64,000 bases of DNA from Eledone cirrhosa (taxonomy: Eukaryota). The stretch lies in the NCBI GenBank assembly GCA_964016885.1, contig OZ024744.1:35898001-35962000 (forward strand), read 5' to 3'. Shown here piece after piece: positions 1-64,000 of the stretch. The position numbers and the translations under genes are program-made. Below the pieces are notes generated by a model. The model ran no database searches, was not told the DNA's origin, and saw nothing but the letters and a program-made list of their open reading frames with translations. Position 1 is the stretch's first letter, and every line of letters starts with the position of its first letter.

Positions 1-416
1 CACACATACAACACACACACAACACACAACATACATATATATATATATATATTCACACACACACGCACATACACTAACCCACACTCTCTCACACACATAC
101 ACACACACGCACATACACTCACATACGCTCTCTCTCATACACACACGCTGTCTCTCTCTCTCACACACACACAACACATGCACAACACACACAACACATA
201 TATATATATACATCTACACACATATATATATATACATCCACATACACACACTCATCCATACACACTCACACACACACACGCACAGACAGACAGACACACA
301 CAGACACAAACGGAAAGAAAGACCTCCCATCTTTTGAAATATAAATATGTTTAGCTTCCAGTGATGATTAAGCATGTCTTTTGAAAATATACGGAAGAAT
401 GTCGACATTAATTACT

Positions 417-600
417 GGTGGATTGGCAGTATCGGTAGAGAGTTAGACACCATGCTTTGAAGCATAGAGTTACGTCCCTTTATGATCTGAGTTCAAATCC
501 CGCCGATGTTAACTTTGCCTTTCACCCTTACGGGGTCGATAAAATAAAGTACCAGTAATACACTGAGAAATTGCTGGCCTTGTGCCAAAAGTAGAAACAA
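417..600 (+). mobile_element. tRNA-derived SINE (octopod-type)
   Basis: A-box-like TGGCAGTATCGG, B-box GAGTTCAAATCC, body TTTGCCTTTCAxCCTTACGGGGTCGATAAAATAAAGTACCAG shared with 6 other copies in the window. Confidence 0.85.
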
Positions 601-1129
601 TTAATTACTGGCATAATGCAGGAGTTGGTTATGTGAGCTTAGCTAACTATTCATGGTTTGGATAAAAGACAGCATTGACTGTAGTAAATTGTTGTTTAGT
701 TGTTTTCTGTAGCAATCTGGGATAAGGTGTGTCGGAGCATCGCATTCATAGATAATAGGTGATAATATTGCTAGTGTTGTTGGTGGTGGTGGTCGGGGTG
801 GTGGTCGTGGTGGTGTTGTTAATCTTGATGTTTTGCCCATGTTTAACCCTGTCGTAGCAAGTTGACCTATCAACAAAGACGTTCCAGGTGTGATACCACG
901 ATTTGTCTCTCTCTTTCTCTCTATATCTATCGAAAAGTACATCATAAAAAGCGTGCACTTTTGAAAAGCTAGTGACAGATACTATATTCTTTGAACATTT
1001 CCAAAATCTAACTGTCACTGCCAGACAATTTCTTTACTGATGAGGCTTAAAAAGGAAAAGAAATGAATGTGGTAATTTCCGTTGGTCTTCCCATTACCGA
1101 TACTACAAGTCCGTCGCAACACCTGACAG

Positions 1130-1490
1130 AAGGAGGTCGGATTTGAACTCAGAACGCATAAATACCTCAAAACATCTTGTTCGGCTCTTTAACTATTCTG
1201 ACCATGGATTTGTACTTTACTTATCGATCCCAAAAATATAAATGTCAAAGTTGACCCAGTTGGGTTTTTGAACTCAAAGCAAAGCAGGTCGGAACAAATA
1301 ATTGTTTCTACTTTTGGCACAAGGACAGCAATCACCCAGTGCATTACTGGTACTTTATTTTATCGACCCCATAAGGAAGAAAGGCAAAGTTAACCTAGGC
1401 GGGATTTGAACTCAGACCGTAAAGGGATACTCTATGCTTCAAAGCATGGTGTCCGAGCCTCTACCGATACTGCCAATCCACCGCCTTAGG
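1130..1490 (-). mobile_element. SINE copies (one near-complete at ~1300-1490, decayed pieces at 1130-1290)
   Basis: Reverse complement of the 417-600 SINE. Confidence 0.8.
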
Positions 1491-1571
1491 AACAAATAAT
1501 GAAATCTAATGATATCAAAACCTATCTACATGTATTAATCGCTTTCCACTAATTTGTAAATATTTACCTCC

Positions 1572-1780
1572 TTCTTGAGCAAAACACTTTATTTCACGTT
1601 GCTCCAGTATACTCAGCTGAAAAAAAAATGAGTACCAACAATAGCTGGGAGTTCAGCCTGCGATGGACTGGCGTCTTGTCCAGGGTGGAGTATTGTACTC
1701 TCAGTCGCTTAATTCCATGGAAACCGGGATAAGCACCAGCCTGATCAGCCTCCGGACACGAGACAGACTTTAGACTTTAG
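1572..1780 (+). mobile_element. 3' part of a second SINE family
   Basis: TTGAGCAAAACACTTTATTTCACGTTGCTCCAG...CTGCGATGGACTGGCGTCTTGTCCAGGG body typical of invertebrate tRNA-SINEs; short (AGACTTT)n tail. Confidence 0.55.
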
Positions 1781-2956
1781 ATTTAAAATGTCGATAACGC
1801 ACAGAATTTCATTATTTGGTTTCTTGTTAAATATTGTAGTTTTATATCTACTTTCGAGAGAAAGTTTCATACACAAAATAATCTGTTTAAAAGATTTCTC
1901 TAAGGTTACATTTTAGTTGTTTACACTCTTCACTTTCTTAGTTATTTGTAGGCCTATTATCATTGTCGGTATTTCGATATTGATGGTCAACGCCACAGCG
2001 AGATATAGCAGTGTTGTGATACGTGGTGTCAAATTTGTTGTCGGCATGGCTGTTTCAAGAAACAGTTTGTGTTGATGGTTGGAGTGGCTACAAGTAAACC
2101 TAATAACATAGTGGTCCGTTGTGACACATGTTGATTGCATACTTGTGGTTAGTTGTAAGGGTTTCACATTATCATTATTGTTTTGAATAATGTTTATGTT
2201 ATTGTTATGCTCTACAAATGTTGCTTGTTGGTGTAATTGTATGACTATGAAATAATTTAATGCTGGATGAAGTTATCCCGTTGTAGCTTCATTCTTATAG
2301 CCCGAAGAGGGATTTGGTGATACAATGCCATTCTACAACATTTAAATAGGTCGTTATTGATTTTGCACCTATCCGCAAAAAAATGTAATTTATAGATTCG
2401 GTTCCTTCTGAAACTACAACTAAAAATATTCTTTTTACCTATCCCTTGTTGTTTTTCTTCGATTTCATGTTCTTGATGTTGAATTCTTTGTATCAAGCCA
2501 TGTTTGTAGCAAATCTTGTGACACGAATTCAATATTTAGACGGATATCTCTACAATTCCGAATAAAATTTAACTTCAATGAATATCATCAGAAGAATATC
2601 TAGTTATTTAATAAGCGTGGTAATTGTGGTATTACTATTGGAAATAGTATTCATCTCATATTTAATGAATAGTCTTCCACGCCATATGTGCGACACGTGG
2701 CCACTTGGTGGCGCCAGGCTTGCGAGTTGGTCATTCATTTCAGCATTTGGTTAGTGGTCAAAATAAGCAATAAAAAATAAAAATAAAATGACTATTAAGA
2801 TTGTGTAAGAATGGAGATAATGAATTCAAAAAGTAATAATTTTGTTAGTATTTCCAGACGACAGTGCTTGACTCCTGTCTCTGTTACCTATCGTTGCATC
2901 ATAGCCATAGTTATGATGGTTCATGCAACTTATATAATAATAATAATAATAATAAT

Positions 2957-3140
2957 GGTTTCTACTTTAGGCACAAGGCCAACAATTTGCGGTGAAACGA
3001 AAGTCGATTAAATAGACCCCAGTGCATTACTGCTGCTTTATTTTATCAACCTCGGCGGCATTTGAACTCAGGACGTAAAGAGCCACAACTAAATGCGGCA
3101 AAACACCCTGGTCGACGCTTTACCGATTCTGCCAATACAC
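2957..3140 (-). mobile_element. SINE copy (decayed)
   Basis: Similarity to the 417-600 SINE on the minus strand. Confidence 0.7.
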
Positions 3141-3169
3141 CACACTTATACTACTACTACTACTACTAT

Positions 3170-3266
<97 letters not shown>

Positions 3267-3267
3267 G

Positions 3268-4992
3268 CTTTCATTATTAACCACAAGGGTTTACACAAAG
3301 TAGACATTAAGGACAGTACAGGACAGTACAGGACGGAACAGGACGGAACAGGACGGTACAAATGGGCATTTCTGCGTGTAAAAAAAACCCCAAAAAACAG
3401 AGGATGTAACAAAAAAAGAAACAATGAAAAATTCCTCAATAGAGGGGAGACTTCCGAGGGCCATCGTGGAGAAAGCCCATTAAAAAAAGCCACGGTGACC
3501 CTGACCACCAGGGCAAGTGTCCTCTCCCAGTTTTCCACCTTCAATTTACAGGCATATTCTCAGAGTAGGCCCATTCACTCGGGCCATTCTTGCCTCTCTC
3601 ACCCATCTTTCAACAAAAAGCTGGGAAGAGAGCACCTCCCTCTCTACCCTGATTTTCCTTTTCAAATGAAATTTGAAAAAGTTAATCAGGGCATCACCGA
3701 AGAGGTAAGTGCTCGTCTTCAGCCCTTTTCGACGTGTCCACCATACTATCTCTTTCGCCATGACCACCAGACAGATAAAAACTGCCTACCCTTCCCGGCT
3801 AAAGGAAGAGGGCGGGGCAATCCTCACGATGGACTCAGCTGATAGCCCGATCCGTTCTACACGTGACAGAAGGTGTTCGACATAAACCCACAATCAGCAA
3901 TGCTCGGACACTGGACGAGTGCATGCAGGACGGTTTCTTCGCCCTGCGAGAATCTCGGACAGGCCCGGCCGACGGCACTTCGGTGACATCGTCTGCATAT
4001 GCTGACACGGTTCTTCCGCATCCCAGTACGCACGGGACCGCCCTCAGCGTCTCCAGTTTGTGCAGTAATGGCTCGAGAGTCAATACGTACTACAGGGATG
4101 AGAGGGGACATCCTTGGCGGACCGAGCGCATAATGTTGAACGGTTCAGAAATGTGACCGTTCACTCTCACCACAGAGATGTCACTGTACATGGCAGCGAT
4201 CCAGCCACTGAAGACAGCCCAAAGCCAGCCGCCCTCAGATAACGATGGTCGACCCTATCGAAAGCTTTCGATTGATCTAAATTGATCAAGGACCCACCCG
4301 TGCCAGGTTCTCTAGCTACCCTCTCTTCGATGTACCGCATGAGTTGGGGTTGTCGTGGATGGATCTGTCTGGAATGGCACATGTCTGCGCCTCTCCTACC
4401 AGACCACTGACCACAAGCTCCAACCTCTTTGAACTCTGTGTTTAGTAGAGTTATGTGTCTGAAATTATCTATGTTATCCCCCTTGTTCGGGTCCTTTCTC
4501 AGCAGCATCAACGCTCCTCAGCTCACAGAGCTGAGAATTCTCCCGTTCTGATGGCCGTTGCAGTAGACGTCCGCCAAGAGGTCACCGATTAAGTCTGGCA
4601 TGTCTACGTAAAGACCATCCAAACCAGCTGATTTACCCATTGTGCAGCTAGTCATTGCTTCGCGTACTTCAGTAGCTGTTATCGGTCTTTCGCAACGCTC
4701 CGCCTCTGTGACCGAGAGCCGCGGCAGTCCGTCAAGGTAGGCACTAAAATCTATCCCGCCATCCGGCCCGTCACCGCCCCCGAACAGCTGAGTGAAGTGT
4801 CGCTGAAAAGCTGGATCGAGTAACATGCGTCATTCATGGTCCTCCAAAGACCGGATCGTGGCTTTGTTGTCTCGACGCGCACACGCCACTCGGGTCCATG
4901 GAACGGCTTTCGTTCCCTCGTGCCTGAGAGCATGTGCCGTAGCTCTGACAACGCAGCCTTCGTGCTTTGCGTTGAAAAATTGGTCGATGCCA
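3268..4992 (-). mobile_element. Tx1/L1-clade LINE ORF2 remnant (RT + C-terminal zinc-binding domain), deleted and frameshifted
   Basis: ORF fragments NFRHITLLNTEFK, LINLDQSKAFDRVDHRYL, SAYADDVT, EIVWWTRRKG; homologous to 60347-62364. Confidence 0.9.
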
Positions 4993-5188
4993 ATTTCTAG
5001 TTATTCCTCTGCTTTATTTTTGAAACAGTAGACCACCTAGTTTCTGGATGTAAAGTTTTAGCCTCAGTACAGTACAAATATAAACATGACAGTGTTGGCC
5101 AATATCTACACTGGGTAATATGTCGGCATATTCTCAGGGTGGTAATTGTACCACTTGCCACAGCTTTGATTTTTATATATATATATAT

Positions 5189-5695
<507 letters not shown>

Positions 5696-5718
5696 AAATT
5701 TTTAGTATATATATATAC

Positions 5719-6257
5719 GTAAAGTCAATTTTTAAAAATTTATTTTGAAACTTTTTCATTATTTGCTAAACCTGATTATATGTTCTGGCTCGTTAATTTA
5801 TTAACCTGCCATTGAACCACATTGGCATATGGTTGGACAATACATGTGTCCCTTAGCGCTTTGTGCGTGTAGGAACACATATCCTATTATTACTATCCTC
5901 CTCTATGTTGAGAAAAAATTTGGTCGTTCCGACTGCTGCTAGTGATAGTGGTGGCCGATTGACCTACCTCCCTCTGCCTCTATCTTTACTTTCGGCCCTT
6001 GAAAAAATTGATTCCACTTCATTTACTCTCATCTCGGGAACAGTTTTGGATAGCGCTAGTTCGTAATTTAAATTCAAGAATTTTATATTCTTCGAATGAA
6101 AAGAACCTTCTGACGAGAATCTTTCTTTGCAACGAAGGCCGTATGGTCTCCGTTTATTTTTGAGATTCGAAACCGACTCGGTAAAGGTAACTATAGTAAG
6201 TAAAGTCAATTTTTTAAAATTTATTTTGAAACTTTTTCATTATTTGCTAAACCTGAT

Positions 6258-6261
<4 letters not shown>
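5719..6261 (+). mobile_element. Retrozyme-like unit (481 bp period, ~62 bp terminal direct repeat)
   Basis: 5719-5781 repeated at 6200-6261; contains HHR; flanked by (TA)n. Confidence 0.7.
6105..6188 (+). ncRNA. Type I hammerhead ribozyme (canonical core)
   Basis: acctt-CTGACGA-gaatct...agattc-GAAA-CCG act CGG-TA-aaggt: all three stems pair, GUA cleavage triplet at 6181-6183. Confidence 0.9.
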
Positions 6262-6352
<91 letters not shown>

Positions 6353-6874
6353 TTACTCCTAACTTTACGTTCTGTTTCGGTGTATAAATTATCCCGTTAT
6401 TTTATTTCACCCTCACTTGCATTTATAATAGATTTTGATTTTAATTTCAGATCTTACATCCATCTTAAAGATTTCTATCTTCAGACGCCTCTCATAGAAT
6501 CGTCTGACTTCGTGACACCTTGGGTAGTGGAGTAATTATATTGTATTGTTTATTACATAATTAAATATATTTATTTTATTATTACATTTTTTAAATATAT
6601 ATATATAAATATATATGTACATGTATATATATATACATATATATACATACACATACATTTACATACACACATACACATATATACATACACATATGCACAC
6701 ATATACATATATACACGCATATATATATATATACACATACACATGTACACATATATACTCGCATAAACATACACATACATACACACATATACACATTCAC
6801 ACTCATACGCACATACACACACAGAGATGCACACATTTATATTTATATATATAAATAAAAACTATCCATGCACG

Positions 6875-6931
<57 letters not shown>

Positions 6932-7091
6932 GGAGGGACATCATTCTCACAGAGATAGTGCTCTACTCACACACAAACATACACACACACACACGCACAC
7001 ACATACTCATCCATACAAGTAGGGATATCAATCTTACAGAGACAGTGCTCTTCTCAATACGTGTGCAGTACCGGTCAAAACAATTTTCAAT

Positions 7092-7838
7092 AAATTCAGC
7101 GAGAATCGCATTTCGGCGGGTAGAAAATGCGAAACGTAATAAAATTACGAGTCATGCTGGCAAGCGCTCCATGGGCCAAAAAAGACCAGAGCAATAAACA
7201 TAGGTTATAAAGGCCATACAAACTGAGATGGCGGTCAAGAAGCCAATAACCACCTAAGCCAAAAAACAAGTCAAGCTAAACAGGTCAGACAAAATAAATG
7301 ATATATTGATATATATATATATAAATGTACATATATGTATATATATAACAAACCTGGAACCTTGGAATTGATGGTAAAATCCAGTACAGGGTTTCAGTGA
7401 CACCTAAATCAATAATACTGTCTGCTTAAAACAATAAGCATTTGGTATAATGATCGAACGAGGAATATCACGTTATCAACAGGTATTCTTTTCTGCGCCA
7501 GTGTTGTGGCTGACACAGTGTTTTGTAAAAGCACATGCGTAACTCACAGGGGAAAAACCCCAGATTTTGGCAAATGAATTCAGTATGTGTAAATCCATGC
7601 AAAAAATTGCATAAATAGCACAAATCGAATAAGCACTCAACCGGGTAGTTTTTAAAATAAACCTATGCAATTAATCTGTCAATAGAATTATTAACAGGTT
7701 AATTGTAAGACTCGGGAGATTAATACAAGTATAAATTCAGCGAGAATCGCATTTCGGTGGGTAGAAAAATCGAAACGTAACGCAAATTCCGAGTTATGTT
7801 GGCAAGCGCTCCATAGGCTAAAAAAGACCAGAGCAATA
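7092..7838 (-). mobile_element. ~640 bp repeat family with decayed extended HHR; 1.2 tandem units
   Basis: Unit start AAATTCAGCGAGAATCGCATTTCGG recurs at ~7733; homologs at 18111-18928 and 28075-28690. Confidence 0.7.
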
Positions 7839-7913
7839 ATATATGTATCTATATATAAAATATTTAAGTCAAATATGTAAAATTTGGTTTCGTTTATTAC
7901 AAATTATAGATAT

Positions 7914-7968
7914 ACTGCTATATATTTTTCAATGACAGCCATCATTGGCTGTGACCTCTTCAGACAGT
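7914..7968 (-). ncRNA. Hammerhead motif, decayed stem III
   Basis: Minus strand: actgt-CTGAAGA-ggtc acagcca atga tggctgt catt-GAAA-aatata-TA-gcagt. Confidence 0.5.
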
Positions 7969-8688
7969 CCGAATTGGTGTGGGAAGGACAGGTACACATG
8001 TTGTTGAAGTGTGTTTTACTCCGTCAATCCATCGATATGTCCAGCTCTTGGTAGTGTTGTCATTTCTCTTAGGCACTGGAATTATATGAGTTACAAAACG
8101 AATTTCGGCGTCATAGGACACGCTCGCATCCCATTGGTTAGTTGTGAGAACATTCCTCAGTCAAAAGTCTATAGAGATTTTTCTGAGGCAAGACAATCTG
8201 TTGTATTAGTTTTTGTTTAGGTACAATTGACCTCCTCCATTGTTTTGGTAGTGGTAGTGGTGTTAAGGGGTCAGCTGGCAGGTCAGTTTTAGTTTGCTGC
8301 TGCTATATTCAGAGGAATTTGTGTGTAGGTTGACATCGATCCTGCCACCATTTCACGTGGTGGGGGGTGCCAAACAAATAAAAAATAAAAAATGCGTGTG
8401 TGTTACAACTAATATCAAAATTTGAAAGATTTGAAAAACATTAACTGAAGTAGAAAACCTGTGTCAGAATCGAGAAGTGTAAAGAATTACAATTCTTACA
8501 CTATCATCGAGTGGTGCCTTTTAAGAGCAAATGAGATAAAAGTGGAGTGTAAAACACCAAAAAACCTGAGTGTCAAAATCCAGAAATGCACAGGACTACA
8601 GTTCCTATTTCGGCATAAAGTACATGTGTGTATGTCAACGCACATCGTTGCAAGCACACGCGCTCAAACAGAGGCTCAGGTGCATTCC

Positions 8689-8730
<42 letters not shown>

Positions 8731-9319
8731 CGGCGATGAATTAGTTTTGCGAGGTTTTTTATATGAAATCGTGTGTCGAAACAGATATTGTTATATTTGG
8801 GGTGGGTCATATTTGCGTAATATTGCCAGAATTAATAACAGAACACACTCACTGTTTGGTTGGTTTTCGCTTCTCGCTGTCTTTTATATATATATATCTG
8901 CGATCTAACTTACTCGGTCCTCAATGTTGCCATTGACTGACCGGCGGTCAAAAATAATACAGATACAATATAGACAAACACATATATATATAGTTTACAT
9001 AATTTACATAAATCTTTCGTTGCACATCTGCAACATCGTCAGTGGTGTTATATTCATTGTTCCTCCTGTTGTGTTGTATGTCTACGCCATTTTTTTTTGT
9101 TCAGTCTGTCTATATATTTATTTATTTATTTGCTTGTTTGTTTATCTTATTTTATTTTGTCTTCTTTGCGCATGCGTTTGCGTGTGTGTATAGTGTTATG
9201 TGTGATGTGTGACTAGTGTGTATAGTGTTGTGTCTGCTGGGTGACTAGTGTGTGTTTATGTGCTTGTGTATGTATTTATTTATCTTATTTTATTTATTTT
9301 ATTTAATTTACTTATTTAT

Positions 9320-11551
9320 TTATACTTCTCTTAGGTCAGTGTTGTTTGTTTGGGTGTTGTTGTTGTTCCACTCATTCTTTCTGTTTAGCTTTGGTCTTCT
9401 AATTTCTATTTCACTGGCCTCTCTGATTTGCCTATCTGCTGGGTCATTCCTATGTTTAGATATTATTCTAATTTCTATGTTGTCTATGTTACCGTCATGT
9501 TGTTGTCTAGCATGTTCGTATAGTACTGACCCGTTTTTTCGTCCTTTTAGTTCCCCCCAGTGTTGGTCTATCCTTTCACCTATGCTACGAGCTGTCTCAC
9601 CTATGTATGTTGTTGTCGTGTTTCTGCAAGTACCCTCTGTACATCTTATGCTATAGACTACGTTTCTAGTTTTACAGTTTATCCGGGGGTTCACCTTACA
9701 TATGATACATTTCCTATTGGTACAGTGGGTTTTCTTAAAAGGGTAGGTTTTGCTGATCAGGGATTTTATGGTGGTTCCTGGCTTTTCTACCACCTTTATT
9801 TTTAAGTGGGTCTTTCTCAGGGCCTTTCTACACTGGTTAGCTAATTTCCCTCCAGGGGTGGCGTCCACAAACATGACACTCTGATATCTCTGGTTGTCGT
9901 ACCATGATGTGGCTTTCCCTATCTTATGTCTAGCCCTATCTAAGCTATTCCATGATTTGCTCCTGTATAGTGGGCAAATTCCTTTCATGTCCAGTTCTAT
10001 GAGGGTCTTATACTTTTCCATGGCTCCTTCGTTTACTCTGACTCTGTCTCTTTGGTTGTAGCCAGAGAACTGCATGCGGTTGATGAAGTGTTGGATGTGT
10101 CCTTCCATTTCTGTTGGGTCGCACATGCTGGACACATTCTTCATCACTCGTACCAAATCTGCGATCAGAATATTAAACTTAGCACTACTGGACATTGCTG
10201 AGTTTTTGAGTATCAGGTATTTGGAGGCCATGGGTTTAGCATAGTGTGAGTGGAGAATTTGGGCTCTCTCGTCTATAGTGTTAATCCAGAGTTCTGTGTC
10301 TAATACAGGTAGTCTATTGTTAGGGTGTTTGGAAGGGAAGTCTATAGTTACAGTTATACTCTGGTGTATGGAATTAGCTATCTGCTGGATGCTTTCCATC
10401 GTGCTACGTTCTAAATCAAACTTGTTAGTGCTCTCTAGTGGGGGTGTTCTTATAACTATATTGATATCGTCTACATAACGAGAGTACATGATGAGGTCTA
10501 TGGAGCTTTCATTAAGGAGGAGATCTTTAAGTCTCCTTTCCCACCATACCATGAAAAGGTTGGCAACATCACCAGCTATGCTGACGCCGATGGCTGCTCC
10601 CTCATTTTGGGTGTAGATTTTCTCATTGAACTTAAATATGTGGCCCTTTAGGGTAGTTTTGATACTAGCCCCTATTGCATGTGCGACCATTTTTCTTACC
10701 TGATCAGTGTTTTGGGGGGTCCGTATAGCTTTGGTCCACCCAATCCACCTTCCTATGGGAGTCTTTTTAGCCATTGAGGTTATGGTGGGGGGTCTACCTC
10801 TTATAGGTCTACTAGGGCAGAAACATCTAAGGTCATGGCTGTCTAGGTAGTCAGTGTCGTAGGTAAGTCTAAGTAGGAGGCCCAGTTCGTCTGTGTCGAC
10901 GTCGCAGAACTCCACCTCACTCTCAATGACCATCTCCACACATCTTTTCACAGCAAAATCAATGTTAATGGATGGGTACAGTGACACCACATCCATGCTG
11001 CCTATTATGCAGTTGGATAGGCTCCTGTTTTTGTTGCACTCACTGATTCTGCTGAGGAGGTCCTCTGTACTTTCACATACATCTGGGGACATCTTGATTA
11101 TGGGGCGTATAACCATTGAGAGGAAGTAGGAGATCCTGTAGTTGCTAGCTATATTAGCTCCGCATACGGGTCTTGTTGGTGGTCCTGTTGTCGGGTCGTC
11201 GACTGTCTTGTGGTCTTTGCGGAGCCCATACAAGGGTGGTATGCCATTGTTAGACGCCTGGAAGTTGTTGGCAGTGCGTCTGCTTGGCTTTAGGATGTCA
11301 GTCCACATCATCATGTGAGCGTTGAGGATTTTTTCTCTCCCATCGTGTGTTAGATGTGCAACTTCGCTCGTGTTGGTGATGTGGGGTTGCATTGCCTCGA
11401 TGTAGTTCGGCATGCTATCTATTGACATCCTACCAGACTTATCTGTGGGTAGACACACTACCTCACCATCCCTTGTGCGCTGCTTGAGGCTAACCAAGCC
11501 TTCTACAGGTTTTATCCCAAGTTGTTGGGCCTCTGGTCTGCTCTGTCTCAT
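9320..11551 (-). CDS. PLE reverse transcriptase + GIY-YIG endonuclease, 5'-truncated, uninterrupted frame (left arm)
   Basis: TDKSG, PPLYGLRKDHK, RPV, SMDVVSLYPSI, QNEGAAIG, RYVDD, CxxxxCxxC linker, VVYSIRC...YIGET; residues upstream of M at 11551 are junction read-through. Confidence 0.92.
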   Translation of the reverse strand: MRQSRPEAQQLGIKPVEGLVSLKQRTRDGEVVCLPTDKSGRMSIDSMPNYIEAMQPHITNTSEVAHLTHDGREKILNAHMMMWTDILKPSRRTANNFQASNNGIPPLYGLRKDHKTVDDPTTGPPTRPVCGANIASNYRISYFLSMVIRPIIKMSPDVCESTEDLLSRISECNKNRSLSNCIIGSMDVVSLYPSINIDFAVKRCVEMVIESEVEFCDVDTDELGLLLRLTYDTDYLDSHDLRCFCPSRPIRGRPPTITSMAKKTPIGRWIGWTKAIRTPQNTDQVRKMVAHAIGASIKTTLKGHIFKFNEKIYTQNEGAAIGVSIAGDVANLFMVWWERRLKDLLLNESSIDLIMYSRYVDDINIVIRTPPLESTNKFDLERSTMESIQQIANSIHQSITVTIDFPSKHPNNRLPVLDTELWINTIDERAQILHSHYAKPMASKYLILKNSAMSSSAKFNILIADLVRVMKNVSSMCDPTEMEGHIQHFINRMQFSGYNQRDRVRVNEGAMEKYKTLIELDMKGICPLYRSKSWNSLDRARHKIGKATSWYDNQRYQSVMFVDATPGGKLANQCRKALRKTHLKIKVVEKPGTTIKSLISKTYPFKKTHCTNRKCIICKVNPRINCKTRNVVYSIRCTEGTCRNTTTTYIGETARSIGERIDQHWGELKGRKNGSVLYEHARQQHDGNIDNIEIRIISKHRNDPADRQIREASEIEIRRPKLNRKNEWNNNNTQTNNTDLREV

Positions 11552-14036
11552 AGATAGAAACAACAACAACCACCATGATAACAATAATAGCAACACACAC
11601 AACTATGACGATAGAAATAACGACAACCCCTTAGAGAAACTATTTTTCAACCCAGCTGACAAAACATATAAGATGGGTAATATCTATCCTACGAGGTTAC
11701 CCTTTAATAAAAGAGTTTACATACCACAGCAAATAGATGACGAGACGGAGGCACAGTTCACCATAGCTAGAAATAAGATTAGACAAGTAGTAGACAGGTA
11801 CACTATGAGACAGAGCAGACCAGAGGCCCAACAACTTGGGATAAAACCTGTAGAAGGCTTGGTTAGCCTCAAGCAGCGCACAAGGGATGGTGAGGTAGTG
11901 TGTCTACCCACAGATAAGTCTGGTAGGATGTCAATAGATAGCATGCCGAACTACATCGAGGCAATGCAACCCGACATCACCAACACGAGCGAAGTTGCAC
12001 AACTAACACACGATGGGAGAGAAAAAATCCTCAACGCTCACATGATGATGTGGACTGACATCCTAAAGCCAAGCAGACGCACTGCCAACAACTTCCAGGC
12101 GTCTAACAATGGCATACCACCCTTGTATGGGCTCCGCAAAGACCACAAGACAGTCGACGACCCGACAACAGGACCACCAACAAGACCCGTATGCGGAGCT
12201 AATATAGCTAGCAACTACAGGATCTCCTACTTCCTCTCAATGGTTATACGCCCCATAATCAAGATGTCCCCAGATGTATGTGAAAGTACAGAGGACCTCC
12301 TCAGCAGAATCAGTGAGTGCATCAAAAACAGGAGCCTATCCAACTGCATAATAGGCAGCATGGATGTGGTGTCACTGTACCCATCCATTAACATTGATTT
12401 TGCTGTGAAAAGATGTGTGGAGATGATCATTGAGAGTGAGGTGGAGTTCTGCGACGTCGACACAGACGAACTGGGCCTCCTACTTAGACTTACCTACGAC
12501 ACTGACTACCTAGACAGCCATGACCTTAGATGTTTCTGCCCTAGTAGACCTATAAGAGGTAGACCCCCCACCATAACCTCAATGGCTAAAAAGACTCCCA
12601 TAGGAAGGTGGATTGGGTGGACCAAAGCTATACGGACCCCCCAAAACACTGATCAGGTAAGAAAAATGGTCGCACATGCAATAGGGGCTAGTATCAAAAC
12701 TACCCTAAAGGGCCACATATTTAAGTTCAATGAGAAAATCTACACCCAAAATGAGGGAGCAGCCATCGGCGTCAGCATAGCTGGTGATGTTGCCAACCTT
12801 TTCATGGTATGGTGGGAAAGGAGACTTAAAGATCTCCTCCTTAATGAAAGCTCCATAGACCTCATCATGTACTCTCGTTATGTAGACGATATCAATATAG
12901 TTATAAGAACACCCCCACTAGAGAGCACTAACAAGTTTGATTTAGAACGTAGCACGATGGAAAGCATCCAGCAGATAGCTAATTCCATACACCAGAGTAT
13001 AACTGTAACTATAGACTTCCCTTCCAAACACCCTAACAATAGACTACCTGTATTAGACACAGAACTCTGGATTAACACTATAGACGAGAGAGCCCAAATT
13101 CTCCACTCACACTATGCTAAACCCATGGCCTCCAAATACCTGATACTCAAAAACTCAGCAATGTCCAGTAGTGCTAAGTTTAATATTCTGATCGCAGATT
13201 TGGTACGAGTGATGAAGAATGTGTCCAGCATGTGCGACCCAACAGAAATGGAAGGACACATCCAACACTTCATCAACCGCATGCAGTTCTCTGGCTACAA
13301 CCAAAGAGACAGAGTCAGAGTATACGAAGGAGCCATGGAAAAGTATAAGACCCTCATAGAACTGGACATGAAAGGAATTTGCCCACTATACAGGAGCAAA
13401 TCATGGAATAGCTTAGATAGGGCTAGACATAAGATAGGGAAGGCCACATCATGGTACGACAACCAGAGATATCAGAGTGTCATGTTTGTGGACGCCAGCC
13501 CTGGAGGGAAATTAGCTAACCAGTGTAGAAAGGCCCTGAGAAAGACCCACTTAAAAATAAAGGTGGTAGAAAAGCCAGGAACCACCATAAAATCCCTGAT
13601 CAGCAAAACCTACCCTTTTAAGAAAACCCACTGTACCAATAGGAAATGTATCATATGTAAGGTGAACCCCCGGATAAACTGTAAAACTAGAAACGTAATC
13701 TATAGCATAAGATGTACAGAGGGTACTTGCAGAAACACGACAACAACATACATAGGTGAGACAGCTCGTAGCATAGGTGAAAGGATAGACCAACACTGGG
13801 GGGAACTAAAAGGACGAAAAAACGGGTCAGTACTATACGAACATGCTAGACAACAACATGACGGTAACATAGACAACATAGAAATTAGAATAATATCTAA
13901 ACATAGGAATGACCCAGCAGATAGGCAAATCAGAGAGGCCAGTGAAATAGAAATTAGAAGACCAAAGCTAAACAGAAAGAATGAGTGGAACAACAACAAC
14001 ACCCAAACAAACAACACTGACCTAAGAGAAGTATAA
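11550..14036 (+). CDS. PLE reverse transcriptase + GIY-YIG endonuclease, 5'-truncated, uninterrupted frame (right arm)
   Basis: Same motifs; about 7 aa differences from the left arm. The first ~46 aa of the 11412 ORF are antisense of the left arm, not PLE protein. Confidence 0.93.
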   Translation: MDRNNNNHHDNNNSNTHNYDDRNNDNPLEKLFFNPADKTYKMGNIYPTRLPFNKRVYIPQQIDDETEAQFTIARNKIRQVVDRYTMRQSRPEAQQLGIKPVEGLVSLKQRTRDGEVVCLPTDKSGRMSIDSMPNYIEAMQPDITNTSEVAQLTHDGREKILNAHMMMWTDILKPSRRTANNFQASNNGIPPLYGLRKDHKTVDDPTTGPPTRPVCGANIASNYRISYFLSMVIRPIIKMSPDVCESTEDLLSRISECIKNRSLSNCIIGSMDVVSLYPSINIDFAVKRCVEMIIESEVEFCDVDTDELGLLLRLTYDTDYLDSHDLRCFCPSRPIRGRPPTITSMAKKTPIGRWIGWTKAIRTPQNTDQVRKMVAHAIGASIKTTLKGHIFKFNEKIYTQNEGAAIGVSIAGDVANLFMVWWERRLKDLLLNESSIDLIMYSRYVDDINIVIRTPPLESTNKFDLERSTMESIQQIANSIHQSITVTIDFPSKHPNNRLPVLDTELWINTIDERAQILHSHYAKPMASKYLILKNSAMSSSAKFNILIADLVRVMKNVSSMCDPTEMEGHIQHFINRMQFSGYNQRDRVRVYEGAMEKYKTLIELDMKGICPLYRSKSWNSLDRARHKIGKATSWYDNQRYQSVMFVDASPGGKLANQCRKALRKTHLKIKVVEKPGTTIKSLISKTYPFKKTHCTNRKCIICKVNPRINCKTRNVIYSIRCTEGTCRNTTTTYIGETARSIGERIDQHWGELKGRKNGSVLYEHARQQHDGNIDNIEIRIISKHRNDPADRQIREASEIEIRRPKLNRKNEWNNNNTQTNNTDLREV

Positions 14037-14306
14037 ATAAATAAGTAAATAAAATAAAATAAATAAAATAAGATAAATAAATACATACACAAGCACATAA
14101 ACACACACTAGTCACCCAGCAGACACAACACTATACACACTAGTCACACATCACACATAACACTATACACACACGCAAACGCATACGCAAAGAAGACAAA
14201 ATAAAATAAGATAAACAAACAAGCAAATAAATAAATAAATATATAGACAGACTGAACAAAAAAAAATGGCGTAGACATACAACACAACAGGAGGAACAAT
14301 GAATAT

Positions 14307-14380
14307 AACACCACTGACGATGTTGCAGATGTGCAACGAAAGATTTATGTAAATTATGTAAACTATATATATATGTGTTT
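14307..14380 (+). ncRNA. Hammerhead motif in PLE 3' UTR/pseudo-LTR (mirror at ~8977-9049, minus)
   Basis: CTGACGA-t-gttgca gatg tgcaac-GAAA-g(a)tttatgta aat tatgtaaa c-TA; stems II and III pair, proximal stem I is weak. Confidence 0.55.
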
Positions 14381-14572
14381 GTCTATATTGTATCTGTATT
14401 ATTTTTGACCGCCGGTCAGTCAATGGCAACATTGAGGACCGAGTAAGTTAGATCGCAGATATATATATATAAAAGACAGCGAGAAGCGAAAACCAACCAA
14501 ACAGTGAGTGTGTTCTGTTATTAATTCTGGCAATATTACGCAAATATGACCCTCCCCAAATATAACAATATA

Positions 14573-14630
<58 letters not shown>

Positions 14631-14635
<5 letters not shown>

Positions 14636-15412
14636 GACGTAAAATAAGAAAATTATAAAAGTTTCACTCCAACTAATTAGTTTCTAAAAGGGAATAAACA
14701 TGGTTTCCGAATGGAACACATGGAGAAGACCTTTCGTCATCAGGAAGTCTATTCTCAGCTAAGTTCCCAGGCAATTCGTGGACACAGGGAACTTATACAA
14801 AAATAATTCAGTGGATGAAAATGAGCAAGCGTGGACTAAATTCCAAGACATTGAAAAAATCACTGCCTACTTGGTCGGTGGCAAATTCAAAAGAATCAAT
14901 CACGTGACATTGAGGTTAATCAGTGAGGAGTGGGGTGTTAAGAAGACAGTAGCCGAACTATTACTATGAACTATAGTAGCAGTTTTGGCAAATTTTGTTC
15001 AACAAAATAATTTGGAGATAATTATAAAGAATTAGTATATCTACCAACAGTGATTTTTTCAATGTCTTCGAATTTAGTCCACGCTTGCTTTTTTCTATCC
15101 ACTGAATTATTTTTGTATAAGTTCCCTGTGTCCACGCATTGCCTGGGAACTTAGCTGAAAATGGATTTCCTGATGACGAAAGGCCTTCTCCATGTGTTCC
15201 ATTCGGAAACCATGTTTATTCCCTTTTAGAAACTAATTAGTTGGAGTGAAATTTTAGTAAGTAAGTTAATTTTTATAATTTTCTTATTTTACGTCTTTCA
15301 TATAATTGTTCTGCATCCCCTTACATTGAACCACAAAGTTACTAAGACAAAACCTATATATTTGTTAGCATAGGTATGCATCTGTATATATATGTTGGTA
15401 GAAATACTAATT

Positions 15413-15417
<5 letters not shown>
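14631..15417. mobile_element. Non-autonomous inverted-arm element with one HHR in each arm
   Basis: 14631-~14873 inverted to ~15043-15302, right arm has ~115 nt tail; (TA)n flanks. Confidence 0.8.
15165..15247 (+). ncRNA. Type I HHR with branched stem II (mirror 14666-14748, minus)
   Basis: atttc-CTGATGA-c gaaagg...cctttt a-GAAA-CTAATTAG-TT-ggagt; palindromic stem III, GUU triplet. Confidence 0.75.
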
Positions 15418-15474
<57 letters not shown>

Positions 15475-15489
15475 TCGATTACAGCAATG

Positions 15490-15800
15490 GTCATGCACAG
15501 GAGAGATAATGGAATGATATTACCTGAGAAAGGTAGGACCAGCTTTATGCAACTGGATATTGCAGGATACTACTCCTCAATCTCGCCCATAGTGCTTAAT
15601 AAGGCTCTAATTTTAGCGATGCTCAATACAGACATAACCCGCGAGGAGGTAGGCATAATCCACACCGCCCGAAACACCATGATCCGTTTCGATGGGGATC
15701 TTTGGACCAGGAGTGATTGGCTAAATAACTTTGACATCACGATGGGCTCCAGCGACTCTGCACCGGTAACGGACCTGGTTGGACTCATCCTGCTGATGCA
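15490..15800 (+). pseudogene. PLE RT fragment (DITMGSxDSA type, Hydra-like group)
   Basis: [15 protein letters not shown]...[19 protein letters not shown], homologous to 21013-21996. Confidence 0.8.
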
Positions 15801-15852
15801 GATATACATATATATGTACACAATATATATATACACACACACACAGACACAG

Positions 15853-15913
<61 letters not shown>

Positions 15914-16247
15914 CACACACACATATATACACGTACGCATACACAGATACATATATATATACACACACATACACACGCATATATATATGTACATACACAC
16001 ACTCGAATACACAAATACATACATAAATATATATAAATATATATATATATTTTACCACCCCACTCCTTCCGACTAGCCTCAGTGTCACGTGATTGATTCT
16101 TTAGAATCTGCCATTTGACCAGAGACAGTGAACTTTTTCAGTGCTATGGAATTCAGTGCCCGCTAGCTGTTCCATCCACCGAATTATTATTATTTTTATA
16201 TGAGTCCCTAGTGTCCGCGCATTGCATGGAGACTTAGCTGAGAATAG

Positions 16248-16329
16248 ATTCCCTGATGACGTAATGAATTCTCGATGGTTACATTGCGTAACTATCTTTA
16301 TCCCATTACAGAAACTAATTAGTTGGAGT
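16248..16329 (+). ncRNA. Type I HHR, diverged relative of 15165-15247 (element ~16050-16390)
   Basis: attcc-CTGATGA-c gtaatg...cattac a-GAAA-CTAATTAG-TT-ggagt. Confidence 0.75.
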
Positions 16330-16385
16330 GAAAATTTTAGTAAGTAAGTTAATTTTTAATTTTTAAAATTTTCTTATTTTACGTC

Positions 16386-16420
<35 letters not shown>

Positions 16421-16427
<7 letters not shown>

Positions 16428-17775
16428 GTGAGGTCTTTTTTACAAAATAAAAAATAACCATGGTGTCCTACACGAGTGAAAGTATAAAGAAAAAGAGATG
16501 AAATCGAAAATGCAACTGGAGCCATATTTAAAAATATATATATATATTTATTTGGTTCCTTTACCGGTTTCGCAGTTGTTCTGCTTTTCAAAAGTTGAGT
16601 TGAGATGGAGATTCTGTGGTTTTTCTCACATCTGGTTGGTCTTTGAATGTTACTTGTTTTATATGGAAAAAAGTGGCTCGAAACGCCAGGTTTTTAGAGA
16701 AGTAATTTGATTGGTTTGTCAATAATTATAATAAATTTCGCGCCAGTTCGCGTTACAAAGTTCTTCAAACAGGGGGGGGGGGGGCTCAGTTTGTTTTTTC
16801 ATATATGAGTGTTTGAATTTCTTTTTACTTAAAAAAAGGGGCTCACGAAGGCTTTTTTTTTAAAATAAACGTAATTTGATTGGTTATAAATGAAATTATG
16901 GCTGTCACGTTAACATGTTTTCATTAAATTTCGTGCCGGTATTTTGAAATTTATTCTGTAGCCTTTTTAGAGAATGTCAAGACAAGCAAAAGATAATGGT
17001 CAAGAGAAATGGGATGGGAGAATTGTTCTGGTTCAGTGAATATGGTTAGTTCGCTGGGGTGTTAGATTTTCGATTTTCTATTGAAATAAAGAAAGTAAAG
17101 ATATGTATGTTTATTTGTGTGTTTGTGTGTGTGTGTCTGTATGTATAGGAAGATGATTCTATTAGTAGAAATGGGGGAGAGAGTTGTGTGTGTGTGTGTG
17201 TGTGTGGGAGTATGTTAAGATGGAGAGAATATATATATTTTGTGTGTGTGTATATATGTGTGTAGGAAAGTGATTCTATTAGTAGAAATGGGGGAGGGAG
17301 TTGTGTGTGTGTGTGGGGGGGGGTGTTATGTGTGTGTATGGGTGTTATGTGTGTGTGGGAGTATGGTTAGCATGTTAAGATGAAGAGAATATATATATAT
17401 ATATATATATTGCGTGTGTGTGTGTGTGTAGGAAAATGAATCCGTTAGTAGGAATATTTTTGAAAAACAACCTGAGCACCCCCTCCTTGTTTGAAGAACT
17501 TTGTAACGAGAACTGGCGCGAAATTTATTATAATTATTGACCAACCAATCAAATTACTTCTCTAAAAACCTGGCGTTTCGAGCCACATTTTTCCATATAA
17601 AACAAGTAACATTCAAAGACTAACCAGATGTGAGAAAAACCACAGACCCCCCATCTCAACTCTACTTTTGAAAAGCAGAACAACTGCGAAACCGGTAAAG
17701 GAACCAAATAAATATATATTTAAAAAAAATAATAAGACTCCAGTTGCATTTTCGATTTCATCTTTTTTTCTTTAT
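16421..17775. mobile_element. Inverted-arm element with U3-A8 variant HHR in each arm
   Basis: ~16484-16768 inverted to ~17492-17775; left arm ~60 nt longer; (TA)n flanks. Confidence 0.75.
17665..17700 (+). ncRNA. Minimal HHR with TTGAAAA core (mirror 16559-16594, minus)
   Basis: ctt-TTGAAAA-gcag aacaa ctgc-GAAA-CCGG-TA-aag. Confidence 0.65.
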
Positions 17776-17794
17776 ATATATATATATATATATA

Positions 17795-18027
17795 AACAAC
17801 CGGACGGTTGTTCATATATGAACAACCGTCCGGCTGTGAACCCAACCAACCAACCGGAAATTTATTTTAAAACATTTTTTTAATTTTTTTAATTTATAAT
17901 AAATTGGAGTGAAAGCGACTGGTGCGTGTGTTTCTTATTGACAACAAGACCCTCCCAAAGTATAACAATATCGGTTTCAACACACGATTTCAGATAAAGA
18001 ATCTTGCTAAACAAATTCAGAAACGAA

Positions 18028-18029
<2 letters not shown>
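17795..18029 (+). mobile_element. Short diverged copy of the 3' terminus of the 8731-14573 PLE family, with 5' palindrome
   Basis: 17948-18020 aligns with reverse complement of 8735-8808; perfect palindrome 17800-17833. Confidence 0.65.
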
Positions 18030-18110
<81 letters not shown>

Positions 18111-18115
<5 letters not shown>

Positions 18116-18928
18116 TCAGCTAGAATCGTATTTCGGCAGGGTCGAAAACAAGCGAAACGCAATATCCTAGTTATGCTGGCAAGCGCTCCATGGACCAAAA
18201 AGAGACCAGAGAAATAAACATAGGTTATAAAGGCCAAACAAACTGAGATGGCGGTTGAGAAGCTAGCAACCACCTAAGCCAAAAAGACGAGGCAAGCTAA
18301 ACAGGTCAAACAAAATTCATGAAATATACACCCGGACCCCCGGAATGATGGTATAATCCAGTACAGGGTTTTTGCGACACCTAAATCAATTATACTGCCT
18401 GCTTAAAATAATAATTGTTTCTACTTTAGGCACAAGGCCAGCAATTATCCAGTGCATTACTGGTACTTTATTTTATCGACCTCGTAAGGATGAAAGGCAA
18501 AGTCAACCTCGGCGGGGTTTGAACTCAGATCGTAAAGGGACGTAACTATGCTGGAAAGCATGGCGTCCGACCCTCTCCCGATACTGCCAATCCACCGCCT
18601 AAAATAAGAATCCACTGCTTAAAATAATAATCTTTTGGTATAATGATCGAACAAGGCTGTCACTTCGCCAACAAATATTTTGTTCTGCGCCAATGTTCAG
18701 AATCACACATTGTTATGTAGTAGTAAAATCACGTGTGTAACTCTACTAGGGGAAACCCCAAGATTTTGGCAGATTAATTCCGTATATGTAAAATCAATGC
18801 AATAATTGCAAAAACTGCACACATCGAATTAAGCTCTCGACCAAGTAGTTTTAAAGTAAACTTAAGCGATTAATAAGTCAATAGAAGTACCTAAAAAAAA
18901 TTAACTGGTTAGTTGTTTGACTCGGGAG
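18111..18928 (-). mobile_element. ~640 bp family copy interrupted by SINE (~18412-18600, minus)
   Basis: Homology to 7092-7730; CTGCTTAAAATAATAAT repeated on both sides of the SINE. Confidence 0.75.
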
Positions 18929-18985
18929 ATATACATACATACATACATACACATACATACATACATACATACATACATACATACA

Positions 18986-19017
<32 letters not shown>

Positions 19018-19100
19018 CTCAAAGTTAGGATATATATAGAAATACGTACAAAATTATATATATATATATATATAAAATATATATATATAAAAATTTATAC

Positions 19101-19156
<56 letters not shown>

Positions 19157-19940
19157 TGGACATATATAGATATACGTACATAATTATATACACACACACA
19201 CACACACAAACACACACACGCACGCATATATATATATATATAGACATATATATATATGTGTGTGTTTGTGTGTGTGTGTGTGTGTGTATAATTATGTACG
19301 TATATCTATCTATCTATCTATCTATATATATTTATATATATATATTTATATATATATATATATATAGACATATGTATATACATAAAAGAAATTCATATAC
19401 GTTGATATAAAATATATACATATGTAAGTATATATATTCACACGTCAAAAAACTACATATACATTAATATATAGACATAGGTACATATAATCAGATAAAG
19501 GCGTACAAACATGCGTAAACACATGTATATAATTAAAGATACATACCCGTACATATACATACACACAATATATATGTATATATATATATATACACGCACA
19601 TACACACAGACAGCCACACACACATATATATATACATACACACACATATATATATACGTACGCATACACACATACGCGTAAATATATACATGCACACACA
19701 CACGCAGGTATTTACATATACATGCATACGTAATACACATTCAATGTCCAAAAGATTATAGGTAAAGACGGAAGCAAGATATATATAAAAAAGACGGATG
19801 CAAAGATGCACATAAAAGCGCATACATGCATACACAGGCATATGCGAACATGTATATACACATGCGCTCACACATGCATATACACATAGACATGCATGCA
19901 TATAAATACACACGTATACGCATGTGAACGCATAAACACA

Positions 19941-19976
<36 letters not shown>

Positions 19977-19979
<3 letters not shown>

Positions 19980-20189
19980 ATAATAATAAATTTGAAGACT
20001 AAAATCCAAAGAGGGCTCGATAAGGATAAATATATGTCAGATATATAAGAGCCGTAGAGCAAATATTTATTAAAATAACAGATAAAAGTTTAAGCAAAGA
20101 ATCGCCGCTTTCACCCTTAACGGGAGTTTCAGAAGATTCCTTTAAGCAGCGATTCTTTGCTTAAACTTTAATAAAACTTTAATAAATAA

Positions 20190-20195
<6 letters not shown>
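19977..20195. mobile_element. Inverted-arm element of the CAGAAGA-HHR family
   Basis: Homologous to 50901-51232 and 31690-31795; left arm carries the tail. Confidence 0.7.
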
Positions 20196-20259
<64 letters not shown>

Positions 20260-20689
20260 GCATATACATATATATATATAAATACACTTGCAGAGTAAAT
20301 TGATGTGTATACACAAAAGTTATGAATAATCACGTATACATAAGGTAAAAGTACATAAATATATATTTCAGCCATAGACGGAAATATATTTATATGTATC
20401 TATGAATATGTTAAGTAGAGTGGAGTTACCGGTGTTATAATAAAGAATTGGTATATGTGAAAAGGGTATAACTCTTAAATAGTAAGAAGTGTTTAAAGCC
20501 TCTGATCGAGAATGAAATGTGGAAGGAATGAGAGTAGTCAATGTGTGTGTGTGTTAAATGTATGACACAGAATATGTAATTATAATAAATATGTTAATGG
20601 TTTTTGTGTGTTATTGTTATAGTCATAAAGAAAAAGAGTCATGGTGGTGAGTGTAAAAACTATTTCATAATTGAAAAAAAGTTCACGGT

Positions 20690-22160
20690 GGTTGAGAATC
20701 CAAATGTATATTATGTTTATTCCAACAGGATGTCTGGACAACTTCTGAAGATCACAGTTTTAGAATTGAGACAAGTATTAGGAGGTTTCAGATTTTGTAG
20801 GATTCTATATTTCTCGGTTATGCTCAAAGAACATTTTTTAGCGCCTTTCTCATATTCTTTTGAGTTGTCTAAAATAGACCAATCAATGAAATATGGAATC
20901 TTACGTTCTTTCATCTCCCACACTCTGTTTGCTAGCGCCGTAGTTTTCTTTTTTTCTGGGTGTCTGAAGGAAGCGACATATGTGTAGTATCTAAGTTTGA
21001 ATCTGTCTTTAGTCATACCGATATATCGCTCACTATAGCTGGTGGGTTATTGTTAACAGGTGTTACGATCGATTTGGTGTTACATTTGCCCTGTAAAGGA
21101 CATTCTTCTGCATTTCTGCAAGAACATCCTGGATTTCCGTTCTGGATATTCGTGTTGGTGATCTTGGATTCCAAGGATGGGCAGCAAGAGTCGCTAATTT
21201 TAACTAAATTTCTATTAAAGATTTTATTGTATCTATGCTGTAGGTGGAAATGTTTGTCTAAAAGTTCAAGAAATTTTCTGCCTACGTTAGTTTTAACTGT
21301 TAAAGAAAAAGGTGGAGTAAACCATATTATTTTTTTTCTTCTATTATGTTTAGTAGTATTAGAAGGAGAAGGTATATATTCGATTTGTTCGTTGAAACCG
21401 CTATTTTTAAGCGTCTTATTATAATAAGGGGTTGCTTTATTAAACATTTCTACAGAGGAAGATAGAGTAGATATCTTACGACTAATATTAGGAATAAGGT
21501 CTTTAAATACTATAGAAGGGTGGCAAGACTCTTTGTGTATATATTTTAAATTTTCGTTAGGTTTATGGTAGCGTTTAAAAGAAGCAGTAACTAAATCAAT
21601 ATTGATATCGAGGAAGTTAATATTAGTTAGATTAGTATCTATAGTAATTTTAAGGTTTAGGTTAGAAAAGGTTTTAATTAAATCTTCATGAAATTTGTCA
21701 AGATTATGGCCGTTGGTGGTTTGAGAGACTGCCAATTCATCGTCTCGGTATAAACCGATAGTATGGTTGGGAAATATCTCTTTAGGAGTGTGGAGGAGGA
21801 ATAATCCAACTAAATCGCACACATCGGCACTATCAAAAGAACCCATAGAGACATCAAAAGGATTTTCTGGGTTTGATTTTTTTAGCCAGGTTTCATCTTT
21901 AGCAAAAAGTAAAGTTTTTTTAGCATGCAAAATAAGATCTTCCTCTAAATTAGATATATTAATACATTGTCTTGCGAAATCTAATGCTTTAGCCAATAAG
22001 GAGTGAGTGGAGTGATAGATAGGAAGAAGTCTACTATATCAAATTGGGTAAATTTACACTTATGTTTCTCTTATATATTATTATACCAAGATTTAACAGA
22101 AGAAGTATTTAACCATTGGAATAATTCTGTTTTAGTGCTTATTTGATAGATTATATTTTT
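20690..22160 (-). pseudogene. PLE RT-GIY-YIG remnant (YRDD type, Hydra-like group)
   Basis: FDVSMGSFDSADVCDLVGLFLL, IGLYRDDELAV, INFLDINIDL, IIWFTPPFS, CSCRNAEECPLQGKC, CSLSITEKYRIL; frameshifted. Confidence 0.9.
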
Positions 22161-22176
22161 TAACAGATTATATTTT

Positions 22177-22207
<31 letters not shown>

Positions 22208-23409
22208 CGTTTAAGGCAATCCAAGTAGAGGTCATGAGTACTCTGTATCGAGCATAGTTCTAACGTTCGGCGTTGTTTGACTCAACAAGATGCTTACTTA
22301 GTTGTGGTGTTTTGATGGCCAATTCCATATAGTTCCCAGGTAAGCGGTTCCTGGATTATTAATAATAAAGGAGTAAAGAATAACACGGATCGGCTGTACA
22401 GTAGGGTTTATTCCAAGTATTAACAAATGTTTCATTAGTTCGGTGTGTCTAAAAACCGCTGTCCGCCGTATGCCGCGGCACTCGATTTTAATTACAGTTG
22501 ACACCCAACGAAATTCTCAAATACTGATTTGATTTAGATACTACAGCGCTTTTGTATTTATAGTTACGTGAAAAATAACAAGAATAATAATAAGAAGGAA
22601 CGTATAGTAAGGAGGGGAATATTAGGATAATGGCATGAAAAAATAGTAATAATAATAACATCAACATGAATAAAATGTGGTATGAAAAGACAATAAGATA
22701 AAAATAGGAATAAAAATAAAAGTAATGAATATAATAAAAATACCAGTAGAGTTGAAAGTAAAGATAGGAAGTGTTCAGTGAGTACATAAAGTAACTGGAC
22801 ATTGTAATAAAGTGAGATGAGATGAACCGAAAGGATAATGGTGACCGTGCTATAAAGTGGGATAAGATGAAATACAGAGATAAAACAGAAAAATATAAAA
22901 CAAAAAGATAATGATAACAGGTGGATAATTAGGATTGAGCGGTTTTCTGAAAAGTATAATCTTAATGGGTAGAGGAGTAGATTGAGGGTGATATTGGCTA
23001 TAAAGGGTGATTGATGCTATACGTGAGGGAAAGGATTTGAAAGGGTGTGTCTTTAAAGAAGGAATACTTAATCACTGAGGAATTGACAATTATTCTTGTA
23101 TCTGATTGGTCAGGAGTTTATTATTTTGCATTCTGCTGGCTGGTGGTGTAGCCTTTGAGGCGCTAAGGAAAGTTGTGCTCGTACGGTGTTTAATCATTAA
23201 CGGTGATAAAGAGAGACTAAAGTGGTTTGGTGGCTCCAATATTGCAGATGATATAAATGCGGGATTTGTGTTGTTTATATGGATTGTGAGGTAGCTGGAT
23301 TAAATCTTGATTATCTCAGTTTGTAATCTGAAAATTTACTAGCGGCGTTGTGCCTACAGCAAATTGTCCGTTCGATTTTGCTATTAAGTAGCAAGGAAAT
23401 TCTGGAAAT

Positions 23410-26400
23410 TCCGGAAATGTCGTACCTCAGCGCATGTTTGTGCATCATTAGCCATATAATGTCCAATCCTCCACACATCGGGTGTTGGCAGCAAATGGAC
23501 TGCCTGAGCAGTGAAACCTGTCCCTTCCACAAAAAGGTGAAATTGCAAACACCCGAGTGCACTCAGATGGGGACTAGAAAAAGGCAGACAGACAAGCGTT
23601 AGTAGATGACGGATGTGATGTACGCGTTCGGTACCTCTGCCCGACCTTTCAGAGATAGCTTCCTCTCAGGCCATTTCTGCGTAACAGAGGCCACCTTGCT
23701 TGATCCCTACTTGAGGTTATTGTCCATTAGGTAGTATGAACCAAATCAGACTGAGCAATTTAGACGATTCGTCTGTTCAGTGCCCGACGACGCTTTTGGA
23801 TGGCACGGACCTGCCTCTCCAGGTGCCGAGCTGAGGTCTATCGACTTTTCCTGGTTAATCTTTGCTCCTGTTATCGCCATGTACTCTCTGAGAGTGGTGC
23901 CAATCATCTCTCTGAGTTTGGTGTTCGACACTACTACGGTGACGTCATCAGCATTTTCTGTCACGGATCCTCCACAGCCTAGTTCGCGAAGGTTCCCCCT
24001 TAACGACATCGATTTGTGTAATAGTGGCACGATAAACAATACATACATTAGGGTCGAGAGGGGACAACCTTGGTGGACCGAGCGCATGATGTTCAAAGGT
24101 TCCGGGAGGTGGCCATTCATTCATCACAGAGCAGATGTCGCTGTGCATTGTAGCGTTACTTGAGGACTGCCGCCGAGTACTCTATAGAAAGTTTTTGATT
24201 GGTCTAAGTTCACCAGGGCTCCACTCATGACAAGTTCCTTAGCCATACTCTCTATAGTGCATCGCATAAGGTGAAGGTTGTCATGAATCGATCTACCCAA
24301 AATTGCACATATATACGCCGCCCCTGTCAGACCACTGACGACAAGAGCCAACCTCGTTGATAACACATTGGCTAAAACCTTTTAAACTCTACATTTAGCA
24401 GAGTTATGGACCTAAAATGAGCAATATAGTCCCTCTTTGGGGGTCCTTTCTCAGCAGCACTACGGCTCCACGGCTCCACGGCTCACAAATTTGCCCTACT
24501 CTACTACCAGTTGAAGTAGACATCGACCAAGAGGTCTCTGTATAAGTCTGCCATGTAAACGTAAATCTCGTAGGGCAGATCATCCAAACCAGCCATTGTT
24601 TTACTAAACCTTCTCGATTCATCATTTGCTGTTGACGATTGACCCCGTCAACGTCCATTTAAATAATTCAGTAATCCGGTTTGTGTAATCTTTGCACGCC
24701 GGAAAGGACACGTTCAGGTTCCAGTAACCGTCTCCCTGTCTCACTGTCTATGAAACTCATCTAAGTCGACTGTACAGATCACATATTTTTGGTCTGTGTA
24801 GCCCACTACTTTGACTTGTTGACAACTTATGCTATCTTTGTCTACTTCCACATAGAATACCCTATCTAGATATGATCTGGGCCACTCGATACTGTTTGTC
24901 CATGTCCCCATTGGCACATTCAGGAACTCGTACCTTTCAGATAGTTAGAAATAGCAGGTTTACAATGCTTTTACATCCTCCTCTATCTGCTAGTACCGCA
25001 TTGTCTTAGCGTGCGTCTAAGATACTGTTCTAGTCACTCACAGGCACTAAGATGTAGGGCGTTCCGAGAAAGGTTTCAAGGTACCTAAAGAAATCAGGAC
25101 TTCCTGCCTCTGAAAGCATACCACCCTCTACTGGTCACATCCAGCAACACCAACATACGCTCTGGGTCCAGGAAGATGGTCTGTATCGTAAGGTCCAAGC
25201 TTTTCCGAATCAACACGACTCCAGCCCCAGATTCCGAACGGCTTGAAGAGCATACACCTTGTCGAAAATGGGCTTCAGAAATTCTGGTCTTGCTGATGGC
25301 CACCACATCTAAGTTCAGTTACCCGAGGTCGTTGAGCGAACGGCCTTGCTTCCAAAATGACCGAAGACCACCTGCATTTACTCTGCCTATCCTGGGGAAG
25401 GCCATGTTTGATGAAGAATAGTAAAAAGTGGGAACCGGCACTTGTTCTAATCATGTGAAGGACGCATGTTACAATGTATCTATTAAGGAAATGGAGAAAC
25501 TATCCAAATATAAAAACCCCGATTTTGTGGCAATCCTTCCGGTTACCTGGAGTCTTAGGGCTGTTCACATTGTGAGTGTCCGAAAAACCCTTCGACATTT
25601 TTTTTATATAGTCTTGTGTTAAAGTATCCTACATCCCGCGGAAACCTTTCCAGTAGTTCTATATAGGAGTTTATGAGGCGATCAGTTTTTGTTTTTATGA
25701 GGAATTCATTTAATTCCACCACACCTGTTATCGTTTGTTTAAGAAGTCCATTAACTTCAAGTTCTCCTTCTGGGTAACCTTGATGTATGAGAGAGTTATT
25801 TGTTGTGTAGGCTTCAGCGGATGTTGTTGTTGCTGTTGCCGTTGCTACTGCCGTTGCTGCTACCGTTGCTGCTGCCGTTGCTGCTGTTGTTAATGTTCTT
25901 CATTTTGCTGCTGTTGCTGTGGTGCTTTAAGTTCTTGTGTATTATATAGTGTTGTTTGGAATAGGTTAGTTGTCAGATTTTCTTCTACGCTGTTTAGTCC
26001 GTTGGCTTTCAGCCTGGACCGTCGTCTTTTCTGTCTCGCATTTTTCTTCTTTGTCTCTCCATAGAGGGTCCACGTCAGGAGTAGGGAGTAGAGCAGTAGA
26101 GAAGTGTGTGGCTGCTTTTGAAGGCTGGTCGGCTTGTAGTAAAGAGAATTTGTTGTGGTTGTAGAGGAGAGGGTGGCGTTGGTGGAGGTGGGGCTGGAGT
26201 TGGTGTTGGTCTCTGCTGCTGTTGTTGATGGGTTTGGGTTTGCTGGTTTTTCTGTTAGTACTGCTGTGATTTCTGTTTGATGGTGTTGCAGTTGTTCTTG
26301 TTGATGCTCACGTTCTGGTGTTGATAGCAGTACAGACATTTGCTGGAGACAAACAGCCTTACGGTGGTTTGTGCTCTCACAAAAGAGTACCTATCTTCGA

Positions 26401-27500
26401 CTACTACCGGCAATGCTGACCGTTTCGAAAATCAATCAGGTCAGATATATTGCTTAAAGCTTTCGTTTATTTAGATTAGAACCTTCCATCTGATATCCTA
26501 CCAGTTTTCTTTCCGAAACTTTGTTTTTATTTCTAGAAACATGACCGCATATAGGAACACGCATCTAACCACTCACCAGAAATCCAGCACCGGTGACACT
26601 CCCGAAACTTTTACTTTGATAACTCTTCGGCCCTTGTACGTTGCAAATAATACGTGCTTTGCGCTCTACCATGGGAATTCAGAATATATTCTTGCCAGAA
26701 CTTCCGCGTGAAAGTTGATTCTCACATACGCGCATTGTCTTGTCCATGTTATCAAATCAATATCCTGCCATATGGGCTTCAAACATTTTTCGGCTTGTCC
26801 GTGATATACCGTTTCTACACGCCGGATGTTAATATTCAGACATCGGTATAGCACCATTCTCTAGGCCCTATCTTCGAGGAGTTGTGGTTGTACAGCAAGT
26901 GTGGTCTTCCTGCCTTCTGTTCTAATGATTTTCCCAGCTTCTTCCATGTGTGTATGTATATTTTCAGCGAAACACACTTAAATGGTTTTGAAACTCCAGC
27001 AAAGGAACCGGCCTTGAGCATACTACTATAGTTATTGTTATTGTTGACGTTGTTGCTGTCGTTGGTTGTAGTAATAGTGGAGTTGCTGTCGTTGTCTGTT
27101 CCAGCTACCATCAAAGCAGGGGCGGCGCTGGTGTTTGTAGCGGTGCTGGTGGCGATGGAGTTGAAAGAAATATTGTTGTTGTAAATGTGGGTAATGTTTG
27201 GTTTTATTTATTGCTGAAATTCTCCAAAATGTTTCGATATTGTTACTTTACCAAATGCTTCTGTGATGGTGGTGATGGTGATGTTGGTTGTTTTGGATGT
27301 GGTGGTGGCATGGATGTCGTTGTGGCGGTTTATGATGGTACTGTTATTGTTTTTTTGTCGTTTTTTTGTTGCTGTTGGAAATACCGAAACAAAAAAAAAT
27401 TTGAACATAAATTCACCGCCAACACAAACCGCGTGTAGGTAGAATACAGAAAAAAAAAACATTATGCCTTCTAATTCATTATTATACCAAAACTCCATCG
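23410..27500 (-). mobile_element. Decayed near full-length Tx1/L1 LINE (ORF1, AP endonuclease, RT)
   Basis: Fragments VAISKTRI, FLDPERMLVLLDV, ALVNLDQSKTF, VHQGCPLS, ADDVT, ICCQHPMCGGL; low-complexity ORF1 region 25800-27400. Confidence 0.75.
25445..25690 (+). pseudogene. Small R4/Dong-like RLE endonuclease remnant
   Basis: NVSIKEMEKLSKYK resembles KExEKxxKYxDL at 52952-53170. Confidence 0.4.
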
Positions 27501-27604
27501 TACACGCACATATGTGAGATTATGAAATTGGTGGAGCTAAAATACGCCAAGTGCTGAATCCTGATTAACGGATACTAATAACGCATTCTTTAGAATGCCA
27601 ATCG

Positions 27605-27816
<212 letters not shown>

Positions 27817-27851
27817 TATATATAGATAAAATTTGCTCCAAACGAAATACC

Positions 27852-27942
27852 CGTGTCTGAAAGAACCTGTAGAAGTAGAATCAGCCAGATCCATACAAGA
27901 ACCATGTCTCGAGCTACCTGCCGGCGAAACAATTGTAACACG
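27852..27942 (+). ncRNA. HHR motif with 8-nt core (CTGAAAGA) and long stem II
   Basis: cgtgt-CTGAAAGA-...-GAAA-CAATTG-TA-acacg; perfect stem I, palindromic stem III. Confidence 0.65.
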
Positions 27943-28074
27943 CAATAAATTAAATCCAGATGCATCACTGATGTTTCGTTTTCCTTATACTATCTACACT
28001 CTACTCTGCTGAATAGCGAGTGCTAATTTTGGCATACCGCCTATGGAAGCACCGTAGCTACCATTATACACACC

Positions 28075-28690
28075 GCTAAATTATATTTGTATTAATCTCC
28101 CAAGTCAAGCGATTAACCAGTTAATTTTATTTGGCTTTTTAGTTATTCTATTAATCGCTTAAGTTTATTTTAAAACACCTCGGTAGAGAGCTTAATTCGT
28201 TTTGTGCGGTTTTTGCAAATTTTTGCAATAACTATACATGCTGAATTCTCTGGCCAAAATAGGGGTTTTCTTCCCTTAGATTCTCGTAAGTGCTTTCATA
28301 ACCTGCAAGAGTCTGCCGGCAGAAGAACAAAAATCCGCTGAGAAAGCGATGCCTTGTTCGGTCTCTATACCAAAAGCTTATTTTTATAAGCAGACAGTAT
28401 TATTGATTTAGGCGTTGCAGAAACCCACTTTCGGAGTATTCCATCTTCCAATGAAGGGTCCGGGTAAATATTTCAATCATATCTCATTTTGTTTGACACG
28501 TTTTAGCTTGTTCGCTTTTTTGGCTATGGTGGTTAATGGCTTCTTAACCATCGTCTCAGTTTGTATGACCTTTTTAACTTATGTTTATAGCTCTGGTATC
28601 TTCTTCAGTTCCATGGAGCGCTTGTCTGCACAATATGGAAGTTGCGTTTCGCTAATTTCTACCCGCCGAAATGCGATTCTCGCTAAATTA
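28075..28690 (+). mobile_element. ~640 bp family copy (opposite orientation to 7092), HHR-like motif at 28334-28435
   Basis: tccg-CTGAGAA-a gcgatgcct...aggcgttgc a-GAAA...cgga. Confidence 0.65.
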
Positions 28691-28702
28691 TATATATATA
28701 TG

Positions 28703-28759
<57 letters not shown>

Positions 28760-29312
28760 ACATATATATGTATACATATATATATATACACATACATGAT
28801 GGCTGCTCCCTCGTTATCGAGTATGGCCATTGCACGATATACCATTATTAATAATTATTAATTAATTCTATCGTGCAATGCCTGTGCCTGAAGATATTTT
28901 TTAAAGTCAGGAAAGACTGTGCACTGAGCCAATCCCACTCTCTCAGCAACAGTAGCTATAAACCGAAAAGAAGAGAAGATCAACCTCATCGGTAACTATT
29001 GAGCCGCAGGTTTTATATCGGAGTTATCACAGTTTCTGAGTTGCCTTTTCCTAGAAGAATGCCCTGACAAAGGCGAGGGGTTCTTTATTCCCAGTGGTTT
29101 AACCGCGCGATCGGGTGTCCAGCCCGACTATTTCTATGCCCCCACGCATGTATATACACATATATACATATACATACATATACATACATATACATACATA
29201 AATACGTATATATATATATTTATATATATATATATATGTGTTCTAAATAGCTTGCCAAGTCATGTCATGACTTGGCAAGCTATTTAGAACACTGGTTTAA
29301 CCGATTTACTTC

Positions 29313-29347
29313 CCTCTGAAGAAGAGGTATTATCTCGAAAATTAAGG
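29313..29347 (+). ncRNA. Minimal HHR in solo pseudo-LTR (29237-29460)
   Basis: cct-CTGAAGA-a gag gtattat ctc-GAAA-AT-TA-agg; same family as 32709-32745; preceded by hairpin 29238-29292. Confidence 0.7.
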
Positions 29348-29458
29348 ACATTTAAATAAATCTAACGTAAAAGACTAATTGTCAAAAATGTCTTTTGCAT
29401 TTGCCTTTTTTATTCTATGTCCATACCTGCATTGTTTGGCTTTACAAATTCAAACGAT

Positions 29459-29809
<351 letters not shown>

Positions 29810-29849
29810 ACACATACACACACACGTATATATATATATATATATATAT

Positions 29850-29886
<37 letters not shown>

Positions 29887-30374
29887 TATATATGTATATA
29901 TATATATTTAGCATTACCACATAACATAGGTGCGCATGCATACACTCTCACATAATATAACACGCAGATGTAGACAATGTGTATATATGTCTACATATAT
30001 ACATCTAGACACAGATATATATTCGCATAATTATAAATCTATTAATATGTTTCCGTATATTTTGAACAGCTGAGTACCATTTCTATCTATTTCGCATAAA
30101 AATTGATAAGAATGCTCTCAGACACTGAAATAAAATGAATATAGCAATAAAACGTATGGAAATTCTATCAATTATCATGTTTGGTTCTTGCAAGCAATTC
30201 GCCAAACACCTGCATATATGAATATATTGGTCGACTGGGTTTCCTAATCAAAATGAAAATGAACATTATAATCACACGCACAAACATATATGTAAATATG
30301 TATATGTATATGTATGCATGTATATATGTATCTATATATTTATATAATGTATGTATGTGTGTAGGTACGTATAT

Positions 30375-30464
<90 letters not shown>

Positions 30465-30680
30465 GTATATATATATATATACGTATATATATATATATAC
30501 GTATATATATATATGTAGAAGGTGAGTAATATTGTAGAACAATAAAACTATGCATATATCAGATAAGTAGCACTCAACATTTGGTAGAACTGGAGTATAT
30601 ATAAAGAAGACTGGAGTATATATATGTAGACTGGGCACTTTCTTTTCACAAGTGTTTTTAAGCCTCATATCATGTTACCT

Positions 30681-30750
30681 TATTTTATCTGATGAGAACA
30701 CAATTTTTGTCCCAGGATGATGTAGTTTTCGAAATGCGCATAATAAAATA
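30681..30750 (+). ncRNA. Type I HHR (canonical core)
   Basis: tattttat-CTGATGA-gaa...ttc-GAAA-TGCGCA-TA-ataaaata: 8-bp stem I, palindromic stem III. Confidence 0.85.
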
Positions 30751-30781
30751 TATGGAACTTCTTTAATCATCTTTTAATTTC

Positions 30782-30867
<86 letters not shown>

Positions 30868-31154
30868 ATATATATGTATATACATACTACTGTACGTCTG
30901 TATACATATATGTATGTATACATACTTATATTTAAGTACCAACCATACTAAGAGTGAGAAATGTAATTTCATTTTTTTCCATTTATCGTTTCCGGTACGC
31001 CCGGCCGACTAACTCACTCGATATGCAAATTAGGCTGCTCAGCCGTTAATATGCATAAGGAAAGTATATGCTTTCAAACGTTCAATCGACTGACAGGAAG
31101 GTATACGATGCTGATGGCAGGTGATAAGTTAGAAACTAGTTCATCGTTCCTTTG

Positions 31155-31680
31155 TCAGTGTTGAACAAGAGGGCAACGATGGTTGCCGAATACTGTACGG
31201 CCAAAAATTCGGGCAGTTTGTTGACAAACGGCGCAGAGGTCACATGGTCTTTTATTTCCGTTATACGATCTAGCCCTAGCTAGGATCTCCCAGTGTAATT
31301 TATATTGGGTGTGGTAGTCTTTTAGACTCCAGATATAAGCTGAGAGTGACGTCATATTCCTTCTTAGAGGGTAACGAAAAGAATGGGTATGCATGTAAAG
31401 ACGCTGCTTGAATCTATTGGCGGTTAATCCTATGTAGGCCCTACGGGACGTGGGTGTTTCAACCTTACATTTGTAGACAATGTTACTAGAGAGGCATTTC
31501 CTGGATAGGGGGCAATCAGCCCGATTCCTACAATTACAGTTAGTACTAACTACAGGGTTGCACGTGTTCCTACGGCTAGGTAGTTTAGCTAAATTTGAAG
31601 CTGTGATGTTATGTGCAAGGTTAGGAGTCGTAGAGTAAGAAATTTTAATAGTATTTCTATTAAAAATTTTACTATATTTT
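31155..31680 (-). pseudogene. PLE GIY-YIG fragment (CxCx5C linker, Hydra-like group)
   Basis: KIFNRNTIKISYS, CNCRNRADCPLSRKC, IVYKCKV...YIGLTANRFKQR, CDLC. Confidence 0.88.
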
Positions 31681-31718
31681 TGAAATATCCACTTCTGCGT
31701 TGAAAGATTCACTTTGTT

Positions 31719-31769
31719 AGTTTCAGAAGATCCCGTTAAGGGTGAAAGCAGTGATTCTTTGCTTAAACT
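31719..31769 (+). ncRNA. HHR variant with CAGAAGA core
   Basis: agttt-CAGAAGA-tccc gttaa gggt-GAAA-gca..tgc-TT-aaact; inverted relative to the adjacent PLE ORF. Confidence 0.6.
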
Positions 31770-31793
31770 TTAATCTGTTATTTTAATAAATAA

Positions 31794-31919
<126 letters not shown>

Positions 31920-31929
31920 TATACATATA

Positions 31930-32907
31930 TCAGCGGACGGCTGGCTAAGAGACACTCCACCAGACATGACAACTGCTGCAGACTAGCCAACTGCCCCATC
32001 AACGACACAGACCTATGCCACCAGGCTTACGTAGTATACAGACTAGAGTGTGACAAATGCAACAACTTCTACGTAGGTAGCACCACCAGCAGACCACTCC
32101 ACATAAGAATAAAAGAACACCTCAATACTAACGCTTCCTCATTTAAGAAACACCTAGTTAAATGCAAAAACACCGATAAAAACATAACAGTTAGGATAGA
32201 AACTAAGGAAAGAAACCTCGGCAATCTTAGAATTAAGGAAGCACTTATTATAGATAGAACACATCCACCAATCAATAATAGACTAGAGCTCAACACCCAA
32301 TTTATAACCTGATAGGGCCTCTAGCCCCATTTTTACACACCCCGCCTACACGCACGCGCACACCTCCACTTATTCTCTCTCACACATACACACACAAAAC
32401 CAGTTCTAACACCAGATAACACCTACCCCCCACTTTTACGATTAGACCTATCTTCCCACACTCACACACACACACCCACATACCTACACCTTCATGCATT
32501 CTCCCACACACATATACAGGCACGCATATAAAATTTAAAAAAAAACAAAAAAAAAACGTAACATAAACAAACCCCTCTTAAAGGGAGACTACTCTTTATC
32601 CACCTAATTTTAATTCTTTGATATTAGAGTTAGAACAGATACTCTATACTATTTCCGGTCAGCATGGCTTGGCTAGAGATTTAAGACGCTGGTTTGAGAC
32701 CTTTACTTTCCTCCGAAGAAGAGATATTATCTCGAAAATTAAGGACATTTAAATAAATTCAAGGTGAAAGACGAATTCACATCAATATCTTTCACTATTG
32801 CATTCTTTTTTCTATGTCCATACCTGCATTGTTTTGGCCTTATTACACATATTCTAACGTTTATACCTCATTACACAATGCTTCAAGTGAACTATAACCT
32901 CCTCCTT
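31930..32907 (+). mobile_element. PLE 3' end: GIY-YIG fragment (31930-32310), 3' UTR and pseudo-LTR with HHR at 32709-32745 (core CCGAAGA)
   Basis: Translates CRLANCPINDTDLCHQAYVVYRLECDKCNNFYVGSTTSRPLHIRIKEHL; (TA)n flanks. Confidence 0.85.
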
Positions 32908-33218
32908 ATATATATATCCTAAACCGACGGTAGTCGGTTTAGTAATATTGTTGTCTTAGTGATTTCGTTGGCAATCGTCTCTTTACAGCATTATTAGAAT
33001 GTCTTCCGATTATCAAAATCACATGAAAGTTATATGAGCATGGAGAGTAAATCATTGCACATCTCTTAAGCTAAAAATCTCGAAATTTCGTTCAGCACAA
33101 AAAAAGTTATGATCAAAGTTTGCTGAAAAAAACTGTGTTCAAGTGAGTAAGTGAGTGAGTAAGGGTGACGCTCTGTGCATTTGATGCATCTCTTGGGACC
33201 GGTCAGAGGAGGATAAGG

Positions 33219-33776
33219 GGTTATTCGGGGTGCGGCGCTTATTCGAACCCTCCCCCAGTGACTGCGATTATTCGGGGTGAGACGCTTATTCGAACCCCCC
33301 CCCCCGCTTATTCGAACCCTCCCCCCAGTGACTGCGATTATTCGGGGTGCGGCGCTTATTCGAACCCTCCCCCCAGTGACTGCGGTTATTCGGGGTGCGG
33401 CGCTTATTCGAACCCTCCCCCCAGTGACTGCGATTATTCGGGGTGCGGCGCTTATTCGAACCCTCCCCCCAGTGACTGCGGTTATTCGGGGTGCGGCGCT
33501 TATTCGAACCCTCCCCCAGTGACTGCGATTATTCGGGGTGAGGCGCTTATTCGAACCCCCCCCCCCCCACAGTGACTGCGGTTATTCGGGGTGCGGCGCT
33601 TATTCGAACCCCCCCCCCACAGTGACTGCGATTATTCGGGGTGAGGCGCTTATTCGAACCCTCCCCCAGTGACTGCTGTTATTTGGGGTGAGGGTCTTAT
33701 TCGAACCCCCCCTAGTGACTGCGGTTATTCGGGGTGCGGTGGTTATTTGAACCCCCCCCCAGTGACTGCGGTTATT
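33219..33776. repeat. GC-rich ~40 bp minisatellite, ~13-14 units
   Basis: Unit CAGTGACTGCGRTTATTCGGGGTGMGGCGCTTATTCGAACCCTCCCCC-like. Confidence 0.95.
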
Positions 33777-34101
33777 TTTTTGAATTTGAATTTTAAATGT
33801 TGATACAATGTGGCAGTAAACATTAATCATTGAGCTAATTAGGAGCTATTATGTTCTCCTATCTCGCGATAAGTGGTCACACGTTGCAAACTAGTTGAGG
33901 TTGTCTTCTATTTATATTCAAATGAGTAATCACTCACTGCATTGTTCTCTTTCAAAGCAGTCGCTGATTGATATACTAGAAATTCAGAAAATCATTTGGA
34001 TTTGTACTAATAGTTGTGAATAGTTGTGCTATTTTTTGTACCGATAGGTGCGAGTAGTGAACTCATTTGCGATAGGTGCGAATAGTGTGCTCATTTGACA
34101 T

Positions 34102-34764
34102 ATGAAAATGACGTCTCTCGGCTTTTTTATCGGCTTATTTATTTTGACTATTACAAATGAAAAATTTGTTTCCCTGCAAAAGTCTCGCCAAAATGGTCGC
34201 AAAAAAAATCGCAAAAGGTCACTTCATACGTTTCGCGGCTTTCGAAAAAAGTCACCATATACGTTTCGCGGCTTTTTGATCGGCTTATTACTTTTTTGCC
34301 TGGCGCGAAAATGCAATATTTCCATTTCGAATGAAACAATTCCACAATCGGGCAATTCGAATGATGAAATTCACATTCAGGCGGCTTTTTACAAATCCAA
34401 TAAACGAATTTACCCGATTTCCAATCAGAAATATAGAACACGTGCACTGATCTTATCATTGCTTATTATCGGTTGTGTTGAATTAAATCCTGGACCTGAA
34501 TTTGAATTCAATGAGACTGATAGTGCTTCCGAATGTCCCAAAGATCAAAAAATTCATAAAGAGAATGAAAAACGGAGAAAAAATGCCATTAGGAATAGGG
34601 AGTATAAAAAACGGAAAGCTGCTGAAATAAAAGAAAAAAGACAATCAGAACAAGCAAAACATATGAATAATGCATACCAAAAAGCGCGTGAAGAAAATAC
34701 AAAAATCCAAAAAAAATTATCATGTGAAAAATTGACAAAAAATCGACAAAAATGGCGTGCGTGA
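34102..34764 (+). CDS. Transposon-associated ORF with 2A-like motif and basic coiled region
   Basis: RALILSLLIIGCVELNPGP then K/R/E-rich helix; ends inside a tandem repeat. Confidence 0.4.
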   Translation: MKMTSLGFFIGLFILTITNEKFVSLQKSRQNGRKKNRKRSLHTFRGFRKKSPYTFRGFLIGLLLFCLARKCNISISNETIPQSGNSNDEIHIQAAFYKSNKRIYPISNQKYRTRALILSLLIIGCVELNPGPEFEFNETDSASECPKDQKIHKENEKRRKNAIRNREYKKRKAAEIKEKRQSEQAKHMNNAYQKAREENTKIQKKLSCEKLTKNRQKWRA

Positions 34765-34948
34765 AGAAAATCCAAAAATCCAAAAAAAAATTATCATGTG
34801 AAAAATTGACAAAAAATCGACAAAAATGGCGCGCGTGAAAAAAAATCAAAAAAACCCCAAAAAATTTGCATGTGAAAAATTGACAAAAAATCGACCAAAA
34901 ATGGCGCGCGTGAAAAAAATCCCAAAAAAATTTGCATGTGAAAATTGA
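34684..34948. repeat. ~65-72 bp tandem repeat, ~4 units
   Basis: GCGCGTGAA...CATGTGAAAAATTGACAAAAAATCGAC..AAAATG repeated. Confidence 0.9.
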
Positions 34949-35779
34949 TATTTGCCTTCTATTGCATTAGAATTTGTCATGTTTAATTAAAATGTTATTT
35001 TCAACTAAATGCAAATGGTGCAAATTTGCTCCATTTAGATTCAGTTGTTAATGCTCACCTACTAATTTAAAAAAATTGTATTTTCTTAAATGACTCTTAT
35101 TTATCATAAGTTAATATTTTTAAGATAGGTGAGTGCTCCACGATCTGACCTATGTCCCCGCCATGTGGAGTGGATGCTTGTACCAATTAGATAAAATATC
35201 TCAACTTATTTCTGTGACTCCAATGCACAGGCTGACACTGTAGCTTGAATTAAATTCAAAATTGGTACAAGTAACTAAGAGGTCACAAAAGAATAGCTTC
35301 ACTTTCACCTATAGTTTTCATTAACATCATTTTTGGGATTTTTTGATAGAAGTAACTAAAGTAATAACTATTTAATTAAGTAGTTGTTGTTTGCATTGCC
35401 TTGAAAAATAGGAAACTAGCTAGAAAAATGCGTACAGCAAAAAAAAGTAATATTGTTGGAACAAACCTTTAAAAATACAGGACAAGGAAGTAAGATAAAC
35501 CTTTAAAAATACAGGACAAAGAACTAAGATAAAACTTTAAAAGAATAGGACAAGGAATATAAATTTTTACAATAATATTAGTGGCAAAAATTTTATTGGA
35601 AAAATAGATAATTGATCAAATAAAAGTGATTTATTTGAGTAACATGAAATTACTTAATGAGAAATATCAATACAATGAAATTGATCCCTGTCTTGTGTTC
35701 CTCCTCCAAGTCCGAGTTGTACCAACTGGTTCATTGGTTCATGAGGAAGTGGGCCAGGAAAAATGTAGGAAAAGTCATC

Positions 35780-36300
35780 ATGGTTCATTTCTGTTCTTCC
35801 CTTCTACTCGAGCCCCCTCAGCGCCTGCATCCCCCAGCTACAATGACTCCCAAATCAGCAGTCTGTTGCTCCTGCACCAACGCCTCCACCTCCTCCCCCC
35901 TCGTCGCCTGCTTCAACTTTCATCATTGCTGCGCCAACATGCCCAGTGCTGTCTGGAAGTGGTTCAACGAGTCCGGCGCCGGCTTCACCTGCTTCAAGTG
36001 CTCTCCCAGGAAGAAGCACTCTGCCCTATCCACCTGCCCTTCTACCACTGCCCATGAAGCCAGTCCGGAACCGTCAACCGTGCCTCAAAGTGTCATCGAG
36101 GACCAGCAGGATTCCGAGTCGAACACGGGCCCATTCACCTTGGTCACTCGCCGTCATCGTCCCAGAGTCAAGACCCGTACCCCTCCCTCTCCCCCTAGAG
36201 TTCCTGCTCCGACCCAGTCCGAGTTGCGCCGGGTCATCCGCGAGGAGTTGGACCGGGAAAGATGACAGACAAGTGATCATGGTTGGAGTGGATGCATGCG
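35780..36300 (+). pseudogene. GC-rich fragment resembling PHD-finger ORF1 of a CR1/L2-group LINE
   Basis: MTPKSAVCCSC...VAC..FHHCCANM...FTCFKC then IREELDRER; abrupt GC shift. Confidence 0.55.
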
Positions 36301-36595
36301 GAACATCATAGTTGTAATTGGTGTAATGATGGAAACTCAATTTTTTACCAATTGAATTTTGCCACTAATATTATTGTAAAAATTTATATTCCTTGTCCTA
36401 TTCTTTTAAAGTTTTATCTTAGTTCTTTGTCCTGTATTTTTAAAGGTTTATCTTACTTCCTTGTCCTGTATTTTTAAAGGTTTGTTCCAACAATATTACT
36501 TTTTTTTGCTGTACGCATTTTTCTAGCTAGTATATATATATATGTATATGTGTGTGTGTGTGTGTGCATATGTATGCATATATATGTATGTGTAT

Positions 36596-36635
<40 letters not shown>

Positions 36636-36840
36636 GTATATATATATATATAGATATATATATGTATATATGTATATATGTATATATGTATATATGTATA
36701 TATATATATATACATATAAATACATATATATGTACATATATATACATATATATACATATATATATATGTATATACATATATATATATACATACATATACA
36801 GTATATATATACATATATATGTATATATATGTGTGTATAC

Positions 36841-39800
36841 ATGGCGACTATACAAGTTGGATGTTTGAATGTACGTGGCCTGGGCATGCCCTGGAAACAG
36901 GGCCAGCTTTTAAATGATCCCAGGTCACATTGTATAGATGTGATAGCCATCACCGAGTCCAGGATTCACGACAAGCAGCAGCTAACCTCCATGTTCGATT
37001 ATTTTGAGATCTACGCATCTCTCTGTCAGCCAGGAGAGGGAGGGGGAGTTACTGTTTTGTTTCGAAAAACTTGGATCTGAAAATACAGACGATTAACTTG
37101 GACCCGGAGGGCAGCCTCGTAGTCCTGGACGTGAAGGTGGAGCTTTCCGACTGGGACATCGCGACCAGAGCTCTTCAAGCGTCTGGAGCCATTCCTGGGA
37201 ACGTCTCGCTCCTTATGTTTAAGGGGACTGAAATGGCATCTTAAACGCACGTTGGGACTATGTAGGAATTTGTGACAATAGAGGGGGGGGGGGTGTAATA
37301 GCCTCAAAAATCTCATCAGCCAATTCCAACTTGCTGATACATATCGACTAGACTTTCCAAGTACACCACTGTGGACGTGGTGCAACCGCCCTGTGTCTTC
37401 TAGATCGTATTTAGATAGATTTTTAATTAGACAGAATGATAAGTAAACATTAAGCTGTTCACAAATGTACATGGTTGCCTATTCAGACCACAAATTAGTC
37501 ACTTGCGTATTCAACCTTGATAGAACACATAGACAGAGACCCGGATACTGGAAGCTAAACATGTCGCTCCCGGTGCGTAATGCCTACAGTAAACGGATTA
37601 ACACCTTAGGTAAGTGCCTGTTGACGGGGGCGATCGTCAACAACAGGTGGTAGAGCTCTCTCAAGAGAGCAATTAGAATAGAATCGATAACATTTAGCAA
37701 GGAAGTAGCTTTAGAAAAAAACAAAACTGAAAAGGAACTGGTAGGTAAAGTGGAAGAGGCACTTAGGAATAGCAGTACAGCTGACGTGCTAGCGGCGAGA
37801 ACGGCTCTAGACCAGTTATTCAACGTGAAACACGAAGGTTGTATTGTCAGAAGTAGAACACGTGCTCTAAGAAACGAGGGAGCTAAAGCTGTTAATTGGG
37901 CTCGAGTGGCAGAGGCGAAAAGGGGCAACACAATTCGGTCTTTGCAAGACAAAGATTGACGCATTATACTTGAATCCAAGCAGATATTCACGGCCTTCCA
38001 GCAACATTTTGCAAAACTGTTCGGGCAAAGCGGTACGTCGAACGAGGTGATGGACTTCAGCTCCTACCTCGACGGCGTACCACGACTCTCGAGCACGGAT
38101 GCAGAGAGCTGCGAAAGGCCGATCACAGCGGGCGAAATAGAAGATGCCCTAGGCGTCTGCGGGAAACGCAAATCACCCGGTTTAGATGGTCTACCCTATG
38201 AGTTTTACATAGGCATGCCGGACTTGTTCTCTGGCGCCCTCGAAGCGGTCTACTGCAACTGGCAGCAGAACGGGACAATTCCCAGTTCTGTAGGCAGAGG
38301 CGTAGTAACGCTGATCAGGAAAGATGAGAACAAGGGGGATGAGATAAGAAATTTCAGGCCCATAACACTGCTCAACACAGAGTTAAAGATTTTGGTCAAG
38401 GTGTTAGCAGCGAGGCTGGCACTTGTCGTCTAGAACCTGGTAGGGGAAGCGCAAACGTGTGCAATCCCGACCAGGTCCATACACGACAACCTCCACCTCA
38501 TGCGATACATCATAGAGAGGGGTATGTGTGTAAACCTGGCTTCGGTGGGGCTCTGATCAATTTAGATCAGTCTAAGGCATTCGATAAGGTAGACCATCAA
38601 TACTTGGAAGCGGTTCTCAAGGCGGCCGGTTTCGGACACATCTTCAGAGGCTGGATCGCTGCCATGCACAGCAGCATTTGCTCGGCAGTCAAGGTGAATG
38701 GCTACTTATCGGAGTCATTCCAAATCATGCGTTTCATCCGTCAGGGATTCCCTCTCTCCTCCATTCTGTATGTACTGACTCTTGAGCCACTACTGCGGAA
38801 GCTGGAGCTATTGCAGGGCGTACCGATCGAACAAGGACTGCGGAAAGCAGCGTCGGCTTATGCCGACAACATAACCGTAATGATTTCGAAAACTTCGGAA
38901 ACCGGGGTAACGGCAACCTACTACAGGAATACGAAACGTTGACAGGAGCAACACTAAACCCAAAGAAGTCTGTCGGTTTTCAACTCGGTACATGGAGACG
39001 CAAACCCATGCCTTCCGACAGTGTCGCTGGATGCTGGACGGATGGACCGGTGAAATTGCTCGGGGTCTGGTTTGGTCCAGACCTCCAGGTGGACAAGAAC
39101 TGGAACGAGGTCACGGCGAAGGTGTTTGCACTCACCCAGAAGTGGGCTGAGTGCAAATTCTCCTTGAAAGGTCGAGCGGAGGTGGCGAACACTTACCTAG
39201 CGTCCGTCTTCTACTACCGCTGACAGTCGTGCCTTGCCTCCGGGAATACCTCACCAAAATGGAACGCCTACTTTTCAAGTTCCTCTGGAGGAAACAGGCT
39301 CCATTGTTGAGGAGATCCATCTGCTGTCAATACCGAAGGGATGGGCATGCCGTGGCTGATGATGCGCAAACACGCACTGAGGCTACGCCATCTCCATGTA
39401 TTCCTGACCGGTGAACCGGTGTAGCTGGCGTTTGTGAGACAAGCTCCTCCACAACTCATGTCACTAACCGAGCTGTAGTCATGGGTCAAGCGAAGACCAA
39501 AAATGGATGCCTGGTACCTCGAGGCCTACAGGCGCTCGCAGCCCTCTACCAAGCGGAAACGGCAATCAGCGGAGATTCCACTTCGACATTCTATAGGGGA
39601 TTAGTGGAGGATATGTGCGACGACGTTCTCGGGGAAACTCTAGCATCGAGGATGACGAACTGACCAGTCTGTTCGGGAGGACTTTCCGTCCAGGGCATAT
39701 GGATAACTTCCAGAGGTCTCTGGCCTGGCAGTGCTACCGAGGAGATCTACAAGTTCGAGACAAAGTCTACAGGCACGGACGCCCTTGCAGAAATCCTGCC

Positions 39801-40456
39801 AAAAGGACCTGTCCAAGATGCGAGCAGGACACCGAAACCGTTCTGCACGCATTTGTTCAGTACCCAAGGGTGACCGATCTGTGGAATTATGTCGAACAGC
39901 TACTGTCACGTGTGGGACGCATTCAGTTGTCAGCCGAGTCTATTGTGAGGATCACCCCGCCGCCTGAACGAAGGAGGGGCGGTTTTCTTCTGTCTGGAGG
40001 TAATATCGTGGACGTGGTTAAAAGGACTAAGGGCAAACACCTTTCTCTCCGGACAACAACTTATCTCCTTCTTTAAGTATCACTTCAGAAGGAAGGTGAG
40101 AGTGGAGAGAGAGGTGCTACACCACAGTAAATTCGCTGAAAGGTGGGTGAATCTGGCGAAAATGGCCCGAGTGAATGGAATCTCTGTATATAAACCTGTA
40201 GGTTGAGGAAGATAAACGGAGGGAAGACAGGAACATCTACAAAACGTGTTCCTGGTGTTGAGGGTTGTTCTATCAACGGGGTGTAAAACAACCCTGCAGT
40301 AACGTTGCCCCCTATTGGAGATTTCAATTTTTATTTTATTATATATAGTTTATTGTTATTTATTAATGTTAAAGTTATATGGTTTTTATGTAAAACCCCC
40401 ACCGTCACGTCTTGTAATGTCCCATTTTTGTACGCTCCTGTGGCAAATAAAGAAAG
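36841..40456 (+). mobile_element. Tx1/L1 LINE, whole ORF2 (APE-RT-ZnF) as pseudogene
   Basis: [52 protein letters not shown]; many stops; AATAAA + (TCTA)n at end. Confidence 0.92.
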
Positions 40457-40478
40457 ATATCTCTATCTATCTATCTAT

Positions 40479-41350
40479 TAAAGGGGAGTGTAACAGCCTC
40501 AAACAGTTAATCGGCCGATTTGACCTGGCCAATAGGTATCGACTAGATTTTTTCCGACTGTGCCACTGTGGATGTGGACTAAATTCAGCGGAACATCTAG
40601 ATCGTACCTAAATAGGGTTCTAGTTAGAAATAAGGATAGGGATATGTTAAGCTGTCCACAAATGTTCATGGTTGCCTATTCAGATCACAAACTAGTGACC
40701 TGCATGGTCAACCTTGATAGAACCCATAGACAAAGGCCCGGCTACTGGAAGCTGAACTTGTCGTTGCCGACATGCAAAGCCTACACTAGACGGATTAAAA
40801 CTTTAGTTAAACAACACTTGACATGGGCCATTGTCAACAACAGATGGTGGTACTCTCTCAAGAGGGCAGTTAGATTAGACTCGTTAGTTTTTAGTAAAGA
40901 ATTAGCGTTAAATAGAAATAGAACCGAGAAGGAACTGGTAATTAAAGTAGAAGAGGCAATTAGAAGTGACAACGTAGCCAGCGTGCTAGCAAGAGAACGG
41001 CCTTGTTAGAAGCAAAATACGTGCTCTGGGAAACGAGAGAGCCAAAGCTGTTAGCTGGGCCCGAGTGACGGAGGCAAAAAGTGGCAACAAGTCCACGATT
41101 CGGTCTTTGAAGGACCAAATCAGCCTGTAGGTTGAGGAAAGGGAGGAGGAGAGGAAAGAAGTACAAACTCTTTGTACTCCTGGAGATGAGGGTTGCACCT
41201 TTTTGTTCGGGGGTATGTGTTATCATATGTAATGTCTCCCCCTATTGGGGAAAATCGACTAATTTTTAAATTGCATTTGTGATAATATTTTACACGTTTT
41301 TATTGTATGTAAACTTCCCCCTTTGAATTTGTCCCCTTCTTTTGTGCCCT
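40479..41350 (+). mobile_element. Tx1/L1 LINE, internally deleted
   Basis: Endonuclease C-terminus joined at ~41120 to the 3' UTR; (TCTA)n on both sides. Confidence 0.85.
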
Positions 41351-41375
41351 ATCTATCTATCTATCTATCTATCTC

Positions 41376-41448
<73 letters not shown>

Positions 41449-41449
41449 T

Positions 41450-44400
41450 TGCCTGACGCGTGGAAATTCGCTTGTAAGCGTTTTTGTAAATTTCTATACA
41501 AAAAAACTGAACTAATAGTTTGAAAAAACAAATCATTTTGTAATTTAACCCCCAAGCTGAATTGTCAGCTGGGTGGTAATCCCATTTTTCGCCCCTTTAG
41601 GAGCGAAAATTTAATTTAAAAATTGTTTTAAAAAATCAAATTTTGCCGACTATAAAACATGAATAACTCGGAAAGAACGCCGGAGAACGTTAACAAAGAG
41701 AAGAGAGGTAGAAAGGCAGATATTAACGTTATATCTGCTTCTGCCACTATGGACGTCGTCATGGATATGACTGTCAATAAAGAAAAAACATTATTGCCAC
41801 TTGAACATTTAAAAATTTCTACCGTCGAAGCGGAGAAAAATAACACACAACATACACAGGAAAACAGGAATTAAACCTATTAAAATACATACACATGAAA
41901 CAGCCAACAACAACAACAACTCGCTAGATACATCTACAGATAAAATTTCACCTCGTCAAGAAATTGCGATTTATAACACTAAGGCTGACAACGACGACGA
42001 CGACAACAACAACAACAACAACAGCAACACCACAAAACAAAATGTCTTTCGCTGAAACAGTGAACAAAAAACAAGATTTTATAAATTTTGATATCTCCAA
42101 TGCAAGAGATATGCTCCAGCAAGGGAGAAAATTTATAACTTTCGAAGACAAGGGTGGGTTTAGAATCAACTCACCCCTCGAAATAAAAGAAGAGACGGTT
42201 CGAAGGACAGTGACTTTCAGGACTGTCTCAAACACAACGAGAAAGCCAATATTTGTGAGTCAAGGAGAAATAGAAGCCACCTTGAAGGAGACTCTAGAAA
42301 ATATTGACTTTCTTCAACGAGGAAGACAGTACTGAAGTATTTCTGTACTGTTTAAAAGCGAGGCACTCGCCCAAAAACATTCTGTGACACCAATGGTGTC
42401 AAAAGCATTCACCTTTTTCCCTACGTACATGGGAAAAAGGACACAAAAAATAAAAAATAAAAATATACCACCAAACATTAACATCAGGTGGATCTTGGCT
42501 GGCTTCGTGGAGCGAGAGACTGATGCTATTCTTTCGATATGGAAGTCTATTAGACAAAGGGCGGGTACTGATTTGGAGATTCTGATGCAGATGAGGCCAG
42601 AGAGAATCTCATAAATACCCGAGAAAGTCGTCAACGAGGACAACAACAAAATAAACATTTCGGTGGAGGGGCGTAAACAACACACCTAAATGTCTCCTGT
42701 CCTTCACAAACACACACAACAACATCATTAAAAAAACACTAGTACCAACACCAGCATCTAAACAATCACCACCACAAGTACAACAACAAACGAAACGAGC
42801 AAACACACCAAAACAAACAGCCACTCAACCAACAACAACAGAAAAAACACAGACAACACCCCTGAAGAACACAACCCCACCCCATCCCACTCCATCAAAC
42901 ACGACCACAAACACACACACCTAAACACCACCACCACACAACGTACGGCTACATCACACTCCTGACGATGATTATTCACCGACAGATGAGGCTGCTTCCT
43001 CTTCTTTAAGAGAAGAAGGAGAGCCTCGGAAATCTAAAAAAGAAAAAAAAAGAAACATCACAAACCCCCTAAAACCCCAATCACCAACATCAACATACAA
43101 CCACAAACACAAACAACAACACAAACAACACCACAGTAAAAAATCCCCCTACCAACAAAACCAACAGCAACACCACCCCAAGCACAAGCACCCACCATAA
43201 AAAGAAAACTCCCGGACGAACAACAAAAAACAACAACACAACAAAAACACAAACACCTATACGCATGCATCAACACAAACAACAAGAGTTTGATGGAGGT
43301 CATCTCCCAAAACCCCAAGGTGGAGAGGGAGGGCAAAACTTCCGTCAAAGCAGAATCGTCTCCACACCTTAAACTTATAAGGGTTTCTATGGAGACCTAT
43401 AGTGACCTGAAAAATAAATTTTCGCAGGACGTGGGCAACCCCCGCCAGAAACCCATCAACCCCGTCCTACTAAAATGTTTCCCACCTCACCCAACAACCC
43501 CTCCAGCACCCAAATGGAGATTGAACAACCCGATCTCCTGGAAACGAAAAGGTAAGTGTGTCTTTTCGTCCTTTTTCTCCAACTCTTCTTCACCAACATG
43601 GCTTGTTTACGAGTTGGAAGCGTGAATGTGCGTGGCCTAGAGATGCCCTAGAAACAGGGCCAACATTTGAACGACCTTAGGTCACACGGTATGGATGTGA
43701 TAGCCATCACCGAAGTCCAGGATCCACAACAGGCAGCAACTAACCCTCATCGTCGACGACTTTGAGATCTACGCATCTCTCTGTCAGCCAGGAGGTGGAG
43801 GGGAGTGACTGTCATGTTTCGGAAGAACCTGGTTGTAGTACAGCAAGAACACTTGGACCCGGAGGGTAGACTAGTAGTCCTAGAGTATTGGAGGTGGAGC
43901 TTTCAGACAGGGGGCCGTTTATGCCCCGACCCGGCAATCACAATCGCGGCCAGACTTCTTTAAGCGTCTAGAGTCTTTTCTAGGAACGTCTCGCTCCTTC
44001 CTTTTAGTGGAGGACAGGAACGGTATCCTAGATGCACGATAGGACTATGTGGGAACATGTCCCAGTAGAGGGGGGTGCAACAGCCTCAAAACTTTAATCA
44101 GCCAATTCCAGCTGGCCGATAGGTATTGACTAAATTTCCGGACTGCACCACAGTGGACCTGGGCAAACCGCAGCGGGCCATCTAGATCGTATTTAGATAG
44201 GTTCTTCATTAGAGAAAGGGACAAGGAGATGTTAAGCTGTTCACGAATGCACATGGTTGCCTATTCAGATCACAAATTAGTCGTCTGCATAGTCAACCGT
44301 GATAGAACACAGAAATAGGGACCCGGATACTGGAAGCCGAACGTGTCGTTGCCGGCACGTAAAGCTTACAGTGAATGGATAAGTAGACTAGTCAAGCAAC

Positions 44401-47263
44401 AATTAACGGAAGCCATTGTTAAAAATAGATGGTGGGTACTCTCTCAAGAAAGCAATTAGAGTGGAATGGATAGGGTTTAGCAGAGAATTAGCCTCAGAGA
44501 GAAACAAAATAGAAAGAGAACTAGTAGCCAAGGTAGAGGAGGCACTTAGAATTGGCAACGCGGCTAGAGTGTTATCGTCGAGAACGGCACTGGACCAGTT
44601 CTTCAATGCGACACACGAAGGCTGCCTGGTCAGAGGCAAAACACGTGCTCTAGGAAACGAAGGAGCGAAAGCTGTCAGCTGGGCCCGAATGGCGGAGGCA
44701 AAAAGTGGCAACAAGTCCACGATTCGGTTTTGAAAGACCAAAACGGACGCGTGCTACTTGACCCCAAGCAAATTTGCGCGGCCTTTCAGCAGCACTTTGC
44801 GCAACTGTTTGAGCAGAACGACAGTGAGCCGAGCGGGGCAATGGACTTTAGTTCATACCTCGACTTTAGTTCATACCTCGAACACGGACGCCGAGTTCTG
44901 CGAAAGGCCGATCACGGACACTGAGATACAGGACGCTCTGGGCGCTGCGGGAAACGCAAATCACCCAGTCTAGATGGCCTACCCTATGAGTTTTACATAG
45001 GCATGCCTGACTTGTTCTCTGGCGTCCTCGAAACCATCTACTGCAATTGGCAGCAGAACGGGACAATTCCCAGTTCTGCAGGCAAGGACGTAGTAAGGCT
45101 GATCAGGAAAGACGAGAACAAGGGGAACGAAATTAACAACTTCAGGGCCATAACTCTGCTCAACACAGAGTTAAAGATTTTGGTGAAGGTGCTAGTGACG
45201 AGGTTGACGCTTGTCGTCGAGAACCTGGTAGGGAAAGCAGAAACGTGTGCAATCCCAACCAGGTCCATACACGACAGCCTCCACCTCATGCGATACATCA
45301 TAGAGAGGGTGGGTAGTAAATCCGACTTTGGTGGAGCTCTGATCAATTTGGATCAATCTAAGGCATTCGATAGGGTCGACCATCGATACTTGGAAGCGGT
45401 TCTCAATGCCGCCTGTTTCGGTCGTTTTTCAGAGGCTGGATCAAGGTGTTGCACACCAGCATCTACTCGAGGTTCAAGGTGAACGGCTACCTATCGGAGC
45501 CGTTCACAATCACGCGTTCCATTCAACAGGGATGCCTTCTCTCCTCCATTCTGTACGTATTGACTCTAGAGCCACTACTGCGGGAAATGGAGCTGTTGCA
45601 GGGCATCCCTCTAGAACCGGGACTGAGCAAAGAGGCGTCGGCTTATACCAACGACGTGACGGTACTGGTGTCGAGCACGTCGGAAATCGGGGTGATCGGC
45701 AACTTACTGAAAGAATACGAAACGCTGAAGGGAACAAAACTAAACCCGGACAAGTCTGTCCGTTTGCAACTCGCTACGTGGAGAGGCAAACTAATGACGT
45801 CCGACAGCTTTGTTGGACGCTGGGCGGATAGAGCGGTGAAATTGCTCGGCGTTTGGTTCGGTCCAGACCTCCAGGTGGAGAAAAACTGGAACGAGGTCAC
45901 GGCCAAGGTGTTTGCGCTCACCCAGAAGTGGGCAGAGTGCAAACTGTCCTTGAAAGGTCGAGTGGAGGTGGCGAACACTTTCATAGCGGCCGTCATCTAC
46001 TACCGCTTGACTGTCGTGCCTTGTCTCCGTGAACACCTCGCCAAGATGGAACACATGCTCTTCCAGTTTCTGTGGAAGAAGCAGGCTCCCTAGTGAGGTG
46101 ATCCGTCTACTGTCAGCACTCTTCCAACGGAGGGCTGGGAATGCGGTGGCGGATGATGCGCAAACATGCTCTGAGGCTACGGCATCTCTAGGTATTCCTC
46201 ACAGACCACCAACCGGTGTGGGCACCGTTTGTGAGACAGGCTTTCCCGCAGCTCGTCTCGCTGATGGAGCTGCTGTCCTGGGTCAAGAAAAGACCGAAAA
46301 CGATGGGCGCCTGGCACACTGAATGCGCTCAGGCGCTCACAGTCCTCTGGCAAGCGAGCACAGCAATCAGTGGGGACTCCACTTCGACATTCTATGGAGG
46401 GATTGTACGTTACAAGTGTGACGACGTGCTCGGGGAGACTCTAGGCGTCGAAGACGATGAGCTTACCAGTCTCTTTGGTAGGACTTTCTGCACGAGACCT
46501 ATGGACAACTTCCAGAGGTCCCTGGCCTGGCAGTGCTACTGAGGAGCTCTACCAGTTGATGACAAGATCTACAGGCACGAGCGCCCCGGCAGGGATCCTT
46601 CCAAGAGGACGTGTCCAAGATGCGAGCAGGACATTGAAATTGTCCTGCACGCAATTGTACACTGCCCGAGCGTAACCGACCTGTGGAACTATGCAGAACA
46701 ACTGCTGTCGCATATGGGACAAATCCAATTGACTGCCGAGTCCATAGTAAGGATCAAACCGCCAACTTCTTTCAAAAACGAAAGAGAGGCGGTTTTCCTC
46801 TGTACAGTGGTTATGGTGAAAGAGGTTATATGGTGGACGTGATTGAGAGGACTGAGGACAGATGCCTTTCTCTCCGGACAACAACTCATTCCCTTCTTTA
46901 GATACCACTTTAGAAGGAGAATCAGAATGGAGAGAGAGGCACTGCACCCCAGTAAATTTACTGAAAGGTGGGTGAATGAAGCGAAAATGGCCCGAGTGAT
47001 TGGGCCATCTCTGTTTATAAGCCTGTAGGTTAAAGAAGAGAGCAAAAGGAAGAAAGGAGCACTTGCACCACACGCTCCTGAAGTTGAGGGTTGTTCTATC
47101 GACGGGGTATTAACAACCCATTTGTGACGCCTCCCCCCTATTGGGGATTTCGATTGTTATATTTGTTTGTTTCAATATTTTTTTACACGACTGTATGTAC
47201 AATCCCCCGGCATGTCTTTGTATTGTCCCCATTTCTTGTGCGCCCTTGTGGCAAATAAAGAAA
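41450..47263 (+). mobile_element. Full-length decayed Tx1/L1 LINE (ORF1 ~41659-43550, ORF2 43598-47028)
   Basis: ORF2 starts MACLRVG..NVRGL; RT and C-terminal motifs; AATAAA at ~47254. Confidence 0.9.
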
Positions 47264-47274
47264 TCTATTTATCT

Positions 47275-48900
47275 GTCTTGACGGATAGACGTGATACAGC
47301 TCAACGGTGAGTTTTTGTTCAATTTTCTATAAGAAAATCTTGAATCGTAAATTTTAATTTACATTGATTTACAGATAAACCAACAACCTGAAACTTCAGG
47401 TTTCTCTAAGTTTCAAGCCCTTAGGGGCGAAAATTTGCTGTTTGTAAAATTTAAAATTTTATTCGTAAAATCTTACCATAGCTGAACGAACGATGAGGGG
47501 AGTGTAAATCAAGACGTTTTGCCTTCTACTACTCAAACTGTCAAGTCGTTCGTAGCTATGACAACCATAGAGACAGATGATATCAAGAAATATTTTTGTA
47601 TTTAAAACATTATGAAAACCAACAACAACAACAACTTAAATGAAAATAATAACAACAGATAGACGAATTCAACAAACGAAAACAACAACAACATGAACAT
47701 AAACCAAGAGAAAAATAACACCAACAACAAGGAAAATAACAACCAGAATGACAAAAACAACAACAACAACCACAACAACAGTGACAACAAGAACCACGTC
47801 CTCGCGAAAAAGACATTTCTGGCAACTGTTGCCAAGGAGACGGAATTTATCGAAGGATACTGCAAAATATATAACAGTCGGAAAGTAGGGCTGCAACCTA
47901 TAGAACTATTTCTATAGAATCTAGAAAAACCCGTTTCTCTTCCTCAATATGTAGTAGAAGCTATATTAAAGAGGCAATGCCAGACATTGCCTACCTTCAG
48001 CGGGCCAAGCAATATGGCAGCATCTTGGGGCCCTTCAACAGCGAGGCCCTCGCTCAAAATTATTCGGTGACACCCATTAATACGAGCCAATACATCTTCT
48101 CTACATACATGGGAAGAAGAACACACAAGATATAAGTACCCCAAATCCCACCGAACACCAGCATATGGTAGATCCTGGATAGCTTTTTGAAAGAGGGTGA
48201 AGACATCCTCCTTTCTGTAAAGAAATCATCCAGTTGAAATCCCGGTTGAAATCCCGGTCCAAATGAAGTTAGAAAGAGTTTCAAAGATACCTGAAAGGTT
48301 ACCTGTTGATAACAGCCACATTATCAACATCACCGTAGAAGAGAAAAAACACAGTGTTTTAAATGTGGCAAAAGCCTTCTGCCCAATAGTAAGCACACCG
48401 AAACAAAACAAGGTGTTGCTACCAACACCCAAACCCCAACAGCAACATCCGAAAACAAAGAACACAGCGCCAAAACAGAACAAAAACCATCAACATCTAC
48501 TCCACCACCACCACAAAACGTAAAAGACACCACTCCAAAACTCCCCCTGAAGGACTCTCCCTTACTCCTTCCCACTCTGTTTAACACTCCACCAAACAAC
48601 ACACTCCTCCCACATACCCCCGATGTTAACATCTGTGACGCGGCAACCTCCTTATCTCCAAGCGAAGATAAAGAGTAGCTCCCAAATTAGAAAAAGATAC
48701 CACAAAGACACAAAAACACCAACCACCAACACAAATACACCGCCACCACCACAAACGACAACTACACCAACAACACATATACCACCACTACAATCACCCC
48801 TCCCCCTACCAGCAAAACAAACACCAACACTATCACAAGCACAAATACCTACCACTAAACGAAAACTAGAGAACAAACAACACATAGAATACCCCGTCAT
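47275..48900 (+). mobile_element. 5' UTR + ORF1 remnant of another Tx1/L1 LINE
   Basis: 5' UTR and ORF1 fragments (PTYMG, IPPN, INITVE) parallel 41450-43300. Confidence 0.7.
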
Positions 48901-49069
48901 TCTTGCTATTGAGTTGGCATATTAAGGGAACCAGCGCGCTGTTTATATGCCAACTCATGGGGAAGAATGACGAGGTTATTCTATTGACATGGCTTAAGGT
49001 GGCCGTTTGCATAATTGCAAACGAAACGAATATTATTATTAATATTCGAAAAACTCAAATTTACAATTT

Positions 49070-49138
<69 letters not shown>

Positions 49139-49144
<6 letters not shown>

Positions 49145-50888
49145 CAAATAACGAAACGAAATTAAATTTCGTTTCGTTTGTAACTCACTTTTGTATGACT
49201 GACGCTTAAACAATTAAGTTAAAAATGTACATCCACATATGTATACTGAAATACTAGTATGCATATGAATACACACACGTGTACATATGTAGATGTACCG
49301 AGTTTTCACTGGTCACTTTACTGTGAGTGTCCAGCTATTCCGTATGTAGACACACAGACAAACCGGTTCTTAGAGTCATACTGGTTTTTGAGGAAACACC
49401 TTTCCTCTATTCTCCAGAAAGCCAGACAAGGAATATTGGACTAGTTTCGATGTTGTTACATCTCATCAGCAATATTTACCTATCTTCCGGCTTCTCTAGA
49501 GAATCGTGAAAGCACATATCGTTATATGCTTTTTCTATGAAAATTAGTAGTGGGCAGACCAATTTGCATAGAGCGTGAGTACGTACCGGTTCAACGGAGA
49601 CGATAAAAACAAATAACGAAACGAAATTAAATTTCGTTTCGTTTGTAACTCACTTTTGTATGACTGACGCTTAAACAATTAAGTTAAAAATGTACATCCA
49701 CATATGTATACTGAAATACTAGTATGCATATGAATACACACACGTGTACATATGTAGATGTACCGAGTTTTCACTGGTCACTTTACTGTGAGTGTCCAGC
49801 TATTCCGTATGTAGACACACAGACAAACCGGTTCTTAGAGTCATACTGGTTTTTGAGGAAACACCTTTCCTCTATTCTCCAGAAAGCCAGACAAGGAATA
49901 TTGGACTAGTTTCGATGTTGTTACATCTCATCAGCAATATTTACCTATCTTCCGGCTTCTCTAGAGAATCGTGAAAGCACATATCGTTATATGCTTTTTC
50001 TATGAAAATTAGTAGTGGGCAGACCAATTTGCATAGAGCGTGAGTACGTACCGGTTCAACGGAGACGATAAAAACAAATAACGAAACGAAATTAAATTTC
50101 GTTTCGTTTGTAACTCACTTTTGTATGACTGACGCTTAAACAATTAAGTTAAAAATGTACATCCACATATGTATACTGAAATACTAGTATGCATATGAAT
50201 ACACACACGTGTACATATGTAGATGTACCGAGTTTTCACTGGTCACTTTACTGTGAGTGTCCAGCTATTCCGTATGTAGACACACAGACAAACCGGTTCT
50301 TAGAGTCATACTGGTTTTTGAGGAAACACCTTTCCTCTATTCTCCAGAAAGCCAGACAAGGAATATTGGACTAGTTTCGATGTTGTTACATCTCATCAGC
50401 AATATTTACCTATCTTCCGGCTTCTCTAGAGAATCGTGAAAGCACATATCGTTATATGCTTTTTCTATGAAAATTAGTAGTGGGCAGACCAATTTGCATA
50501 GAGCGTGAGTACGTACCGGTTCAACGGAGACGATAAAAACAAATAACGAAACGAAATTAAATTTCGTTTCGTTTGTAACTCACTTTTGTATGACTGACGC
50601 TTAAACAATTAAGTTAAAAAAGATGTAACAAAAGAGATGTAACAACATCGAAACTAGTCCAATATTCCTTGTCTGGCTTTCTGGAGAATAGAGGAAAGGT
50701 GTTTCCTCAAAAACCAGTATGACTCTAAGAACCGGTTTGTCTGTGTGTCTACATACGGAATAGCTGGACACTCACAGTAAAGTGACCAGTGAAAACTCGG
50801 TACATCTACATATGTACACGTGTGTGTATTCATATGCATACTAGTATTTCAGTATACATATGTGGATGTACATTTTTAACTTAATTGT
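49139..50888 (-). mobile_element. Retrozyme-like tandem array 1: 3.2 x 465 bp plus inverted 268 bp arm
   Basis: Identical units at 465 bp spacing; inversion junction at 50620/50621; (TA)n flanks. Confidence 0.92.
49432..49476 (-). ncRNA. Type I HHR, GUC site (repeated at 49897-49941, 50362-50406)
   Basis: aatattg-CTGATGA-gatgt aaca acatc-GAAA-CTAG-TC-caatatt. Confidence 0.95.
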
Positions 50889-50900
50889 ATATATATATAT

Positions 50901-51232
50901 ATTTATTAAAATAACAGATTAAAGTTTAAGCAAAGAATCGCTGCTTTCACCCTTTTTTCCCGTTCTTAGCCAGCGAACGTTTTCACGAACCAAAGTATCG
51001 TCTTCCTGTCTTCCTCCGGTTGCAACGTTTTTTGAAATTACCAGTTCTGCGTTTACAGATTGACTTTGTTAGTTTTAGAAGATCCCGTTAAGGGTGAAAG
51101 CAGCGATTCTTTGCTTAAACTTTAATCTGTTATTTTAATAAATATTTGCTCTACGGTTCTTATATATTTGATATATATTTATCCTTATCGAGCCTTCTTT
51201 TGATTTTAGTCTTCAAATATATTATTATTACT
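50901..51232. mobile_element. Inverted-arm element, CAGAAGA-HHR family (HHR at 51071-51121, core TAGAAGA)
   Basis: 50901-50954 inverted to ~51089-51143; ~90 nt tail. Confidence 0.75.
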
Positions 51233-51434
51233 ATATATATATATATATATATATTTATTTATACTATCTTACCTGTTCCAGCCATCTGGCTGAGACCATG
51301 CTGGAAGATAGTTGGTTTTTGAAACAGCGAGCGAGTTTGAAATTAGAAATAGCTTTCACCGTAGTTTTGACTAAAGAAATTTCAGCCTGATAGTGGGGTT
51401 TAGAACCTTCTAAGAAATGGAAAAAGATGAGTAT

Positions 51435-51505
51435 TGATGTACATGGGAGTCGAACCCACATTTTCGGTTATCGAGACCATTGTGCTACCATTACACCAAC
51501 ACATC
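51435..51505 (-). tRNA. tRNA-like cloverleaf, anticodon CGA with short variable loop (pseudo-tRNA or atypical)
   Basis: GATGTGT TG GTGT AATGGTA GCAC A ATGGT CTCGATA ACCGA AAAT GTGGG TTCGACT CCCAT GTACATC A; T5 run ~10 nt downstream. Confidence 0.6.
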
Positions 51506-52196
51506 ACCCATCTTTTTCCATTCAAATTAGAAGCTACATTCTTAGCAAGTATGTTGACAAGCAAGTTTGTTTTGAAACAGCAAGTGAGTTTGAAATTAGA
51601 GATAGAAGCATTCACCCAAATCAGCTTCGTTTCCTACATCCTCAGCATTTATTTCCTTGATTTTCCTCTTAATGATTTCTACCTCCAAATCAGACATCCA
51701 GCCACTCTTTTCTTATTTCTTTGGCTTAGTCACAAATTCTATCTCTTGTAGTTTCGAATAATCCCCTCTATTTCAGTTCTTCATGAATTCTCTGTCTTTA
51801 ATCTCTAATTAGTGCTCCATAATAACAGAGTTCACTTGTTTACGTCACTTTTGCCTTGTTTCAGAACTAGCAGTAACTAGATTACAACTGGAACCTCCCT
51901 GTTACATAACGGGCACCTGAAGGGTGGAAGCATCTTTATTATCGTTTCCTAGACTATTCACGCCGTTATTTGGATATGCATTTGTTTCAATTTTCCCTCA
52001 AAGCTGAGAGGTGTTTTATGGTTACCACCAACCAGTATTTTTTATTGAAACACCATATCTGGGAGGGTTGTCAACTGCAACTAAGGGGCCACTCCTACCC
52101 ATATGAGATTACTATACCACACCAGACCACAACAACCTGGTTTTTTCTGCCACGGGTACTTGGTATTTGTTTTGGTCGCAGGTTATTATAATTTTA

Positions 52197-52678
52197 ACGG
52201 TGGATTAGGAGTATCGGTAGAGCGTCAGACAACATGCTTTGCAGCATAGAGTTATATCACTTTACGTTCTGAGTTCAAATCCTACCGATGTTAGCTTTGC
52301 CTTTCATCCTTACGGGGTCGATAAAATAAAGTACCAGTATTGCACTGGGGTCTATTTAATCGACTTCCCCCTCTCCCCAAATTGCTGGCCTTGTGCCTAT
52401 AAATCATTATTATTATTATTAATACACTGGGTAATTGCTGGCCTTGTGCCAAAAAGTAGAAACAATTATTATTATTCGCCTTAAGGGCGGTAGATTGGCA
52501 GTATCGGTAGAGGGTCGGACGCCATGCTTTGATGCATAGAGTTACGGCCCTTCTATTCTGAGTTCAAATCCCGCCGAGGTTAACTTTGCCTTTCATCCTT
52601 ACGGGGTCGATAAAATAAAGCACCAGTAACGTACTGGGGTATTTGCTGGTCTTGTGCCAAAAGTAGAAACAATTATTA
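52197..52678 (+). mobile_element. Two SINE copies (52197-52400, 52485-52678) plus tail fragment
   Basis: Similarity to the 417-600 SINE. Confidence 0.85.
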
Positions 52679-52684
52679 TTCGTC

Positions 52685-53260
52685 TTATTCTTTATTGCGT
52701 GTCGTCACTGCATTATCGAGCGCAGTTTTGTGAGCCACGGATATGTGCAGTGCTGTTTCCGGTGTTGTTGTTTCCATTGTTTTGAAAATAGTCTTCGTAA
52801 TGTGTGTGCAGTGCTTAGTGTGCAGTGCCTTTTGTATGATGTATATATCTGTAAGTCCTGGGGTTTTGTTTATGTATTTATCTGAGTTTTTTTTAATCAT
52901 TCCCAGATCATCTATTATTATGGGTATTGTTTCTGGTTTCATCATCCACTTTCAGGTTATTTCTATCTCTAGATCTTTATATTTGGTAAGTTTCTCTATT
53001 TCCTTGGTAGTTATACTGTCATCTTTGAAGATCTTTGAAGTTTTTTCTCTGTGGTATTTGAATATAATATCCGGTTGGTTGGTTTTGATCGCCCTGTCTG
53101 TCTTGTCATATCCCAGAGAATGATTACCTTTGTCATTGTCTGACACATTTATGGTGTATGTCTGTACCATCCTTTTTCTGTTGGTATTTTATATTGGCCT
53201 AACTGGGCAGTCAGAGATGATATAGTTAATGGTTTCTTCCCCTATCATCACATATTCTAC
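52685..53260 (-). pseudogene. R4/Dong-like non-LTR remnant (restriction-like endonuclease C-terminus)
   Basis: TDRAIKTNQPDII, KEIEKLTKYKDLEIEI, TIPIIIDDLGMIKK. Confidence 0.75.
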
Positions 53261-53549
53261 AGTTACTTACTGTAATGAGGATGATGACGATGATGATGAT
53301 GCAGGTGGTGGTGATGATGATGTATGCGGTGGAGATTATGATGTTAATGATGATGATAATGATGATGATGATGATGATGATGATGGTGGTGGTGATGATG
53401 ATGATGGCAATGATGATAACAATGATGATGATGGTGGCCTAGTTTAGTTCACAACAGCGTGGATGTTGTTTACCGCTGACTCCAATTCATCTATTTTCTG
53501 TTTTCGAGGACAGTGACCTTAATTCGATACACTAGGAGCTATTTAAAGA

Positions 53550-55052
<1,503 letters not shown>

Positions 55053-55309
55053 CCCAATTTTATGTGGGGAAATATAAATGTAGTAATATATAATTGCCAA
55101 GTAGTTTAGAAATCAATGTGTTTATATATTAGTCTGAAGAAAAGGGAGGATTTTTTTAGGGAGAAAAAATGGTAGAAGGACAGACATAAATACAGAGCAA
55201 ATATGTAAATCTTTAAATGAGAAGTACGTAGACAATTGATGTTAATATTTCTTTGAACGGTGGGAATGGAATTCTGTTAAAATCTGCTTTAATTAAATAT
55301 TATTTTAAA

Positions 55310-55495
55310 AATTCATCTGAGGAAAGTGCGTTATGTATGAATTTAAATGGTATATATTTAAATTGTTTATATCATTTATAATATGAATTATGTATAATTA
55401 ATATAAATTTTATATGAATTACACATAACACTGTGTCAGTAATTCTATGGTTAATGCTGAGTTTCATAATGCCCTTGAAACATATGTAAAGAATT
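55310..55495 (+). ncRNA. HHR with very long stem II insertion
   Basis: aattcat-CTGAGGA-aagtgcgttatg...(~130 nt)...cataatgccctt-GAAA-CATATG-TA-aagaatt. Confidence 0.7.
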
Positions 55496-55609
55496 AAAAA
55501 TGAGTTAAAAATAATTTTTCCATTTATATATTTCATTTTCTAGTGTTAACCTAATATATTCCTTCCATATACTGTACCGATTGTGTTGTTATTTCTGTCT
55601 ACTTTTTAA

Positions 55610-55780
<171 letters not shown>

Positions 55781-55976
55781 CTATATTTAGAGATATAAAC
55801 TCAAACAGTCTTCTACAATTAATTAGCTCAAAGAAAGAAGCATTTCTGAGCCGTGAAATACAGGCAAACTGTATTAATCTAATTAGTATTTTTTCAATCT
55901 AGCTAACTTGGTCATTTACAAAACAAACGCTTATATGTTTATATTAGTGTTTATCATATATTAATTTATATTAACT

Positions 55977-56065
<89 letters not shown>

Positions 56066-56122
56066 TAATAAGTATACACTCAATAAATATATACAAGAAT
56101 ATACATATATATATATATATAT

Positions 56123-59102
56123 AATTAAGTTAAAAATGTACATCCACATATGTATACTGAAATACTAGTATGCATATGAATACACACACGTATACATATG
56201 TAGATGTACCGATTTTTTCACTGGTCACTTTACTGTGAGTGACCAGCTATTCTGTATGTAAACACACAGACAAACCGGTTTTTAGAGTCATACTGGTTTT
56301 TGAGGAAACACCTTTCCTCTATTCTCCAGAAAGCCAGACAAGGAATATTGAACTAGTTTCGTTGTTGTTACAACTCATCAGCAATATTTACCTATCTTCC
56401 GGCCTTTCTAGAGAATCGTAAAAGCACATATCGTTATATGCTTTTTCTTTGAAAATTAGTAGTGGGCAGACTAATTTGCATAGAGCGTGAGTACGTACCG
56501 GTTCAACGGAGACGATAAAAACAAATAACGAAACGAAATTAAATTTCGTTTCGTTTGTAACTCACTTTCGTATGACTGACGCTTAAACAATTAAGTTAAA
56601 AATGTACATCCACATATGTATACTGAAATACTAGTATGCATATGAATACACACACGTATACATATGTAGATGTACCGATTTTTTCACTGGTCACTTTACT
56701 GTGAGTGACCAGCTATTCTGTATGTAAACACACAGACAAACCGGTTTTTAGTTTCGTTTCGTTATTTGTTTTTATCGTCTCCGTTGAACCGGTACGTACT
56801 CACGCTCTATGCAAATTAGTCTGCCCACTACTAATTTTCAAAGAAAAAGCATATAACGATATGTGCTTTTACGATTCTCTAGAAAGGCCGGAAGATAGGT
56901 AAATATTGCTGATGAGTTGTAACAACAACGAAACTAGTTCAATATTCCTTGTCTGGCTTTCTGGAGAATAGAGGAAAGGTGTTTCCTCAAAAACCAGTAT
57001 GACTCTAAAAACCGGTTTGTCTGTGTGTTTACATACAGAATAGCTGGTCACTCACAGTAAAGTGACCAGTGAAAAAATCGGTACATCTACATATGTATAC
57101 GTGTGTGTATTCATATGCATACTAGTATTTCAGTATACATATGTGGATGTACATTTTTAACTTAATTGTTTAAGCGTCAGTCATACGAAAGTGAGTTACA
57201 AACGAAACGAAATTTAATTTCGTTTCGTTATTTGTTTTTATCGTCTCCGTTGAACCGGTACGTACTCACGCTCTATGCAAATTAGTCTGCCCACTACTAA
57301 TTTTCAAAGAAAAAGCATATAACGATATGTGCTTTTACGATTCTCTAGAAAGGCCGGAAGATAGGTAAATATTGCTGATGAGTTGTAACAACAACGAAAC
57401 TAGTTCAATATTCCTTGTCTGGCTTTCTGGAGAATAGAGGAAAGGTGTTTCCTCAAAAACCAGTATGACTCTAAAAACCGGTTTGTCTGTGTGTTTACAT
57501 ACAGAATAGCTGGTCACTCACAGTAAAGTGACCAGTGAAAAAATCGGTACATCTACATATGTATACGTGTGTGTATTCATATGCATACTAGTATTTCAGT
57601 ATACATATGTGGATGTACATTTTTAACTTAATTGTTTAAGCGTCAGTCATACGAAAGTGAGTTACAAACGAAACGAAATTTAATTTCGTTTCGTTATTTG
57701 TTTTTATCGTCTCCGTTGAACCGGTACGTACTCACGCTCTATGCAAATTAGTCTGCCCACTACTAATTTTCAAAGAAAAAGCATATAACGATATGTGCTT
57801 TTACGATTCTCTAGAAAGGCCGGAAGATAGGTAAATATTGCTGATGAGTTGTAACAACAACGAAACTAGTTCAATATTCCTTGTCTGGCTTTCTGGAGAA
57901 TAGAGGAAAGGTGTTTCCTCAAAAACCAGTATGACTCTAAAAACCGGTTTGTCTGTGTGTTTACATACAGAATAGCTGGTCACTCACAGTAAAGTGACCA
58001 GTGAAAAAATCGGTACATCTACATATGTATACGTGTGTGTATTCATATGCATACTAGTATTTCAGTATACATATGTGGATGTACATTTTTAACTTAATTG
58101 TTTAAGCGTCAGTCATACGAAAGTGAGTTACAAACGAAACGAAATTTAATTTCGTTTCGTTATTTGTTTTTATCGTCTCCGTTGAACCGGTACGTACTCA
58201 CGCTCTATGCAAATTAGTCTGCCCACTACTAATTTTCAAAGAAAAAGCATATAACGATATGTGCTTTTACGATTCTCTAGAAAGGCCGGAAGATAGGTAA
58301 ATATTGCTGATGAGTTGTAACAACAACGAAACTAGTTCAATATTCCTTGTCTGGCTTTCTGGAGAATAGAGGAAAGGTGTTTCCTCAAAAACCAGTATGA
58401 CTCTAAAAACCGGTTTGTCTGTGTGTTTACATACAGAATAGCTGGTCACTCACAGTAAAGTGACCAGTGAAAAAATCGGTACATCTACATATGTATACGT
58501 GTGTGTATTCATATGCATACTAGTATTTCAGTATACATATGTGGATGTACATTTTTAACTTAATTGTTTAAGCGTCAGTCATACGAAAGTGAGTTACAAA
58601 CGAAACGAAATTTAATTTCGTTTCGTTATTTGTTTTTATCGTCTCCGTTGAACCGGTACGTACTCACGCTCTATGCAAATTAGTCTGCCCACTACTAATT
58701 TTCAAAGAAAAAGCATATAACGATATGTGCTTTTACGATTCTCTAGAAAGGCCGGAAGATAGGTAAATATTGCTGATGAGTTGTAACAACAACGAAACTA
58801 GTTCAATATTCCTTGTCTGGCTTTCTGGAGAATAGAGGAAAGGTGTTTCCTCAAAAACCAGTATGACTCTAAAAACCGGTTTGTCTGTGTGTTTACATAC
58901 AGAATAGCTGGTCACTCACAGTAAAGTGACCAGTGAAAAAATCGGTACATCTACATATGTATACGTGTGTGTATTCATATGCATACTAGTATTTCAGTAT
59001 ACATATGTGGATGTACATTTTTAACTTAATTGTTTAAGCGTCAGTCATACGAAAGTGAGTTACAAACGAAACGAAATTTAATTTCGTTTCGTTATTTGTT
59101 TT
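56123..59102 (+). mobile_element. Retrozyme-like tandem array 2: inverted arm of 1.35 units (56123-56749) plus 5.0 x 466 bp
   Basis: Identical units at 466 bp spacing; ~3-4% diverged from array 1; (TA)n flanks. Confidence 0.92.
56902..56946 (+). ncRNA. Type I HHR, GUU site (also 57368, 57834, 58300, 58766 plus; 56344-56388 minus)
   Basis: aatattg-CTGATGA-gttgt aaca acaac-GAAA-CTAG-TT-caatatt. Confidence 0.93.
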
Positions 59103-59379
59103 TATATATATATATATATATATAAAAAAGTTCAAGACTCCGACGGCAGAGCTCAAGCTGTTTCGACGGCTATTTCTGGAGTCCAGAAATAGCCGTCAAA
59201 ACGGCTTGAACTTTTTCCTATTACCCACTCTACTACCCTAAGTATTGAGTACTCTGGTACGCCTGGTTCCTTACCACACTTACTTCGTTTTATATATATA
59301 TATATATGGTCCAGAAATAGCCGTCGAAACGGCTTCAGCTCTGCCATCGGGGTCATATCTTTTCCTATATATATATATA

Positions 59380-60240
59380 TAATTACAACAGTGACATAAA
59401 CATGTACTCAAGTTTCGTTGGGTTCTGGGTCCCAATTCATTCAGCCTGTCATGAGAAAATAAAAACAAAGTTGACCGCCTAGGGTTGATTGTGCTTTCCT
59501 TATAGGAATATAACAAAAGAGTTCATGCAGGGGCAGGTAATTTCGAAAAAAGTATAGAAAAAGGGGTTATTTAAAAAAAAGGGTAAGATCAAGGGAAGTA
59601 AATATTGCGAGACCACAGTCACTTTTGAATGAAAATAGAAGCACAATAATTTCTTCTAGTTGACCCCAAAGATCCAATTCCACTGAATTACGATATAGTC
59701 AGTAAATCAAAAGAAACTTCAGGACCTGTTAGAAGGCCTAAAACATTTATACAAAATATATTTCTTCACATGGGTACAACCGCCAAAGTTATCGTGCCGT
59801 GTGTTGAGGCAGTGCTTATCTGAAGCTAATCCACCATTTTTCGGAATTACAAAATCGACAAAATTTCGACCCATTTACGTAGACGGTAGATCTTTCCAAA
59901 ATTCGCCATTTGATAGAAAAGAGCGTGTCGTTGTTCTTGAGGTCCCATACGTGGTTTGCGAGCTGGATGGTATGTATTTTGTCGGGATATCTGAATGTTG
60001 TTTCGTGATTCAGTACCGGTTTTTAAACCGGCTATCTGACATACCAACATAGGTCCTGGCTTCAGTTTGGTGGTTCTGCTTGGTGGACATGTTTCAGGTC
60101 TTCTACATGATCATCCGTACGTTGAAGGGCGTTTGTGTTTGCCGGTGATATAGGCTAGTACATTGTTGGTGCAAGAGTATCCTATTTTTACTGTATGGCG
60201 ATTAAATATCTTTCGGTATTTATGGCCAACAGGGAAATGA
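59380..60240 (-). mobile_element. PLE 3' remnant (Hydra-like group) with decayed HHR at 59400-59449
   Basis: Minus translation FPVGHKYRKIFNRHTVKIGYSCTNNV, YVGMSDSRFKNRY; acagg-CTGAATGA-a ttggg..cccaa c-GAAA-CTTGAG-TA-catgt. Confidence 0.75.
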
Positions 60241-60252
60241 AGATCTATCTAC

Positions 60253-60332
<80 letters not shown>

Positions 60333-60346
60333 ATTTCTATCTATCT

Positions 60347-62364
60347 ATGCCGACCAGGTCCATACACGACAACCTCCACCCCATGCGATACATCATAGAG
60401 AGGGTAGGGTGTAAACCCGACTTCGGTGGGACCCTGATCAACTTGGATCAGTCTAAGGCTTTCGATAGGGTTGACCATCGTTACCTCGATGCGGTGCTCG
60501 AGGCGGCAGGCTTCGGACCCGTGTTTAGGGGCTGGATTGCTGCAATGCACAACAGCAACATCTGCTCAAGGGTCAAGGTGAACGGCTACCTCTCGGAGCC
60601 GTTCTATATTACGCGATCCATTCGACAGGGATGCCCTCTCTCCTCCCTTCTGTACGTACTGACTCTCGAGCCACTACTGCGGAAGTTGGAGCTATTGCAG
60701 GGCATCCCTCTGGAACCAGGACTGCGGAAAGCAGCGTCGGCCTACGCCGACGACGTGACAGTAATGGTGTCGAGCGCCTCGAAAATCGAGGAAGTCGGCA
60801 CCTTACTGAAGGAATGCGAAAGTTTCATGGGAGTGAAGCTGAACCGGGACAAGTCCATCGGTTTGCAACTCGGATCGTGGAGAGGCAAACCGATGCCTTC
60901 CGATGGCGTCGTCGGACGCTGGACGGACGGACCGGTAAAGCTGCTCGGGGTCTGGTTTGGTCCGGACCTCCAGGTGGAGAAGAACTGGAACGAAGTGACG
61001 GCCAAGGTGTTTGCACTCACCCAGAAGTGGGCCGAGTGCAAACTATCCTTGAAAGGTCGAGCGGAGGTGGCGAACACTTTTATAGCGTCCGCCATCTACT
61101 ACCGCTTGACCGTCGTGCCTTGTCCAGCCAAAACGCTCGCCAAAATGGAGCGCGCGCTCTTCCGATTCCTTTGGAAGAGGCGGGCTCCTTTGGTGAGAAG
61201 ATCCATCTGCTGCCAACACCCTTCTAACGGAGGGCTGGGGATGCCGTGGTTGACGATGCGCAAACACGCGCTCAGGCTGCGGCATCTCTACGTATTCCTC
61301 ACCGGACAACCGGTGTGGGCCCCGTTCGTGAGGCGAGCCTTCCCACGACTCGTCTCGCTGACCGAGCTGCAGTCCTGGGTCAAGCAAAGACCGAGGAAAA
61401 TGGGCGACTGGCACATCGAATGTGCTCAGGCGCTCACAGCCCTCTGGCAGGCGGACCCGGCGATCAGTGGAGACTCCACTTCGTCATTCTATAGAGGGTT
61501 GGTCCGCAGCAAGTGCGACGACGCGCTCGGTGAAACTCTAGGCGTAGAGGAAGATGAACTGGCCAGTCTGTTCGGTAGGACCTTCCGCCCGGGACCGATG
61601 GACAACTTCCAAAAGTCCCTGGCCTGGCAGTGATACCGAGGAGCTCTACCAGTTCGAGACAAGCTCTACAGACATGGGCGCCCGGGCAGGGACCCTGCAA
61701 AAAAGATCTGTCCGAGGTGCGTGCGAGACGAAGAAACCGTCGCGCACGCATTCATACACTGCCCGGGCGTCACTGAGCTGTGGGGCTATGTAGAACGACT
61801 ATTGTCGCGGGTGGGACCAATCCAGTTGACCACCGAGTCCATTGTCATGATCAAACCGCCACCCTCCTTCAAAAACGAAGGAGAGGCGGTTTTCCTTTGT
61901 GTGATAGCTATGGCGAAAGAGGTTGTATGGTGGACAAGGTTGAAAGGGCTGAGGTCAGACACCTTTCTCTCCGGCCAACAACTGATTCTTTTTTTCAAAT
62001 ACCACTTTGGAAGAAGAATCAGGATGGAGAGAGAGGTGCTGTACCACAGCAAGTTTTATGAAAGGTGGGTGAAAGTGGCGAGAATGGCCCGAGGGAATGG
62101 GCCTTCTCTCTATATCAGCCTGTAGGTTGAGGAAAAGGAGGAGGAGAGGAAAGGAATACAAGCTCTTCGTACTCCCGGAGATGAGAGTTGCACATTTTTT
62201 TTCGGGGGTATGTGTTACCCATATAAACTGTCTCCCTCTATTGGGGAAAATCGACTAACTTTTTAAATTCCATTTGTGATAACATTTTACACGTTTTTAT
62301 TGTATGTAAACTTCCCCCTTTGTATTTGTCCCCTTCTTTTGTGCCCCTGTGGCTAATAAAGAAA
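60347..62364 (+). mobile_element. 5'-truncated young Tx1/L1 LINE (RT + ZnF; one in-frame stop at 61631-61633)
   Basis: LINLDQSKAFDRVDH, IRQGCPLS, AYADDVT, CPRC..ETVAHAFIHC; (TCTA)n both sides. Confidence 0.95.
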
Positions 62365-62390
62365 TATATCTATCTATCTATCTATCTATC

Positions 62391-63957
62391 TGCTACTTGA
62401 CTCCAAGCAGATGTGCGCGGCTTCTCAGCGGCACTTTGCGCGACTATTTGAGAAGAACGACGGTGCACTGAACGGGGCAATGGACTTTGGTTCATACCTC
62501 GACGGCCTGCCACGTCTCTCGAGCATGGAAGCCGAGTTCTGCGAAAGACCTATCACAGCCACTGAGAAAAGTTGGAGAAAAACTGGAACGAGGTCATGGC
62601 CAAGGTATTTGCGCTCACCCAGAAGTGGGCAGAGTGAAAACTGTCTTTGAAAGATCGAGCAGGGGTTGCGAATACTTTCATAGCGTCCGTCATCTACTAC
62701 CGCTTGTCTGTCGTGCCTTGTCCCCGTGAATACCGCACCAAGATGGAACGTATGCTCTTCCAGTTCCAGTGGAAGAAGTAGGCTCCACTGGTGAGGAGAA
62801 CCGTCTGCTATCAACACCCTTCCAACGGAGGGCTGGGCATGCCGTGGCTAATGATGCGCAAAGATGCGCGGAGGCTACGGCATCTCCAGGTATTCCTCAC
62901 CGACCAACCGGTGTGAGCACCGTTCGTGAGACAGGCCTTCTCACAACTTGTCTCGCTGACAGAGCTGCTGTCCTGGGTCAAACGAAGACCGAAGAAGATG
63001 GGCGCCTGGCACATTGAATGCGCCCAGGCGCTCACAGTCCTCTGTCAAGCGGGCACAGCAATCAGTGGAACTCCACTTCGACATTTTATTGAGGGTTAGT
63101 ACTTTACAAGTGCGACGACGTGCTCGGCGAGACTCTAGGCGCCGAAGACGACGAGCTCACCAGTCTGTTCGGTAGGACTTTCCCCCCAGGACCTATGGAC
63201 AACTTCCAGAGTTCCCTGGCCTGGCAGTACTACCGAGGAGCTCTACCCGTTCGAGATAAGATCTACAGGCACGGATGCCCCGGCAGGGATCCTTCCAAGA
63301 GGATGTGTCCAAGGTGCGAGCAGGACATTGAAACCGTCTTGCACGCAATTGTACACTGCCCGGGCGTAAGCAACCTGTGGAACTATGCAGAACAACTGCT
63401 GTCGCGTATGGGACAAATGCAGTTGACTGCCGAGTCCATAGTAAGGATCAAACCGCCAGCCTCTTTCAAAAACGAAAGAGAGGCGGTTTTCCTCTGTACA
63501 GTGGCTATGGTGAAAGAGGTTATATGGTGGACGAGATTGAGAGGACTGAGAACAGATGCCTTTCTCTCCGGACAACAACCGATTCCCTTCTTTAAGTATC
63601 ATTTTAGAAGGAGAATTAGAGTGGAGAGAGAGGCACTGCACCCCAGTAAATTTACTGAAACGTGGGTGAATGAAGCGAAAATGGCCCGAGTGATTGGGCC
63701 TTCTCTGTATATAAGCCTGTAGGTTAAAGAAGAGAGCAAAAGGAAGAAGAGAGCACCTGCACAACACGCTCCTGAAGTTGAGGGTTGTTCTATTGACGGG
63801 GTATTAAACAACCCATTTGTGGTGTTTCCCCACTTTAGGGATTTCGATTTTTATAATTGTTTGTTTTATATTTTTTTTTACACGACTGTATGTAAAATCC
63901 CCGGCATGTGTCTGTGTATTGTCCCCTTTTCATGTGCGCCCTTGTGGCAAATAAAGA

Positions 63958-63958
<1 letters not shown>
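62391..63958 (+). mobile_element. Tx1/L1 LINE, internally deleted
   Basis: Tether region joined at ~62570 to post-RT region; AATAAA + (TCTA)n. Confidence 0.9.

Positions 63959-64000
<42 letters not shown>

Follow-up and report, generated by a model that had tools for sequence, protein, structure and literature searches.

The 64,000-nucleotide stretch of the Eledone cirrhosa genome analyzed here (the window) carries two tandem arrays of a hammerhead-bearing repeat, and stem II of the ribozyme differs between them by the exchange of one Watson-Crick pair for another, reading GAUGU-AACA-ACAUC in array 1 and GUUGU-AACA-ACAAC in array 2. The question raised by this locus is whether the exchange reflects selection on RNA structure, as the original prediction proposed, or another process. 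The prediction described and located both stems correctly, and the same applies to the core, which is identical between the arrays, to the triplet change from GUC to GUU, the latter still an NUH triplet as reported in PMC2238771, and to the divergence of about 3-4%, for which we compute 3.4% (15 substitutions and 1 indel per 466 nt, with the 16 differing positions scattered along the unit). All complete motifs are A-U at the exchanged pair in array 1 (3/3) and U-A in array 2 (6/6). Genome-wide counts given below are pattern matches in the 3.0-Gb assembly. Units were compared in a set of 80, comprising arrays 1 and 2 and 78 loci that come from the first 100 junction loci of one contig (C1), from which 22 were dropped (21 with less than 335 nt of unit, plus the mis-oriented L083). 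Half-changed loci that were targeted were excluded from frequency tests, with the exception of L103, which is part of the position-ordered sample. The features concerned are as follows.

49138..50620, minus strand: direct arm of array 1, three 465-bp units and a partial one, A-U/GUC subfamily; 3' end at unit position 466, adjoining (AT)n
49897..49941, minus strand: hammerhead motif of the middle array 1 unit, A49926 paired with U49915 (RNA strand), triplet GUC
50634..50891, plus strand: inverted arm of array 1, unit positions 139-397, its start falling inside the ribozyme core
56123..56751, minus strand: inverted arm of array 2, one U-A motif with core at 56357-56381; outer end at unit position 392, adjoining (AT)n
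56747..59105, plus strand: direct arm of array 2, five identical 466-bp units; 3' end at unit position 466, adjoining (AT)n
56897..56949, plus strand: stem I extension, 56897-56899 with 56947-56949, and UA bulge at 56900-56901
56902..56946, plus strand: type I hammerhead motif, U-A/GUU subfamily, in the first direct unit of array 2
56902..56908 with 56940..56946, plus strand: stem I of that motif, 7 bp
56909..56915, plus strand: catalytic core CUGAUGA, unchanged in 80 of 80 units
56916..56929, plus strand: stem II and loop, arms 56916-56920 and 56925-56929, exchanged pair U56917 with A56928
56930..56939, plus strand: GAAA core (56930-56933), 2-bp stem III within self-complementary ACUAGU, triplet GUU (56937-56939)

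The motif fits a type I hammerhead, with CUGANGA and GAAA cores, three stems and an open stem I, and its cut site is predicted to lie after 56939 in the array 2 motif. The cleavage triplet conforms to the NUH rule, being GUC in 38 of the 80 units and GUU in 42; that rule covers GUU, with GUC the most effective triplet reported (PMC2238771). As stem III consists of 2 bp around a 2-nt loop, it is impossible as a simple hairpin, and the ACUAGU palindrome would permit a dimer, for which hammerhead precedent has been described (PMC3088659). Rfam gives no hammerhead match at the gathering score; at an E-value threshold, Hammerhead_HH9 (RF02275) matches 56891-56962 with 37.7 bits (E 4.3e-8), short of the gathering score of 52. 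The likeness to this model extends over its full length and includes the type I fold, a stem II of the form G-x-U-x, a 6-nt A-rich loop and the UA bulge in stem I, whereas stem III here has no 5-nt loop and the motif belongs to a mobile repeat and not to a conserved single locus. Alignment to the HH9 model suggests that the UA bulge at 56900-56901 is likely the tertiary contact partner of loop II. A third hammerhead type, with a CUGAAGA core, occurs at L149:2826-2884 (plus strand), where ACGCGU replaces ACUAGU in stem III; a palindrome kept while its center changes is what a dimeric ribozyme would need. Elsewhere in the window, an inverted repeat pair matching the loose core pattern (14704-14743, minus strand, and 15170-15209, plus strand) folds into no hammerhead.

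By sequence, the array repeats have the anatomy of non-LTR retrozymes, with Penelope-like tandem, inverted and tail features in addition. They resemble the metazoan non-LTR retrozymes described in PMC7229834 in their short, low-GC tandem units (G+C 166/466, or 36%) with one type I hammerhead each, in the absence of a coding frame (no stop-to-stop frame of 100 amino acids overlaps either array), in a predicted RNA that is strongly self-paired (-162 kcal/mol, z -10.6 against shuffles), and in thousands of copies that share a genome with Penelope-like elements. They differ in that the unit, at 465-466 bp, lies slightly above the 150-450 bp reported there, and in that stem III closes on a 2-nt loop within a 6-nt palindrome in place of a tetraloop; cleavage and circular RNA, predicted for the array repeats, were demonstrated for those retrozymes. 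The copies are dispersed and mobile, as 1,995 places genome-wide end at one and the same unit base adjoining (AT)n. Of the 100 junction loci taken from contig C1, each with 1,375 bp of sequence, 59 contain an inverted arm, and all 31 outer ends in view fall at unit positions 391-397. The inverted 5' arm, the one-sided tail and the microsatellite target are traits of Penelope-type insertions, and the descriptions of such insertions and their non-autonomous derivatives in PMC8557442 and bioRxiv 10.64898/2026.07.22.740005 share with the arrays the tandem copies, the inverted 5'-truncated copy, the one-ended tail and (TA)n targets, although the tail is 30-40 bp there and about 70 nt here. By this analogy, mobilization by a Penelope-like enzyme may be proposed.

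A candidate helper, a Penelope-like element, lies in the window at 11406-14036 (plus strand), with an inverted copy at 9320-11602 (minus strand) that reaches at least 8780. The Pfam search of the protein of the 11406-14036 element returned a weak RVT_1 match only and no GIY-YIG match, and comparison of the repeat unit with this element and with window positions 1-48000 gave no match beyond AT-rich stretches. In the 3' noncoding part of the element, at about 14310-14345 (plus strand), CUGACGA, a 6-bp hairpin and GAAA follow one another, and stems I and III are not evident. The window also contains a tRNA-like sequence at 51435-51505 (minus strand; Rfam 48.7 bits) directly preceded by a similar inverted stretch, two tandem 5'-truncated LINE-type reverse transcriptase copies at 60206-63803 (plus strand) ending in (ATCT)n, and further reverse transcriptase fragments at 38343-38939 and 45374-46090.

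The original prediction had placed the change between the two arrays, and here it has to be revised. Both arrays have identical or near-identical copies on other contigs, so that they represent two independent insertions which sample two subfamilies. Genome-wide, 9,971 places match the core pattern when the 14 nt of stem II are left free. Among the 9,334 copies with the stem II frame of the arrays, pair 2 is A-U in 4,105, U-A in 5,223, A·A in 3 and U·U in 3, that is, 9,328 copies are paired and 6 half-changed (r2 0.997). Unpaired single variants as frequent as paired ones, which would have spoken against the prediction, are thus absent. It is probable, in our judgment, that the roughly 9,300 copies of the 466-bp repeat fall into two subfamilies marked by A-U and U-A, and that these are separated by one exchange which took two steps, with a transient U·U form between them, and was kept for the sake of a folded stem II.

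The linkage across copies looks like the inheritance of apparently one event and not thousands of events. For each type, half-changed stems number 0.19-0.49 per 1,000 copies, which is not above the rate of other single changes in stem or loop (0.48-0.83), for example G or C at the 5' base of pair 2 (9 family copies), non-G at pair 4 (23 copies) or non-C at one loop base among U-A copies (13). Since stem and loop show stray changes at equally low rates, the scarcity of half-changed copies is not by itself evidence of selection. Four of the five half-changed loci consist of one altered unit on an ordinary background; none has therefore spread, and no half-changed pair 2 is common to two loci, in contrast to the loop change C148U, which is common to 24 of the 80 units. 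At one further locus, L174 (G000:C3:194685909-194685939), a single copy on a U-A background has exchanged both bases of pair 2 for G·U. It is the only second double change seen at this pair, and no intermediate is known for it.

The history of the pair is best read together with that of the triplet. The 80 units divide into A-U/GUC (37), A-U/GUU (4), U-A/GUU (37), U-A/GUC (1) and U·U/GUU (1). The change from GUC to GUU is separate from the pair exchange, as the 4 units combining A-U with GUU and the single U-A unit with GUC show. For maximum-likelihood trees, 10 more partial units were dropped to leave 70 rows, and on the resulting tree U142 marks one side of a single branch (support 97/90). 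With the trait columns removed, a single origin is not rejected (p-AU 1), yet exactly one change is found in just 30% of bootstrap trees (range, 1-3), and GUU needs two changes. Since the tree counts the exchange roughly once, the stem II pair would add little to a covariation test that takes phylogeny into account. Polarity was assessed from minor-allele frequency, the midpoint root and a sister family. The sister family has A-U at pair 2 and the midpoint root falls among A-U units, so A-U is likely the older state, and GUU likely came first.

A mixed array (L035/L036) brings the path of the exchange into view. Its A-U unit matches a U-A unit elsewhere (L081) at 407 of 409 nt, with the exchanged pair as the sole difference, and its remaining two units are U·U and have a private change in common. 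These U·U units are a possible fossil intermediate, found at one locus, and they match what a two-step path would predict. The mix could alternatively have come from a template switch between A-U and U-A RNAs. Across the sample, the sites of the exchanged pair form an isolated linkage cluster of two, one of 6 such clusters among 85 shared variants. It may be tentatively hypothesized, as a possibility to which we give rather less than even credence, that a crossing of a fitness valley has been kept whole on one haplotype, from A-U through U·U, there being no wobble route, to U-A, with the intermediate still beside its A-U parent in L035/L036. L036 (G000:C1:149585582-149588612) is chimeric in another respect, its inverted arm belonging to the sister family and its direct arm to the 466-bp family, which suggests that the arms of one insertion can be copied from different RNAs.

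Several observations bear on whether the fold itself has been selected. In the predicted fold of the 59-nt motif, stem II pairs have probabilities of 0.89-1.0 in the A-U and U-A forms against 0.0-0.17 in the U·U form, which is predicted to lose stem II by slipping into a shifted hairpin. When 15 substitutions are placed on the unit at random, at least one Watson-Crick double arises anywhere with P 0.13 and inside stem II with P 0.005. Accordingly, the two arrays alone are marginal evidence, and the claim that the double substitution indicates selection stands only in part: its conclusion is probably right, but the argument from two arrays is weaker than was claimed. Family-wide, two tightly linked Watson-Crick doubles are found (142/153 and 200/209) against a null mean of 0.15, and 174 of 20,000 shuffles reach two (P ~0.009); by chance, one or more would turn up in the family with a probability of 0.14. 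The consensus fold contains more pairs changed on both sides, such as 274/289, 275/288 and 197/212.

A comparison of 42 distinct motifs from both families shows both partners altered in 7 of 17 pairs, including 4 in stem II; 94% of cells are paired, against 34-55% in slid controls. Paired cells and covariation exceed 500 of 500 shuffles, measures which relatedness inflates, and a both-sided count of 7 is reached by 89 of 500 shuffles. Pair-breaking changes make up 15 of 41 variants found in at least three loci but 52 of 75 variants confined to one locus (P 0.0008). This signal is mostly due to shared variants being richer in transitions, even at unpaired sites: P is 0.45 for transitions alone, 0.047 when stratified and 0.08 without the exchanged pair. 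RNA editing as the source of wobble-keeping changes was considered and rejected, since A>G and T>C on the ribozyme strand stand at 18:15 among single and 20:17 among shared variants, with no excess, and the signal persists without A>G changes (P 0.006). The ribozyme region (5 shared, 6 single) is not depleted in shared variants relative to the rest of the unit (80 shared, 129 single), and one pair break, G144C, is common to 2 of the 80 units. Taken at this strength, selection likely preserves the RNA fold during spread.

The sister retrozyme family (L137-L166) places a bound on how strict such selection could be. It is about 72-78% similar to the 466-bp family in two short stretches, and its stem II reads AGCU/AGCU with a variable base pair (U·U, C·A, C-G or U-A), next to a GUA or GUU triplet. 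A pattern without G at the stem II base finds 13,859 copies, and most of the 100 matches listed have U·U or C·A there. A broken stem II pair can therefore amplify, which counts against strict selection. The family resembles the axolotl HHR_Amex2 of PMC7229834 in its U·U at the stem II base and its 2-bp stem III.

Three other accounts of the exchange deserve consideration beside selection on the fold. A loop-to-stem template switch, a process that the original prediction leaves out of account, might have copied GUUGU from the adjoining ACAAC, after which a second switch or an AAC slippage mended the 3' arm and the copy founded a subfamily by luck. Both single steps indeed have a local template: in the A-U form the reverse complement of the new 5' arm lies at unit position 147, and the new 3' hexamer directly repeats position 146. 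For rRNA, PMC8794818 reports loop-to-stem breaks that are then symmetrically repaired, as well as more instantaneous compensatory changes than expected at 4-nt loops, and the lone double change at pair 2 of L174 would also suit such a process. However, no single template switch or reverse-complement copy produces both changes, and the two templatable steps are no commoner than changes without a template at these sites or close by. Of 51 clustered differences, just 3 (5 lines when both directions are counted) resemble template switches, and their matches, all of 5-7 nt, are attainable by chance. All 6 U-A copies with an AAUA loop lie on U-A backgrounds, and we saw no recurrent double in the A-U lineage with this loop. 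Templated mutation with a fortunate founder is thus an unlikely account, and templating can be compatible with selection. An inversion of the whole hairpin was rejected, as it would keep the stem and flip the loop, whereas the loop is unchanged.

It could also be speculated that two independent transversions struck partner bases by coincidence between copying bursts, with an intermediate that left few copies as few insertions occurred. That few source lineages produce most copies, that a single event is at issue, that the chance of a linked double is 0.14 family-wide and that the sister family tolerates a stem II mismatch would all agree with this. Yet the exchanged sites are an isolated linkage pair, with the nearest A-U and U-A units differing there only; a double inside stem II has the low chance found in the array comparison, and further doubles exist. 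We regard neutral coincidence as improbable. The identity of units within each array, and the difficulty of assembling tandem arrays, might finally point to an assembly or sequencing artifact or to local duplication with gene conversion between the arrays. The genome-wide counts largely refute this very improbable account, as thousands of copies of both forms lie on many contigs and both strands. Moreover, the arrays differ at positions spread along the unit, each has closer relatives on other contigs, and the U-A form is also found in contigs of three other sequencing runs. In that comparison of two units with contigs of four runs, the A-U variant was not listed even for the best-matching run, and its absence was accordingly given no weight.

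Under selection on the fold, the course of events may be pictured as follows. The unit would be transcribed and would cleave itself, possibly after dimerizing by way of the stem III palindrome, and circularize, after which a Penelope-like element would reverse-transcribe it into (AT)n. A search of sequencing runs listed no RNA run with the repeat, a result that has no bearing on whether it is expressed. Selection would then act at the RNA stage, provided that efficient self-cutting, and with it another round of copying, is limited to RNAs whose stem II is folded. The pair would have gone once from A-U through a brief U·U mismatch to U-A, and local templates may have supplied either step.

An animal precedent is available in the pDo500 satellite hammerheads of Dolichopoda cave crickets, a tandem repeat with compensatory mutations in stems I and II, for which PMC2837043 reports 19 compensatory changes in 13 of 198 sequences and interprets them as functional constraint. 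The changes there are scattered over cloned repeats of several species, whereas here one exchange divides two genome-wide subfamilies and all half-changed copies can be counted. Our literature search, with most subscription papers and supplements outside its reach, found no publication on the 466-bp family or on covariation among retrozyme subfamilies, and the main text of PMC7229834 (Cervera and de la Pena 2020) contains neither "compensatory" nor "covariation."

In conclusion, the exchange is a real and ordinary compensatory change, probably selected, of a kind expected for structured RNA and with precedent in the cricket satellite hammerheads; the possible fossil U·U intermediate could be the sole part beyond routine. 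By suggesting, indirectly, that the hammerhead fold has kept a role in spreading the repeat, the exchange bears on whether such ribozymes serve Penelope-type mobility or merely ride on it, a question raised in PMC8557442. The four natural states of stem II are a ready assay set, and if the valley crossing is true, thousands of copies would allow selection on the fold of a retroposing RNA to be measured step by step and matched to the cleavage rates of natural variants.
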